DNA of 64,000 nt from Candidatus Thorarchaeota archaeon (GCA_963726195.1 CAVSBO010000004.1:256001-320000), one strand, 5' to 3'. Positions 1 through 64,000 are shown, counted from the stretch's first letter. A program made the numbers and translations. The notes: generated from the letters alone by a model not told the origin.

Positions 1-312
1 CACAGGTTGGTTGTTTTTGGTCAGGAGAAAGTCGAGAAGCGTTTCGAGAAGGTCAAAGATCCTCCGGAGGGCACTTTCATGGCCGAAGGGTTTGTCCCAA
101 GAGTGATTGTTAAGGACCGCAGGGTTCTAGGTATTGAACTGCTGAAAGGGACGCCGGACGCCATCCTGTCGCCTATCAAGGCCGAGATGAAGGAACGGCT
201 TAGTGACCTGATTAGTTTCTTCAAGTCTGAGCTCGACGGTGCGCCAGAGGAAGCGGGGGAAGCCGGAGACGAAGGTAAGTCTCCCGCAAAGAAGAAGCTC
301 GTCGCAAAATGA
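1..312 (+). CDS. Hypothetical protein, C-terminal part (runs off the window start)
   Basis: Open frame from the window edge to a stop at 312; charged low-complexity C-terminus. Confidence 0.6.
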   Translation, partial: HRLVVFGQEKVEKRFEKVKDPPEGTFMAEGFVPRVIVKDRRVLGIELLKGTPDAILSPIKAEMKERLSDLISFFKSELDGAPEEAGEAGDEGKSPAKKKLVAK

Positions 313-393
313 GCCTTAAGTGCTTGACAATCTGCGACAAAGGTATTTTAACTCACTCACCCTTGAGTAGTTCGAAAGCTGAGGGATGAAGAC

Positions 394-783
394 ATGTCTG
401 GCCATTTGGATTCACGCAAAGAGAAGGAATTGATTGAGCTTCTGATGGGCCTCACTGATGTCGCAGACTTGGATGCAATAGCTGTTGTTAGCAAGCAGGG
501 AGTGAAGCTGGCCTACTTCGCTACCGAAGAGTCAGATGTCGATCCTGACCTGATGGCCGCTGTTAGTGCAGCATTGCTGGCAACTGGAGACATGGCAGCA
601 GACAAACTGGCGCTTGATGTTCTCTATGAGGTTATTGTGCACGGAAAGCAGGGCTTCGTTGTGCTTTCAAATGCGGGAGACTTTCTCCTGATGGGGTCTG
701 CGAAGGACCTGACCTCAATGGGACTTGCAGTCCAACAAATGAGGAAGTACGCAAAGGAAGTGGGCGAGCTACTCAAGAAGTAG
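394..783 (+). CDS. Roadblock/LC7 (MglB/LAMTOR-like) domain protein
   Basis: 129 aa; AIAVVSKQG, DPDLMAAVSAALL, EVIVHGKQGFVVL, terminal helix MGLAVQQMRKYAKEV. Confidence 0.9.
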   Translation: MSGHLDSRKEKELIELLMGLTDVADLDAIAVVSKQGVKLAYFATEESDVDPDLMAAVSAALLATGDMAADKLALDVLYEVIVHGKQGFVVLSNAGDFLLMGSAKDLTSMGLAVQQMRKYAKEVGELLKK

Positions 784-882
784 TATTTCGTGCGTTCCAC
801 GTGGAAAGCGAATTGGCAGTGCTTGTTCTTTCCGATAGTCAAATAAGCTCCTCAAGTTCCCGCCCGCAGCGGCGCATCGTCC

Positions 883-2082
883 ATGAAGATAGCAGTCACG
901 CCCCGTGCGGCCAATCTAACATACGCAATCCGTGATATTGTTGTGGCAGCCAAGAAGTACGAGAAGGAAAAAGGGCAGATTCCTCTGTACTTGAACATTG
1001 GAGATCCTATCGCCTACGATTGGCGGACACCCGATTTCATGGTCGAAGCTCTAAGCAAGGCAGCCAAAGATGGTGTTAATGGGTATACTCCATCCGAGGG
1101 TCTTGAGGACTTTAGGAAAGCTGTCGCTGAAAAAGAGAAGAAGATTGGCGGCATTACAATCGACCCTGCTAGGGTTTTGACAACCAACGGTATATCAGAG
1201 GCAATCCAGTTTCTGACAGGAGCACTGGTAAGCCAAGGTTCCGAGTTCTTGCTTCCGGGACCGTCGTACCCGCCGTACATATCATACACCGAGTTCTTTG
1301 GAGGCAAACCTGTCACATATCGCACCATCGAGGAAGAGAACTGGGTTCCCGATCTAGACGATTTACGCAAGAAGGTCAACCAGAAGACTACTGGGATTGT
1401 GGTCATCAACCCAAACAACCCGACGGGAGCTGTTTATGATCAGAAGACGTTGAGTCAGATTGCATCGATTGCAGGTGAATATGGTCTCCCACTCATATCG
1501 GACGAGACCTATGACCGACTGACCTTTGAGAAGAAGCAGACGCCAATGGCCAAGGCGGCGGGCGACGTGCCTGTCATCGGTTTCAATGGAATCAGCAAAG
1601 TGTACTTGGCTCCCGGCTGGAGGATTGGCTATGTCTACTTCTGCGACCAGAAGGGAGAACTTGAGCCGATACGCGATGGAATGTTGCGACAGGCTCGAGT
1701 GAGAATCTGTGCCAACTCAGCGGCTCAAGTCGCTGCCGCTGTTGCTTTGAGAAGCGATGGGAGTCATCTGAAGGATGTGGTCCGAAGGATGAGGGAAAGA
1801 AGAGACCTGATCTGGAAGCGTCTCAATTCAATAGAATCGATCTCCACCACAAAGCCAGACGCCGCGTTCTACATTCTTCCTAAGGTTGACCTGAAAGGCC
1901 GATGGAAGAATGACACGGAGTTTGTTCTGGATGTGCTCAACGAGGCTGGTGTGGTTTTCGTGCCCGGTTCAGGATTCTGTCCAATCTATGGCGCATCGCA
2001 CTTCAGAAGTGTCTTCTTGCCTCCACCTAACGTAATCACGGAAGCCATGGACAGGCTCGAGCGATTCATGACAAAGCGATGA
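883..2082 (+). CDS. PLP-dependent class I/II aminotransferase (alanine/aspartate aminotransferase-like)
   Basis: LNIGDP, INPNNPTG, SDETY, GISKVYLAPGWRIG (PLP lysine), VPGSGF. Confidence 0.93.
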   Translation: MKIAVTPRAANLTYAIRDIVVAAKKYEKEKGQIPLYLNIGDPIAYDWRTPDFMVEALSKAAKDGVNGYTPSEGLEDFRKAVAEKEKKIGGITIDPARVLTTNGISEAIQFLTGALVSQGSEFLLPGPSYPPYISYTEFFGGKPVTYRTIEEENWVPDLDDLRKKVNQKTTGIVVINPNNPTGAVYDQKTLSQIASIAGEYGLPLISDETYDRLTFEKKQTPMAKAAGDVPVIGFNGISKVYLAPGWRIGYVYFCDQKGELEPIRDGMLRQARVRICANSAAQVAAAVALRSDGSHLKDVVRRMRERRDLIWKRLNSIESISTTKPDAAFYILPKVDLKGRWKNDTEFVLDVLNEAGVVFVPGSGFCPIYGASHFRSVFLPPPNVITEAMDRLERFMTKR

Positions 2083-2097
2083 AGCAGGATTCGCAGC

Positions 2098-3876
2098 CTA
2101 GCCTAGCTCTGACAGTCTCGCTTCGAGATATGATGCTAGTTCATTTATGATTGAACGTACCATGACTTGGGCCAATTCCACCCTAGCAAGACCAGCAGGT
2201 CGTTCAGGGACCTTCAGCGCATCGCTCGTCAGGATGCTCTCTAGCTGGATACGTGCTTTCAACGCCCTAGCCTTTGCCGTATCCAAGGAGGCTCGCAGTT
2301 TCGTTCTTAGAGCAGCTTCAGTCGGATTGGTAGTGGCTCCAGCAGTTGGCGTCTGATTGTAAACCGTCTCAATGTCGCGCATCAGGTCAGACAGCTGGTC
2401 TCTTGCTGAAGAGATTGCGGTCGCAAGGTCCCGCTTGGCTTTGCTGTCCCTGTTCGACTCGGCAGTAGCTGTTGCTTCTTCGGTCTTGAGCTTCTTCTCC
2501 TGGCCGGTGAGTATTGACTGCAGTGTTTGGCGCATAGGCTCCAGTTTGGATTTGGCAAATTCATGCATCTCAGCTTGTCTGGATGCTCGTACAGCCTTGA
2601 GAAAGTTTTCATCTCCGAGCAGTCCGTCTATTGTGTCAATGACATCATTCGCCAAGCTGATTCTCGCTTTGGCAATCTCCAGCCTCTTTTCCTGAGTGTC
2701 AGTTCTGGCCTTCTCCAGCGAGGTGCTCAGGCCGTCCACGACTCTTTTCAAGGGCTCTTTCTCGAGTTCGGATTCATCTATAGTGGATTCGAGAAGGCTG
2801 GCCCGCCCATCGGTAACATCAAGGTCGTGAAGAAGCTTCTCGGTTTCCTTGTAGTCTTTCAGGGTCAAAATTGCAGGTCCTGCTTGCAGTGAATATTCAG
2901 TGCCTAACCTGTCAGTGTAGGAGCCCCTAACCATCACCGAGAACTCCTTCACTCCCATGAGTTCCTCAGATGATCGTACGAACGCCTCCATGGAACCTGA
3001 TTGGCCGGCGCCGAGTGAAGCGATATTCTTCTTCTTATCGCCGTACACGAAGGTCAGTCCATCGTCAAGGAGCCATTCCGCACTGAGCTTTGAAGCGGCT
3101 CCTTCTCCTTGGTTGTTGAAGACCGCCTTGACTGAAAATTGCTCGGTGAAGGTCATGTCCACAGGTAGTTGGAGCTGTGTCATAACCTTCGGCATCTTCA
3201 GTTTGCCACGCAGAATCTCCCTTGCCATGTCCAGGCCCCTGTCGATGTACTTGCTAAACTCCTGTGCCGCGGCATCCACGAGGGCCGGCTTCAACTCGGC
3301 TACTGCCGTGGTCTCTGCGCTTGAAAAGGCCTCAATGTCGACACCCTTGATGGCAGCCTCAAGCTGTTGAGGGATTTGACTCAACCGAACGACATCAGTC
3401 GTGGTCATTTTGGAAGCGTTTTGTGCTGCGAAGGTCATTGCCCTTTGATATGCATCGGCCTCGCGCCCTATCATCAGGTAAATCATGCACGCAGCCATGG
3501 CAAGTCCGGTGCCTTTCTTTACACCTGCAGGTTCACCCCACATCAGGTTCTCATCAGCGGCTTTCAAGAGATCAAGAGCCGCTCCTTCGTATGCTCTAAT
3601 CGCTTTGTCAGAATCGGCGAGCTCAGAGTAGAGGTCGCCTGCTGCACACATGTTCAGTGCAGCGCTCTTGAAGCTCTTCGAAGTCCTGTACCGGTCGGCA
3701 GCTTTGACATAGGTCTCAGCCGCCTGCACATAGAGTCTTTCAGCGCCAGCATGGTCACCATTCTGCTCGGACAATTCCGCAGCTTGGGCGAACTTCCTGC
3801 CAGCCTCCGTGAAAGACTGTCTGAGAGACTCCTTCGTAGCCTCCTCGATGATATGTTTGACATCGTCTCTTGACAT
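2098..3876 (-). CDS. SNAP(NSF attachment protein)-like alpha-solenoid + Ig-like (CARDB-type) domain + C-terminal coiled coil
   Basis: N-terminal ~220 aa of TPR-like helices (EAGRKFAQAAEL, AAETYVKAADRY, AACMIYL, LEAAIKGVDIEAF); beta-sandwich FSVKAVFNNQGEGAA...GSYTDRLG; heptad-rich C-terminus. Confidence 0.6.
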   Translation of the reverse strand: MSRDDVKHIIEEATKESLRQSFTEAGRKFAQAAELSEQNGDHAGAERLYVQAAETYVKAADRYRTSKSFKSAALNMCAAGDLYSELADSDKAIRAYEGAALDLLKAADENLMWGEPAGVKKGTGLAMAACMIYLMIGREADAYQRAMTFAAQNASKMTTTDVVRLSQIPQQLEAAIKGVDIEAFSSAETTAVAELKPALVDAAAQEFSKYIDRGLDMAREILRGKLKMPKVMTQLQLPVDMTFTEQFSVKAVFNNQGEGAASKLSAEWLLDDGLTFVYGDKKKNIASLGAGQSGSMEAFVRSSEELMGVKEFSVMVRGSYTDRLGTEYSLQAGPAILTLKDYKETEKLLHDLDVTDGRASLLESTIDESELEKEPLKRVVDGLSTSLEKARTDTQEKRLEIAKARISLANDVIDTIDGLLGDENFLKAVRASRQAEMHEFAKSKLEPMRQTLQSILTGQEKKLKTEEATATAESNRDSKAKRDLATAISSARDQLSDLMRDIETVYNQTPTAGATTNPTEAALRTKLRASLDTAKARALKARIQLESILTSDALKVPERPAGLARVELAQVMVRSIINELASYLEARLSELG

Positions 3877-3976
3877 GGCTTCTTTCTCCTGCAGTGCCTG
3901 TACGCTCCATGGACGAGCTTATTTATCCCTCTTTCGAGAAGCTCGCCAAAGGGGTTCACAATGAGTAGTGTGCCTA

Positions 3977-4267
3977 CTAGTAGACTTCGCGCGGCGACTG
4001 TGTGAGCCTGTCGGGCAGCGTACCGCCGTGGCCCTCGATGACGAGTTCGTATCCTCGCCCTACGCGACCTTTCTTTGCGGTCTGGAAGCCGGCCTTCTCA
4101 ATAGCTCGGGCTCCTCGTTCCGCGGCTCGCCTCTCGATCATGCTCACGCCACCGGGTACGACTAGGATTAACTTCTTCTGAGTGTCATCCAAGGTCAATG
4201 TTACGTCGGTGGTAGGTTGTCCCGTACACTCAAAGAACTGACTGTTTTTGTACTCTAGAATCGTCAT
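3977..4267 (-). CDS. Small single-domain gelsolin/cofilin-fold protein (ProGel-like)
   Basis: 96 aa; VTLTLDDTQKKLILVVPGGVSMIERRAAERGARAI fits the gelsolin strand-strand-long-helix core; ELVIEG near the C-terminus. Confidence 0.6.
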   Translation of the reverse strand: MTILEYKNSQFFECTGQPTTDVTLTLDDTQKKLILVVPGGVSMIERRAAERGARAIEKAGFQTAKKGRVGRGYELVIEGHGGTLPDRLTQSPREVY

Positions 4268-4375
4268 GCAGACATTTCCCGTCCGATGTTAATTACGGAG
4301 CAGTTCGAACGTAGGCGCATATTAGCATATGGCGGATGGAGGCCTGTTCGATTCCTCAATCGAGAGGATGGAATG

Positions 4376-4445
4376 AGGAAAAGAAGAGAGAAGTTGGAGA
4401 AGGCTCAGGAGAGCACGACGAGTGCGCCCAGATTCGAGAGCCTTC
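4376..4445 (-). terminator. Putative terminator hairpin with pyrimidine tract
   Basis: GAAGGCTC...GAGCCTTC stem (4399-4445) followed on the minus strand by a CT-rich tract, just after the 4474 stop. Confidence 0.45.
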
Positions 4446-4473
4446 CGTGATGAACTCGCAAACGCGCCGATTC

Positions 4474-4746
4474 TCAATCTCTGGGAGGAGGTGGAGGAAC
4501 ATCACCCTTACGCGTATCAATCTTTGTGAGTACCGAGTCGCGTTTCTTCTTGGGTGCGGCGAAGCCGATTATTATGAATACCAGCCCAATGACAGCCGCG
4601 ATTGCTCCAATCATGAAGGTGCTGGAACCTAGCAGCAGATTGCCATTCTGAGCGAGAAGAGCCAAGATTGCACCAACGATCAACAGCAGTACTCCTAGAC
4701 ATATCGGCACTGTGCGCGCATAGCTGCGTTTAGTGAGATAAGCCAT
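4474..4746 (-). CDS. Small two-TM membrane protein with C-terminal polyproline tail
   Basis: Two hydrophobic segments, basic stop-transfer PKKKR, ends DVPPPPPRD. Confidence 0.75.
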   Translation of the reverse strand: MAYLTKRSYARTVPICLGVLLLIVGAILALLAQNGNLLLGSSTFMIGAIAAVIGLVFIIIGFAAPKKKRDSVLTKIDTRKGDVPPPPPRD

Positions 4747-4856
4747 GATTATTGACTCCTAACCGAGACCTGACCGGAGGTCTCGTCTAATCATACTCGG
4801 TTCTGGTGTACTGATTTAACTCTATCTGCTTTTGATTCCAGCCACATGACGCTGAT

Positions 4857-5746
4857 TCATGATGTCTGCTTCAATGACACGATAACTGTGCAACCATTGG
4901 ACGAAGTGTTAACCAGAACGTTTGCCCCTGTCGTGTCAGCGACCTTGCTCGCTAGCATTTCATGAAATGCGCAGGGAAAACCGGGGGCAGGCTGACTCCT
5001 CTGCTCCTAAGAGCGTTAGCGATTCTCAGTATCTCGCAGGCACCGGTTTCGACTGTAATCTTGCTCGAACCGGTTAGAGCCAGCTGGCTTTCACGAGAAC
5101 AAGCTTGAATGAAGGATACGAACTGCGTTATCAAATCAGCAGACTTGCCTGATGCAGCCCACCTCTCAATTAAGGCCCTTGCTGCCTGACCGAAAACCTC
5201 CTTCGGATGGTCCGGTCCCAGACTTGAACAATACGCAGCAACTTCGGCAATCAGTACAGAGTGCGCTTCCAAGTCAGTTTGCCAAGCCTCCGCAGGGCTC
5301 AGTGTCTTGACTGTAGGTATCTGTTCAAGTCGCGGAAGACTGAGTGCATAGTCGATTTGCACAGCTTCACGCCGAGCTTGAAGCCTCTCAGGATGCGGAC
5401 TGGCGTCAGTTGTCAGTGAAGAGCTTGAAGCATCCTCCCCTTCTCTGACAAGGTCCTTTTCCTCGTAGTTGGGACAGATGCCGGATTGCTCATATCTTCT
5501 TGCGTACTGCATGAGTCTTCCTGCACACATTGCTACAGAAGATCGGCTGAGACCCTCCAGTCTGATGAAACCGTAGATTACGCCAACAAAATCATCAAGG
5601 CTCAGTTGTGACATGGTCTTCTCGACGATAATCTTCTTTCCCCTGACTACGCGAGCAGCCCACTTTTCGTCCATAACACCAGCTTGCGCCGCATAACTCG
5701 TGTTCGTTATCACGACCAATGGCGAGATGGGATAGAACCCGGCCAT
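4857..5746 (-). CDS. Hypothetical protein with V4R-like C-terminal domain (frameshift at ~4985)
   Basis: ORF 4952..5746; shifting frame in the G5 run gives ...GFPCAFHEMLASKVADTTGANVLVNTSSNGCTVIVSLKQTS*, completing a C..C..C pattern (ACEI, PCAFH, GCTV). Confidence 0.55.
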
Positions 5747-5842
5747 TTGATACCTCGTCCGCTATCTGTTCTATCACATAGCGAGTCTCTGGATGTTCAA
5801 AAGAGTATGTTGAACGTATGTCAAGGCCGGGACATGGCAACA

Positions 5843-8336
5843 TCATGGTCTCTTGGTTTTCACCCGGAGTGTGAGGATGGAATGAGGACCCACCGGCAGC
5901 CGGAATGTATTGGTGTGGAAACCTATTTCGCCCATGTCTCTTTCACACAAGTCCGTGAGATTCACGGATTCGAGCTCATAGAAGAACTTGAGCGTGGCAA
6001 TGCCTTCGGTGCCACCCATTTCATAGAGTCTTAGCACGAATTCTCCGGGATTCCCGGTCGGCTTGAGGCAGGAAAGAGCCAAGTCCATGCCCTGTATCTC
6101 GAGAAATGATGCCTCGTGAGGCAGGCTGCCGCCAGTGCTCTCTTGACAACATGCCATCAGGGGCAGGCGATGTTCAGCGGAGCTCCTCCATACCTTGGCT
6201 TTGTCCCACTTTCCTCGATGAGGAATAATAGAGTAGTGGAAGATGTGTGTCCCAATCTCGCGTGCAGTCTCGGTTTCTATTATCTCATCATCCTTTCCGC
6301 GGGAGAGGTAGTTTACGCTTCTGAGAAGAGTTGCTGAGAGCACGCCATCCGTGAATTCATAATCGTGGAGCCCGATTGCTGAGAAGCAAATTCCAAGGTC
6401 TGGTCCGGCACAGTCCACCCAATCAAGTGCGTGAAAGAGACCACCTTTGTTGCCTGCTTGGGAGGACCCGCTCCGAGGTATGACAAGCCTCTCCTCAGCA
6501 GCAAACTGCGACCCAACGACGACGCTGTTCGTGTAGACATTCAATGGGAAACTCAAGCGCACTCGCCTTTCTTGTCCCTTGAACTCCAATTCGGTCTCAA
6601 AGTCGACTCGGCGTACACCCTCATAGACGGAAATGCGTTGTCTACGAGTGCATCCATCGAAGTCGCCTGAGATTTCTGCGGTGGCCCGAACAGGTCCGGT
6701 TTCAACAATCTGTATCTTGGAAACAGTACGCAGGGACGTCACTTGGGAGTCCTGAAGCGATCGATTCGAAGGAGAGAATTCGTACAGGTCTCCTACGTCC
6801 GTTTCAATCGTGATGTAGTTCCCGCGTTCTCTAAGGAGCTCGTTTTGGCTCGCCTTGTCAAAGAACCTGAAGATGGCGCCGCTGAATTCATCGAACTCAA
6901 GAATGAAATTGCTGGACTCAATCCAGTTCCTCCCAGTTCTTATTGAGGACGCAAATTCAGGAGCCTTCTCGACTGGGACCAGCGAGTAGACTCTATGGCT
7001 TAGTGGCGGCATTCCCGAGGCGACAAAAGCCAGATTCACAAGGGTCGAATCCTCACTTTTCTTTAGAACCTGAAATGGAATACTGCGACCGTCAGGACCT
7101 CGTAGGCTCGAATGCGCCCGAAATATGGTTGGTCAAGTCGACTTCGATTTGTACAAAGTCGTCCCGCGACCATGGCAATGGATTGGTGACTACGAAACTC
7201 AGATTCTCGGACGGTCTCGCGACCTGCGAAACCATTCGGGCAACTGTCTCTTCTAGTAGTTGCTCCGCTTGGGCAACTGCCTGTTGATACCTCTTGATAG
7301 CCTGCTTGAATGGTTCGTCTGCAAGGGCACCCCTGATGATGTTGTGATCTTGGTTGAAAAGCAGAATCCTCCACAGGTTCTCCAGTTGCGGTATTTTCTC
7401 ACGTTCATCGCCAAAGCTCATGTATAGTTCAATGAGGTGAACAAGACTCTCCAGCCTGCGATTCAGAATCTTGAGCTTGGTTCTGGCACTGAGTCCCCCT
7501 TGGTGCATCGAGGCAAACCGGTCGCTGTAAAGACCTCCCTCAATCACTGGCATTCTGGCCTGTACTGTCTTGGTCTTGTCAGTGAACTCGCGTGGAGTCA
7601 CTATTGCCATCCGCATGTCAGGAAAGGTTGAGTTCCACTTGCTGGCGATATCGGCGAGATGAGGTAGGGGCGGGACAAGTTCTCCGCCAGTTGGTATGAG
7701 CAAGTTGTTCGAAACCGCGTGGCTGCTTATTGCTTCAATAATCTTCAGAATCTTGGTGAATGCATCTCTCTGATTCTCAGACAACCACGCAGCACAGTCA
7801 TATCCCTGAGAGAGCCACGTTGCGATTACTTGGCTGCCGTCAGGTGCTTTCCAGATGAACTCGCTCGGCGAGTCATAACCCATGCCCCGCCAGAAGTAGT
7901 ACGAATCCATTCCGCACAATCTAAGGATTTGCGGCATCTGAGAGGGATGTCCAGCCGAATCGATTGCCCACCCTGTACGAACGTCTATCCCAAATTCCTT
8001 TCTGAAGAACTGTGTGCCGTACAGATACTGGCGTACTATCGACTCCCCGTCGGGCAAGACAAAGTCGGGCATTACATAGGTTCCGCCGACAATCTCGACA
8101 CGTCCCTCTAATACACGCTGATGCAGTGTGTCCCAGTAATTCGGAAACAGCTTCTTGAAGCCCTCTAGCAACGTGACTTGGTCCAAACAGAACCTGTGGG
8201 TAGGATTGACTTCGAGGAAATCTAGTACGCTCTTTACATTCCAAGAGCCAATGCTCACATAGTGTTCGTATGTTCGAGACCTGGAATTATCGAAGTGCAA
8301 AAACGGGCACATGTTGAGGATCCAACGGTCGGTCAT
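5843..8336 (-). CDS. GH38 alpha-mannosidase family protein (split by a frameshift at ~7105)
   Basis: HFD, EIVGGTYVMPD, GESIVRQ, GWAIDSAGH..QMPQI, NQDH, NPLPWSR; C-terminal GH38C region (GPVRAT, TLLRS, VLRLYE). Removing one base joins the halves via LRGPDGRSIPFQV. Confidence 0.88.
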
Positions 8337-8649
8337 GCAAGTCACATCTGTCGGCAGGCCATCGTCTGAGTCTCTAGTTAGGAGTCCTGTCACCTTTATG
8401 AGCATTGCCAGTGGTCAAGGGGCGGGCTATTGATGTGACACAGGACCCTTCAATTGACCCACCGATTGGTCTGTTGGGCAAAGAGAGCGGAAAGATCAAC
8501 GAGCAACAGGACCTGGAAGAGACTTGTGCCAACGCTTCACGTGATGATATCCTGGTCGGAGAACGCAGAGGGGTCGTGTCTTCTCTCTTGAGAACTTGCG
8601 TCCTGAAATGCCGAGTGTGCACTACCCCAACTGCAGGTTGTCCGAACAC

Positions 8650-10836
8650 TTACACGTACCCTGTCAGCGCTTCGGCTTTCTGTGGTTGACGTCTGAGAAT
8701 CACCTCAGCTATCTCCTGGAAGCGTTTCAGGTCGTCAGGACTAATGCTTGGTCGTACCTCGTGTAGGGCCTCGTCGAAATGCTTCATTTCGACGGGCTTG
8801 ACTTTCCAGTTGTTCCTGACTGCGGCCATTGCTGCCTCTCTGCACAGACCTTCTATGTCAGCTCCGGAGAATCCGTCTGTGAGGTCTGCCAATCGCTCAA
8901 GGTTCACGTCCTTAGCTAGGGGCATTTTCCTAGTGTGGACCTTGAGGATTTCTAGCCGAGCGGCTCTGTCGGGTGGCGGCACGAAGAGAACGGCGTCAAA
9001 CCTTCCCGGCCTCAGGACAGCGGGGTCAAGCATATCAGCACGGTTAGTGGCGCCGATAACCAACACGTTCTGCAGGGTCTGCATTCCGTCCACCTCTGCT
9101 AGGAACTGGTTAACGATTCTCTGGCTCACGCCCGAGTCATCTCGAGACCCTCTTGCGCTGAGAATCGCGTCAATCTCATCGAAGAACAGTATGCATGGTG
9201 CTACCTGCCGGGCTTTCTTGAAAATCTCGCGAACCGCCTTCTCTGATTCACCTACATACTTGTTGAAGAACTCAGGCCCCTTGACAGCGATGAAGTTCGC
9301 CTCACTCTCTGTTGCCACAGCCTTGGCAAGCAGTGTCTTCCCTGTGCCCGGGGGTCCAAAGAGCATTATGCCCTTGGGAGTTCTGATTCCCATGCCACTG
9401 AAGACCTCAGGGTGTTTGAGTGGCGCCTCGACGGCCTCCCTGAGCTGAGCCTTCACCTTTTCCAAGCCGCCGATGTCGTCCCATCGTACATTCGGCTTTT
9501 CGACCATTACTTCTCTAAGCGCGGATGGTGATACCTCGGTAAGAGCCGTCTCAAAGTCCGCTTGCGTCACAAAGAGACTGTTCAGAACATCAGGAGGAAT
9601 GTCTCCAGTCTCGGGATCAACATGCGGGAGTGCTCTACGCAGAGCCTGCATGGCTGCTTCTCGTGCTAGTGCTGCGAGATCGGCCCCCACGAATCCGTGA
9701 GTAATTGCTGCGAGCTTCTCAAGGTCGAGACCCTGTTCAAGAGGCATAGCCCTTGTATGTATTTGAAGAATCTCAAGGCGACCTTTCTTGTCAGGGACTC
9801 CTAGCACTATTTCTCTGTCAAACCTGCCGGGCCTTCTGAGAGCAGGATCTAAGTCGTCTGGCCGATTGGTCGCACCGATTACTATGACCTGACCACGGGT
9901 CTGTAGACCATCCATTAGTGCCAAGAGCTGAGCCACGACCCTTCTTTCTACTTCCCCTGTCACTTCTGCTCGCTTGGGCGCAATGCTGTCAATCTCATCG
10001 ATGAAGATGATGCTCGGAGCATTCTTTTCTGCGTCGTCAAAGACCTCTCTTAGCTTCTGCTCGGACTCACCATAGAACTTGGACATTATCTCAGGTCCGT
10101 TTATGGTCTTGAACGTCGCTCCTGATTCGTTGGCAACTGCTTTTGCTATCAATGTCTTTCCGGTACCTGGAGGTCCTGTAAGCAATACACCCTTTGGAGG
10201 TGCAATTCCCAAGCGCTTGAACAGCTCGGGTGACTTCATGGGCAGTTCAATCATTTCGCGTATCTTCTGCAGCTCTTTTCCTAAGCCGCCAATATCCTCG
10301 TACGTGACCTGAGGAATGGACACCTCTTCGGGAGCAGCTGGTCCTGTCCGGACTTCGACCTTTGTCTCAGGTGTTACGCGAGCATGCTTGGCCGGAGCGA
10401 CGGTCGTGACTGTGAATTGAAGGCCTTGGCCGATGGATGCAACTAGCAAAGCATCTCCTCTTGTAACGGGCTTGTTGATGATTTGCTGCTTAATGTACTC
10501 CTCAAATCCAGGCTGAAATCTCACAGGCTGGCTTGGAGCCAAGACGATTCGCGATGCTTCGGAGAGGGTTATGGCCGAGACCTCAACCACATCGCCTAGC
10601 TTCACCCCGGCATTGCTTCTGATGAGGCCGTCCATTCTTATCATATCAAGAATCTCATCTTCTTTGAGTGCGGGCCAGCAAACGGCAACGGTTTCCTTGC
10701 TGGCTTTGAGAAGAACGTAGTCACCAGATCTGACTCCGAGTTGATTCCTCACATCACTGTTCAGTCTGACAATGCCTCGGCCTTGATCCCTCGGCATGGC
10801 CGCGGCAACCTTTAAGCTCACTGACTCTCCCGGCAT
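8650..10836 (-). CDS. cdc48: Cdc48/p97/VAT family double AAA+ ATPase
   Basis: N-domain (DQGRGIVRL), two GPPGTGKT Walker A motifs, FIDEID/FFDEID Walker B, ALRRPGRFD/AVLRPGRFD, C-terminal GYV. Confidence 0.97.
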   Translation of the reverse strand: MPGESVSLKVAAAMPRDQGRGIVRLNSDVRNQLGVRSGDYVLLKASKETVAVCWPALKEDEILDMIRMDGLIRSNAGVKLGDVVEVSAITLSEASRIVLAPSQPVRFQPGFEEYIKQQIINKPVTRGDALLVASIGQGLQFTVTTVAPAKHARVTPETKVEVRTGPAAPEEVSIPQVTYEDIGGLGKELQKIREMIELPMKSPELFKRLGIAPPKGVLLTGPPGTGKTLIAKAVANESGATFKTINGPEIMSKFYGESEQKLREVFDDAEKNAPSIIFIDEIDSIAPKRAEVTGEVERRVVAQLLALMDGLQTRGQVIVIGATNRPDDLDPALRRPGRFDREIVLGVPDKKGRLEILQIHTRAMPLEQGLDLEKLAAITHGFVGADLAALAREAAMQALRRALPHVDPETGDIPPDVLNSLFVTQADFETALTEVSPSALREVMVEKPNVRWDDIGGLEKVKAQLREAVEAPLKHPEVFSGMGIRTPKGIMLFGPPGTGKTLLAKAVATESEANFIAVKGPEFFNKYVGESEKAVREIFKKARQVAPCILFFDEIDAILSARGSRDDSGVSQRIVNQFLAEVDGMQTLQNVLVIGATNRADMLDPAVLRPGRFDAVLFVPPPDRAARLEILKVHTRKMPLAKDVNLERLADLTDGFSGADIEGLCREAAMAAVRNNWKVKPVEMKHFDEALHEVRPSISPDDLKRFQEIAEVILRRQPQKAEALTGYV

Positions 10837-10862
10837 TCTTTCCTCTCCTCGCTTCGGTTTTG

Positions 10863-11285
10863 CTACTCTTTTGAGCCAATCTCCTCTTCACTATTAAGAG
10901 TCTTTGGAAGGTGCATCTCCATCACGCCGTTCCTAACGGATGTGTTTGATTTCTTCAAACTCACGTTGTAGGGCAAATCAAACTTGAGTTCTCTGTCGTT
11001 ATCACCGTCAATCTTGACTGTTAGCTGTCGGTTCTTGATGACTGCTCGCGGTCTCGCAGCGTCTGACACTCCGTCGACTGCGATAAGAATGCTGTCTCCT
11101 AAATCGATCATTTCTCCATGATCTTCGTTACTCTCTATCTCGGACTCAAAGCGCTGCTCGTCTGAGCCTTCGTCGTGGTCGTCTGATTCTGCATCTAGAG
11201 AGCTGAAAGGACTCATCCTAAGCATGTCCGACATCATTCTGCCAAACAGCTGGTCCACTATTCTCTTGAAGTCATCATCAATCAT
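10863..11285 (-). CDS. Small heat-shock protein (Hsp20/alpha-crystallin-like)
   Basis: Probable start MIDDDFKRIVDQLF; C-terminal FDLPYNV...SVRNGVMEMHLPK; directly upstream of cdc48, a common archaeal arrangement. Confidence 0.8.
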   Translation of the reverse strand: MIDDDFKRIVDQLFGRMMSDMLRMSPFSSLDAESDDHDEGSDEQRFESEIESNEDHGEMIDLGDSILIAVDGVSDAARPRAVIKNRQLTVKIDGDNDRELKFDLPYNVSLKKSNTSVRNGVMEMHLPKTLNSEEEIGSKE

Positions 11286-11374
11286 AGTTCCCTCATCTCT
11301 TGGTGAGGTCCCGGGCGGCTGTTCACCGCCCTGAGAGTCACGTTCGGGACCTCTGTACAGCTTGGTACAGTGGG

Positions 11375-11422
11375 CTAGGGACCACTTTGTACCATAGCCA
11401 CTAGGGACCACTTTGTATATAA
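11375..11422 (-). promoter_or_regulatory. hsp20-cdc48 promoter: TATA box plus two perfect 17-bp direct repeats
   Basis: CTAGGGACCACTTTGTA at 11375-11391 and 11401-11417; TTATATA on the minus strand at 11416-11422. Confidence 0.65.
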
Positions 11423-11645
11423 GGTTTATGAACTGCATGCGTGTCTCAAGGGCGGGAGGTACACAGCTCTGAGCTGAATTCTCAGGATGGGCCTTCACGG
11501 TCGGCTTCACACCTCAACTGTCTTGTTCTTGCCAAAACCACGTTACTATTCCATTCCTAGAAACGAGCCGGAAGGAATATGGATATAACAAAACTCAATC
11601 ACTCTGACAGCATACGAAGCAAACACGATTCGGAGGATGTGCGAC

Positions 11646-12554
11646 ATGGTCCGATGCTCTCTATGCGGGCAGGAAGAACTCTGTTTCACCTGTCAATACT
11701 GCAAGGGAGTGTTTTGTGCCGAGCACCGTCTTCCGGAGAGCCACGGATGTCCGAGCCTGCAAAGAGCTCGTGATGATGCTAGGAAGAGGATAGCCGATTC
11801 GTTCAGTGGCGAGTACTTAGAGGAAGAAGAAGACACCGAGGAGAACACGACTTCTGTTCGGGCGCCAGTCATAAGACGGCCTCTAGAAGCTCGTCCAGCG
11901 ACACGGTCGAGGTTTTCATCCCAAGAGAAGAGAGACATTGTCATTGCTTCAGTTCTCGTCAGCTTGGTCGCGTTGTCCATGATAGGGAGTCCTAGCGGAA
12001 TAGTCTCAACGCTGCTCATTCTCCCTAGCATAATCTCCGCTGGGTTGTGGTGGTACCCGACGACGCTTGTCATCATCTTTCTCTCATCATTCATGATACA
12101 CGAGATGGCCCACAAGTTCGTGGCACAGCACTATGGGATGTGGAGCGAGTTCAGGATGCTGCCCTATGGCTACTTCCTGTCAGCCATGGCAATACTGTTC
12201 TCAATTCCTGTGTTTGGTACTGGCGCAGTGTTCACATCGGGATCTACGAGTCCTGACAGGGATGCCAAGTCGACCTTGGCTGGCCCCTTGTCAAACGCTG
12301 TCTTGGCCTCGATATTCACGGTCGTTGGTGTAATTGCATTCCTCTTCACAGGACTGCACTTCCCGTTTAGCTATGTGATACAATATGCAGCAGCTCTGAA
12401 TAGCATGCTCGGTTTGTTCAACCTGATACCATTTCCTCCGTTTGATGGGGCCCGAATCGTGCTATGGAGGAAAGGAGTTTGGGCCGCCATGCTTGTAGCG
12501 CTGTTTGCTTTGCTGATTGCAGACTATTGGTTCATCCCGATGCTCTGGAGTTAA
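11646..12554 (+). CDS. AN1-type zinc finger fused to M50 (site-2) intramembrane metalloprotease
   Basis: CSLC-x6-CQYC-x3-CAEHRLPESHGC; HEMAH; AGPLSN; FNLIPFPPFDG; several TM helices; GGAGG upstream. Confidence 0.9.
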   Translation: MVRCSLCGQEELCFTCQYCKGVFCAEHRLPESHGCPSLQRARDDARKRIADSFSGEYLEEEEDTEENTTSVRAPVIRRPLEARPATRSRFSSQEKRDIVIASVLVSLVALSMIGSPSGIVSTLLILPSIISAGLWWYPTTLVIIFLSSFMIHEMAHKFVAQHYGMWSEFRMLPYGYFLSAMAILFSIPVFGTGAVFTSGSTSPDRDAKSTLAGPLSNAVLASIFTVVGVIAFLFTGLHFPFSYVIQYAAALNSMLGLFNLIPFPPFDGARIVLWRKGVWAAMLVALFALLIADYWFIPMLWS

Positions 12555-12626
12555 CGCAATCGAGGCACTAGCTGCCTAGACTGAACGGATTCGCGAACTG
12601 AAAACAGGCCTGGGTAAGTTCTCTCC

Positions 12627-13178
12627 ATGAGTGACGTGGCCTGTGCATGTGAAACTCATATAAGCGACTCCCATTGCATAAGACTGAGGCGAGCGAAATG
12701 GAATCCGAAAGAAGAGAACGTGCTTCGGCAATTCGACAGTATGAGAACAAGGATTGAAGGACTTCTCGACAACCTTGAGAAAGCGAGTCAATCCTCAAGT
12801 GATTTGGACGAGATCACGAAGGAGCGCGACGAGCTGAAAGCTCAGATGATGCAGATAACCGGAAAGCTTGAGCGGGTCTCGGAACTCTATAGAGAAGCCT
12901 CCACTGAAAAGGATAAGCTCAAAGAAAAAGTGGACGTAAGCGGCCTGCTTGCGATTTACATAACGCTCATTGAGACAGTCTTTGGAGGAAAGCCCCACGC
13001 CCGTGTCCTCTACACTTTACATAACACGAAGAAGGCAATCACTAGGAAGAACCTGGAGTCAAGCACGGGTATTATGTCAACCGCAATCATGAAAGCTATT
13101 CATGATCTCCGGAACTCCAATCTGGTGTCATACGACGAAGACACGCAAGAAGTGAAGCTAATCAAGGACATCTTCTAG
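12627..13178 (+). CDS. Coiled-coil + C-terminal winged-helix protein
   Basis: Heptad region then PHARVLYTL...ITRKNLESSTG...AIHDLRNSNLVSYDE. The true start may be ATG 12698 with a 1-nt indel. Confidence 0.7.
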   Translation: MSDVACACETHISDSHCIRLRRAKWNPKEENVLRQFDSMRTRIEGLLDNLEKASQSSSDLDEITKERDELKAQMMQITGKLERVSELYREASTEKDKLKEKVDVSGLLAIYITLIETVFGGKPHARVLYTLHNTKKAITRKNLESSTGIMSTAIMKAIHDLRNSNLVSYDEDTQEVKLIKDIF

Positions 13179-13226
13179 TGGCAACGCGCTCTCCAGCGCG
13201 CAGCCTGAACAAAGAGTGGGCAACAC

Positions 13227-14231
13227 ATGCATTCGAGAATCACTTACAGCCCCGTTCTGAGAAAGTACGTGAAAGCGCACAACTTGGAAGAGAAGCTATA
13301 TTCGATAGTAGATCTACTGGGCACTGATGCTCAAGATGTCATAAGATGGGCGGAGTCGGAAGCCAGCCGCAGGAATCGGGAAGGGTCCGCCCCGGAGAAT
13401 TCGGATCTTGGAAAAGTCATGTTCGAGCTCATAGGGAATGAAGCCGCGGTCAGACTGATTCAGTACAACGAATCGAGAGGTAGATTGACAACTCGGAGTG
13501 AAGTGAGTCTTAGGACAGGACACAGGGCTGACATGCCCTACCTGTATCAGGAGGCGGGATTGAGGCATCCTCAGGAGGCTAGGAATCTCCGCCATAATTT
13601 GTTTCATCGGTCCTTCACCGCCTTGGTCTCACGTATATTTCCAGATGTGACCACAAGTGTGCCTGTCACAGGTGAAGGTTTGACGCCTGACCTCATGGTG
13701 AACCACAGGAATCCTGACTGGACGCTCTGTGTCGAATACAAGGGTTATCGCTCCATGACGCTTCTGAGTGAAGCAGAAATCATCAAGGCCATGCGATATC
13801 AGCAGGCCTACGGTTCTGCATGGCTTGTCACAACAACCATGAAGACAGTTCAGTCTCTCTACGGCAGCAAACTCTCGTCCGAGAAGCTAATTGAGGGCGG
13901 CATTGTCAGACTTGAGCGAATCACGAAGCGGAAGACCTTCACCGACGAACAACGGGAAATCAGGGGCATTGCAAAGAAGGGTCTTTTGCAGCTCGAGAAA
14001 GTGCGCGGCATGAGCCTGCGGTGCGATCTAGTATCTGCAGATGACATGATTGCGTCCTGTCGTCAAGGAACTCCAATCAAGGCCTTGGCGATAACTACTG
14101 GCCTTGAACTGGCTGAGATGCTTGACAAAGAAGGCCTAGGAGAGCAGGCCACACAGATCAGAAGAGTGATGAAGGTGCCAACGGACCTTCTACATAGCGA
14201 CTCGGTGACGTCACTTCGGCTCTTGAGCTGA
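13227..14231 (+). CDS. PD-(D/E)XK restriction-endonuclease-like fold protein
   Basis: TPDLMV...CVEYKG, followed by KAMRY and AWLVTT. Confidence 0.65.
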   Translation: MHSRITYSPVLRKYVKAHNLEEKLYSIVDLLGTDAQDVIRWAESEASRRNREGSAPENSDLGKVMFELIGNEAAVRLIQYNESRGRLTTRSEVSLRTGHRADMPYLYQEAGLRHPQEARNLRHNLFHRSFTALVSRIFPDVTTSVPVTGEGLTPDLMVNHRNPDWTLCVEYKGYRSMTLLSEAEIIKAMRYQQAYGSAWLVTTTMKTVQSLYGSKLSSEKLIEGGIVRLERITKRKTFTDEQREIRGIAKKGLLQLEKVRGMSLRCDLVSADDMIASCRQGTPIKALAITTGLELAEMLDKEGLGEQATQIRRVMKVPTDLLHSDSVTSLRLLS

Positions 14232-14293
14232 GTTCACATATCGTTGCCATCGACCATGCCTGACGAACCATTTGCGCCAAGCTTTATCAGTCT

Positions 14294-14749
14294 GTGGCAG
14301 TCTCAGCTCGCACGTTAACTCTGAAGAAGCTGTTCGTCTTGCCGGAAGCCAGGCATTCAAGACAATTGAGCGCGAAGAGCGTGCCCTCTCATCTTAGGGA
14401 GCTGCTGAAGGACCTATGCACCACATCACCCGTGCTTGGAGCAGCCATCTTCACTGTTGAGGGACTACCTTTTGTTAGCTACTTCAACACGGGCACTGAA
14501 GACGTCACTGTTGCTGCCATGGTTGCCAGTCTTCATTCCACAAGTGTTCAGATGCTCAACGAACTACGACAAGGTTCCCTAAAGTCAATAATCATAGAAG
14601 GCACAGGCGGAAAGACAGTCGTAGTGTCTGTTCCACCTGGGTATGTCTTGGCAGTTATCGCTCCTGATATCGCGCGGACGGGACTTGTGTTCGGCGATGC
14701 TAAACGTGTCGCAAGAGAATGCACCAGACTAATCGAGCAAGTTGGTTGA
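14294..14749 (+). CDS. Roadblock/LC7 domain protein (start may be 14366 or 14381)
   Basis: GAAIFTVEGLP, VAAMVASL, ELRQGSLKSIIIEG, TGLVFGDAKRVA. Confidence 0.9.
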   Translation: MAVSARTLTLKKLFVLPEARHSRQLSAKSVPSHLRELLKDLCTTSPVLGAAIFTVEGLPFVSYFNTGTEDVTVAAMVASLHSTSVQMLNELRQGSLKSIIIEGTGGKTVVVSVPPGYVLAVIAPDIARTGLVFGDAKRVARECTRLIEQVG

Positions 14750-14760
14750 GCGAGTCTCGA

Positions 14761-15595
14761 ATGACAGAATCCTATCCGTTTCAGCACCACCCTTGTTGGT
14801 CGGAGAGTAGAACAGAGCTTTGGGAAAGAATCCACCTTCCGGTAGCGAGAGGCTGTAATGTCAAGTGTGCGTTTTGCGACGGCCTCTCTGCAGTCTCTTG
14901 TCACGTGCAGCGTCCCGGCACTGCAAGTCGAACGATGCCAGCTGAGCGTGCAGTCGAAGTTGCGAAGAGAGAATTGAGTCGGCGAGCAAATCTTCATATA
15001 GTCGCAGTCGCGGGTCCCGGTGAACCTTTGGCTAATGCTGCCACTTTCGAGGTTATGAACAAGCTGAGTCGACAGCTGTCCCAAAGTTCACTTCTGTCTG
15101 AGCACGAACGGAGTCCTTCTGGCAGATAGGGTGAACAAGCTTGTCCGTCTGGGCATTGAGAGCCTGAGCGTCTCCATGAGTACAAGTGAGCCTGCAACTG
15201 CCGCAACAATCTATGAATGGGCCGAACTCTGTGGGACGCGGGTTACTGGAATCGGCATGGGCAAGAGAATCGTGGAGATGCAGCTAGCCGGAATCAGACA
15301 AGCAACAGATGCGGGAATTCACGTGAAGATCAATTCGGTGCTTATCCCCGAAGTGAACGATGAAGACATTGCCACGTTGGCCGAGGACGCGGCCTTCGCG
15401 GGGGCTGAACTTCAGAACATTATTCCACTAGTGCCTTGTGGGACGATGTCGACGTATAGACCGCCAAGTTGCGAGGAACTAGAACAAGCAAGAGCAGGGG
15501 CTCGCAAGCATATCAAGCAGTTCTGCAGTTGCCGTCAGTGCAGGGCAGACGTGGTTGGCATTCCCGGTGCTGACACTTTGATCTGGAGTGGTTAG
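14761..15595 (+). CDS. nifB: NifB-like radical SAM protein (frameshift at ~15081)
   Basis: HPCW, RIHLPVARGCNVKCAFC, QRPG, VAGPGEPLAN, CLSTNG after frame repair, KINSVLIPEVND, NIIPLVP, CRQCRAD. Confidence 0.8.
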
Positions 15596-16422
15596 AGAAC
15601 CACCAAGCATCCAACCTCGACGAGTTTGTTGACCAGAAACCAAATTGCGTTTCTGTCGTACTGCAGAGAATCCATAATGTCCTTGACGCGTCTCGTTCCA
15701 TCACAGACTTTCAGTATATCGTCCACTGGCTCTCCATATTCTCCTCTCAGTTTCTGCAGTGCTGATGGACTGCAGTCTCGCTTGCCGAGCCTATCCGAAT
15801 CTACAAGCTTCTTCTTGAATTCAATCCATCCATACTTCTGCAGAATCGAGACGAGGGCCACAACTTGGGTTTCAGGCAGGTCAATGAGATTCATAATCTC
15901 GCCAATCGTGCGCTTCCCATTGATGTATCCTTCAAGCCTCTCGAGCTGACTGTCAATCACGCCGACCCGGAACGGTATGTGCTGACCTTCCTTTCGACGT
16001 AGTGGAACCAGGTTGACATCGGGTTCGCTATAGGGAAACTCAGTAAGTATGGTCCAAGCAAACTCCCTGAATCGCCTTATGTCTCCTTCGAAGGCCCTGA
16101 TCTTCTCGCCATGTTCCTCTTCGAGGAGCCTGAGAATCTTGACAAGGCGTTCACGATAGGGGGCTTCGTCAGGTACAGGGTCCACGACCAATAGGACGAG
16201 AACAGTCTCTCCCACTTCAATGAGAATATCATAGGCGGCTTTGCGGATTGTTCTAATGGGTGTCTTCGCGAAGATGATGACCGCCGACACAAACCCTGCT
16301 ATCAAGTCGGGATCAACTGTCATCTCTGCATACGGCACGCTCAAGATTGACTCGCCACCTTCAAGGCGAATCAAGGAAACGTACCGGACTTTGGACACAT
16401 CCAGCGGCATTCTTATCAACAC
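15592..16422 (-). CDS. Longin-like domain + two winged-helix repeats (NPRL2/NPRL3-like), paralog A
   Basis: DPDLIAGFVSAVIIF longin signature; LVP...YINGKRTIGEI...LQKYGWI; second repeat CDGTRRVKDI...LVEVGCL. Confidence 0.7.
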   Translation of the reverse strand: MLIRMPLDVSKVRYVSLIRLEGGESILSVPYAEMTVDPDLIAGFVSAVIIFAKTPIRTIRKAAYDILIEVGETVLVLLVVDPVPDEAPYRERLVKILRLLEEEHGEKIRAFEGDIRRFREFAWTILTEFPYSEPDVNLVPLRRKEGQHIPFRVGVIDSQLERLEGYINGKRTIGEIMNLIDLPETQVVALVSILQKYGWIEFKKKLVDSDRLGKRDCSPSALQKLRGEYGEPVDDILKVCDGTRRVKDIMDSLQYDRNAIWFLVNKLVEVGCLVVL

Positions 16423-16452
16423 CCGTTACTAACGCGGACACTGCCGGGAGGT

Positions 16453-16523
16453 GGCGGGAGAGCCGACGCTCTGTTGCAGTTGATATAAGGCTTCTCCTGT
16501 GTAGCAGAGCGGCGCTCTACGCC
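16453..16523 (+). other. Long imperfect inverted repeat / hairpin between the two longin paralogs
   Basis: CGCTCTGTTGCA pairs with TGTAGCAGAGCG (12 bp, 2 G-U), extended by AGAGC/GCTCT and GGCG/CGCC. Confidence 0.5.
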
Positions 16524-16561
16524 CAGAGAGAGACACGAAGTCTGAGTAATGCTGTCCATAA

Positions 16562-17406
16562 TCAGGCCTCAGTGAATCCAAGGACGCCTGCGTCCACAAG
16601 ACTCTTGGCCACGGTCAGCAACACTTCCATGCTGTAGGCAAGGAAAGCTGCCACATCCTTCAAGCTCTTGGTCCCATCGCAGAGCTCCACAAACCGGTTT
16701 ATTTGTTCGCCATATACTCCTACGAGAAACTTGTGAGGGTCGCTGAGCTTAACGAGGCAAGTTTCCTCTGTTATCTTTCTGCCAAAGGTTGTCCAGCCGA
16801 AATGATCGAGAATCGATATGATGGCCACCATGTCTTCTTGAGATAGGCCGGTCGATTGCATTATCCCATTTATCGTTCTCTTTCCGTTGATGAAGCTCAC
16901 AACGGTCTGGATCTCTTGTCAGCCTCGCCGACGCTCCAAGGTATGGGGGCGTACCCCTCGAATGCTGGGTCCGATTTCTTGGACAGTCTGGGGACTAGCT
17001 CCCATTCAAACCTGCTGTATGGATAGGCTCCAAGTATGTGCAAAGCAAACTCTCTGAAAGGTCTGACATCCCCTTTCCAACTCTCGAGCTGAACTCCATA
17101 CTCAGTCTCAAAGCTGTTGATGATGCTCTTCAAGACATCTCTGTAGGGGTCCTCGTCATCAACCCTGTCCAAGATGAGCAGCCCGACCATCTGTTTCCCC
17201 TCTTCGATTAGTACCACGTATCCCTCCTTCACAAACCTCCTCAATTGCCTATTCTCGAAAATGACCACTGCGAGCACGAAACTGGCGACCAAATCAGGGT
17301 CTACGCTCATCTCACGATAGGTGATGCCTATGACGGGTTCGCCACCCTCTTTTCGCACGAGCGAGATGTAGCGTACGTGTTCTTCGTAGCTGTTGGTCGC
17401 ACTCAT
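16562..17406 (-). CDS. Longin-like domain + two winged-helix repeats (NPRL2/NPRL3-like), paralog B (frameshift at ~16914)
   Basis: VRYISLVRKEGG...DPDLVASFVLAVVIF; FINGKRTINGI; CDGTKSLKDV. Collinear with paralog A once ORFs 16897..17406 and 16562..16900 are joined. Confidence 0.7.
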
Positions 17407-17448
17407 CTTACGTTTTCATTCACAATCTCAGATAATAAGATTGCATGT

Positions 17449-18342
17449 CTAGAGGAAGTCAAGCAAACCGGTCTGGGCAATCATGGTTGCTTCTGGATCC
17501 AAGGAAAGCGTGTAACCGATGAGCTGCTTGATGTCTGTGACTATGAAGGCGGACCCAGTCCTAGTGACCAACAGCGAGCCCTTGACACCCACCACATCTC
17601 CCACAAGATGCTGGGCATTTCTTGAAGCCGCAGAGAACTGCCATGGTCTAGGCGGCGTATCGATTTCGGATAGGCCATAATAAGGAGAGAGATCCTCCAA
17701 GACGAAGCTGGATTCAGAAGAGAGTATGTTGTTGGACTCAAGGAACGAACGTGCAAGGTTGCGGGCTGTTGACAAATCCAGAGAGTGAGTAAACGTCGAA
17801 GCCTTTCTTCCTCTGCGCACCTGCTTGGTTATTCCAGTCAAGTGTCCTATGGATTCCTCAGTCTTTCTTGCGCTCATTCCTCCGTCAGCTGTGGAAATGA
17901 CCCCCGCAAAGTCAGCGCCTTGTTCAAGCCAACGAGTCTTGACTCGACCTAGCGTTGACACGCCAACCTTCAAAGTCTGGTCCTTGAAGACTGCAAGATA
18001 CACTGCATATTGGGAATTCTGACATCTGCTCTTGCGGGTGTCAGAAGCACTACAGATTGCGCCGGTGCAACGAATGCAAGGATCAAGTTGATCCATTGCG
18101 GAACATGGGCCACACCGAAGCCCGTTCATTGGCACTGTTCTGCGTTCTGGACAACGGATGTTGTTGCCTGTTGAATCACGACTGCCAATGCACATCCTAG
18201 GCCCTTCAATCGTCCATGACAGGTGGCTGCCGGAGCGAAGAGAAGTGAACGTGGTGATCTCCCCACTATCGTCCCATGAGGCAATTCCGGGGACGAATTC
18301 GTTCTTGACTGGCGAACGCCATACAATGTCGATGACGAGCAT
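17449..18342 (-). CDS. DUF2797-family Cys-rich protein with C-terminal PIP-box-like motif
   Basis: VYLA...KVGVS...TRWLEQGA, VVGVKGSLL; ends QTGLLDFL. Confidence 0.75.
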   Translation of the reverse strand: MLVIDIVWRSPVKNEFVPGIASWDDSGEITTFTSLRSGSHLSWTIEGPRMCIGSRDSTGNNIRCPERRTVPMNGLRCGPCSAMDQLDPCIRCTGAICSASDTRKSRCQNSQYAVYLAVFKDQTLKVGVSTLGRVKTRWLEQGADFAGVISTADGGMSARKTEESIGHLTGITKQVRRGRKASTFTHSLDLSTARNLARSFLESNNILSSESSFVLEDLSPYYGLSEIDTPPRPWQFSAASRNAQHLVGDVVGVKGSLLVTRTGSAFIVTDIKQLIGYTLSLDPEATMIAQTGLLDFL

Positions 18343-18353
18343 CCTGACAGGCC

Positions 18354-19397
18354 TCAAAACCTTAGAAGGCCAGTACCCTGTCCCATCCATTTCGCGCCAG
18401 AGATATTCAGGTCGTGGCTGCATTTTGGACAGTGTCCGTCGTCTCTTAGGTTGTTCTTCTTCATGTACACAGACCAGCGTTCGACTGCCTTGTAGCCACA
18501 GCTCGGACAGAACGTGTTCTCATAATCATGTCCGGGAATATTGCCTGAGTAGACGAACACGAGGCCTGCATCCTTTGCGACCTTGATATGACGTTCCAGA
18601 GTTGATGCTGGTGTGCTCGGGAGACGAGTCATCTTGTACATCGGGCTGAAGGCTGTGAAGTGTATTGGCGTCAGGGGTCCGAGATTCTCGACCACCCAGC
18701 TTGCCATTGTTCTGGTGTCCTCTTCATGATCCCCGATTTCAGGAATGATGAGGTTCGTGATTTCTATGCACACTCCCTTTTCTTTCAAGTGCGCCAGAGC
18801 ATCGTATATTGGCTCGACCTTCGGGACCGACATGTACGTCTTGTAGAACTCCTTGTTGCCGCTGCCCTTGAAGTCCACGGTGGCCGCGTCCAAGTACGGT
18901 GACATGTAGTCGATTGCCTCGGGGGTCATGTACCCGTTTGTCACGAAAGTGTTGTACATTCCTTCTTCATGAGCTATCTTTGCTGTATCATGGGCAAGCT
19001 CCATGAAGATAGTGGGCTCAGTATATGTGTAGCTTAGGCCTGAACAGTCATAGTGTTTGGCCAAACTCACTATGTCTGCGGGTTCAAGGCTTTCTCCAAC
19101 TGGTGTTTCTCTCTGGGATGAATGATAGTTCAGGCAGAACTGGCAACGGAAATTGCAGGAAGATGTGCTGATAGAGAAGGTCCTAGAGCCGGGGGCAAAG
19201 TGAAACAGCGGTTTCTTCTCAATGGGGTCAGCTGCCATTCCGTCGACGAGACCATACACAATGCTATACAAAACGCCGTTTCTTAATGACCGAACGCGGC
19301 AGAAACCGCTTTCACCCTCTTGAATAACGCAACGCCGAGCACATAGATTGCATCGGACTCCATTCTTCAGCTTCGAATACAGAACTGCCTCTTTCAT
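18354..19397 (-). CDS. amrS: AmmeMemoRadiSam system radical SAM enzyme
   Basis: CNLCARRC, DPIEKKPLFHF, CNFRCQFC, YTYTEP, VTNGY, NTFCPSC. Confidence 0.92.
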   Translation of the reverse strand: MKEAVLYSKLKNGVRCNLCARRCVIQEGESGFCRVRSLRNGVLYSIVYGLVDGMAADPIEKKPLFHFAPGSRTFSISTSSCNFRCQFCLNYHSSQRETPVGESLEPADIVSLAKHYDCSGLSYTYTEPTIFMELAHDTAKIAHEEGMYNTFVTNGYMTPEAIDYMSPYLDAATVDFKGSGNKEFYKTYMSVPKVEPIYDALAHLKEKGVCIEITNLIIPEIGDHEEDTRTMASWVVENLGPLTPIHFTAFSPMYKMTRLPSTPASTLERHIKVAKDAGLVFVYSGNIPGHDYENTFCPSCGYKAVERWSVYMKKNNLRDDGHCPKCSHDLNISGAKWMGQGTGLLRF

Positions 19398-19541
19398 ATC
19401 GACAGCCCGGTTGGGGGCTCGTCTTATGCTTCTTGTGGTGTGAAAGTGTCAAGATTTCGTCCCACCGAGCACTGATGAACGATGGACTGCTGAGGCCGCA
19501 CATCCGGCAGCCGAAGATGACGTCTCGAAAGCTCGCTGGCA

Positions 19542-20999
19542 CTACACTTCTCCTTTTACTGGCTTCTTCAATGACAAGACCAAGGTCTTGCCGTCAACCA
19601 GCTTGGCAATACCGAGTCTCTGGAAGTCTTCAGCCCACTGCATGACGACAGCAGGCGAAACCCCCAAAGACCTTGCAATCTCTCTGACCACAAGCTGCTG
19701 GTTATCTTCCAGCATTAGAAACGCCCGGGTCTTTTCTGTGGATTGCATGAGTCCCAGATAGCCATCGAGTCTCTTCTGGACGTAGGAAAGCGTCTCCAAT
19801 GCCTCCGAATGGTCTGAGTTCAATCTCTGAAGAGATGCGGATGTGCGCTCGAGTTCAGTCTTCACTCTGTCGAGTTCTCGCATCTTGTCGCCTGACTCAT
19901 AGGCTCTTATTCTCGTCTCGAGATCATCTATCTCTGCTAGGCGTTCACGGGACTGGCTCATTCCGTTCGAAAGCTCCTCAATCCGGGTAAGGGCATCCTG
20001 CAGGTTAAGTTCAGTCCTTGCAAGGTCAGAGGCATACTGCTTTGCCTTTCCCTCCAATTCGTCATTTCTCTTGTTAGATTCGTCGAGCTTGCCTTCAAGA
20101 ACCTCCTGAGAAGCCTCGAGGGCCCGGATGTTCTGCCTGAGCTCTACCATGGTTGCCGAGTCAGTCATTGGGCCAGAACGTAGGCGTACTACGCTATCCT
20201 CTAGATCGTCACTTCGAGCCTTTGTCTCTGACAGTTCCTGCTGCAGTGCATAGACTTCGCTTTCCCGGTTCTTTACTTTCTGCTCGGAGAGATCAAGATC
20301 CCTCTGTAGTTCCTCGATTTGCCGCTGCATGGTCTTAATGTCTTCAGCGACCTCTTTGGGAACCTCTGGGCGCGGCTTCATGGTCAGTTCCTTCGCTAGA
20401 AACTCAACCTCGGTCGTGGTTCTCTGTGTCAGGTCGTCCAGACTCGCTTTCAGGTTGGTCAATTCCTCTGTAGCCAGTTTCGCTGACCCCTTCAAGCCCT
20501 CAGTCAGCTCACGTAGTTTCTCAAGTATGGGCGAGGCCATGTCGGCCGTGAGCGTTGATTCTATCTTACCAAACGACTCGTCGACTATCTGCCTCACTTC
20601 ATGGTCGACGTACGAAGACTGCAAGTTCGTTTTTGCTCCCTGCTTGCTTCTGGTCACGATGTTCTCTTTCAGGGAGACCAGATTGCCTTTGAGACCCACT
20701 AGGAATGATAGCACAACGGGGACCAGGTCTCTCTCTACATGGTCAATGACTCCATCGATTGTTGTCATGTCACGCTCGATTAGGTGAAGGCTATCCTGAA
20801 CTCGTTCTGCGCTCTTCTCAATCTCTATCTGTCTTCGTACCTGTTCTGCCGACTCAATCTTGAAGATATCTTTTGACAGCCTTCCTGAATCAATCAGCTT
20901 GCGTTTCATGCTTTCGTCGACGCCCATCTCAACCAAGAGCTTGTCAATCATCTCGCCTTCGTCGCTGGGAGGAGCCTCTTTTTTCGGAGTCTTTGACAT
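19542..20999 (-). CDS. Long coiled-coil protein with C-terminal winged helix/HTH
   Basis: Extensive heptads; C-terminal VVREIARSLGVSPAVV...RLGIAKL. Confidence 0.75.
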   Translation of the reverse strand: MSKTPKKEAPPSDEGEMIDKLLVEMGVDESMKRKLIDSGRLSKDIFKIESAEQVRRQIEIEKSAERVQDSLHLIERDMTTIDGVIDHVERDLVPVVLSFLVGLKGNLVSLKENIVTRSKQGAKTNLQSSYVDHEVRQIVDESFGKIESTLTADMASPILEKLRELTEGLKGSAKLATEELTNLKASLDDLTQRTTTEVEFLAKELTMKPRPEVPKEVAEDIKTMQRQIEELQRDLDLSEQKVKNRESEVYALQQELSETKARSDDLEDSVVRLRSGPMTDSATMVELRQNIRALEASQEVLEGKLDESNKRNDELEGKAKQYASDLARTELNLQDALTRIEELSNGMSQSRERLAEIDDLETRIRAYESGDKMRELDRVKTELERTSASLQRLNSDHSEALETLSYVQKRLDGYLGLMQSTEKTRAFLMLEDNQQLVVREIARSLGVSPAVVMQWAEDFQRLGIAKLVDGKTLVLSLKKPVKGEV

Positions 21000-21111
21000 T
21001 GTTAGGCCTCGCGGTCTTCAATCAGTCTCAAGTGACTGCTCTTGTGATGCTTGACAATACATAAATCTATTCGCGCGGTGGACAGGTCACTCATAATCGG
21101 TCGAGCCATCC

Positions 21112-21934
21112 ATGAGACTCCTAATAGAGATGCAGGCGAACGTCCATAACAGGGCTTCTTCGCGAATGCACGAGGGCAGAATGATATGGCATCTCTTCAC
21201 GGACATGGCCAATCAGTTTGTACATGCGATTGATGTCTTTCCTCCAGCACGTGTTATTGAGAAAGCTGAGAGAAACATGGTCGCCCTGATGAAGGTCCCG
21301 GGAGCTCAGTTCCGGAGAAAGCTTCTCTCCTAGCGTGGTTCTGCGTATTGACACAACTTCGCGGGACTGGCTGATGGAGGCGCAGCCGACCCCTGAGAAT
21401 GTCATTGCACGGGTTCGAGGCACCTATTCTGGAATGCAGAGGTACTGGGAGACAAACGACGTCACAGTGCAGCACATGTGCGGTGAGATTGCTGAAAGGA
21501 GTAACGGTGACGAATCCTATGCAAGACTTGCAGTGCGGGCCGTCAGGGAAAGGGTGAAGCTGAAAACGAACTTGGATGAAAGGCGTGGTGCAGCCAGGGC
21601 TGCAAAAGAGAAGGAAGGAGACTGTGACGAGCATGCGGACTTGTTCATTGCCTTGACGAGGGCGGCGAAGATACCTTCTCGAAGAGTCGTTGGTCACTAC
21701 CTCAGAAATGGTCCAAATCCTGAACCACATGCATGGTGTGAAGTCTTCCTGAAAGATCACGGTTGGGTGCCAGTCGACCCTGCGCTGAACCGTTTCGGAA
21801 TGCTCACGGAGAGCTATTTCTCCCGCGTACGAGAGGGCCTGACTTCAGAGCGGCCCACGATTCAGCTCAAATGGAACACTGTCGCGTCAAACGCACCAAG
21901 CATAGACGAGACCGTTAAGATGTCGGTGATTTGA
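21112..21934 (+). CDS. Transglutaminase-like cysteine protease (frameshift at ~21300)
   Basis: GDCDEHA, HAWCEV, WVPVDP triad motifs. Removing one G joins 21112..21333 to 21335..21934 (PELSSGESFSPSVV). Confidence 0.85.
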
Positions 21935-21945
21935 ACGGGTCCGAC

Positions 21946-22677
21946 CTAGGCATCCTCAATCAGTCCTAACGCTCTGAGGTTTACGAAAAGCTCTGCACCA
22001 AATTGCCAACAAGAATGCGCATCGAAGATGCAGCACATGACTCTCGGCAAGAGCGGCGCCTCAAATGCGCTCCTTAGCGTTGACGCAAGATGGTGCGCCA
22101 TCATTTCGCCGTAGGCTGACACCTGGGGTAGCGACTCAAGAAACCTGTTTTGTGCAGAATCCAGAGGCCCGGGCTTGTAGTCACACACTTGGATATGGCC
22201 ATCGACGAAACGAAGCAGGTCTATGTGCCCTGACAGACGGTACTGGTCCGACCATACGGGAACCTCCACCGCGATTGTGAGAGGGTCGTCATGAATGAAT
22301 CGCTGGACGATGCTGTGGTCTGCACTATAGTTCACGCTTTTGACAGCTCGATGATAGTCCCGGATTATGGATACCAAGTCGCTCTCTGACTTGCTCTTTA
22401 CCAGACCGCGTTTCATGAGTCTGGTCCGAAGCCCAACTCTTGAAGCAGGCGGCATCTTTGACAGCCGCAATGATGAAGCACGTGTATAGAATGGATTCGA
22501 AAACGGAGTTGCTGGCATCTTCCCGGAGCATACTGTTGACAAGTGCGCCCAGAGAGATGCCAAGTCGCCTTCCAAGTGACCGAGCTTCTGATGATTGGAG
22601 CGATTCCACTGGAAATTGTACGCTATTGGTCCCTGACGAAACTCCTTTCGGACAATCTCATTCGGTGGCTCGGTCAT
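21946..22677 (-). CDS. PD-(D/E)XK (RecB-type) nuclease
   Basis: AVEVPV, GHIDLL, CDYKP, QVSAY. Confidence 0.8.
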   Translation of the reverse strand: MTEPPNEIVRKEFRQGPIAYNFQWNRSNHQKLGHLEGDLASLWAHLSTVCSGKMPATPFSNPFYTRASSLRLSKMPPASRVGLRTRLMKRGLVKSKSESDLVSIIRDYHRAVKSVNYSADHSIVQRFIHDDPLTIAVEVPVWSDQYRLSGHIDLLRFVDGHIQVCDYKPGPLDSAQNRFLESLPQVSAYGEMMAHHLASTLRSAFEAPLLPRVMCCIFDAHSCWQFGAELFVNLRALGLIEDA

Positions 22678-22805
22678 GTTCTAGGCAGAGGATACCACTG
22701 CGGTTCTTTTTAATTCATTGACCGGCGAGAGAGGAGGCATCGTCCATGGGCATGAATAGGCTATCATAGTCAACTATGAACGGCTCAGCCTGCCAATTTG
22801 GATAT

Positions 22806-22846
22806 GAAAAGGAAGACCGGGCGGGCCGAAGTGACCCTCTCCCGGA
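22806..22846 (-). terminator. Putative terminator
   Basis: CCGGG...CCCGG stem followed by TCTTCCTTTTC on the minus strand after the 22849 stop. Confidence 0.5.
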
Positions 22847-22848
22847 CT

Positions 22849-23643
22849 CTAGTTCTGTTGACCTTGCTCGAGGGCCGCGTCTTCCATTAGTTGGACAATC
22901 CAGTCAAGATCCTTTTCCAGAATACCTTCGCCGCCCTTGTAGACCATCAGTGAGCCGACCTCAGCGTTCACAGACGTTGTAAGCAGGGCTCCACTTGGGT
23001 ATGGGAATGTTCCTCTGAATCTGGTTATTTGACCTTTGTACCTTCGAGTGTACATGCCTATGTCTTCTTCTCGCTGTATGCCTTGCCCTCTGAACTCAGC
23101 TTGAGTGATGTTTCCTTTTTCCACTCCGGTCAGGAGGACTGAGGCTATGTCGGTCGCGCCATTGTACAGCTTCATCGTACCGCCGTTCAGATTCAATGGA
23201 GTGATTTTCGCTCCAGTCATCTCTTCAAACATGCTCCTGAACTTGCGAGCAATGCGTTCCGAGCCTCTGACTTCGATTGTGCCGCGGTCTAGCTTGATCA
23301 AAGCCGCGCCCCTGTCGACACTCACATAGTGAACGGGTGTCAGTGCTCCATCCTTGCCTAAGGTCAGGACTGGAACTCTGAATCCTGCGGCGAAGTCTGC
23401 AAAGACGCTCTTCGCCGTGGATGTCACGTTCGCGAAGCCCGCTTCAATCGAATTGGGGTTCTTTGGGCTGTACGGAGAAGCTTTCAGCATGGTCGCAATC
23501 TGACTTGCAGTCAAGTCAACGCCCTTGTGCTTGAAGAGCTTGATTGACATTCCCATGCCTCTGGTCCGAATGAGATTACCGCCTTTGGCGGATGCACTCT
23601 TGGTGGGAGCCGCCTTGGTCGCTGTCACCTTCTTCTTACTCAA
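22849..23643 (-). CDS. Hypothetical protein with Lys/Ala/Thr-rich N-terminal tail
   Basis: 264-aa ORF, GAGGA upstream, downstream terminator. Confidence 0.75.
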   Translation of the reverse strand: MSKKKVTATKAAPTKSASAKGGNLIRTRGMGMSIKLFKHKGVDLTASQIATMLKASPYSPKNPNSIEAGFANVTSTAKSVFADFAAGFRVPVLTLGKDGALTPVHYVSVDRGAALIKLDRGTIEVRGSERIARKFRSMFEEMTGAKITPLNLNGGTMKLYNGATDIASVLLTGVEKGNITQAEFRGQGIQREEDIGMYTRRYKGQITRFRGTFPYPSGALLTTSVNAEVGSLMVYKGGEGILEKDLDWIVQLMEDAALEQGQQN

Positions 23644-23892
23644 TTTCCAGTCTTCCTCATCTCTCGTTATGAACTGAAGTCAGTCACAACTGACCTCAAT
23701 TTCCAGTGGAGTAACTGCATCCCTCAATATAAGATGAATGTCAAACCTAGGTAATACCTCCGTATTTCAGAAAACAATACACTCATACCCACTGGCATAT
23801 GAGATTCACTACGAGCATTTCCGGAAGGTCACAAGTGGGCCCTGAGTTTGGCGCCAATTGCAGCTCTGCCCAAGGCGCTTGTTTGATCCGAA

Positions 23893-25266
23893 TCATTCGT
23901 CTGACTGATGCGAGTCGGTTGCTTCATCTCTGTCCGTCTCAGAATGCAGTGGACGGGTCTTGAGATTCCTTCTGAATTTGTATGTCTGTGTGGAGAAGAC
24001 CACGATTATTGCTAAGGACCCGATAGTTATGATAGCCGATATCATGTTCATGGGCAAGGCCGCTTGCTGGCCGCTCTGTCCAGTGCTCCACTTCTCTTCA
24101 GTGCCCCACGAGCCCTCCGGCCATGGCCAGTTTGGAGTCCACTTCGTCAAGAATACATGGTTGTAGTAGCTATCGACCTTCACTAAACCTGACCAAGATT
24201 GCACAATCGCCCACAATCGAATCTTGTAGGAGCTGACAGTAAAGTTGGGCATCCACACGTAAGCATCACCTGAGTAGCCTGGCCGGCTTGCAACAATGGA
24301 CATATCGATGGCCCGAAGAGAGCAATCGAAACGGTAGTCGAACCATGTCGTGGCATCTGTGTAGACAACCGGACCGTACCAGTCAAAGACGGGCGTCTCA
24401 TTGTCTTGGTAACACGACACTGTCATATTATGGATTCCGCAGAGTCTCAGAGCCGTTCCCGTATGATTGCCATCATAGAGCGCAACGTATTGGATGAAAC
24501 CGCCCGCCGAATTCTCCTCTGTCAGGTTCTTCCAGCCACCTGTAGCTTGAATACGAAACCCTGCGGCACCAGAGCTGTTGAACGTTCTCTTCGTCTCGAA
24601 CATGTAGCCCGAAGTTGAGTACGAAGCATTTGATTCCGCGTGAACATGCAGCTCGCCGCTGGCTAAGTCATAAGAATGAACTTGAGAGCTCTTACCATAC
24701 TCGTTGAAGTTCCACTTGTTTAGGCCGCCTGTAAAATCGTCGAAGAAGGTGAATGTTGCATTTCCGTTGCTGGTGCTCGTAGCTGCCACGTTGCAATAGT
24801 AGACGTAGATAGTTGCTAGAGAGTCGAGATTGTCGGCCACCTGCACCCAGAAGAGAGCGTTGTCGTACGGAACTGATTCCTGTCTCCAATAGTGCAGAAG
24901 AGTGACACCATCATCATCCGTGAAGCGAATGTCGTCGAAATTCGGCTTGCAGAGGCTGTTGCAGTACATGTCTCGATTCGAATCGTTACCGGCGCCGTAG
25001 TGGACAGTGACCGCAACCTGGTAGTTGGCGCTCGCGCCTGCAGCCCCAGTTATGTTATGAGCCTTCCTGAAGTACCATCCGTAGAGCCACGAAGATGATT
25101 GAGCCTGGCGGACATCGTATTCGGCCCAACCGCTCTTGCCGCAGTATAACAGGTGTGCTCCGGTCTGGACCGGCAGAAGGGCTGCATATTGCATTAGCAT
25201 AATCAAGGTCACGATAACCATGAGAAAATGCCGACTACTCAATTCTCCAGACCACATATAACACAC
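23893..25266 (-). CDS. DUF2341 domain cell-surface protein
   Basis: N-terminal hydrophobic segment; WxxRK, DIRFTDDDG..LHYW, FWVQV, IYVYY, TFTFFDDF; C-terminal TM anchor. Confidence 0.85.
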   Translation of the reverse strand: MCYMWSGELSSRHFLMVIVTLIMLMQYAALLPVQTGAHLLYCGKSGWAEYDVRQAQSSSWLYGWYFRKAHNITGAAGASANYQVAVTVHYGAGNDSNRDMYCNSLCKPNFDDIRFTDDDGVTLLHYWRQESVPYDNALFWVQVADNLDSLATIYVYYCNVAATSTSNGNATFTFFDDFTGGLNKWNFNEYGKSSQVHSYDLASGELHVHAESNASYSTSGYMFETKRTFNSSGAAGFRIQATGGWKNLTEENSAGGFIQYVALYDGNHTGTALRLCGIHNMTVSCYQDNETPVFDWYGPVVYTDATTWFDYRFDCSLRAIDMSIVASRPGYSGDAYVWMPNFTVSSYKIRLWAIVQSWSGLVKVDSYYNHVFLTKWTPNWPWPEGSWGTEEKWSTGQSGQQAALPMNMISAIITIGSLAIIVVFSTQTYKFRRNLKTRPLHSETDRDEATDSHQSDE

Positions 25267-25464
25267 TCACCGCTCCAAGAACGGGCCATGCGAACGCAGT
25301 ATCTCGTTCAAAGGCATCATATTAAACCCTTGTCCAGTCTTCTGGAATCCCGATCAAAGCGGCGCCGCTGATTCAAACCATGAATGTCCTTGGAGTCACG
25401 TATGCAGACTCGCTTCGCTGAGTACTTATAGCGGAATTCTCAAAATGTGAGAGAAGGGTTCAAC

Positions 25465-26890
25465 ATGACCGTGGTCCAAGCATCAAGGATTCATCCTCTT
25501 TTTGACGCACTCGAGGCCATTGTGGGTGATGGAAGAGTGAGTGACAACCCGGTGATTGTGTCCGCATATAGTAAGGACGCGTGTCACCTAACTGCTGAGC
25601 GGCCTGGGGTTGTCGTGATGCCGAATAGTGTCGAAGAGGTACAGGCGATCGTCAATCTGTGTCGTGAGACCAAAAGCCCCTTAGTTCCAGCTGGAGGACG
25701 CAATGGCATATGCGGTGCGTGCTTGCCGCGAGTCGAGAATGCAGTCATGCTGGACATGGTCAAGATGGACAGGATTGTGAACATCGACGAGGACGTCATG
25801 ACGGTGACGGTCGAGGCGGGTCTCCGCTGGGCAGAACTTATCCATCGACTTGATGAGAAAGGGTACAAACTTGGATTCCGCGGCCCTTACGGAGGAAATG
25901 TGGGTACTGTTGGCGGCTCGACGAGCATCAACAGCATAGGTTATGCAGCCTCAAAGTATGGACCTTCCGCAGAAGGTGTTGTGTCGCTCGAGGTAGTTCT
26001 TGCAAATGGCGAGGTTATCCGGACAGGCACGGGCTGGAACAAGTCTGCCAAGCTGTTTGCACGGTACTCCACTTACAATGACTTGACGGGATTGTTTCTC
26101 GGTGATAGCGGGACGCTCGGTGTTAAGACAAAGGTGACTCTGAAGGTATATCCCAAGGCTGAGCATATAGTCTACGGCGATTTCGGCTTCAAGACCCTCG
26201 AAGATTCGGCGGCAGTATTCCTAGATGTACAGAAAAGAGGGCTCACTGAAGAACTGAACCTTCTTGCAGATCGTCAGTCAACTGACACTTTCTTCCCGGG
26301 CTTCCTCGACAGTCACAAGGAAGTCAACTCCATGTTCGCTTCAATCGTCCAAGAGACGGACGAGCAGCTTGCCGCTAGAAAGATGGAAATTGTCCGTGAG
26401 ATTGCATTGAAGCACAACGGAGTGGACCTAGGTAACTTCGCATCACGGATGCACTGGACTGAAATGTTCAACCTTGTGCAGCCGCTCTACAACAACGGGT
26501 TCTGGCTGAACACGTGCCACTTGAGGCCCATCACTTCGATTCCTGAGCTCATGAAACGTTGCTGGAAGATATTCGAGAAGAACAAGCTTCTCAATAATGG
26601 AATCAAGTGGATAGCGAGTTGTCTCGGTGCAGATCGGGCTTATGCAACTGGCTGGGTTACTCTGTTCGTACCCGACCGCACCAAGATGGACCTTGGTTCT
26701 CAAGGCGTGGAACGAGATACTCGATGCAATCATCGACACGGGTGGTTGCCCCTATTGGAACGGGCTGCTATGGGAGAACCGGGCTCTGAAGCAGACTAAC
26801 CCCGCATTCTTGGAGGCATATAGGGCCATCAAGAACGCGCTTGATCCCGACAACATTCTTGCTCCGGAGGTATTCACGGGGGTGCAATAG
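25465..26890 (+). CDS. FAD-linked oxidoreductase (GlcD/D-lactate dehydrogenase/alkyl-DHAP synthase family), frameshift at ~26691
   Basis: VVMPNSVEEV, TVEAG, TVGG, SLEVVLANGEV, GDSGTLGV; C-terminal IKNALDPDNILAP in the shifted frame. Confidence 0.88.
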
Positions 26891-26891
26891 G

Positions 26892-28463
26892 ATGCAGTAC
26901 TCAAACCTTTCCAAGTTCAAAGATGATCTGTGGCTATGCGCCCGGTGTGGTGATTGCTCTCTCGCTGACAAGAAAGTGGCCTCGCATCGTGATGTATTTC
27001 TTCCGTGTGCGGTGAAGAACGTACTTGGATTCGAGGCGTATTCTTCTCGCGGAAGAATCATGGTGATGAATGATCTCCTCAACGGCAACCTTGAGGCTGG
27101 CAAGAGCATAGTTGACTGGGCCTATACATGCACCACCTGCAAGAACTGTCAGGAGACCTGCACTGCGACTGCTGAGGGTATCAGATTGCCTGAGATGATG
27201 GAGGCGCTGAGGACCGACTTAGTAACGAATGGTTTCGAAATGCCGAAGCATGTCGCCATAGAAGAGTCGATTATGAATCTCGGCAACCCGTATCAGGAAA
27301 GCGAAGATAGAAGGAAGGCCGTTTTTGGCCAGCGTGCTTGGCCTGAGAAAGCAGAAGTGGTCTACTTCGTGGGATGCACTGCCGCTTTTCGTGAGGAAGA
27401 GATTGCAAAAGCCACTGCTGAAGTCCTCGAGAAAGCCGGTGTCAACTATACCGTGCTGCCGGATGAGCAGTGTTGCGGTTCAGTCCTTTTGAGGCTTGGA
27501 AGAGTCAAAGCCTTCGATGCTCTGGCCAAAAAGAACATCGAGTCTGTCGAGAAAACCGGGGCAAGGACCGTCGTGACATCCTGTGCGGGATGTTTCAGGA
27601 CTTGGAAGATTGACTTGCCGAACAAGGGTCTTACGTATGATTTCGAGGTTCTTCACATTACCGAGTTCTTGGATCGACTAACCCAAAACAACAAGATTGC
27701 ATTCAAGTCTCCAAAGCCTGTCAAGGTTACATACCACGACCCGTGCCACCTCGGCCGTCACGCCGAAGTCTACGAAGCACCTAGACGAGTAATCAATTCT
27801 GTCGAAAACGTTCAGCTTGTAGAAATGGAGACAAACAAGAGGTACGCACACTGCTGTGGGTCCGGTGGAGGAGTCAAGAGCAGCTACGGCGAAGTCGCAG
27901 ACAGGATTGCAGCTGACAGAATTCGTGAAGCAGAGCGAACAGGAGCGAGTGTCCTGATTACGGCATGCCCATTCTGTCACAAGGGTCTTGTGGATGGAGC
28001 CAACTACATCCACAGTCAGATGCAGGTTGTGGACCTACCCAATTTCCTGTTGCCGCTCTCGACCAAGGCCAAGGCTGTTACGAAGACGGTGGAGAACCCA
28101 TTGAAGCCTCAGTTCATGGACTATCTCAGGAATCATCCCAAGATCTTCGACGGACTGAAGAAGGATGCAGTCATAGATTATGAGATTGAGGGAGACAGGT
28201 TCCACGTCTTGGTTCTCGACAATGGTGCCATACAGGTCAATCCCGTGAGATCGGAAAACCCGGATGTTGAACTAACATTCTCCCAAGGCGCCGTCAGGCA
28301 GCTGACTGTCCTCAAATCCGATGACGAGTACGCACAGAAGTTTGGGTCCTTCTTCAAGCAGCCCACTGACGAGGTATGGATTAAGTTCAATCTCAGACGG
28401 AACATCGTGAAGCTTCTGATGAAGGGGTACCGGAAGTTTGCTCAGAAAGCCGGGTTAATCTAG
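26892..28463 (+). CDS. GlcF/HdrD-type Fe-S oxidoreductase (2 ferredoxin + 2 CCG domains) with extra SCP2-like C-terminal domain
   Basis: CARCGDC, CTTCKNC, YFVGC, QCCG, SCAGC, YHDPCHLGR, CCGSGGG, TACPFC; extra ~120-aa tail (NPDVELTFS). Confidence 0.88.
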   Translation: MQYSNLSKFKDDLWLCARCGDCSLADKKVASHRDVFLPCAVKNVLGFEAYSSRGRIMVMNDLLNGNLEAGKSIVDWAYTCTTCKNCQETCTATAEGIRLPEMMEALRTDLVTNGFEMPKHVAIEESIMNLGNPYQESEDRRKAVFGQRAWPEKAEVVYFVGCTAAFREEEIAKATAEVLEKAGVNYTVLPDEQCCGSVLLRLGRVKAFDALAKKNIESVEKTGARTVVTSCAGCFRTWKIDLPNKGLTYDFEVLHITEFLDRLTQNNKIAFKSPKPVKVTYHDPCHLGRHAEVYEAPRRVINSVENVQLVEMETNKRYAHCCGSGGGVKSSYGEVADRIAADRIREAERTGASVLITACPFCHKGLVDGANYIHSQMQVVDLPNFLLPLSTKAKAVTKTVENPLKPQFMDYLRNHPKIFDGLKKDAVIDYEIEGDRFHVLVLDNGAIQVNPVRSENPDVELTFSQGAVRQLTVLKSDDEYAQKFGSFFKQPTDEVWIKFNLRRNIVKLLMKGYRKFAQKAGLI

Positions 28464-28496
28464 TACATGTGCTCCGGTGCGTGGGTGGATTGTGAC

Positions 28497-28964
28497 ATGA
28501 GAATCCTGTTTGTTCTCGGCTCAGGCGGACATACCAGAAGAGGAATTGTTCTCGCGGACCAGATAAAGGCCGAGAAGTACTTCATAGTGCCTTGGGAGTC
28601 GAAGCTCACAAAGAGGAAGGTCGGTCACAAGTATTTCAGCGTCATCTCTCCCAGATATCAAGCAAGGTCGAACACATTACTGTCAGTTATCCGTACTCTG
28701 TTTCTGTTTCTTCATGGTCTTGTACTTCTTTTTGTGATTCGTCCCGCAGTGGCAATTAGCACGGGCTCGGGGCTGACATATCCGATATTCCTGATGGCCA
28801 AGATGATTGGGATTAAGACTATCTTCATTGAGACCCCCAGCAGAGTCTACAGACCTTCGATAGCCGGGCGCCTTTTGCTTGGAAAGGTGGATCTCTGGCT
28901 TGCTAGTTGGCCGGAGCTGGCAGAGAGATACAAGGGCATCGAGTACATGGGGATGATAGCGTGA
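28497..28964 (+). CDS. Alg14/PssD/CpsF-like glycosyltransferase subunit
   Basis: LGSGGHT, RPAVAISTGSG, FIETPSRV..PS.AG, SWPEL. Confidence 0.9.
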   Translation: MRILFVLGSGGHTRRGIVLADQIKAEKYFIVPWESKLTKRKVGHKYFSVISPRYQARSNTLLSVIRTLFLFLHGLVLLFVIRPAVAISTGSGLTYPIFLMAKMIGIKTIFIETPSRVYRPSIAGRLLLGKVDLWLASWPELAERYKGIEYMGMIA

Positions 28965-29455
28965 TACTTGTGACAGTTGGAACTTCGCTTCCGCATGACG
29001 AACTCATAAGAGCAATGGACCAACTTGTTGATTCAGGTGCAATACGTGATGAGGTCTGGGCGCAGATAGGGGCTGGCTCCTACGTCCCACAGCGTCTCAA
29101 GTGGTTCAGGTGGGCGAAGAGCCTTGAGACACTCTACAACAGAGCTGATGTGATCGTGGGTAACTGTGGAGCCGGGACCATCATGGAGAATGCGATGAAG
29201 GGCAGGAAACTCATCGTAATCGAGAACCCTCACATGAAAGGCGGGCATGAGTGGGAGCTTGTTGGGAAGATGGAGGAGGGGAGGCATCTCATTTGGTGTA
29301 GGAGTCTTGGGAATCTCGGTGACTGTATCGCGAAGGTGCAGTCCATGGAATTTGCAGTATTCACGCCCGAGAAGCTCGACGTGGCCAGAATGTTCGCAGC
29401 CCTCAAGCAGAAGAAGGGCCTCACCAGATTGGGCGACGCTGAACGTAGAAAGTAG
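28961..29455 (+). CDS. Alg13/PssE/CpsG-like glycosyltransferase subunit
   Basis: GTG start overlapping the upstream stop; ILVTVGT, AQIG, ADVIVGNCGAGT, HEWEL. Confidence 0.9.
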   Translation: MILVTVGTSLPHDELIRAMDQLVDSGAIRDEVWAQIGAGSYVPQRLKWFRWAKSLETLYNRADVIVGNCGAGTIMENAMKGRKLIVIENPHMKGGHEWELVGKMEEGRHLIWCRSLGNLGDCIAKVQSMEFAVFTPEKLDVARMFAALKQKKGLTRLGDAERRK

Positions 29456-29505
29456 CACGACTTTGGCCCATTTTGGAGTTCTGAGAGCGCACTGTGCAAT
29501 TGCCT

Positions 29506-30819
29506 CTATCCCGGTCTCTCGCCAACTCCTCTGAAAATGAATCCCTTCTGCACGCTCTGTTCTCTGTTGAATACGTGGCGGCCATCGACGATGATTGGCG
29601 TTCGCATCAATCCCTTTACCCAGTCGAGATCGAGCTTCTTGTATTCATCATGCGCCGTAACGAGAGCGATGCAGTCAGATCCTTTCAGCGCCTTTTCAAG
29701 ATCTTTGAGTGGCTCTATGCCATCGAGTTCCCTGACATAAGGGTCGTGTACAACAATAGTGACACCTAGAATGTCAAGTTCCCGAATCAGGCGCAGGGCG
29801 GGGGAATTCCTAGTGTCGTCCGAATTCTCAAGGTATGCTGCACCGAGAACAGTCACTACGCTACCGTAGACCCGTCTTCCCGCTTGTCTTAGTGCTTCCT
29901 CACACAGGTCAGTCATGTGCAAAGGCATTCCGTCATTAATTGCCCTTGCCACAGTTATCAGCCTCGGCTCATACTTGCCTTTGGCTCCAAAGGCTAGAAG
30001 CCATGAGTCCTTTGGCAGACAGTGGCCTCCTACACCCGCACCTGGAAGATGCATGTCGCGGTATGGTGACCTGTTGACTAGTTCGCGAATCTTGTAGACA
30101 TCAATGCCCATGTTCTCACAAAGGAGTGCCAACTCATTCGCAAAAGCAATCTGAACATCCCTGTACGCATTCTCAGTAGTCTTGACGACCTCTGCGGTTA
30201 AGGCGTCAGTGCCGAACAGCTGTCCTTTGACGACTTGCCGATACAGCTCCATAGCCGCTTTGGTGCTGGCCTCATCTAACCCTCCTATCACTCTGTCCAG
30301 ATTCACAAGATTGTACAAGAGTTTCCCAGGCATGACTCTCTCTGGGGCGGTGGCAAGCATGAAGTCCCGTGGAGCCTTGAGGCCCGAATTGCTCTCGAGC
30401 AGAGGTTGCACAATGTTTGTTAGAGTACCTGGCGCAACAGTTGACTCCACAATGACAAGCGTGCCGCGACGCAGTTGCTTGCCTACGCTCGTGGTGGCAG
30501 AACGAAGGGCTTCGTAGTATGGTTTGTTGCTCTTCTCGTCGAACGGAGTCTGAACCACAATCAGGACGTAGTTCGCTTGCTTTATGACACCATAGTCGGT
30601 GGTAGCACGGAAAGCACCAGATTTCACAGTCTCAGTGATAAGCTCTTGAAGCCCAGGTTCATTTCCTTCTATTGGTGAAACGCCCTTGTTTATCATTGAG
30701 ACTCTACTTTCAGAGATGTCGACACCGAAAACTTTGAAGCCAACTTGCGCGAACTTGGCTGCGACTGGCAGTCCGACATAGCCGATGCCGATAACTACGA
30801 GGGTGCCTTTGTTCACCAT
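29506..30819 (-). CDS. UDP-N-acetylhexosamine dehydrogenase (WecC/WbpA family)
   Basis: GIGYVGLP, VQTP, ESTVAPG, PERV.PG, KTTENAYRDV, GGHCLPKD, DTRNSP. Confidence 0.93.
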   Translation of the reverse strand: MVNKGTLVVIGIGYVGLPVAAKFAQVGFKVFGVDISESRVSMINKGVSPIEGNEPGLQELITETVKSGAFRATTDYGVIKQANYVLIVVQTPFDEKSNKPYYEALRSATTSVGKQLRRGTLVIVESTVAPGTLTNIVQPLLESNSGLKAPRDFMLATAPERVMPGKLLYNLVNLDRVIGGLDEASTKAAMELYRQVVKGQLFGTDALTAEVVKTTENAYRDVQIAFANELALLCENMGIDVYKIRELVNRSPYRDMHLPGAGVGGHCLPKDSWLLAFGAKGKYEPRLITVARAINDGMPLHMTDLCEEALRQAGRRVYGSVVTVLGAAYLENSDDTRNSPALRLIRELDILGVTIVVHDPYVRELDGIEPLKDLEKALKGSDCIALVTAHDEYKKLDLDWVKGLMRTPIIVDGRHVFNREQSVQKGFIFRGVGERPG

Positions 30820-31221
30820 AGCATCGGACCTCGGAGCTCGGCTTTTCGCGTTTTAACCCTTCCGAGTCAAGTCATTCGTTTCGTCTTCATCACAGGTACT
30901 TTGGCCTGACATGATGGTAGATTGTGGCCTTCGACTCCGCGCCTTACCCTCTCGTGCTCTTTTCTGAGGCTCTAGCAAGGATACACGACTCACTCATCCT
31001 TCAGGTTCAGCCGCCAGTAGGATTCTCCATGCTCATCAGTCTCGACCGTGATGTTTTCAGACTTGAAGACCTGAAAGAAGCAATCCGTATGAAACGCACC
31101 GAAGTCGCTAGTGAGATGGACTGTTTTGTCACCTTTGTAGATCGGTTTGTGACACTTGGCACAAGTTGCGACAATTTCACGCCTAGGTATTGCTCGATTC
31201 TAACCTATTTAAGCGACAGGG

Positions 31222-32028
31222 TTGATAGAGATAGCAGCAGGGCCGGAGCCCAGCAAAGATTGTGAGCATTTGGCGGTCTCACCGCACGATGAAACAGAGT
31301 GGCTGCCTCATGTCTTGAAAGACGACTTTCACTGCGAACAAAGAAACCCAAGCAGTGACAGGTTCGCCCGGGCGAACTTTCGTTTTCTCGCTGGTTTTAT
31401 AACAAAGTATGGCAATCGATTTCTCATGGTCTCCTTTTTCCGCGCCTGCGGTCTGTTATATCTCAAAATCAGGAACAGGAAACAGCGCCCGCCGAGCAGG
31501 TACACGAACCGGAACCCTGAGTACCAGCATTTCAAGATAGGTGACTACACCTATGGCCGACCAAATGTAGTATACGACAAACGCCATGCCACGCTTGAGA
31601 TCGGGAAGTTCTGCTCCATTGCGGATGATGTAGTGATTATGCTCGGCGGGGAACATCGACCGGACTGGACAACGACCTATCCCTTCTACGAGCTGTTCGA
31701 CCGCTTCAAACCCTATTTCCCGAGCATGACGAAGGGCCATGTGATAATCGGCAACGATGTCTGGATAGGGCAAGCTGCAGTCATCCTTTCGGGCGTACAT
31801 ATCGGGGACGGGGCGATCATCGGGGCGCACAGCGTCGTAACGAAGGATGTGGAAGCCTATGCCATAGTGGCCGGCAATCCCGCGAGAACCATCAGGATGC
31901 GGTTCAATCCTCAGACCGTGCAGGCTTTTCTTAAGATGAAATGGTGGGACTGGCCGACTGAACGCATCTTTCAGAATGTGGCGAAACTGCTCGGTCCGCC
32001 GTCCCTTTTCTTACACCATGATTCATGA
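31222..32028 (+). CDS. CatB/Vat-like hexapeptide O-acetyltransferase (true start probably downstream)
   Basis: IGDYTYG, IGKFCSIA, TTYPF, IGNDVWIG, VVTKDV..YAIVAGNPA, WWDW. Confidence 0.88.
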   Translation: MIEIAAGPEPSKDCEHLAVSPHDETEWLPHVLKDDFHCEQRNPSSDRFARANFRFLAGFITKYGNRFLMVSFFRACGLLYLKIRNRKQRPPSRYTNRNPEYQHFKIGDYTYGRPNVVYDKRHATLEIGKFCSIADDVVIMLGGEHRPDWTTTYPFYELFDRFKPYFPSMTKGHVIIGNDVWIGQAAVILSGVHIGDGAIIGAHSVVTKDVEAYAIVAGNPARTIRMRFNPQTVQAFLKMKWWDWPTERIFQNVAKLLGPPSLFLHHDS

Positions 32029-32194
32029 TCAGTGTCCTCTATGAAAGCGCCTTCTGTACATGTCATCCTGAAAGACGGAGCATCTGAAGCAGAAGACGGA
32101 ATCCCCGTTATGGCTACTGATTACGCGTTCCAAGTTGCGAAGTCAATCAAAAGGGATAATACCTTAGATACTGGTCGCCTCGCAGGGGTCAAAG

Positions 32195-32587
32195 GTTACG
32201 ACTGTCCTAATAACCGACGGCGGATTGAAGCATACTCTTGCCATTGTGAGATCACTAGGCAAGAAGGGAATCCGCTGTGCAGTAGTGGACAGGTCGGTCT
32301 TCGCACAGTCGTTCTACTCCCGGTATTGCAGTGAAAGCTATGTGGTACCTGACCCGGAGAAGAAGGAAAGAGCATTCATGAATTCGTTGATGACTTTGGT
32401 CAAGTCAGGAAGGTACGATGTCCTGCTGCCCGCGGGATGGCATCCGAACTACTACGCTGCCAAGGCCAAGGCAATGCTGGATCAATACACCCATGTTCCG
32501 GAAGCGCATGGTGAGGAACGATCTCGATTCATTGGCGAGTCGCTGTACGACAACCACATTGAAAGAACAGATTCAGCTTTTGATTGA
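32195..32587 (+). pseudogene. Truncated N-terminal fragment of an ATP-grasp/carboxylate-amine ligase
   Basis: VLITDGG..HTLAIVRSLGKKG, SFYSRY, YDVLLP; no ATP-grasp domain follows and there is no canonical start before VLITD. Confidence 0.6.
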
Positions 32588-32625
32588 GAAATCGAAGAGA
32601 CAATGAATGGAGTCTCAGTGAACGG

Positions 32626-33408
32626 ATGGCGCCACAGATGGAAATGCGACCCAGACTAATTGACTCACATTGCCACTTGCTAGAGCCGGAATTCGCGTCT
32701 GACATGAACGATGTGATAGAATCTGCGAAGGCCAAGGGAATTCTGATTATCAACTCCGCAATATCGCCCGCATCTTGGGAAGCCTGCATAAGGATGGCAG
32801 CAACTAATCCATCTGTCTATGCATCAATCGGGCTTGACCCAATGCTTTACGATCAAGCACAATCCGCGGTCGATTTCATAACCAAGCATGCAGGAGGCAT
32901 CGTAAGTGTCGGCGAATGTGGCATAGACCACTTCCGAGCTACGGATCATAGCGAGAGGCAGATGCAGGAAGACGCATTTAGGATTCTGGTCAAGCTCTCA
33001 TCGCAACTTGGTATCCCTGTACAGGTGCATTCCCGATCAGCTGGTGCTGCGGCCTTAGAAATACTCTCGTCCACCGATGCGCAACTTGTGCATATGCATG
33101 CGTTTGATGGCAGAGCAAATCTAGCTAGAGTTGCATCAAGAGAGCGTGGTTACTACTTCTCGATTCCTACCTCGGTTGTGCATTCTCCCCAAAAGAGGAA
33201 ACTCGTCAAGGCAGTGGACTACGAGCGACTCCTCGTTGAGACTGATAGTCCCGTTCTGGGACCAGTAGCTGGCATCAGAAATGAACCGGCCAATTTGTGG
33301 ATTGCAGTGAGAGAGATTTCGATGATACTTGGCAGGAGCGAAGATGAGGTCGCATCTACTGTTCTAGAGAACACCCTGAGGCTCTACAGAAGGATACGCG
33401 TTAAGTGA
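32626..33408 (+). CDS. tatD: TatD family nuclease
   Basis: IDSHCHL, VGECGID, VHSR, HMHAF, LVETDSP, RNEP. Confidence 0.93.
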   Translation: MAPQMEMRPRLIDSHCHLLEPEFASDMNDVIESAKAKGILIINSAISPASWEACIRMAATNPSVYASIGLDPMLYDQAQSAVDFITKHAGGIVSVGECGIDHFRATDHSERQMQEDAFRILVKLSSQLGIPVQVHSRSAGAAALEILSSTDAQLVHMHAFDGRANLARVASRERGYYFSIPTSVVHSPQKRKLVKAVDYERLLVETDSPVLGPVAGIRNEPANLWIAVREISMILGRSEDEVASTVLENTLRLYRRIRVK

Positions 33409-33443
33409 TAGGGTTCATAAACACATGAACGTCAGCAGCCTTA

Positions 33444-34966
33444 GTGGTGCCTATGAAACAGGGATTGGAAGAGAAGCTCGAAACCCTCCTGTCCTCTCAG
33501 ACTGCAGCCGTTGCTCGTGACGAATGGACAAAGGCACAGCCTTCAGCACTGGTTCCCCTCTTTGATTATCGCTTCGACCACGTGAATCAGGTGGTCCGAG
33601 ATCTCGAAATACCTTGCTGCAGCAGACAGGCGCTAATCTTGACATAGTCACAATGGCGGCGTGGCTGCATGACATATCAAAACCTGGTATTGGTGGGGAC
33701 TCGAATCACGGAGAGGCGAGTGCAAAGGACGCACGTGACATCCTGTCTAAAGAAGGGAATCGACCGGTTGACCATCGACCGCGTGTGCGACGCGATAAGG
33801 AAAGCATGTCGGGCTGACACTGGAAGGTCCGCTGGCCACTCCTGAGGCTCAGGCTCTTTGGGAAGCTGACAAGCTAGTGAAGCTTGGCATGATAGGATTG
33901 GTTCACTACATATTGAATGGCATCAAACTGAAACCAGGTATGGATATGGAGGCGAATTGCCAGTGAGATTCGCGGCTTCATTCCACTGGCTGAGAGAATC
34001 GCGAGCAGCATGAGCACTCAAGCGGCGAAGCAGGTCGCAGGTTCGAGAATGCAGCATTTGAAGAACGTAAGCGGATATCTGGACGCTGAATTGCGTCAGT
34101 CGGCGGCTCCCAAAGGCGCGACAACCAAAAAGCCCGAGACTGCCACCCAGCTCAAGGCCGGAATAATGACGATCGGCAATGAGGTCCTAGACGGTGTGAT
34201 TTTGGACACGAATGGGAATTGGATGGAGCTCCGTCTCGCAGCGCTGGGTGTCATTGTAGAGAGACAGACATCAGTCAGAGACACTGTTGCCGACATCGGG
34301 AGAGGCCTTGCATATCTGAGAGAGACCTGCAATGTAGTCATCACTTCAGGAGGTCTTGGACCCACTCACGATGATATGACTCTCAATGCTATTGCCACAA
34401 CTCTAGGCCTTCAGTTGGAAGAAGATTCGGCTGCCTTGTCCATCGTCCAAAGGCAGTACCAGCATCTGTACGAACAGGGAATAGTCACCAGTCCGGACTT
34501 GACCGAAAGCAGAAAGAAGATGGCACGATTGCCGGTGGGTTCGACTCCCTTGGACAACACGGTCGGAGGTGCTCCGGGGGTCATGATTGCTCATGACGGG
34601 ACCACAATCTTCTGTCTGCCCGGTGTTCCTCGTGAATTGAGAGCAATCTTCGAGTCCTCAGTTCGTCCGTGGGTAGAGAAGAAGAGTACGCAACACTACT
34701 TCGAGCGAATCGTGGATTTCGAGATATCTGATGAGACCGTATTCTCACCATTCATTGACAGGGTTATGAAGAAGAATCCTGGAGTGTACATAAAATCCAT
34801 GCCCCAAACTTACGGATCCTCAAAGGTTCTCAGAGTCTGGGTTTCTGCAAGAGGGAACAACGTGGGTGCGTTGAAGACTTCAGTGGAAAAGGCCATCAGT
34901 GCGCTTTCACAGGAATCAGGCTTCAAAGTGTCGGCAGCCAAGGGCTCTCAAGACGATTCCCGATAA
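33444..34966 (+). CDS. HD-domain phosphohydrolase fused to CinA N-terminal (COG1058) domain; about five indels in the HD part
   Basis: RFDH, AAWLHDI, NHGEASA, AIRKH, EADKL across shifting frames. The HD terminal helix (MSTQAAKQVAGSR..LDAEL) runs without a stop into IGNEVLDG..DTN, TSGGLGPTHDD, LPGVPRE. Confidence 0.72.
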
Positions 34967-35013
34967 GTATATTCACCGGGTCCGTCTGCGGCTCACAAAG
35001 GTGAATCTGTCCC

Positions 35014-35784
35014 GTGCTTGTGGATTTCGTCATCGATCTGAACGATATTATTGTCTTCTTTATTGGATTCCTCTACGTCCTCGTTGTCTTGGGCATAGGA
35101 GATCTCGCACGAAGGAAACTGAACAAGGGTTCGAATCTCACTCGAAAAATTATACACCTCTTTGCAGGGATTGTCATCTGGACTGTTCCTTTCTATCCTC
35201 ATCCTTGGGTGGCCACAGTTCTAGCGTTCACATTCGTCGTTTTCCTTGCTGTGGCGAACTCGAAGAGGTTTGGAAGATTCTTTGCCGCAATGGCTCGCCC
35301 TGAAGATCTCGAACACGGAAGTGTAAGGGGACCGTTCTGGTATGCCGTGTCCATAACCCTGCTCACAGGCCTGTTTACTTTCACAGGGTATCAGAGGCTC
35401 TATTTCGTTGCAGCGGCTGCTATCCAGATTATGATGTTCGGCGATGGCATGTCTGCTCCGGTCGGCATGAAATACGGCAAGAACCACATGCACACCATAT
35501 TTGGCTCGAAAAGGAGCATACCCGGGAGTTCTGCATTATTCCTTTTCGGCTTCTTTGGCGCAATGCTTGCGTTCTGGTTCTTCGGAGTGTTCAACTATGG
35601 CGTGTTCATTGGAGGCGGACAGATACTCTGGATGTCGATGATCTATTTGGCTTTAATTGCATCAATCTCAGCAACGCTCATAGAACTGGTAAGCCCGAAA
35701 GGCAGTGACAATGTGACGCTGCCCTTTCTCACTACTCTGATAATCTTCATGGTAGGCATGCAGATGGGCTTCGTCGTGCTGTGA
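35014..35784 (+). CDS. Dolichol/phytol kinase family (SEC59/DGK1/VTE5) CTP-dependent membrane kinase
   Basis: RKIIHL, GDGMSAPVG, KRSIPGS, ELVSP..DNVTLP; multi-TM. Confidence 0.88.
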   Translation: MLVDFVIDLNDIIVFFIGFLYVLVVLGIGDLARRKLNKGSNLTRKIIHLFAGIVIWTVPFYPHPWVATVLAFTFVVFLAVANSKRFGRFFAAMARPEDLEHGSVRGPFWYAVSITLLTGLFTFTGYQRLYFVAAAAIQIMMFGDGMSAPVGMKYGKNHMHTIFGSKRSIPGSSALFLFGFFGAMLAFWFFGVFNYGVFIGGGQILWMSMIYLALIASISATLIELVSPKGSDNVTLPFLTTLIIFMVGMQMGFVVL

Positions 35785-35786
35785 GC

Positions 35787-36347
35787 CTAGCGGCTCGCCT
35801 CAACCACAATGCGGTAGTAATAGACCTTGCCTGCAGTGGGGCTGTCACGTTCCACACGGATGACCTGCCCCGCTTTGGCACCAAGCACTTTGGCAGCCGG
35901 GTCGTCCCTCAGGATTCTCGGAAGCTGTGGTTTCTTGATGCCATAGTGTTCGAGCACCATGTGGACCTCACTATCGCTCACGATGATGTGCTTGGGAACA
36001 AGCTCATGCTGAAACAAGTCGAACGAAGAATAAGTACCCTCGACCAGTTCTACCTTGGACGCCCGTGCGAACTTCCTTGCAGCGGGAGTGAAACGAGAGC
36101 CTCCCACCAGAACTCCTTCGAGGGCTTGGGCTTCTTCCATGTCCCGGGCGATGTCCTTCACTATTGCGACGCCGACAACTTTCGCTTCCTTGAATATCCA
36201 GACGACTGACTTGGTGACCGCTTCGCCTGTCTCCTTCACAGGGAGCATGACGTATCGGTCTTCGTATTCAAAGAGTTCGTCGACCTTGTAACCACGAAGT
36301 GTAAGCAAACCTCTGGTCTTAATCACTGATGCTGGAAGGTCTACCAT
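35787..36347 (-). CDS. rpo5: RNA polymerase subunit Rpo5/RPB5 with eukaryote-type N-terminal domain
   Basis: C-terminal HELVPKH, QLPRILRDDP, GQVIRVERDSPTAG..YYR; N-terminal LRGY, KVVGV, FTPAA. Confidence 0.92.
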   Translation of the reverse strand: MVDLPASVIKTRGLLTLRGYKVDELFEYEDRYVMLPVKETGEAVTKSVVWIFKEAKVVGVAIVKDIARDMEEAQALEGVLVGGSRFTPAARKFARASKVELVEGTYSSFDLFQHELVPKHIIVSDSEVHMVLEHYGIKKPQLPRILRDDPAAKVLGAKAGQVIRVERDSPTAGKVYYYRIVVEASR

Positions 36348-36562
36348 GGACGAAGCACCCGGGCGCAAAGCTCCGCGCTGTTGCAGCACATATAAACGTT
36401 GTCAAGTGTGTTGTTAGTGCCATACGAGTTCTTGAGCGGTTTCGTAATGCAAGACCAATGGAATGGTGTCACTGGCCATTGCCTTGTCGGATATTTGTCC
36501 GAATATGGTTCATTTATCAATGCTTAAACGATGGCTACCCCGGAACATGAAAACCCACCAAG

Positions 36563-37456
36563 GTGGCAACTTGCATGAAACGCCTGACCCGAGCTCGAAC
36601 GTCCATGACTTTCGCCGCAGCAATCTGGGGCTCGTCATTCGTCGTGGGGCGAGTTGGGGTCTCCTATCTCAATCCAGTTCTATTCACGTTTCTGGAGAAT
36701 TGCATTGGCCTCGTGGTCCTTGTCATCGGTCTAAACATACGGAAACCTAACAGCGAGAGGCAAGGGCCGACCAACGTTCTCTTCATGTCTGAGTCTGTGC
36801 TGCTTGGTTCCCTTAATGGGCTCGCGTACACGCTTCAATACATTGGTCTCTCTCTCACAACAGCTGTGAACACGAGTCTACTGGTCAATGTCAGTATGCC
36901 CTTCGTGCCTGTAGTAGCTTGGGCCTTGCTGAAGGAAAGGCTCTCACTAAGACGAACCGGAGGACTCGTGATTGGAATCTGTGGTGCGGTTCTCGTGACC
37001 ACGAAAGGCCAGCTGGAGTTACTAATCGGAGGAGAGTTGTTGGGCAATCTATGCGCGTTGAGTGCTGGAATATTATGGGCATTCTGGATTGTCATCTCTC
37101 AACGTGGCATCGAAAAGACGCGAAGCCCACTGCGACTGGCTGTTGGCAATGAGGCATACACTGTTGTCACGCTCTTCATTGCCACGTTGGTAACCGGAGC
37201 CTACAGTTTGGGTGCAGTTTCTGCTTGGCAACCGTGGATCGCAATCGCGTATCTCGGGATAATGTCAGTTGGGCTGGCCTACTTGCTCTACTATGGAGGC
37301 CTCCAAGAGATTGGCGGCTCAGCATCGGCTGCCTATATTCTCCTGCAATCCGTGGTGGCCCTAACTCTGGGCATCGTTCTGTTGGCTGAGCCTTTGACTC
37401 CACCGGTTTTCGGGGGTGCTTTGATGATTCTGCTGGCTGTTGTCATCGCTGGCTAG
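36563..37456 (+). CDS. DMT/EamA family transporter
   Basis: IWGSSF, two EamA repeats (LKERL, LAEPL), about 10 TM helices. Confidence 0.9.
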   Translation: MATCMKRLTRARTSMTFAAAIWGSSFVVGRVGVSYLNPVLFTFLENCIGLVVLVIGLNIRKPNSERQGPTNVLFMSESVLLGSLNGLAYTLQYIGLSLTTAVNTSLLVNVSMPFVPVVAWALLKERLSLRRTGGLVIGICGAVLVTTKGQLELLIGGELLGNLCALSAGILWAFWIVISQRGIEKTRSPLRLAVGNEAYTVVTLFIATLVTGAYSLGAVSAWQPWIAIAYLGIMSVGLAYLLYYGGLQEIGGSASAAYILLQSVVALTLGIVLLAEPLTPPVFGGALMILLAVVIAG

Positions 37457-37551
37457 GGAAGATGAATACGTGATGACAAGCTTCTTGAATGGGTTTTGCG
37501 AAGGTAAATAAAGCCCGATGAGCTTCGGGTAGAGGTCAGAGGCGAACCATA

Positions 37552-37977
37552 GTGCCGGGACTTACTAAGGGGATAATTGCCGACGTGAAGAATAGGCCCT
37601 ACGTCAATCTCCCGCAGGGCTTCTTTTCAAACCCTGCCGTCAGTGGTATGAAGGCGGCAATGGTAATCTATTTCGAACGTTCCGGTGAGATTCGTCTAAT
37701 ACCGATGATGAAAGAGGCTGGCGCAAGGGTGAGGCTGGAAGTCGAAAAGGTGAATCCGGCCCTGATGCAAACTATGACGCATCTCTTCAAGCAGCACGAT
37801 TTGAAAGTCCTTTTCACGACAGGTTTCTGTTTCGAGCAGAACCGATGTGTTTACGAGGTTTACTTCGCCGCTGATGATATTCGCGAGAAAGAAGCAGAGA
37901 TTCGTGAGACTATCAACAGCATACCAGGTCTCTATGAGAGCGAATTCGAATTGCTTGAGATAGACGGTGAATGGTAG
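37552..37977 (+). CDS. Hypothetical protein, AbrB-like N-terminus + ACT-like C-terminus
   Basis: YVNLP...GEIRLIP, then a beta-alpha-beta-beta-alpha-beta pattern ending SIPGL. Confidence 0.5.
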   Translation: MPGLTKGIIADVKNRPYVNLPQGFFSNPAVSGMKAAMVIYFERSGEIRLIPMMKEAGARVRLEVEKVNPALMQTMTHLFKQHDLKVLFTTGFCFEQNRCVYEVYFAADDIREKEAEIRETINSIPGLYESEFELLEIDGEW

Positions 37978-37997
37978 AAGCCGTGGTCTTACTCAGC

Positions 37998-38699
37998 CTA
38001 AGCAGGGCTGGTAGCCTTCGAGCCTTTCTTCATGATGCGGAAAGCAGCGTTTTCCTTCACGCTCGTCTCGACAACTTCGAGGTTGACGCGCAGCAGTGAC
38101 TCCAGATATCCCTTGATGAAAGCTGCCGGATAGAACGGACTGCCGAAGACTATCAAATCGTCGTGATACGACACTGCGCCCCAGCCGTTATCCTGAAGGA
38201 GTCCAAGCACTAAGGCCCTGCTAGATTCATCTCGCGGGTCCCGACCATGAAGGAGTGTGACCACGTCGGCAACAGGAGCTTGGCTCCCTGCAGTGGTACC
38301 CAGTTCATACTGTTCACTGGGCGTGAGCTTCGAGAAGAACAATGACGACAGGGTTTCGGACTCCAATGCGACACGGCACGAGTTCACATAGATGCCTCGC
38401 TCGCTCCACTTGTGAACGGAGAAGTCGAGGAAGAATTTGACAGCATCCTCGATTAGTTGAGCTCTTGAGCGCCCCGCTCTGGCCTTGACCAGTTGATCTA
38501 TTCTTCCGACAAGTGGCTGGCTCATGGTGACGCTGATGATCTCTTTCTTCTCCTCTGTTGGCCTTCTTTTCCTTCCCTGTTTCTTCTCTTCTCCGGTATT
38601 ACGGCTCACTGAGGTCTCGGTCTTGGGGTCATTGTCGACGCTAGGTGATTTCGGGTCATCAGTGATGTTTATGCCGGGGTCTACAGGCTTTCGAGCCAA
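37998..38699 (-). CDS. Ribbon-helix-helix (CopG/NikR-like) regulator with V4R-like C-terminal domain
   Basis: ISVTMSQPLVGRIDQLV...SRAQLIEDAV; YELG..AG, GWG, FIKGYLE. Confidence 0.7.
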   Translation of the reverse strand: MARKPVDPGINITDDPKSPSVDNDPKTETSVSRNTGEEKKQGRKRRPTEEKKEIISVTMSQPLVGRIDQLVKARAGRSRAQLIEDAVKFFLDFSVHKWSERGIYVNSCRVALESETLSSLFFSKLTPSEQYELGTTAGSQAPVADVVTLLHGRDPRDESSRALVLGLLQDNGWGAVSYHDDLIVFGSPFYPAAFIKGYLESLLRVNLEVVETSVKENAAFRIMKKGSKATSPA

Positions 38700-39275
38700 G
38701 TGTAGCTTGCCTCCCGACCTCTTTCTTTCTGAAGCGTCGCTGAGTGTGCTCAGGGATGATTTGTGCGTGTTGCACTCTGTGAAGGGGTCTCGTTCGTCCC
38801 GAAGTGTTCCTCTGCTATAAGAATGCTTTGGGACGAAGCGAACCCAGCTGCAGGCTGGTCATCATTACAAATGACGGTAAGCACTACGTTTGTTCTGTAA
38901 TCCAGGACTGGAGTGGGTTTGACCCAGCAATGTTTAATCACTTTTGTGGAAGAAGTCAGCTGGGTACCCGCCTTGGCTCATTGCGAATTCTGGCTCGAGA
39001 TGAGGGAAGAGGACAACGCATTTCGTGTTATGCTGCTCCTCTTTGAAGGGATTGATCCTCCAAACGAGTATGCTCAGGTCGACAACCAAATCGTAGACTG
39101 CGGTCGGTATCTGTACGCTTCACCTTGGTTACCGAGTATCCATGCAGCAGAGAACGAAATGACGACGACCGCACGGAGTTACTCGGAGAAGGATGTCAAG
39201 ATTATGGTTATCCGCGAGATAAGAAAGACAGTTCCGTCTTGCCAAGACTCCGGATTTGGGACTACTAGTGTGAGC

Positions 39276-39307
39276 AAAAAGAAAAGAGAGAGGGGTCACT
39301 GACCCCT
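39276..39307 (-). terminator. Hairpin + U-tract terminator
   Basis: Inverted repeat AGGGGTCA-C-TGACCCCT followed on the minus strand by CTCTCTTTTCTTTTT. Confidence 0.7.
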
Positions 39308-39312
39308 AACTC

Positions 39313-39975
39313 TCAAGGTGCAGGCCACGGAATCACAAGGCTTAGCATCGCAGGACTGATTATCACAATGATGCCGACTGCAATGCATGCGAGACCAATA
39401 AGCACGCTGACTGGGTTGGAAGCAAACACCTTGCCTATGAGTTCAATCAGCTTGATGAGCAGTCCGCCCAACAGGTAGACCACGGCGAAGATGATTATGA
39501 ATATCACGAGCATTCCCTTGAGGGAGACGATCTGTGTAATGGCGCCTCCAATGACCGGGGCGGTCTTCAAGGGATTCAGTATACCATAGAGTGTGAATGT
39601 ACCGAAGCCTGCTATGCCTGCTGCAAAAAGAAAGGCGAGTGGGAACTTGTCGAGTATTCTCATCACGAGTGAGAATCCCGTTATGATGAGTATTCCAGCA
39701 ACGATGGGAGCGCCCGGCTGGGTCGTCCATGCCACATACCCAACAAGCATGTCGAGGAATCCGACAATGAACCCGACGTGAGTACCTGTTTTGACCACCA
39801 AATCCAAGAACTTGCCGATTATCGGAACTTCCTCAAGAACGTGTTCCAGGAGCCAGGCAGCAGCCAAGATTCCTGAGATAATGAGCACCCAAGCTATAAC
39901 CACTTGGTTAGCGAAGAATGCCATTATCTGTCCGAGGCTGAGATCGAAGATGCCAAACTGTAGCATATTATGCAC
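39313..39975 (-). CDS. Multi-pass membrane protein, unknown function
   Basis: About 6 hydrophobic helices; internal PIIG/PVIG repeat. Confidence 0.8.
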   Translation of the reverse strand: MHNMLQFGIFDLSLGQIMAFFANQVVIAWVLIISGILAAAWLLEHVLEEVPIIGKFLDLVVKTGTHVGFIVGFLDMLVGYVAWTTQPGAPIVAGILIITGFSLVMRILDKFPLAFLFAAGIAGFGTFTLYGILNPLKTAPVIGGAITQIVSLKGMLVIFIIIFAVVYLLGGLLIKLIELIGKVFASNPVSVLIGLACIAVGIIVIISPAMLSLVIPWPAP

Positions 39976-40125
39976 CTATCATAGGTGAAACACGACTAGT
40001 ATTTGAAAGTTTGGCGTTGTCACAATTTGCTAGCCAATGAACGAGCTGCCGATGCTGTTTCGGATGCAGTTGGCGCGTATGCACTAGAGCAGCACGACCA
40101 TGCAAATCCAAGTAACTATACTCCT

Positions 40126-41673
40126 TCAGACATGGACAGTCCCAAGCATGGCCGAAGACAGCGCAAACGCGCTGAAGAATACTAGACCACAGGCCAGACC
40201 AATTAATGCTGGTCTTCCGCCGTTCACCATTCGCGAATTCTGAAAGCCCGTTGAGAGAGTCATCGCGGCCAAGGCGATTATCAGCGGAGTGAGATCAATC
40301 AAGGAGAGGGCCTTGGGATTCCACAGAGGCCCCTGATGCATCAAGGCCCCGATGAACAGAAAGGGTGTCAGTGAAGATAGAAGGCCTAGGACAGCTGCAC
40401 TTGTGAGGCTCAACACGTAGACCTTGAGTCTCTGTGCCGCTATTATAGATCCACGTTCTTTTATGATAGCAGACCTCTTGACCATATGTACAGCCAACTT
40501 GGATAGTCTCTCACCGGCTTGAGTTGCCGAAGCTTCGCACATCAGTGAGATGACCTTCATCATTTGGGCCGCTCTCTTACCCAAGGCCTTCTCACTCGCA
40601 ATTGCCATGGCCTCTTTGGTGCTGGCCTTTTGCCAATAGATTGACTGAATGGCGGGGTCGATCAACCGCTGAATCTCCACTCCAGTATCGTCCCTTATGG
40701 CCGGAAGAGCGACCTCGAGTGTGTCTCCAGATCGAAGACGTTCGCCCAGAAGCATCATGAAATTGACAAACTCGTCATATTCTGTGGTGATGTCCTTCTG
40801 AGATGGTGCGAGTGCTCCTGTATTCTGCGGTCGGTCAAAGTAGGCAGAGAACTGACGCTGGAACCGTGAACCCATGCCCCAGCTCAACCCAGCGAATAAT
40901 GGTGCCATCAGTATCACGAGGGGATTAGTGCCATAGCCCGCAAGAGAGATGGCAAGTGTAAACATGATGGGTAAGTATGTCGTAAGAGCAGCAACAATCA
41001 ATAATCTGCTCTCAAGCTCGAGGTTCCTCTGACGCAGCATCGCGTCGGCTTCGAATGACTCCCCTGAGAGGAGCTCCAGTAGGTCCGTTTTCCTCTCGAG
41101 GGCGGTTAGAATCGCGAGGAGGTAACGCCTCAGGTCATCGGACGGCTGATCCTTGGCGAACTCGGCGATTGCCTTCTCCGGTGGCACTCCATCTTCTGTC
41201 TGGGCAAGGATTCGGCGAAATGATTCAGATAGATACGGATGCTCTGACTGTGCTACCATCTCAATGGCATCAAATATCGTTCCTCTCGCTTGGAATACCA
41301 AAACAAACTGCTCGAATACGATATCGGCTTCCTCTGACAGGCCGATTTTGTAGCTGTTCATCAGAGAGACTGGATGGGAAACGATGATGTAGTATGCAAC
41401 CACCGCAATAACAGTCGATGGAGGAACAATGATCAATGGATTGGTTGCCAGACGTGACATCAACCAAAGCAACCCGATGAACACAAGAAAGGAGACCAAG
41501 TAAGATGCAGAGGCAACTCCTTTGGAGGTTAGGTTCATCTTAGGTGCCAAAAATCTTACGGCACGGTCAAGCTCCTTGTCCTTCTTTCTGGCACCGAGCA
41601 GCGAGAAAGGGGGTATCTTCGACCCTACCCTGCAGAGCCGCTCGTACATTATCTGCCAATCCTCTAGTAGCAC
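40126..41673 (-). CDS. Type II secretion system F / TadC-FlaJ-like pilus platform protein
   Basis: Two repeats of the cytoplasmic T2SSF motif (GTIFDAIE...GVPPEKA; RSGDTLEVAL), each followed by TM helices. Confidence 0.7.
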   Translation of the reverse strand: MLLEDWQIMYERLCRVGSKIPPFSLLGARKKDKELDRAVRFLAPKMNLTSKGVASASYLVSFLVFIGLLWLMSRLATNPLIIVPPSTVIAVVAYYIIVSHPVSLMNSYKIGLSEEADIVFEQFVLVFQARGTIFDAIEMVAQSEHPYLSESFRRILAQTEDGVPPEKAIAEFAKDQPSDDLRRYLLAILTALERKTDLLELLSGESFEADAMLRQRNLELESRLLIVAALTTYLPIMFTLAISLAGYGTNPLVILMAPLFAGLSWGMGSRFQRQFSAYFDRPQNTGALAPSQKDITTEYDEFVNFMMLLGERLRSGDTLEVALPAIRDDTGVEIQRLIDPAIQSIYWQKASTKEAMAIASEKALGKRAAQMMKVISLMCEASATQAGERLSKLAVHMVKRSAIIKERGSIIAAQRLKVYVLSLTSAAVLGLLSSLTPFLFIGALMHQGPLWNPKALSLIDLTPLIIALAAMTLSTGFQNSRMVNGGRPALIGLACGLVFFSAFALSSAMLGTVHV

Positions 41674-41702
41674 GCGTACCGAGGCACTTCTTAAACTGCC
41701 CG

Positions 41703-42958
41703 CTATCCGAAGTCAGTAAGCTGGGTCTGAGACATGAGTTCTGAATAGGTTTTGCTTACATCGAGCCAGCGCTGCACCGGGTTGGTCAGATGTAGACCGA
41801 TTTCGTTTACTGCTTCGCTCAGCGAAGAGAACTTCCTGGGAGGCGATGCAAGCGCACGACGGGCTATCTCTCTGAAGCGCCAGACACCGAGTGGCACCCA
41901 CTTGCTGGGGTCCACTTCCATGAATGCTATTACTCCTGCCTGTTTGTGAGCATCAGCAAGAAGCTCAAGGGCAGGAAGCCTAGTCGCATAGTAAGCTCCC
42001 ACTATCACTTGCGCATAGTCTTTTCTTCCCTTGAACCACTCATAGTCGGACATTACGGGTGGATTTGGTCCGCCAAGCCAACACTCAAGCGCCTCGAATT
42101 GCCAAGCAGTCGGCAGCAAGAGAAGAACCACCGTGTTTCCAAGCGCATGGTCTGCGTAAACTGAATAATCGTTTGTGACTGGGTACCTCAAAACCTCCTT
42201 GTGGAGCTCTTGCCCACTATGTCATCGACAGCTGTTATGCTCCATTGTGTAGGTACAAGTCTCCGAGTTCTCTTTAGACCAAGGAGTCCAATCGAAAGAA
42301 GCCTCGTCACATGCTCCTGTCTGATTCCTTCATGGAACAACTCGAGGACTCCGTCTCCTGCCTTCAGATCCGTGTCGGTGGTGATTCGGTCAATGGGTTT
42401 AGACACGTGAGGATTGTCCTCAAGCTGGAAATAGCTCAGTGGTGCTGACGGTCCAACGGGCAGGGTTCGCCCCGTGAGGACTGTGGTAAAAGACGGTCTC
42501 TTGATGAGTAGAGCCTCAGAAGAAGTGGGCGTGTCTGACAAAGCAAGAGTCTGGGTCTCTGCTAGGAGCCTTGGTGGGTTTATCGCGGCGTCTACTGGAA
42601 GGAATCTCTTAGTTCGAACGAGGCTGAACCTGTATGCTAGGATTTGGTCCAGTGTCTTGTCAAGCCACAGGTCTGGTCTCTCCATCAGTGCAGTCTCTTC
42701 TCCTCTCAAAGGAGGAATCAGAGGCCCCGCCAAGACCTTCGGGTATCCATAGCTACCGACGAACACCGCAGGTGGTGATGACCCCGCAAGGTTGAGACCG
42801 GTAACCGCTTGGTCGATGTTGAACAGAGCCCTCGCTCTCATTACGAGCGGACAAGGGCTGACTCCACAAAGGGCCCTGTGCCCCATGCATCTGGAGCAGA
42901 CTCGTTCGTCATATGACTGACCCGTGCTCCTCGTTGCTTCCAGATGTGTTTGAGGCAA
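41703..42958 (-). CDS. nreA: NreA/Nre family DNA repair protein (frameshift at ~42209)
   Basis: CSRC..LCG..CP, GSSPPAVFVGSYGYPKV, LVPTQWSITAVD, GAYYATR, PLGVW; C-terminal PIP box QTQLTDF. Confidence 0.9.
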
Positions 42959-43201
42959 TTCGCCGTGCGCCCCGTTTGGCAGTTGCTTTTGTGTTCTATA
43001 TCTTATTCACTGCTTGTAAGCATTTAGACTTGTCAATCGTTCGTTGTGGTGAAGGTCTGTATGGAATGCATGCCGTCCCGATGGCATTGCTAGTAGGCTG
43101 GAGAGTAAGAAGAGTCATATATGCAGGGAACGAATAGCCAAAAGATATGGCAAGCGATAATCCCATGGGAATGATATACGCGCACCGGCTAGCCGCGAAG
43201 G

Positions 43202-43447
43202 ATGACAAAGAAAGAGCTGAAGTGGAGTTGCGCCTGCCCTAGATGTCCAACCTACAAAGGAACAGGTGAGACTGCGGACAACTTTTGCGGCCAAGGAAAA
43301 AGCATGAGAATCACCCAAGAGAAGGGTTGTATCTGTCATCGCTGCGTAGTATCAGTTCAAGCTGGCAACAAGGACATGTACTGCTGCACCAGAGGGACAA
43401 GAACGCTCAACATGCTTGAGGGGCTAATGGAAGGTCTCAAGAGATAA
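43202..43447 (+). CDS. DUF2769-like small Cys-rich protein
   Basis: CACPRCPTY, FCGQGKS, CICHRC, YCCTRG. Confidence 0.75.
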   Translation: MTKKELKWSCACPRCPTYKGTGETADNFCGQGKSMRITQEKGCICHRCVVSVQAGNKDMYCCTRGTRTLNMLEGLMEGLKR

Positions 43448-43509
43448 TTCGACAATAAAGCGTGCGATGCCGCCTTCGGTGCAGCGCCCGTTCTTGAACA
43501 GGTCAATTG

Positions 43510-43983
43510 TCAGAATGGTTTCAATAGCCACATTTTCCATGCTTCGTAGAGTAGAACTGAGATGCCAATCAATGTCATAGAGACGTACATGATATCCTGC
43601 GTTTTCATTGGCCAAGACATCAGGAGAGCAACATAGACAACAAGCATCGATGAAAAGAGCGTAATCAGGAAAATGAAGCGTGGAATGAGCCGGGTTCCTA
43701 TCTTAACGAAAAGGGTGAGTGAACCAACGCGGACTTGCTTTAGAACTGAGTACACACCGTTTTCGTCCTTGGCCACGAGTTCGACTTCTGCCAGCTTGTT
43801 CAAATGATGAAGGGCGAGGCTAGGGCTTGACAGGCCCAAGGCGCGTTGCACGTCTCTAACGCCCATGGGTCCATGAGTGAGCAATAGAGCATAGACCCCC
43901 ATGGTTTTTCCTTTTAGTAGATCGTCGATGCTCTTCTTGTATTCGTCCCCGCTCACACTCTTCATCACCCTGGTTACCAGCAA
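43510..43983 (-). CDS. Membrane-anchored winged-helix (ArsR-like) transcription factor
   Basis: GPMGVRDVQRALGLSSPSLALHHLNKL followed by two TM helices. Confidence 0.85.
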   Translation of the reverse strand: MLVTRVMKSVSGDEYKKSIDDLLKGKTMGVYALLLTHGPMGVRDVQRALGLSSPSLALHHLNKLAEVELVAKDENGVYSVLKQVRVGSLTLFVKIGTRLIPRFIFLITLFSSMLVVYVALLMSWPMKTQDIMYVSMTLIGISVLLYEAWKMWLLKPF

Positions 43984-44036
43984 GAAGACTCGTGCCGTAA
44001 GATAAACTCAGCTCATCGTCTATGCTCAGTCGAGTC

Positions 44037-44771
44037 CTACGGGTACGAGGCCGCCTGCGTGATTATATCATAGAGCTGCACGACTGGGCTGCTAAGATGG
44101 CCCCCTTCAATGAGCCAGTAACCAGTTGTCGCATAGTTGGTTGTCTCAGGCCAGCCGTTGGGCGCGTAGTTGCCAGTCCATGTCCCGTTCTGAATGTATG
44201 CCAACCCGTCGCTCTTGGTGTAGCCGATGTAGAACAGAGTGTTGTCATTGAAGTATATCTCAATGAAGAAATCAATCGGCCAAGTGTTTGGCCAGTATTG
44301 GGGATGAGACGAAGCATCATCCATCTGTCCGATACTGTCATTGACTAGCAGACCGCTGAATGAGTCCCAGGTTGTCTGGTCCACCGATCCTATGCCTGTG
44401 ACGTTCTTGTCGAACGGAGAGAAGAGCACACGCACTTGATTCAAAGGCTGTTCGTGTTTCATGTAGACACCGTCAACAAAAGCGGAAGCATTGCTCTGCC
44501 GGTAGAAAAGGGTAAGATTGACATTCACAAAGGTCGAGTTGCACATCCAGTAGAACAGGACATCGTCTCTCTTGCTCTGAAGATACTCCATTGCCATGGC
44601 ACCAAACCCGTTTCCATGATGAGTCGTTGTGGTCGTAGTTGTGGTTGTTGTAGTCGTTGTGTGGGTACCAGGCAACAGGATCGATGTGGCAATCAATCCG
44701 CCGGTGACTATGAGCGCAACTACTACAGCTGCCAATACTGCGGACCGCATGGTCGTTCCGTATTCTTTCAT
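44037..44771 (-). CDS. Membrane-anchored extracellular protein with poly-Thr linker
   Basis: N-terminal signal anchor, run of Thr residues, many N-x-S/T sequons. Confidence 0.8.
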   Translation of the reverse strand: MKEYGTTMRSAVLAAVVVALIVTGGLIATSILLPGTHTTTTTTTTTTTTTHHGNGFGAMAMEYLQSKRDDVLFYWMCNSTFVNVNLTLFYRQSNASAFVDGVYMKHEQPLNQVRVLFSPFDKNVTGIGSVDQTTWDSFSGLLVNDSIGQMDDASSHPQYWPNTWPIDFFIEIYFNDNTLFYIGYTKSDGLAYIQNGTWTGNYAPNGWPETTNYATTGYWLIEGGHLSSPVVQLYDIITQAASYP

Positions 44772-44916
44772 TTCAATTCCCCCGAAGGTCGATACTCACT
44801 CCTCGCGAAAGGATATTATACTACGGTTTAAACAGCGCGTTCAAAAGGTTGAACAGCAGAAACTCTACCACGAAGCCGGCAGATATAGAAGCCGAATTGA
44901 TACGGGGAACCAAGAC

Positions 44917-45216
44917 ATGTCAACGCGAAGAGAATCAATCGAGAAGCTTCTGGAGGATACAGAAGTCCCGCTTACAGCCAGAGACATATGCGAACGATTG
45001 GGAATCACCGGTACGTCCGAGATATTCGATGACATTGAGCACATCAGTCAAACAATCAGAATCAGGGGAAAAGAGATACTGATTCGCCCTGCGAGATGCG
45101 CCAAATGCGGTTATGTGTTCTGGAATCGCCATGTGGCTAAGATGCCGGCTAAGTGCCCCAAGTGCCATTCTGAACAAATAATGGAGCCCGGCTATATCAT
45201 TAAACCGGGCAGATAG
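44917..45216 (+). CDS. HTH + Zn-ribbon transcriptional regulator (COG3357-like)
   Basis: TRRESI, DDIEHI, PARCAKCGYVF, PAKCPKCHSEQI. Confidence 0.88.
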   Translation: MSTRRESIEKLLEDTEVPLTARDICERLGITGTSEIFDDIEHISQTIRIRGKEILIRPARCAKCGYVFWNRHVAKMPAKCPKCHSEQIMEPGYIIKPGR

Positions 45217-45297
45217 TCGGCGTTTCAAGGCCCAACGCTGCAATCAGTGCAAGATTCGCATATTTGGAACTTGCAGCAGGTGAGACGTCGGTTCGAA

Positions 45298-45609
45298 TCA
45301 GTGTGAGTCGAAACGATGAACGCCCAGGATACCACTTCCTTCATGCTTGATTTCGAGCACTCTCGTTACTGCATAATCACTGAGACCGAACTCGGATTTC
45401 TCCACATACCCGTGGATGACCACCTTCATACCGACGTGGGGTAGGAATCTGCACTTGTCCATCACCGCAGAAGAGACATGAACGTCGTACGTTTTCCCTG
45501 TGTCCTCGTCTTGGACAACAATGTTCGTCGACCCGTACCATCTCTGAGCACTCACTCTGACTGTCGTGCTTCGGCCAACTTCGCGGATTACTCCTTTGAC
45601 TACAGTCAA
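45298..45609 (-). CDS. Small OB-fold protein
   Basis: VKGVIREV...VVQDEDTG...VGMKVVIHGYV pattern. Confidence 0.55.
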   Translation of the reverse strand: MTVVKGVIREVGRSTTVRVSAQRWYGSTNIVVQDEDTGKTYDVHVSSAVMDKCRFLPHVGMKVVIHGYVEKSEFGLSDYAVTRVLEIKHEGSGILGVHRFDSH

Positions 45610-45780
45610 GCCAACATTCCTTCTCAGTGTGACAGAGATGATTAGTCGGGCAATCAGGCACGACTGGATAGCAGCACTGCACCGTGCTGAGCATGATGTC
45701 GCACAATGATTTAGCTTTCTATTATGCGCTAGGATCAAATGCTATTTGGCAATCATGGTTGTGGCTTAGTATCACTGGGC

Positions 45781-47049
45781 CTAGGTCTGCCACGGAGGCA
45801 CGAGCCTGCCGTATCTTCCTCCACCGCCAGCAACGTAGGTCACGGTTCCCTCCCGGAGCGCTTCGACCATGGCTCCCACTCTCTTGTCGATTTCCGATAC
45901 TTTTTCAACTGGAGCATCTGTGAGTATAGTGGTCTCCCGACCTAGGCTGGTTCGCATTCTCTCATACAATTGCCTTACGCTCTTCGTCGATTTCGCCATG
46001 CCATTCAATGACGCGGAGATGACATCGAGCAGTGGCGGGATGTGCAAGTAGGGCGGACGATGCAGTGGAGACTTACTCTTGCCGGCACCAATCATCATGG
46101 CGCGGTCTCGAACGCCCAGGCGCAGGTTCTTTCCGTCGGCGGGGCACTTGGCGCGCCGCCTATGGATATCACGCAGAAGCGCAGTCTTCTCGCCTGAATC
46201 TCTGCATTTGATGTAGATGCTGAGCTTGTCGTACCGCGGTGGCCCATCCCCATCCAACATCTCCACTGTTCTTCGGCAAGAACTGCAAAAAGAGAGGTAG
46301 TATTTTCCCATCCGGGGATCCAGGCCCAAGTTCAGGACCGGTCTTCTGCCTTCTCGTCTCAATATGGCATTTCTAAGCTCGTCGAATGTCGCTGATTCCA
46401 TGGAGAACCTTACAAGCTCCCTTCCCAGCTTGTCGGGTGAGGGTGAGTGAGCATCGCTTGAAGTAACGAAGGTAATCCTGTCGAGTTCTGGTATGCAGTC
46501 TGCAATCTCAGTATCTGCGGAGAGACCCAGTTCCAGAAAATGGATGTTCGGAGCTTCCTTCCCATAACAGGCCAGCAAAGACTGATACCGGCCTTCTCGG
46601 AATATGGACTTGAATGGCGTGAATGCATGAGCCGGGCCTATGAGTCCTCCCGTCTCTCTCACGACTGCTGCAAGGTCTTCAGCACCGAGATTTACTCTTG
46701 GACGGCCGCCCCACTCGGAATCGATATTGACAGAAGACGGTCTGAGGCTGCGGCGCAATTCATCTACTGACTGAAAATCGGGCAGTATCACGATGTGATG
46801 GATAGATTCCTTGTCTTCGATTTCTACTGTTAGTATGAAGGAGACGTTATCCTGTTTCAGTTCCTCTCCGGATGCCACGAGATTGCGCCTGAGATGCTCC
46901 AACCAGTCCGGTTGAGTCGCATCACCGGTGCCCAGAATGTCAAGACCTTTTTCAACGGCACCTTTGACCAGATTCGGAATCGTCATCGTCCGACTGACAC
47001 CAATCGAGTGGTGCGAGTGAATGTGCAGGTCCGTATCAAACTCAAGCAT
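45781..47049 (-). CDS. Endonuclease Q (PHP-fold, TIGR00375) family
   Basis: DLHIHSHHS, GTGD, GRP, PAHAFTP, ELGLSAD, SDAHS, GKY, LGVRDR, RPPY, GGGGRYG. Confidence 0.92.
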   Translation of the reverse strand: MLEFDTDLHIHSHHSIGVSRTMTIPNLVKGAVEKGLDILGTGDATQPDWLEHLRRNLVASGEELKQDNVSFILTVEIEDKESIHHIVILPDFQSVDELRRSLRPSSVNIDSEWGGRPRVNLGAEDLAAVVRETGGLIGPAHAFTPFKSIFREGRYQSLLACYGKEAPNIHFLELGLSADTEIADCIPELDRITFVTSSDAHSPSPDKLGRELVRFSMESATFDELRNAILRREGRRPVLNLGLDPRMGKYYLSFCSSCRRTVEMLDGDGPPRYDKLSIYIKCRDSGEKTALLRDIHRRRAKCPADGKNLRLGVRDRAMMIGAGKSKSPLHRPPYLHIPPLLDVISASLNGMAKSTKSVRQLYERMRTSLGRETTILTDAPVEKVSEIDKRVGAMVEALREGTVTYVAGGGGRYGRLVPPWQT

Positions 47050-47063
47050 CTGTTGCGTTCACT

Positions 47064-48053
47064 TCACACTCGGACAACTACCTTCGCTACACTGGACTTG
47101 TCCGCATACTCGAAAGCCTCGACGCCCTGCTCGAGAGTGAACTCCTTTGACACGAGGCTTTTCACTTCGATGCGCCCGTTTGCCAGCATATCTATGGCTG
47201 TGTTGTACGAACCAGCCACACTGCCTTGGAGTGATATCTGGCGCTCGACAATCAGACTGGAATCAATCTCGATATTCTTGTCATAATGGCTCTTCATAGC
47301 GACGATTCCGCCTGGTCTAACGATCTCAAGAGCCATTCTCAGTCCTTCAGGATTGCCGGTCGCCTCGACCACAATTCTTGGGCCCAAGCCCGATGTCGAA
47401 TCGAGGATATGCTTCTTCCATTGACCATTTGTGGTATTCACAGTGTGAGTCAGACCTAGCTGTCTGGCCAGACCAAGCTGCCACTGATTTCGTCCCAGCA
47501 CGTGAACTTCTGCACCAAAGCTATCGTAGACCTGTGCTACTAGAAGACCCAGCTTTCCGCTACCAACCACAGCAACGATTTCTCCCGCTCTCGAGGGGCT
47601 TTGGACGTATGTTTGCACAGCAGCTGCCAGGGGTTCAACGAATGTGCCCGCTATCGCATCCAAAGGCGGTGGTATGATATGAATGATGTCTGCCGGGACA
47701 CTAATGTACTCTGCCAATCCCCCGTCCGTTGTGACTCCTATGCTTCGTTTGTCTGTACAGAATGGCTTCATGTCATTTCTGCAGAATATGCATCGGCCGC
47801 AATAGGAATGCGCCTCTGTGGTAACGAGTGAACCGGGTGTGAATTCATCTACTGAGCTCTCTTCTATTACGCCTGCAATCTCGTGACCTAGAATCAAAGG
47901 AAGCTTGACGCCGAGTTCACCTCTCCATATTGAGAGGTCCGTCTCGCAGATGCCGACAGCACGGACATCTATCCTGACATCACCTGGCATGACCGATGGC
48001 TTGGGCGTGTCACCCAAACGAAGCCCGTCCTGTGTGAGCACAAGCGATCTCAT
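47064..48053 (-). CDS. Zinc-dependent medium-chain alcohol dehydrogenase
   Basis: GICETD, GHE, CGRCIFC, EPLA, GSGKLG. Confidence 0.92.
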   Translation of the reverse strand: MRSLVLTQDGLRLGDTPKPSVMPGDVRIDVRAVGICETDLSIWRGELGVKLPLILGHEIAGVIEESSVDEFTPGSLVTTEAHSYCGRCIFCRNDMKPFCTDKRSIGVTTDGGLAEYISVPADIIHIIPPPLDAIAGTFVEPLAAAVQTYVQSPSRAGEIVAVVGSGKLGLLVAQVYDSFGAEVHVLGRNQWQLGLARQLGLTHTVNTTNGQWKKHILDSTSGLGPRIVVEATGNPEGLRMALEIVRPGGIVAMKSHYDKNIEIDSSLIVERQISLQGSVAGSYNTAIDMLANGRIEVKSLVSKEFTLEQGVEAFEYADKSSVAKVVVRV

Positions 48054-48275
48054 ACTTCTCCGGTGACCCACTCTGGGTCCTCAAGTCAATCATAAACCCA
48101 TCGATGAATTGCATATTCGAATACTACCCGAGGTATGTGGCCGAAGGCCACGTGGTGTATTTGAGAAGCATATTGGCTGTTCCTGCTGTTATTGAATGGT
48201 GCAGGTCTATTTGGGCACAAGTTCAAAAACTGCAGAACGCAATTTGCGATGAGATTCTCTAAGGAACACAACCTT

Positions 48276-49181
48276 ATGGCCGACTCCTCAACTCTCTTCA
48301 CAAGACGACTCGCTCAATCTGAGAGCGGTTTGTGGTTGCAGCTTGAAGAGGCTCCTTCTGCCTTAGTCCCGATTTCCGCAGTCAAGGAGGAAATGAACAG
48401 ATTCGCAAGTCTTCCGGGCGCTCTGCTCTACCTGTCTTCCTTGGAGGGCAACTCAGTCGGGGGAACGGCTGCATACCGCGACAGTATCGCCCGTACCTTG
48501 AGTCTGGTTGCTGTGAGAATGAAACCCAGTCGCAGGGAAGGACTACTCTTTCCTATGATGAAATCCTCATTGCCGCTCTTTCGAAGCGCGGCAATCATCA
48601 AAGCAGAGACTCTTGTAAGATTGTCCACAGGTCGTACTAGCATTCCTTTTCCTCTTGGATACGAGCTCCCAGAATGGGTTAGCCCAAGCTTGGAGGCAGC
48701 CGGGTTTCAGAGAGGGGAGGTGCTATCTCATTGTTCCGTTGAGAAGGTGTCACGCAAGCAGTCCACGGTTCACCAGCTGGACTGGGACCGCGACACCAAC
48801 ACAGCCGGGGCGTATGCGCTCCTTGAAAAGGTCGGTAAGGAATCCGGTCTCGATTGCTCTCAAGTCCGCCTGGCCGTAAGCATGGCCTCTGGTGCTGGGT
48901 CTCTCAAGACGATTTCCAGAGAAGGGCACACCTTAGGCATGGTGGGTTTCAAGGCATTCAGCAGATACGGAGTCGTAACGGTCTGCGTGTACGATCCCGA
49001 TTCTATTGATATGGCTCAATTCGGAGGTGCCATCCTGCATCTATGTGCCGAAGCGAAGGTCAAGGTACTCCATTTCCTGCTCGTTGGTCAGGGACAAAGA
49101 GATCTCGTGGATTCACTGAGTGATTTGTCGGGATCGTCGCTCAAGAGAGAAGATCTCCAGCTCATGCGGAAGGTTTTGTGA
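48276..49181 (+). CDS. Hypothetical protein, possibly a degenerate tandem GNAT fold
   Basis: Long ORF; VGGT..Y, LEAAGF, LGMVGF motifs reminiscent of GNAT. Confidence 0.5.
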   Translation: MADSSTLFTRRLAQSESGLWLQLEEAPSALVPISAVKEEMNRFASLPGALLYLSSLEGNSVGGTAAYRDSIARTLSLVAVRMKPSRREGLLFPMMKSSLPLFRSAAIIKAETLVRLSTGRTSIPFPLGYELPEWVSPSLEAAGFQRGEVLSHCSVEKVSRKQSTVHQLDWDRDTNTAGAYALLEKVGKESGLDCSQVRLAVSMASGAGSLKTISREGHTLGMVGFKAFSRYGVVTVCVYDPDSIDMAQFGGAILHLCAEAKVKVLHFLLVGQGQRDLVDSLSDLSGSSLKREDLQLMRKVL

Positions 49182-49251
49182 GCTACGGAGTTTGAGCTGT
49201 CGTGTGGAAAGCCTTTTGTGAGTTGTACGTCCTGTGGGTCGAGGTCATGCC

Positions 49252-50256
49252 ATGTCTGCTTTGAGGCTAGAGAAGAGAGGTTCGGGACTGCTCCTTGAGT
49301 ACCGCAAAGTGAGACTTGCGTTTGATACCGGGCTCCCAGAACTACCTACTCTTCTGTCCCATGCCCATGCTGACCACACGATGAACCTGCATGCGGCCAG
49401 CAAGCTGATTGCTACTTCTGAGACCTTGGATACGCTTCTAGCAAGGAATGAGTCAACTCTGGTAGAGGAGCAAGAAATAGGATGGGCAAAAGACCTTGCC
49501 CTTGACGGAGTCCGAGTTACAGCACTGAACGCAGGGCATGTTATTGGGTCCGCCATGTTTCTTCTCGAATTTGATGACGGGTTGAGGGTGTTGTACACTG
49601 GTGATTTCAACGTGGTCGATAGTGTTGTCCATCACGCTGCCCAGCCGATACTGGCAGACGTTCTCATTACCGAGGCGACCTACGGATCGCCAGAATGGGT
49701 CTTCCCGGAAAGAGGCAAAGTGCATGCGATGATTCTTGAAGCTGCACAAAGAGAGCTTGACCAAGGCATGATTCCCTTGTTCAAGGCGTACTCCTTAGGC
49801 AAGGCCCAGGAAGCCATTGCTGTTCTCGAAGAAGGGGGTTTCGAGATTCTATCTGGCAATAGAGTCATCGATGACGTGAGCAGCGTGTATTCAAAGCACG
49901 GAACCCGGTTGAATTATACGCCGCTCGAACGTGCTCGAAAGGCTGGCGTACTGGAACGAGATTATGCGATTGTAAGTTCCTCCGTAAGCAACACGTTTGC
50001 CAGTCTTACGAGAATCCTTGGAGAAGAGAAGGCCAATGAAATAAAGGGCATGACTTCGACCTTCAATCTATCTGGCTGGACACTCAGAGAGTTCAATAGC
50101 TCGGGTTTTCCTCTGAGCGCTCACTCAGACTTTCCCGGACTGATGGAGTTCACCGAAGCGGTCAGTCCGCGCATTGTCTATTGTTTCGCTGGAAATGCGA
50201 GAAGGTTCTCTAACGAATTGGCAAGAGATGGCGTCAACGCTGTGCCACTTGAGTAG
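49252..50256 (+). CDS. MBL/beta-CASP family nuclease
   Basis: SHAHADH, AGHVIGS, YTGD, EATYG, YSLGKAQE, LSAHSD. Confidence 0.9.
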   Translation: MSALRLEKRGSGLLLEYRKVRLAFDTGLPELPTLLSHAHADHTMNLHAASKLIATSETLDTLLARNESTLVEEQEIGWAKDLALDGVRVTALNAGHVIGSAMFLLEFDDGLRVLYTGDFNVVDSVVHHAAQPILADVLITEATYGSPEWVFPERGKVHAMILEAAQRELDQGMIPLFKAYSLGKAQEAIAVLEEGGFEILSGNRVIDDVSSVYSKHGTRLNYTPLERARKAGVLERDYAIVSSSVSNTFASLTRILGEEKANEIKGMTSTFNLSGWTLREFNSSGFPLSAHSDFPGLMEFTEAVSPRIVYCFAGNARRFSNELARDGVNAVPLE

Positions 50257-50833
50257 GTGAGACTGTTGGCTAACGCTTCTGACATGGTGCAACCCGTACA
50301 TGCAGAATCGTTCTTCTCAGTCGCGAGATCCGGAGAGATTCACGAACGCCTCAGCTATGAGTATACCGACCCCGAGCACTACTACCGAAGGGTGTTACAA
50401 GACGAGGAGGACTTCAGGAGAGAGATAGAGACTCTGTCGGACAACCTTCAATACTATCTTGACAAGGAGCGAGTGGAAATCAATGGCCATGCAGTGAGGT
50501 CTCAGGTACACTACACAGACATCTTCCTGAAGGGTGAAAGCGACGTTGTCGCGGTCGTGTACCTCATCGACTTTTCGGGTCGGTTCACACCCAACGCCAA
50601 CAGAATCGAGAACTTGGCTTGAGGAAGAAACAGCCCCTTACGATTTTGAGATAATGTGGAGGTTCCCAATGGGTACACACGACATAAGCATTGAGAGCCT
50701 CCTAGAATACGAGATTTACAAAAGCATTGTCGTGCTGTGGGCTCAGGAAGGCGACAAGGTGGGCGGATACGAAAGAATGGAGTTCAATCTGGCATCCGCC
50801 AACCATAACCCCGAAGGAGTGGGCGAGGAGTGA
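50257..50833 (+). CDS. Hypothetical protein (frameshift at ~50611)
   Basis: ORFs 50257..50622 and 50534..50833 join as NRIETWLEEETAPYDF on removal of one A. Confidence 0.65.
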
Positions 50834-50839
50834 GGTCAG

Positions 50840-51136
50840 ATGACCCACAATCTCAATATCCTTGACACTCCGATTCGGACAGCGTTGCAGGTTGTCTCAC
50901 AATTCCCATTGTTGCCTCTGATAATCATCTTCTTGGGGATAACACTCGTTGTGGCAGGTTTGGTCATGATGGCAACCGAGCGGACCCGCGGTCCAGAAGT
51001 GAGACGCGAAAGCAAGGGCATCGTATTGATTGGTCCTCTGCCAATTGTATGGGGCTATGGTGGAAGAGTTCAGAGAATAGCAATAATCATAGCGTTCCTT
51101 GTTTTCGCGGTTTGTCTGATGCTGGTACTGATGTAG
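50840..51136 (+). CDS. DUF131 family membrane protein
   Basis: GIVLIGPLPIVWG between TM helices. Confidence 0.85.
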   Translation: MTHNLNILDTPIRTALQVVSQFPLLPLIIIFLGITLVVAGLVMMATERTRGPEVRRESKGIVLIGPLPIVWGYGGRVQRIAIIIAFLVFAVCLMLVLM

Positions 51137-51422
51137 GAGACCACCCGCATTCGGGGCATTGGCGTCCTTGGTTAATCATCCGAACTATCTTCCCGTTCAA
51201 CAAATCCTCCGGACAAATACCAAGAGGGTTCCTGCAAGTGGGACATTCAACCTTGCGGCCAAGATCTCTGATACAGGTGATTGTACCACAAGAGGAGCAT
51301 CTCACGGCGTGGTCTTGACAGAACTCGTTTCGACAATGGTCGCACCGCATCTTAGACTTGCCGCCGCAAATTGCACAAGGCTTCGTCACAATGTTACGCC
51401 CCAGTTCGTGTTTCATGTGCAA
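51087..51422 (-). CDS. Multi-zinc-finger protein
   Basis: CAIC, CDHC..FCQDH, CSSC, CPTC, CPEC in 111 aa. Confidence 0.75.
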   Translation of the reverse strand: MHMKHELGRNIVTKPCAICGGKSKMRCDHCRNEFCQDHAVRCSSCGTITCIRDLGRKVECPTCRNPLGICPEDLLNGKIVRMINQGRQCPECGWSPTSVPASDKPRKQGTL

Positions 51423-51578
51423 CAGATAAGTCTGTTCCTCGACGGACTGACCAAAAAAAGCTCACGTTGAGGAATTAGTCTATCTTGGGAAGATGTCTCT
51501 CGGCAAGCCTCCAGTAATATCCGTGCATTACCAATGCTCTTAGATAATTGATGTCTAGTCCAACTGGGGACAACTCAC

Positions 51579-51845
51579 ATGATGTTCAAGTGTATTCAAT
51601 GCGGCAGGGTTTCAGCTGATATCGACAAGGTCTTGGATGGTGCATGCGAATGCGGCTGTAGACGTTTTCAGCTGAAATCTGAAGATGCATTGTTACCCGT
51701 GGCACAGCTGTCTGAGGCGGAGTCCATACGCAAAGACCTCCATGTCTGGCTTGACCTCAATCTAGACTCCATCACTCCTGAGGACCTAAGTAGACTCCGT
51801 GTGGTTCTCGAAGTTGACAAACCAATAGAGGTTCCCAGAGGATAA
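51579..51845 (+). CDS. Small Zn-ribbon protein (OapC/DUF2072-like N-terminus)
   Basis: KCIQCGRV...LDGACECGCRRF. Confidence 0.6.
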   Translation: MMFKCIQCGRVSADIDKVLDGACECGCRRFQLKSEDALLPVAQLSEAESIRKDLHVWLDLNLDSITPEDLSRLRVVLEVDKPIEVPRG

Positions 51846-51850
51846 GCTGC

Positions 51851-54472
51851 TCATTGCTTCCCTTCCACAGGTTCTAGCGGACGTTCGATTCTCGCTACCT
51901 GACTATCAATCTCGATTCCCAAGTCCGTCTTACCCGCGATTGCCGCGATACGTTGAACTGCTTTCAGGTTATGAATCAAAGAGTCCAACCATGTGAACAG
52001 GTCTCCCGGGTACGCCCATAGTTCAAAATCATCGTGCAATCGCTTCGCGATGCCAGATGGATTGAGTCCTTCCTTTCTGCGTTCCACTATCCACCTGCCC
52101 AACCTTATCATGCCATGGTCACACTCGGGAAAATCACGGCAACCGCAGTTGAATATCTCAGCCACCCACCGACTAAACACTTCATAGACCCACCCGGGGA
52201 ACTTGGCCCGGCTCTCCTGCTGGCGGCCCAAGTCTGTCATTTCGGCCATGACTCCTGAGAATAAACGGGTCGGCATGTGAGTCTTGAATGCAGCATCCAC
52301 TTCGGCTTGCAGTTTCGCGCTTAGGTATACGTTATCGAACGGCTCCAATCCGATTGCAGTATCCAAGACATCCATCGTCTCGATGTGCTTCAGAACGTCG
52401 AATCCCTCGCTTGGAGTGAGAAATGAGACTGATGTTGCCCTACCGAGTTCTGTGGGATATACTCCGTTGTCTTGCACACGTATCATGTGATGGCGCACAA
52501 GATACTTCAGCGCATCCGTGACCGAAACGGTCGTAGAAAGCATTTCATCGTAGGCCCGTGTCACATCTTTGAAATCTATCAGACCAGTCGAGCATATTGT
52601 GGCCAGTATCTGTTCGGCGCATGCCTCGGTATCGGCTGTCGGTTCGACGTCTTCCACCACGCCATTAAGCAAATCGACCGCAACTTCGTCTTCCGTTCTC
52701 TGTTGCCCGCTGTGATATTTCCTTTCTGGCTGAACCAAGAGATAGACGAGACCCCTGTCGTGCTTGCCAAGGCGGCCGGCTCGACCGAGCATTTGTTCGA
52801 ACTCGGCGTTCGTGAGCCAGTCTGAGCCCATCGCAAGAGACTCAAATATGACTTGGGACGCTGGCAGGTCCACTCCTGCTCCGAGGGCTGCAGTAGTGAC
52901 TACTGAGGCATAGCGCTGCTTGGAATATGCTGACTCAACGTGACGTCTACGATTGTAGGTGAGGCCTCCGTGATAGACAGTGGCGGAGGTTCCGTTCTCA
53001 CGTAGCCAATCACTTAGGTCGTGTGCTCGGCGCCGTGAGTAGGTGAACACAATCGATTGGCCCTTGAATCCCGCACTGCTAACATTGCGGAATTCCTGCA
53101 AGACAAGCCTGCGGATCATCTCTCGCTTGTCTTCTTCGCTGTGAGCGAAAGCCAAGTGGCGTTCTAGCGGCACCGGCCTCCCTGTGTGGTTGACTAGGGT
53201 GAGCTTGAGTTCCTTGGCTAGGTTCTCCGGCGACCCCACAGTGGCCGACAAGCAGAGGATTTGAGCACGCGGGGCATGGTACCTCAGTCTTGCTACGAGT
53301 CCGTCTAGCTCCGGTCCCCTTTCGGGGTCTGCCAGATTCTGGATTTCATCTACCACTATTGTTCCGACTGTGCCCAACTGTTTGATATCTCCGGAACGGA
53401 ATATTATGTCTAACGCTTCGTACGTGGCGCAAATGATGTCCGCCTTTGATATGTCAGTATCAACGATTGGCCTGCCCTCATTGCCCACATCTAGGCGGGA
53501 CATGCCTACCCTAATCCCGGTGCGCAATCCGAGTTCGCGGTATCGTTTTCTAAACTGCTCGTACTTCTCGTTAGTGAGGGCGACGAGAGGAGCGATGTAA
53601 ATCATCCTCTCACCTGCCACCGCCTTGGGTATCCCGGCCAGTTCGGCAATCAGCGTCTTTCCCGATGAAGTTGAAGACACCACCAAGAGGCTTGCACCGC
53701 GTAGCAGGCCCGATTTGATGGCCAGCTCTTGGACGGGGAGAAGTTTCTCGATGCCGTCGGACTGAAGTAGCTGGGCAAGCTCCTTTGGTATGGGCAGCGA
53801 AGACAACCGTTGCATTGCGCCGGTCTCGCCTACAGGGATAGTATCAAACAGTGTAAGTTCCTTTTCGCGTGTCGGGTCGAATCCTGGGGTCAGCATCTCT
53901 AACAGCCTTGGCACGGACCGCACACGTGAAACTTGTCGCTCCAGCTGGATAATCATGGCTTGGGACAATTTCACTCCCATGTTCTTGAGTTCAGTCTTGA
54001 GATCGCTCTGCCCGCAGCTAATGCAAGAGACTTGGTTCTCAGAAACCTTCACTGCGTTCCGACGAGAAAGGACAGTGAGGCGGTCTTCACGTGAGCAGCT
54101 CGGACAGATGGGTACAATCTTGGGCTGGGTTGCCTGAATACGTGAGAGAAAGTCGCGAAGTTCATCAACGAAAGGTGGAGCCTCCCTGCTGGGAATGAGA
54201 ATGCTTGTCGCTTTCCTGAGTACCTCGTGGAACTCCTTCTCTTGAAGGTACACTGGCTTGTTGTACTTGATGAACCAAGCGCGCTTGATTTCGAGGAGTT
54301 GCGGGCTTCTGTATCCGTATTCGACCATGCCCATGAGAGATGCACGCTGCCTATCTGACAGTACCTCGGAGAAGACCCCTACTAGTGTGGCCATCTCCTG
54401 TCTCGCGCGTCTGAGCAAAATCGTGTAAGGCTCAGATAGTCGCTTCTGTATCTCTGCGTCTGCGACCTCCAC
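51851..54472 (-). CDS. Archaea-specific SF2 DExD/H helicase (COG1202-like)
   Basis: LLPVQ, TSSGKT, PLVAL, DEIQ, SAT, YHGG, GVDLP, QMLGRAGR; C-terminal CGC..PEC.HG. Confidence 0.9.
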   Translation of the reverse strand: MEVADAEIQKRLSEPYTILLRRARQEMATLVGVFSEVLSDRQRASLMGMVEYGYRSPQLLEIKRAWFIKYNKPVYLQEKEFHEVLRKATSILIPSREAPPFVDELRDFLSRIQATQPKIVPICPSCSREDRLTVLSRRNAVKVSENQVSCISCGQSDLKTELKNMGVKLSQAMIIQLERQVSRVRSVPRLLEMLTPGFDPTREKELTLFDTIPVGETGAMQRLSSLPIPKELAQLLQSDGIEKLLPVQELAIKSGLLRGASLLVVSSTSSGKTLIAELAGIPKAVAGERMIYIAPLVALTNEKYEQFRKRYRELGLRTGIRVGMSRLDVGNEGRPIVDTDISKADIICATYEALDIIFRSGDIKQLGTVGTIVVDEIQNLADPERGPELDGLVARLRYHAPRAQILCLSATVGSPENLAKELKLTLVNHTGRPVPLERHLAFAHSEEDKREMIRRLVLQEFRNVSSAGFKGQSIVFTYSRRRAHDLSDWLRENGTSATVYHGGLTYNRRRHVESAYSKQRYASVVTTAALGAGVDLPASQVIFESLAMGSDWLTNAEFEQMLGRAGRLGKHDRGLVYLLVQPERKYHSGQQRTEDEVAVDLLNGVVEDVEPTADTEACAEQILATICSTGLIDFKDVTRAYDEMLSTTVSVTDALKYLVRHHMIRVQDNGVYPTELGRATSVSFLTPSEGFDVLKHIETMDVLDTAIGLEPFDNVYLSAKLQAEVDAAFKTHMPTRLFSGVMAEMTDLGRQQESRAKFPGWVYEVFSRWVAEIFNCGCRDFPECDHGMIRLGRWIVERRKEGLNPSGIAKRLHDDFELWAYPGDLFTWLDSLIHNLKAVQRIAAIAGKTDLGIEIDSQVARIERPLEPVEGKQ

Positions 54473-54520
54473 TGTGGTAGCCTCACGAAAAGGTCCTCAG
54501 AATAGAATTCGTTTGCGTTT

Positions 54521-55291
54521 TCAAACTTCGTATATGAATAGGCTTTCGTTCTCTTTCACGCCATCAAGCGTCTGCTCATACTCTTCCCGAATTGCTTCAA
54601 TACCCGTACTCGTACTCACGCCCGCTTTCTCAACGATTGTCCAGTCAGACATGGTTTCAATGTCCACTGAACTGGCGAATTTGTTGTATGGAGTTGCCAT
54701 AACTTTGATGCGTTGCGAATCATTGTACTTACGCTTCCTGTACCAATCGACAAGGGGACGGTACATTGGGCTGTTCGTGCCAGCAAGAATGAATCTCGCT
54801 CTTTGAGTACCAGATACGTGAGACACGTGAATCTTCTTTAGCAAGTCCATTGAATGGGCCATTGTCGGAACAGTCACGTTTGACTTGAACTTCATGAGTG
54901 GCTCTGCGGCCAATACATTGCCTCGTTCTATAACGAGTTGACGTATGGTGGTCATGATTTCCTCTGTCTTGCGCGTGGCCAGCGGGTCAATCACTTCTGG
55001 AGAGATAATATCAACCAATGGTACAGGCTCATCAACGCGCATCTGAGTAGGATCAAACATCAAGGCCGCCAAGGGCTCAAGCACTTCGACCCTGCGGTTC
55101 CCGCTCGTGGCCACTCCCTTGAACACTCCTGGCCCAATCAGAACAGACAAGACGGATTCTGCCCTTATGATTGACCACAATTGACGAGAAAGAATCAAGA
55201 CTTGGCCGCTCAGGTCGGCGCCACGTAACACGCCTAGGTCATAGTCGTAGGCTTCTACGCCCAGCAGCCAGTAGATTGGCCCTTGTTCCAT
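54521..55291 (-). CDS. Hypothetical protein
   Basis: Long ORF tightly coupled to the upstream gene. Confidence 0.75.
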   Translation of the reverse strand: MEQGPIYWLLGVEAYDYDLGVLRGADLSGQVLILSRQLWSIIRAESVLSVLIGPGVFKGVATSGNRRVEVLEPLAALMFDPTQMRVDEPVPLVDIISPEVIDPLATRKTEEIMTTIRQLVIERGNVLAAEPLMKFKSNVTVPTMAHSMDLLKKIHVSHVSGTQRARFILAGTNSPMYRPLVDWYRKRKYNDSQRIKVMATPYNKFASSVDIETMSDWTIVEKAGVSTSTGIEAIREEYEQTLDGVKENESLFIYEV

Positions 55292-55297
55292 CCTCAA

Positions 55298-56482
55298 TCA
55301 CCCGCCGATGACGTAGGAGTTGACAAAATCGGACACGATTCTCGTAGCAATCTCGTCTCCTTGTTCGGCTGGCGCTCCCGCAAGCTCAGCCTTTCCTTTC
55401 TCGATGATTTCTTTTGCAGGCGCATTCTGAATGTGCAGCCGTTCTCCGATCTCGAGAACACACTTTTCAACACAATCTGGAATCGTGTTCCCTTGATACT
55501 TCAGAACACGAATGACGCGGCTGATGTGTTCGTTAAGGTATGCGCTTTGATCTTCGCCCGAGCGCCTTCGTGCAAGCCGAACGTCCCTCTCTAAGAAATC
55601 GAAAGGAGAAGCCATGTCTGGCTCTGCTTTGTCTCCACGCGTTGAGCTAACCCCTACCTGAACATACCTAGACTTGTCCCCTCTACCTGTCGGTCTTGGA
55701 GCGATGTGCACCAACAAATGGGCGACGGCATTCGGATCCATTTTGCTTAGGTCCGTGTCAAGTCCGTTGGTGAGATCATTAATCCTTGCTCTTGTCGTGT
55801 CTATTGTTGCTGACTCGGAAGCAGACGCAAGTACGGATCCAATCTTTCTGAACAGGGCTTGATTCCGCTTTCGGAGTTGTAGAAGTCTGCCTTTCAGGGC
55901 ACTGGGCTTCCACTTCGTGATGGCAGGACCAAAGGCCATCAACAAGTCCTCGCTGTTCGATCTAGGATGCTCTGCAAGCCAAGTCCGAATTGCTGGGAGA
56001 ACAAAACCCTCTGCGAGCTTGGTCCTTGCATTGAATACAGAAAGCGCCTTCTCAACAGTGTAGCTTTCAGACTCTGCAACAGATTCTAGATTTGAGAGCT
56101 CTCTGGTCTTGAGCTCCAGTTCTCTAGCAAAGCTGCCGTAGATGTAAGCTATCCATCTGCCTTCCACCAGCGCGAATTCCAGGATGTTACCTGATAGATT
56201 GGGGATATCTTCTCCGACAGTCGTTCTTCGCTGCAGTTCTCCTGACACTATGTTGACGGCGTCTTTGGTGCTCATGATGCCATCCAAGTTGATTAGGCAG
56301 GCGACCTGCGCCACTTCCAGCGGGCAAGAGAGCTGCGTCGCGGCATCCTTCGCTTCAGCCATCGGCAGTCTTCTGACCCTCTCTCGCAGGTTGGCGTACT
56401 TCTCAGCAAACTCGCGTACGAGTTTCTGTCCGCTAGCTGCTGCAAGGGTCTCGATTTCTTGGTCGCTCAAAACAGGAATCAC
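55298..56482 (-). CDS. Hypothetical, mostly alpha-helical protein
   Basis: 394-aa ORF, GAGGTG at the start. Confidence 0.8.
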   Translation of the reverse strand: MIPVLSDQEIETLAAASGQKLVREFAEKYANLRERVRRLPMAEAKDAATQLSCPLEVAQVACLINLDGIMSTKDAVNIVSGELQRRTTVGEDIPNLSGNILEFALVEGRWIAYIYGSFARELELKTRELSNLESVAESESYTVEKALSVFNARTKLAEGFVLPAIRTWLAEHPRSNSEDLLMAFGPAITKWKPSALKGRLLQLRKRNQALFRKIGSVLASASESATIDTTRARINDLTNGLDTDLSKMDPNAVAHLLVHIAPRPTGRGDKSRYVQVGVSSTRGDKAEPDMASPFDFLERDVRLARRRSGEDQSAYLNEHISRVIRVLKYQGNTIPDCVEKCVLEIGERLHIQNAPAKEIIEKGKAELAGAPAEQGDEIATRIVSDFVNSYVIGG

Positions 56483-56593
56483 CTCAATGTCAACTACGAC
56501 TGCCTAGCACCGACTGGTTCTGTACCAACTATCAGGGACGTTCTAGATATGCATTATGTGGACATATGCTCTGCCAAATATGAACGAGGCTTA

Positions 56594-56788
56594 CTAGAAC
56601 ACAAGAAGAAGGAAGTGAAGCCCAAAACCCATGAGCAGTGACCCAAGAATCAGGGCGAAGAACGCCTTGAACTTCGAGAAGTGACGAGCGTGCTCCACGT
56701 GCACAACCATCCATGCGAAGGCGAACACTGACAGGGCGATGAAGGCCAGCGCCACCCATATCAGATACCCTTCGAAAAGCTGCATCAT
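56594..56788 (-). CDS. Small two-TM membrane protein
   Basis: Two TM helices flanking HVEHARH. Confidence 0.7.
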   Translation of the reverse strand: MMQLFEGYLIWVALAFIALSVFAFAWMVVHVEHARHFSKFKAFFALILGSLLMGFGLHFLLLVF

Positions 56789-56864
56789 GGTATGCGACCT
56801 CAGGTATAACTCGTCTCTAGGCCCCTCACTTGACCCTGATTTAAAGCTCTCTATGGTCACATCT

Positions 56865-57692
56865 TCATGCTGTGAAGGGGTACTCCTTGGTCGTGGTCTT
56901 TCCATCGATAGTAATCTTCCTGACGAGCTTGCCTGTCTTCTTTGCTAGCCTTCTCTTCTCAGAGAATGGCAGCCTATCGTCCTCAGGAACGAGTATCTCG
57001 TCTATCACAATCTGATGGTCGATCTGGATGCTCTTGGACTTGGCCGTGATTTCGGACATCAGTTCTGGTATGGCCTCACTTAACACGAAGGCAAGTACGT
57101 CGGGTGTGTTTGCGCATGCTCCTTTGCAGAATGTGGGATCCTTCTGCTTTGATTCTTTCTCTGCTTCCTCTTCGCCTTCCTCTTCTGCTTCGCCCTCTTC
57201 TCCAGACTTTCCGGAGTCGCCCTTAGCGGAGGTGGCCTTGGGGAACGAGGCTTTGGTTGTCACACTCCAAGGCTTTGTTCCATCACGTGGGCTCATGGAA
57301 AGCAACAGAAACGTGGTTGGGTCGTCCACCTCAAGGAGTGCCCGGAGGTGTTCAATGGGAGCAGCTTCACTTAGCTTGGCCTTGAAGACAGGTGCACCCT
57401 CACCTTTCGATTTGCTCCACGGGAGTGGCAGACTCAGTTTGGCGAACGCTGATCTTCGGTCCGTATATGTCACAACCGTGCCCGAGACTTTGTGGAATCC
57501 AGCTGGTGCGAATTTGAGATAACCCTCTACGAAGACCCTTTCGTGATCGAAGTCCGCCTTGAATGTGATTCGCTGTTGTGCAAGTCCTATCACTGCTCTT
57601 GGACCGGGGTATGTCCCGATGCCATACTTCACGAGCTTTGCATGAACAAACTCATCGGGTTTACCCTTGACAATCTTCGCTAGCCAGTTCAT
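56865..57692 (-). CDS. Archaeal hypothetical protein with acidic insert
   Basis: MNWLAKI..DEFVH, Glu-rich loop, C-terminal AKKTGKLVRKITIDG. Confidence 0.8.
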   Translation of the reverse strand: MNWLAKIVKGKPDEFVHAKLVKYGIGTYPGPRAVIGLAQQRITFKADFDHERVFVEGYLKFAPAGFHKVSGTVVTYTDRRSAFAKLSLPLPWSKSKGEGAPVFKAKLSEAAPIEHLRALLEVDDPTTFLLLSMSPRDGTKPWSVTTKASFPKATSAKGDSGKSGEEGEAEEEGEEEAEKESKQKDPTFCKGACANTPDVLAFVLSEAIPELMSEITAKSKSIQIDHQIVIDEILVPEDDRLPFSEKRRLAKKTGKLVRKITIDGKTTTKEYPFTA

Positions 57693-57790
57693 CTTTCGAA
57701 GCCCGTTCGGACGCACAGGCTAGGCTGAATTTAAGTCTGATGCCAGCTGCGCGACTGACTAGCTTATAACTGAGATGAGACGCGCGAGGA

Positions 57791-59028
57791 ATGGGAAAAC
57801 TCGAAATGGGACTCAGAGCATCTGGACACTTCTGGAACATCATGACTATGTACGCCATGACCATAATAATGCGGGCGTCTTTCTATGTGAGCATCGCAGT
57901 CATCGGTAGTAAACTGGAGCCGCTAGAGTTGGCAGTTGTGTTTGGCGCCTACCCGCTTACAGAGTTGGTTTCGGTTTCCTTCTTCGGTTCCTACAGTGAT
58001 AAGATTGGCAGAAAACCGATATTCGTGGCCAGTCTGTTCATGACGTCTCTAGCAGCTTCTTGTTTTCCATACCCACCAACTTGTGGGTCTTGCTTGTTTT
58101 CTCTGTCGTGTTTGGCCTTGGTGCAGCCTCCCTAGTATCAACAACACTCTCCATGGTGGCCGACATGTCCTCAGAGACGAATCGTGCCCGATTGATGGGC
58201 TATTACGACATGTCGACACTGTTTGGTCTTGCAGGAGGTTTCGGCCTCGGTCTGATACTCTTGCAGTTCGGGTGGTCAGCATTTGCTATCCTCATCGGGG
58301 CATCAGCGGCCGCCGCCATTGCGGGGGTTGCTGCGCAGGTCTTAATCAAGGAGACTAGAACTGAAATACAGGCCGGAATCAGTGTGAGGCGTCTCATACG
58401 CAAAGTGGCAAGTGATAAGAGAATCCAGAAGCTCGTTCCAGTGTATGTGCCAATCATATCAATGTACGGGATTTTCATAGCATACACGGAGACAATTCTG
58501 AAAAATGAGTTCAAGCATTTGGCGGGTACTGACTTGTTGGTCCTTTTCGGGATTCTCGGTGCTTCTCTTGTCGTTGGAATAATAAGCATGAGTCATCTCT
58601 CGGACCATTATAATAAGCGGAGGCCATTCATCGTCACAGGACTTCTTGGATTTGGATTACTTGCTTATCTTTTGGTATCAAACTCAGCTGACATTAGCGC
58701 TCTCTGGTCAGTATGGCCCATACTCCCGATTCTTGGCTTCATAGCCGGGGCCTTTCCGCCTGCAGCAATGGCTTACCTCACCGATGTATCGGAAAGAGAT
58801 TCCCGAGGAGCCACAATGGGAGTCTACAGCATATTCTTCGGCACGGGTATGCTAATTGGACCCTTCTTAGGTGGGATTGCATATTTTTACTTCGGCCTGA
58901 TCGGTCTCGCTTTCATTGTGGCTCTCCTCATCGCAATCGCGATTGTCGGTACCTATCGCATGTCAGAGGTGCAGACTCTGAACCGGGAGGGAATGGAAGG
59001 CAAAGAGCTTCCGCTGAGCAAGAGTTAA
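57791..59028 (+). CDS. MFS transporter (frameshift at ~58057)
   Basis: GSYSDKIGRKP (motif A), SDHYNKRR, RGATMG; 12 TM after joining. Confidence 0.9.
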
Positions 59029-59081
59029 TTAGCGAACGCATCATCCTTGGTCAGATAATACCCAGCAGGGGAGATTTGAGA

Positions 59082-59691
59082 ATGGTCAGAGTAACAACCA
59101 TCAGCAATGTGCTATCAGGAGTCGGCTTGGCAGTCTTAGGGTTCGCTGTGATTTTCAAGTTAATACCTGAGAACTTCCGCTCTTCAGTATCCAGATTATG
59201 CTTGGATGGTCGGCGCAGCGCTTTTCGTGCTTGTCATCATAATGAGCATAATCAACACCTTCACGGAGATGACAGGCTTCGTTCACCCAGATGACAAGCT
59301 CATTAGCAACATGTTTGTGTTCCTTATGGCAATCGCCACGATTCTCATCTATGGAATCCTAGATCAGGGTCTACTATTCCAGTACAGTCTTTACAATCTG
59401 GGTTCAATGATAGTCATCGCCTACGTGTTCTTGTTTGTCTTCTTGCTTTTCAGAGAGACCATCATGAAGGGCGGAGAGAAGGGCAAAGTGAAGGAGATGA
59501 CCGCTCGGTTCATGCTTGTGTCACTCTTTCTCGGTGCTGTAATGTCCGCTGTCAAGTTCGGATTGGATTTCATCTACATTTACATCGGGACGTATGCTCA
59601 TGCCTCCTTGGTACTAGGTATCTTCGCAGTGATACTCGTGATTGTAATCGCAATAGTCCTTGGAAGGCGATACGAACCAGTCTCTCAGTAG
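59082..59691 (+). CDS. Multi-pass membrane protein (frameshift at ~59167)
   Basis: MVRVTTISNVLSG... joins to QYPDYAWMVGAAL on removal of one C. Confidence 0.7.
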
Positions 59692-59822
59692 TCCTCGAAA
59701 TGAGAATGGAAGGACCCACTTCCATTCTTCATCTTTATTGTCTATGTGATTATGGATTACGCGATTCTTCGACATTGATGCTTGATAGCTGCCACTAATG
59801 CGCAACCATGAAGCATGCTTAA

Positions 59823-61736
59823 GTGCAGCAGTCCAACTTGCGGTTCAAGGTGATGCCTCGGATGACAAAGGATGGATTGTGGCTGGGTTACAAGCTGGAT
59901 CCACAAGGGAACAAGACGGATGAACGTTTTGAGATTAGCACTGACTTGCTGAGGCGTCACGGAGGTATTTTCGGGTCAACAGGCTCTGGAAAGACAGTCC
60001 TGGGCAAGGTCATCCTCGAAGAAGCAGCAATGCAAGGGATTCCTGTGCTGGCGTTCGATCCTCAGGGAGACATCGCATCATTGATGTTGCCCGGCGATCC
60101 GAAAGTTCTTGAATCGAAAGGAGTTCCTGCCTCCCGACTGAAGGAGTACTTGGACAAGGTTATAGTGCGAGTCTATACACCAGCCAGCAGTAAGGGTCTG
60201 TCCGTTTCAATCAATCCTCTGAGTCTGCCTGATGAGAAAGCTGATTCTGACGACATGATTCGACTGCTTGACAACTCGGCGAGAACTCTTGTCAAGGTTC
60301 TTCTGAAAGTCGCTGGTCTCACTTCAACTTGGGAGAGCAAGTCCTTTGCCGCTGTCTACGAACTCATTCGGATCAAGTGGCAGAAAAAGGTGAAAATCAA
60401 AGATCTAAGCGAACTCGCTGATATGCTGGTCGCTGATAAGGAATCTGTCGGCGTTGACCTTGAGCCGTTTATGAAGGTAACCGAGCGGGAGAAACTCGCA
60501 GCAGCTATCCGGAGCTTAACTGTGGGTTCATCTCAGTTGCTGTTCCGAGAGGAGGGGCAACTTGACTTTGACCAGTTGACCAAACCTGTGAATGGGAAAA
60601 CACCAATCAATGTTCTCTTTCTTAAGACGCTCAGGAGTGAAGAAGAGAAGCACTTCTTTATCTCTATCGTACTCAACCAGCTGTATTCTTGGATGTTGAA
60701 GCAGGGCTACACGGACAAGCCAAAGCTGGTTATCTACCAAGATGAAGCGGCACCATTCATTCCGGCTGGCATGAGGGCGCCCGGTCCGAAGGAAATCTAC
60801 CTTCTACTTTTCCGACAGGCAAGAAAATACGGAATTGAGTGTGTGATTTCTACTCAGAGCCCCAAGGATATCGACTACAAGGCCTTCGAGCAGTTCAACA
60901 CTATTGCAACTGGCAGAATCAGCAGCGAGCAGTCACTCAAGGTCCTGGAGAGAATACTCGAGCCTATCGCAGGAGAGAGAGAGTCGGAGTCAATCATGAA
61001 AGCTCTTCCAGGTCAGGAGGTTGGTTCATTCATATTCTCATCTGCGGACATGGCTCCAAAGGTCAACCACATGGTCGTGCGATGGCTGTTGACGAATCAC
61101 GTCACACTCACTGAACAGGACGTACAGAAGTATATGGCCGCAATGGTGAAGGAACAGCAGAAGTTGCTGGAGGAATTGGAGAAGACTCGTGTAGAGGAAG
61201 AGAAGCGAAGGGCTCACGAAGACGAACGAAAGCGGCAAGACGAAGAGAGGGCTAGGCTTCTTGAATTGAAGAAGTCTAAGTTCAAGTCGGTGAAAGAGAC
61301 AGAGAAGGTATTCGCGACTCGGGGGAAGCTAGGGGCAGTCTCATATGACGACATCATGAACGCCTTCATAGCTAGAATTGAGGCTGTCGCCAGAACCACT
61401 TTCGGTCTCCCATTCCTGAAAGAACTCGTCAAGGCACGAAGATTGGAATATGAGCGAGCAATGTCTACATACCTGAAGGAGGCCAAGGCGGCAATCGCCC
61501 AGGGCCTAGCGAAAGAAGTTGCGCTTCCGGGTGAGAAGAGCGGGAAGCCAACTCAGTACCTGAGCTACGAATTCGAGTACGTGCTCCAAGAGGTAATCAA
61601 GAGTACTGGAGTTCTTGAGCCAGAATATGTAGACGGAGGCAGACTCAAGAAGCGCTTCGAGGAGATTGTGGAAAAGGCCACGACAAACCACCTGTTGGAA
61701 CGCGTAATCCTCGGGAAGCCGTTCCTGCAGTTCTAG
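59823..61736 (+). CDS. HerA/FtsK-like ATPase (DUF87/DUF853-type) with charged coiled coil
   Basis: RHGGIFGSTGSGKT, FDPQGD, YQDEA, RQARKYG, STQSPKDIDYK. Confidence 0.88.
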   Translation: MQQSNLRFKVMPRMTKDGLWLGYKLDPQGNKTDERFEISTDLLRRHGGIFGSTGSGKTVLGKVILEEAAMQGIPVLAFDPQGDIASLMLPGDPKVLESKGVPASRLKEYLDKVIVRVYTPASSKGLSVSINPLSLPDEKADSDDMIRLLDNSARTLVKVLLKVAGLTSTWESKSFAAVYELIRIKWQKKVKIKDLSELADMLVADKESVGVDLEPFMKVTEREKLAAAIRSLTVGSSQLLFREEGQLDFDQLTKPVNGKTPINVLFLKTLRSEEEKHFFISIVLNQLYSWMLKQGYTDKPKLVIYQDEAAPFIPAGMRAPGPKEIYLLLFRQARKYGIECVISTQSPKDIDYKAFEQFNTIATGRISSEQSLKVLERILEPIAGERESESIMKALPGQEVGSFIFSSADMAPKVNHMVVRWLLTNHVTLTEQDVQKYMAAMVKEQQKLLEELEKTRVEEEKRRAHEDERKRQDEERARLLELKKSKFKSVKETEKVFATRGKLGAVSYDDIMNAFIARIEAVARTTFGLPFLKELVKARRLEYERAMSTYLKEAKAAIAQGLAKEVALPGEKSGKPTQYLSYEFEYVLQEVIKSTGVLEPEYVDGGRLKKRFEEIVEKATTNHLLERVILGKPFLQF

Positions 61737-61793
61737 AGAACCCTGCATCATGATTAGCTTGGTTGCTACTGAATGGTCCCGCCAAAGCACCGA

Positions 61794-62585
61794 CTATGAC
61801 TGAAACAAGCCTTGGCCTGTGATGCGGCAGTCCAGCCATTGCTCGATCATTTTTGCAGTCGAGGCTGATGCTTGACTGATGCTATCCTCACTTATCCCCG
61901 GGAATCCGTAGATTAGCAGCACCACTTCGTTGCTTCGGTTCGTGACCCTCGTGAAGTCCGAGTCATGTGTTGCATAACCATAGCACACGATTTTCTCGTC
62001 GTCAGCGAGAACTATCTCTCTGCCTCTGCACTCAAGTGATTCCCCGCCGATTCTGCGGAACACCTCGCCTTTTCCGGCGGTCCGAACTGTTAGCTTTCCA
62101 GTCATCTTTGAAATGTCTGTAAGACCGATTGGCAGCTTGTGGACAACTGAGGCAAGGTTGGCAGTGTCAACGACATTATTGACTCGCCAGAGGTTCTGAC
62201 CCACGAGTATTCTTCTTAGAAGTGCCTCACTTGAAACGCGCTCTTTCGTGGGATCCATTCCGAAGGTCCAATAGAGATCCCTGAATGATCGGAATACAAG
62301 GTCGTCCTTGAGACCATCAAGTGTCATTTCGGCTCGGACACGCTTGAAGATGTCCTGTTCAAACTTCTCAAAAGCCGGACGCGAGGGTGAGACCTTGACT
62401 TCGACCATCTGGATGGCTGCCAGGCATAATCCTTTGCAGTCGACTTCGAAACTCACTAGGTCCTTGTTCGCCAGCCTTCCGGTGAATGGTCTGTCAAGAG
62501 AACTCATTGACGGAGAGAAGCCGGGTCGACACGTTTGAGTCTTTCGGGGTATTCTTTCCAACCACTGTCTCTGGGTCAAGAACAT
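61794..62585 (-). CDS. B3/B4 (PheRS-beta editing-like) stand-alone protein (start uncertain)
   Basis: GMDPTKERVSSEALLRR, NNVVD..NLAS, PIG..D, EIVLADD. Confidence 0.88.
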   Translation of the reverse strand: MFLTQRQWLERIPRKTQTCRPGFSPSMSSLDRPFTGRLANKDLVSFEVDCKGLCLAAIQMVEVKVSPSRPAFEKFEQDIFKRVRAEMTLDGLKDDLVFRSFRDLYWTFGMDPTKERVSSEALLRRILVGQNLWRVNNVVDTANLASVVHKLPIGLTDISKMTGKLTVRTAGKGEVFRRIGGESLECRGREIVLADDEKIVCYGYATHDSDFTRVTNRSNEVVLLIYGFPGISEDSISQASASTAKMIEQWLDCRITGQGLFQS

Positions 62586-62596
62586 GATTCTCGGAC

Positions 62597-63403
62597 CTAG
62601 AGCTTTGATATGACCTCGTCAAGACTGCTGACGGTCAAGTCCGGAGTTTGGTCGAGTCCTCTCGAATCGTAAGATAGGATGAGGGAGGGATCTCTTTTGA
62701 TGAGGATGGTGGTCATACTGGCAGCCCTGCCTCCTGCTATGTCCGACGCAGGGTTGTCACCCACCATTACGGATTCCGCTACGCTGAAACCAAGCGACCT
62801 GACCGATTCGACGAACATCTCCGGGAGAGGCTTGCCGACAATGATAGCTTTTGCTCCCGTCGCATCTTCAATTGCGGCGACAATGGAGAGTTCACCGATG
62901 AATGTGTCCTCTTTGCCCAAGTAGATTCCTGGGTAGTCTCTGCTGCCACTGATGCAGATTAAGGGCGCACCTTGTTTGACCATCTTCGTTGCGAAATTGA
63001 GTCGCTCGAATGTCATCCCCCTGTCTGCACCAACTGCAACATAGTCGACGGGGGGATTGTTGGTGACATCTAGGCCTCTTGCAACGAAGTCTTCAATCGC
63101 TCCTCCTTCGCTGATGACAAAACACCTTGCGCCTGGTGACCTATTATGAACATAGGCAGCTGCCGCTGCTCCTGCGCTGAATACATTACCCAAGTCAAAA
63201 TCAAAACCAACGCCATTCACGGCTTTCTGAATCTGCCTTGATGACAACCGTCCGACATTCGTCAGGATGCCGATGGTTTTTCCTCTCTTGATGAGCTCAT
63301 CGCAGAGGTGGAGGGCGTCCTGAAATGGAGTCGGGTGTTCGATTTGTTCTACAATCGTGTTGTCCACATCGAAGAGCCACAGCTGCTTGTCCTTGAGTTT
63401 CAT
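62597..63403 (-). CDS. HAD-IIA (NagD-like) phosphatase
   Basis: FDVDNT, LTN, GKP, MVGDNPASDIAGG. Confidence 0.92.
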   Translation of the reverse strand: MKLKDKQLWLFDVDNTIVEQIEHPTPFQDALHLCDELIKRGKTIGILTNVGRLSSRQIQKAVNGVGFDFDLGNVFSAGAAAAAYVHNRSPGARCFVISEGGAIEDFVARGLDVTNNPPVDYVAVGADRGMTFERLNFATKMVKQGAPLICISGSRDYPGIYLGKEDTFIGELSIVAAIEDATGAKAIIVGKPLPEMFVESVRSLGFSVAESVMVGDNPASDIAGGRAASMTTILIKRDPSLILSYDSRGLDQTPDLTVSSLDEVISKL

Positions 63404-63494
63404 CGTTCTGACCCGCCATCTTGTTCTTGCAGAGAGAAATGGCACAGCGGCTTGCTGTCTTGCTGAGGCGAGCTCCAGGAGCTGAGAAGGCAGA

Positions 63495-63845
63495 CTAGTC
63501 CTTGGGGAGCAAGGGTATGGCACAGATGAACTTGAAGACCTCTTTGCCCTTGCGATTGTCAATGCCATGAATCATATTTGGAGGCACGAATACGACATCA
63601 TCTTTCCGGGCCGGTGTATTGCCCGAGGAAGACATGACCTCCGCCTTGCCGCTAACCACGTAGATTTCGTGTTCTTCGGGATGCTGATGCAGCGGCACGA
63701 TCCCGCCTGGTTGTATCTCGAATAGACGCAACGCATACGTTTTGGCACCATTGTTCCGGTCGACGAGCCACCGAAACGTCGCTTTCTCTGTGCCTTGCAC
63801 AGCGACAGGGAGTTCTTCTCGTTTCTTGCTGGTAATTACGTACAA
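63495..63845 (-). CDS. Cupin domain protein
   Basis: PLHQHPEEHEIYV, FVPPNMIHG. Confidence 0.9.
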   Translation of the reverse strand: MYVITSKKREELPVAVQGTEKATFRWLVDRNNGAKTYALRLFEIQPGGIVPLHQHPEEHEIYVVSGKAEVMSSSGNTPARKDDVVFVPPNMIHGIDNRKGKEVFKFICAIPLLPKD

Positions 63846-64000
63846 CGCTCGCGGCCTCCTTATGGTCGGGATTTCAGGCCTTCCGTTTGCATGAGTCCCG
63901 TGGGAACTATAATAACATTAGGTTACGGCATGGTTTTTGCAGGGACTGGGCTGCATGTCTGGAGCAATTCGTCATGCGCTTGCTTGCTCTTCAATCCGAG

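What the first reader, a model, noticed from the sequence alone, without database searches (positions are those of the whole stretch)
35787..36347. Two-domain, eukaryote-like RPB5 outside the RNA polymerase operon
Seen: a ~186-aa protein with a canonical Rpo5 C-domain preceded by ~105 aa containing LRGY, KVVGV and FTPAA, matching eukaryotic RPB5 jaw-domain motifs (DRGY, KVGV, TPxA). No rpo2/rpo1 genes are adjacent. Known: typical archaeal Rpo5 is about 80 aa, lacks the jaw domain and heads the rpo operon. Inference: an archaeal origin of the eukaryotic jaw domain, or a second specialised subunit.
Basis: partly seen in the sequence, partly recalled or inferred. Interest (0 to 1): 0.75.

Follow-up and report, generated by a model that had tools for sequence, protein, structure and literature searches.

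The report
Archaeal Rpo5 with Rpb5-type jaw domain
This Thorarchaeota (Asgard archaeon) genome's only gene for the small RNA polymerase subunit Rpo5/RpoH carries an extra N-terminal domain, a catalytically dead Mrr-type nuclease fold that aligns with the 'jaw' half of eukaryotic Rpb5, which the papers I could read call eukaryote-only, so this part of our polymerases probably arose in archaea.

Summary
Window 35787-36347 (minus strand) encodes a 186-aa protein. Its C-terminal half is a canonical RpoH/Rpb5_C domain, preceded by a well-folded domain of about 106 aa (pLDDT 94). It is the only Rpb5_C gene in this 88.9%-complete genome, and rpoB is on another contig.

The N-domain hits Pfam Mrr_cat, not Rpb5_N. 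The three nuclease catalytic positions are replaced, so it is a dead nuclease fold.

Profile-profile tests show the archaeal domain bridges the two:
- versus Mrr_cat: 99.4%
- versus eukaryotic jaw: 95.1%, with LRGY/DRGY, KVVGV/KVGI and FTPAA/MTPSA in register
- jaw versus Mrr_cat directly: 33.5%

The N-only profile hits only Rpb5 chains in the PDB.

Among sampled Asgard families, 14 of 21 have the two-domain form, including Heimdallarchaeaceae, Jordarchaeales and Borrarchaeum. Two Bathyarchaeota-named clusters have it too. Short forms (Odin, Baldr and four others) stay upstream of rpoB (5/5 checked); long forms lie away from it (5/5, plus this genome).

Best reading: one ancient fusion gave archaea an Rpb5-like lower jaw that eukaryotes inherited. 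An independent fusion is not excluded. This scan has noted the same architecture on other DNA (at least 46 genomes). I found no paper describing it.

The parts
35787..36347 (-). rpo5/rpoH gene: 186 codons plus the stop at 35787-35789. It is the sole Rpb5_C-bearing gene of the genome.
36030..36347 (-). N-terminal domain, residues 1-106. It is a catalytically dead Mrr-type PD-(D/E)XK fold (helix 6-17; strands 25-58; helix 60-72; strand 77-86; helix 88-96; strand 99-103). It is homologous to the eukaryotic Rpb5 jaw.
   Evidence: Sequence: Pfam Mrr_cat E 3.2e-7, 30.9 bits against GA 21. hhalign to eukaryotic jaw 95.1% and to Mrr_cat 99.4%. Catalytic positions are replaced. Structure: AF2 pLDDT 93.6. 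VIA-align Z 10.2 to AF1548 and Z 8.7 to Arabidopsis Rpb5.
36000..36029 (-). Inter-domain linker, residues 107-116. It is predicted disordered in the free subunit.
   Evidence: pLDDT below 50 for residues 107-116.
35805..36023 (-). C-terminal RpoH/Rpb5_C assembly domain, residues 109-181.
   Evidence: PF01191 E 6.5e-28. NF007129 equivalog. Foldseek TM 0.82-0.88 and rmsd 1.3-2.1 A to archaeal subunit H chains.
36391..36396 (-). TATA-like element TTTATA, 44-49 nt upstream of the ATG. This is inferred, not shown.
   Evidence: Sequence read. The element overlaps the alternative GTG start at 36389.
36356..36359 (-). GGTG, a possible ribosome-binding site 8 nt before the ATG. This is inferred.
   Evidence: Sequence read.

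Best explanation
What it is: the gene encodes this Thorarchaeote's one and only Rpo5 (RpoH) subunit, in a two-domain, Rpb5-like form.

Shown:
- The C-terminal half is the canonical assembly domain.
- The N-terminal ~106 aa are a compact PD-(D/E)XK (Mrr_cat-type) fold.
- That fold has lost the Asp...(Gln/Glu)-x-Lys catalytic positions.
- It is homologous both to Mrr nucleases and to the eukaryotic Rpb5 N-terminal 'jaw' domain, and it sits in the same position relative to the C-domain.

Inferred mechanism: the C-domain anchors the subunit on the C-terminal part of Rpo1, next to Rpo6, as in solved archaeal and eukaryotic enzymes. The dead-nuclease domain is held at the far end of the downstream DNA channel as a 'lower jaw'. 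There it contacts or fences downstream duplex DNA and offers an exposed docking surface for factors, as described for the eukaryotic jaw (PMC3906176).

Inferred history: an Mrr-type nuclease domain was fused once to rpoH in an archaeal ancestor, and the gene moved out of the rpoH-rpoB-rpoA operon. The fusion was kept in most Asgard families and in Bathyarchaeia. Eukaryotes inherited it, and their jaw then diverged (a ~21-residue insertion and erosion of the Mrr motifs).
For: Identity of the gene:
- Sole Rpb5_C gene in the genome.
- Rpb5_C and the RpoH equivalog are matched.

N-domain fold:
- pLDDT 93.6.
- PD-(D/E)XK fold: Z 10.2 to AF1548, 9.6 to NucS, 8.7 to A. thaliana Rpb5 (20% identity, chain residues 4-130) and 8.2 to ASFV Rpb5.
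- Rpb5 chains have the highest Foldseek TM-scores, 0.60-0.67.
- The whole model's top 34 PDB hits are eukaryotic-type Rpb5 chains (eukaryotic, plus ASFV) aligned over ~200 columns.

Sequence link to the eukaryotic jaw:
- The full-length profile aligns collinearly through the junction into the jaw (profile 40-181 against human 65-209).
- With the N-only profile, all 10 PDB hits at E<=10 are Rpb5 chains.
- hhalign: archaeal N vs metazoan jaw 95.1%, P 3.4e-8. Archaeal N vs Mrr_cat 99.4%, P 5e-22. Jaw vs Mrr_cat 33.5%. Reversed controls <=1.9%.
- The global alignment has 110 columns at 91.5% with the RGY, VGV and TPxA motifs in register.

Dead nuclease: the Mrr GxD Asp aligns to V/S/A at position 33, the Q of QxK to W50 (209/239), and the K to I/L/F/V at position 52. 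62 of 66 members also hit the 'inactive REase' model.

Distribution:
- The N-domain was confirmed in 13 further Asgard families, including Heimdallarchaeum aukensis/Heimdallarchaeaceae, Jordarchaeales and Borrarchaeum.
- Two clusters carry Bathyarchaeota names.
- Short forms are upstream of rpoB in 5/5 genomes. Long forms are away from rpoB in 5/5, plus this genome.
Against: - Pfam's RNA_pol_Rpb5_N model does not hit this protein. Only 4 of 66 diverse members touch it, all below its cutoff.
- In a search of 1.84 billion representatives with the N-only profile, the non-Rpo5 hits were Mrr_cat nucleases (36-56 bits). No eukaryotic Rpb5 reached E 1e-3.
- The best structural match is an Mrr_cat protein, not Rpb5, although the Z-scores are within ~1.5 of each other.
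- The PDB E-values for the N-only profile are marginal (0.025 at best).
- My eukaryotic profile is metazoa-only (Neff 1.26), and confidence is low over the first third of the alignment.
- Long-form C-domains are no closer to eukaryotic C-domains than short-form ones (65.6 vs 63.1 bits).
- The patchy long/short distribution needs several losses, transfers or re-fusions.
- The position of the N-domain on the polymerase, and any DNA contact, are inferred from eukaryotic structures. They are not shown here.
Confidence: 0.72

Rival explanations
1. Independent (convergent) fusion. An Mrr-type nuclease domain was fused to rpoH in archaea, and separately a PD-(D/E)XK domain was fused to Rpb5 on the eukaryotic stem. 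The shared motifs would then be only the common heritage of the Mrr fold.
For: - The archaeal N-domain is much closer to Mrr_cat than to the jaw (hhalign P 5e-22 vs 3.4e-8; 36-56 bits vs ~18 bits in HMMER).
- The top structural hit is AF1548.
- The three 'jaw motifs' are general Mrr motifs.
- Long-form C-domains show no special affinity to eukaryotes.
Against: - It needs the same domain family fused at the same end of the same small subunit, with a collinear junction, in eukaryotes and in their closest archaeal relatives, including Heimdallarchaeaceae.
- The jaw scores better against the archaeal N-domain than against Mrr_cat itself (95.1% vs 33.5%).
- The N-only profile finds Rpb5 chains in the PDB but not the Mrr-type structures held there (AF1548, MspJI).
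- Both lineages have lost the catalytic positions.
Confidence: 0.2
2. The N-domain is a working Mrr-type nuclease tethered to the polymerase, for example for defence or for cleaving DNA or RNA ahead of the enzyme.
For: The Mrr_cat model is matched above its gathering score in all 66 members scanned.
Against: - All three catalytic positions are replaced by non-catalytic residues across 239 sequences.
- The 'inactive REase' model is hit by 62 of 66 members.
- The gene is the single, conserved housekeeping rpo5 in a conserved non-defence neighbourhood.
Confidence: 0.03
3. It is a second, specialised Rpo5 paralogue, or a gene-call artefact that joins two ORFs, and the true short rpoH lies elsewhere.
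For: The genome is only 88.9% complete. Some other Thorarchaeota genera carry two tandem long copies.
Against: - There is one Rpb5_C match in this genome, and one in most of the 194 Asgard genomes with a match.
- None of the long-form genomes listed has an additional short copy.
- The 186-aa single frame is conserved in hundreds of clusters from independent assemblies.
- Synteny is conserved in 52-61 of 66 Thorarchaeota loci.
Confidence: 0.03

Closest known systems
Eukaryotic Rpb5 / RPABC1 / POLR2E, the shared subunit of Pol I, II and III (Pfam PF03871 + PF01191; PDB 1dzf, 1i50_E, 7eu0_E, 5iy6_E)
   Same: - Two-domain order: a PD-(D/E)XK-fold N-domain followed by the Rpb5_C assembly domain.
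- Collinear junction.
- N-domain homology by hhalign (95.1%), with RGY, VGV and TPxA in register.
- Structural match: Z 8.7 with 102 aligned residues.
- No nuclease catalytic residues.
- Encoded away from the large-subunit genes.
   Different: - The N-domain is ~106 aa instead of ~140. It lacks the ~21-residue eukaryotic insertion.
- It retains clear Mrr_cat sequence character.
- It does not reach Pfam's Rpb5_N threshold.
- It serves a single archaeal polymerase.
Canonical archaeal RpoH / Rpo5 (about 80 aa; PDB 8cro_H, 4qiw_H, 7ok0_H, 2waq_H)
   Same: - The C-domain is a clear orthologue: 53-56% identity to the Thermococcales subunits, TM 0.81-0.88 and rmsd 1.3-2.1 A.
- The NCBIfam RpoH equivalog is matched.
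   Different: - It carries an extra 106-aa N-domain.
- It is not the first gene of the rpoH-rpoB-rpoA operon. The short Asgard forms (Odin, Baldr, f9, f13, f15, f24) keep that position where checked (5/5).
Mrr_cat restriction endonuclease domain (PF04471; e.g. AF1548, PDB 1y88; catalytic domains of MspJI and AspBHI)
   Same: - Same fold, and the best structural match (Z 10.2).
- The Pfam model is matched above its cutoff.
- hhalign 99.4% over 94 columns.
- Shared RGY...VGV...S-FTP-A...veL motifs.
   Different: - The catalytic Asp, Gln/Glu and Lys are all replaced.
- It is fused to an RNAP subunit rather than to DNA-recognition or other nuclease-associated modules.
Rpo13 of Sulfolobales
   Same: According to PMC13257274, this archaea-specific subunit sits near the N-terminal part of Rpo5 and contacts double-stranded DNA. 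That is a different way of filling the space where the eukaryotic jaw lies.
   Different: It is an unrelated small helical protein encoded by a separate gene, and it is not a PD-(D/E)XK fold. I did not test for it here.

Membership tests
RpoH / Rpo5 / Rpb5 C-terminal (assembly) domain, PF01191 and NF007129 | Match to the curated models above their cutoffs | tested here: met
   PF01191: 96.7 bits against a cutoff of 23.5, covering model positions 1-73 of 73. NF007129 equivalog: 99.9 bits against a cutoff of 83.
RpoH / Rpo5 / Rpb5 C-terminal (assembly) domain, PF01191 and NF007129 | Fold of subunit H | tested here: met
   Foldseek hits to archaeal H chains with TM 0.81-0.88 (normalised by target) and rmsd 1.3-2.1 A.
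Canonical archaeal rpoH gene | Single-domain protein of about 80 aa, encoded directly upstream of rpoB | tested here: not met
   The protein is 186 aa with two domains. rpoB is on another contig. Short Asgard forms do meet this feature.
Eukaryotic Rpb5 N-terminal (jaw) domain, PF03871 | Match to the Pfam model above its gathering score (27 bits) | tested here: not met
   No hit for this protein at E<=1, and none in the genome. 4 of 66 diverse archaeal members hit below the cutoff, best E 1.1e-4.
Eukaryotic Rpb5 N-terminal (jaw) domain, PF03871 | Homology to the jaw by profile-profile comparison | tested here: met
   hhalign 95.1%, P 3.4e-8. Global alignment 91.5% over 110 columns. Reversed controls 0.1%. 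Caveat: the eukaryotic profile is metazoa-only.
Eukaryotic Rpb5 N-terminal (jaw) domain, PF03871 | PD-(D/E)XK alpha/beta fold lying N-terminal to Rpb5_C, with a collinear junction | tested here: met
   Z 8.7 to 7eu0_E residues 4-130 and Z 8.2 to ASFV Rpb5. HMMER aligns profile 40-181 to human 65-209 as one stretch.
Eukaryotic Rpb5 N-terminal (jaw) domain, PF03871 | Position at the downstream end of the DNA channel, with contacts to DNA and factors | not testable with these tools
   This needs a structure or a multimer model of the archaeal enzyme. The single-chain model leaves the domain orientation undefined (pTM 0.58).
Mrr_cat restriction endonuclease domain, PF04471 | Match to the Pfam model above its gathering score (21 bits) | tested here: met
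   30.9 bits, residues 14-104 against model positions 16-108 of 115. 66 of 66 members match.
Mrr_cat restriction endonuclease domain, PF04471 | Catalytic D...(Q/E)xK residues | tested here: not met
   The aligned positions are V/S/A (position 33), W (position 50, 209/239) and I/L/F/V (position 52).

The most novel reading that the evidence does not exclude
The jaw domain of Rpb5, treated as a eukaryotic invention in the papers I could read, arose in archaea. A dead Mrr-type nuclease was fused to Rpo5 before the divergence of Asgard archaea, and possibly before the Asgard/TACK split given Bathyarchaeia. The gene left the rpo operon, and eukaryotes inherited this two-domain subunit vertically. 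The archaeal proteins would then be living intermediates that show where the jaw came from, and they would give a tractable archaeal system for studying its function.
Probability: 0.65. Interest if true: 0.8.

Novelty: new variant of a known kind. Interest (0 to 1): 0.7.

Why it matters
Rpb5 is shared by all three nuclear RNA polymerases. Its jaw domain contacts downstream DNA and is a target of transcription factors and of the hepatitis B X protein.

The papers I could read state that archaeal RpoH lacks this domain (PMC3906176) and list Rpb5_N as restricted to eukaryotes (PMC3424549). A conserved archaeal two-domain Rpo5, present in Heimdallarchaeaceae among others, would have three consequences:
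- It adds a component of the core transcription machine to the list of eukaryote-like features that predate eukaryotes.
- It identifies the jaw's origin as a disabled Mrr-type nuclease.
- It makes the jaw's role testable in a single-polymerase system.

It also shows that archaeal RNAPs differ in their lower-jaw architecture: short Rpo5, Rpo5 plus Rpo13, or long Rpo5.

Tried and rejected
- Single-sequence phmmer of the N-domain against the PDB gave only noise (E about 1). A profile was needed.
- The Pfam Rpb5_N model found nothing in the whole genome.
- Structure alone does not separate 'Mrr-like' from 'Rpb5-like'. AF1548, NucS and Rpb5 lie within about 1.5 Z units of each other, and Foldseek E-values favour nucleases while TM-scores favour Rpb5.
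- Scoring C-domains with a eukaryotic C-domain HMM showed no difference between long and short archaeal forms (65.6 vs 63.1 bits). That test is neutral. I did not build a tree on ~75 sites with metazoa-only eukaryotes.
- Bacterial-type promoter and terminator scans found nothing, as expected for an archaeon.
- My first hhalign script used a wrong motif pattern and returned nothing for the archaeal set. It was corrected.
I therefore could not inspect the genomic context of the Bathyarchaeota-named proteins, and that lineage assignment rests on source names only.
- Family f11 (G010) has a 246-aa open frame with Rpb5_C but no N-domain match. I did not count it as a long form.
- I considered and rejected three other readings: an active nuclease, a second paralogue and an ORF-fusion artefact (see the rival explanations).

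Full report
**1. What is there**

Window 35787-36347 on the minus strand is an open frame of 186 codons.
- Pfam places RNA_pol_Rpb5_C on residues 109-181 (E 6.5e-28). NCBIfam's RpoH equivalog is matched at 99.9 bits against a cutoff of 83.
- Residues 14-104 match Mrr_cat (PF04471; 30.9 bits against a cutoff of 21). They also match, below cutoff, the 'inactive restriction endonuclease' model NA-iREase1. The eukaryotic model RNA_pol_Rpb5_N is not matched.
- The ATG at 36347 is the likely start. Homologues begin with MVE/MVD at that point. A TTTATA element lies 44-49 nt upstream and a GGTG 8 nt upstream. The alternative GTG at 36389 overlaps the TATA-like element. The promoter reading is an inference.

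**2. It is the genome's only Rpo5 and lies away from the rpo operon**

The window's genome is 2.9 Mb in 19 contigs and 88.9% complete.
- It has one Rpb5_C match, which is this gene.
- It has no Rpb5_N match.
- Its single rpoB lies on a different contig.

The flanking genes are a CinA-like gene, a 256-aa membrane protein convergent with rpo5, an EamA transporter, a 141-aa ORF and an RHH protein. In 66 Thorarchaeota loci this neighbourhood is conserved in 52-61 loci, apart from EamA, which is present in 11. It holds no polymerase genes.

**3. The N-domain is a real, conserved, folded domain**

- Close homologues (about 185 aa, 60-95% identical) are abundant and carry Thorarchaeota names.
- More distant two-domain proteins (30-45% identical) keep the same layout and junction.
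- AlphaFold2 models the whole protein with mean pLDDT 84, with a disordered linker at 107-116. It models the N-domain alone with pLDDT 93.6 and pTM 0.85, as an alpha-beta-beta-beta-alpha-beta-alpha-beta unit.

**4. What the N-domain is related to**

*Structure.* The N-only model matches PD-(D/E)XK nucleases and Rpb5 jaws together.

| Match | VIA-align Z | Notes |
|---|---|---|
| AF1548, an Mrr_cat protein | 10.2 | best match |
| NucS | 9.6 | |
| A. thaliana Rpb5, residues 4-130 | 8.7 | 20% identity, the highest in the list |
| AspBHI | 8.2 | |
| ASFV Rpb5 | 8.2 | |

In Foldseek the lowest E-values go to EndoMS and MspJI, while the highest TM-scores (0.60-0.67) go to Rpb5 chains. The full-length model's top 34 hits are all Rpb5 chains of the eukaryotic type (eukaryotes plus ASFV), aligned over about 200 columns. 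TM is only about 0.43 because the free model's domain orientation differs. Structure therefore places all three in one fold group without separating them.

*Sequence.*
- A full-length profile aligns to eukaryotic Rpb5 chains in one collinear stretch running from the jaw into the C-domain (profile 40-181 against human 65-209).
- With a profile of the N-domain alone, all ten PDB hits at E<=10 are eukaryotic Rpb5 chains, in register (41-93 against 66-117). The E-values are marginal (0.025-0.9), and no nuclease structure appears.
- Against 1.84 billion representatives, the same profile finds other two-domain Rpo5 proteins and then genuine Mrr_cat nucleases (36-56 bits). No eukaryotic Rpb5 reaches 1e-3.

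*Profile-profile comparison.* I obtained metazoan Rpb5 sequences through the tool, using the 76-residue fragment printed. I then ran hhalign on 60 non-redundant archaeal N-domains, 14 unique metazoan jaws and 8 Mrr_cat domains.

| Comparison | Probability | P-value | Columns |
|---|---|---|---|
| Archaeal N vs jaw | 95.1% | 3.4e-8 | 52 |
| Archaeal N vs Mrr_cat | 99.4% | 5e-22 | 94 |
| Jaw vs Mrr_cat | 33.5% | 4e-4 | 36 |
| Reversed-column controls | <=1.9% | - | - |

A global alignment covers 110 columns at 91.5%. It puts LRGY/DRGY, KVVGV/KVGI and FTPAA/MTPSA in register, with one 21-residue insertion in the eukaryotic sequence. Column confidence is low in the first third.

Of 66 diverse archaeal members, all hit Rpb5_C and Mrr_cat, 62 hit NA-iREase1, and 4 hit Rpb5_N below its cutoff.

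The archaeal domain is therefore an intermediate that links Mrr nucleases to the eukaryotic jaw. Steczkiewicz et al. (PMC3424549) and SCOP already classify the jaw as a PD-(D/E)XK fold and list it as eukaryote-restricted.

**5. A dead nuclease**

In the alignment to Mrr_cat domains (239 archaeal sequences):
- The Asp of the GxD motif corresponds to position 33, which is V, S or A.
- The Gln of QxK corresponds to W50, which is W in 209 of 239.
- The Lys corresponds to position 52, which is I, L, F or V.

A catalytic role is very unlikely.

**6. Distribution**

In 201 Asgard-phylum genomes, 194 have Rpb5_C, mostly as one copy. The open frames fall into two size classes, 81-125 aa and about 180-250 aa. 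I fetched one locus per family.
- The N-domain HMM is matched (E 1e-17 to 1e-31) in 13 of 14 further long-frame families. It is matched in none of six short-frame families. With the window's own family, that makes 14 of 21 sampled families.
- Exact look-ups name some of them. Heimdallarchaeum aukensis/Heimdallarchaeaceae (221 aa), Jordarchaeales (218 aa) and Borrarchaeum (179 aa) are long. Odinarchaeum yellowstonii (79 aa) and Baldrarchaeia are short.
- Two clusters of two-domain proteins carry Bathyarchaeota names.
- Gene position tracks the form. In five short-form genomes rpoH lies directly upstream of rpoB. In five long-form genomes it lies more than 400 kb away or on another contig.
- C-domain similarity to eukaryotes does not differ between forms.

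**7. Interpretation**

Shown:
- This is a sole, conserved, two-domain Rpo5.
- Its N-domain is an inactivated Mrr-type fold.
- That domain is homologous to the Rpb5 jaw and occupies the same position.
- The form is widespread in Asgard archaea, including Heimdallarchaeaceae.

Inferred:
- The C-domain anchors the subunit on Rpo1 as in solved enzymes.
- The N-domain forms a lower jaw near downstream DNA and a docking surface, as PMC3906176 describes for the eukaryotic jaw.
- A single ancient fusion, with relocation out of the operon, was inherited by eukaryotes.

The main rival is an independent fusion of an Mrr domain. It is favoured by the much stronger Mrr affinity. It is disfavoured by four points: the same partner, end and junction; the presence of the form in the closest relatives of eukaryotes; the jaw scoring better against the archaeal domain than against Mrr_cat; and the Rpb5-only PDB hits. 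I give the rival about 0.2.

**8. Novelty**

- None of the papers I could search describes an archaeal two-domain Rpo5.
- PMC3906176 states that the N-terminal domain of Rpb5 is missing in RpoH.
- A 2026 survey of small archaeal RNAP subunits that modelled a Thorarchaeota Rpo5 does not mention it in the passages I read.
- Supplementary tables of Asgard surveys, and papers outside the library, were not checked.
- Earlier notes of this scan record the same architecture in at least 46 other genomes (Bathyarchaeia, Jordarchaeia, Thorarchaeota). They agree with my reading and gave the Bathyarchaeia lead. I treated them as leads only.

Noticed in passing
G087:C32:8313-8531 and 8954-9172; also G046, G081, G093, G134, G137, G140, G149, G152, G164, G167, G176, G182, G194 and G200; gaps of about 650 bp after rpo5 in loci such as L013, L015 and L020: Several Thorarchaeota genera (g5, g9, g12, g15) carry two tandem Rpb5_C-bearing open frames of about 190-220 aa, roughly 650 bp apart. 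These look like duplicated two-domain rpo5 genes. This window's genus has one copy.
   Followed up: partly
window 37552-37977 (+): A 141-aa ORF lies divergent from rpo5 (directly so where EamA is absent). It is present in 61 of 66 Thorarchaeota loci at 65-91% identity, which is more conserved than Rpo5 itself. It has no Pfam hit. The ESM Atlas finds only Asgard hypothetical-protein clusters, plus weak ACT-domain leads (score 0.82).
   Followed up: partly
P0135 (481 aa), P0139 (561 aa), P0170 (220 aa): Three unusual relatives turned up. P0135 has three N-domain-like repeats before one Rpb5_C. P0139 has the N-domain and Rpb5_C separated by a Cpn60/TCP-1 fragment. P0170 joins an N-like dead Mrr domain to an Smr domain. 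I did not check whether these are real architectures or assembly/gene-call artefacts.
   Followed up: no
L069 (G026:C1:1463700-1465000), cluster 1: The 221-aa Heimdallarchaeum Rpo5 shares its 90% cluster with 313-aa proteins named '2-phospho-L-lactate transferase', including records of H. aukensis and H. endolithica. The stop-to-stop frame here is only 227 aa. This is either a naming or clustering mix-up, or an overlapping gene call. It is unexplained.
   Followed up: no
G041:C5:205498-206613: In the Borrarchaeum-type genome, the open frame holding the rpoB Rpb2_6 domain is 1624 aa, against about 1115-1140 aa in the other nine Asgard genomes checked. This may be a fusion or an insertion.
   Followed up: no
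L079 (G010:C54:1300-2600), family f11: An Rpb5_C domain sits at the end of a 246-aa open frame. The protein from the first ATG (212 aa) is in the public collection. Its N-terminal part does not match the dead-Mrr domain HMM, so it may be a different extension.
   Followed up: no
L069 and L072 (Heimdallarchaeaceae and Jordarchaeales rpo5): These long forms also have about 30-40 extra residues after the Rpb5_C domain (221 and 218 aa in total), unlike the Thorarchaeota proteins.
   Followed up: no
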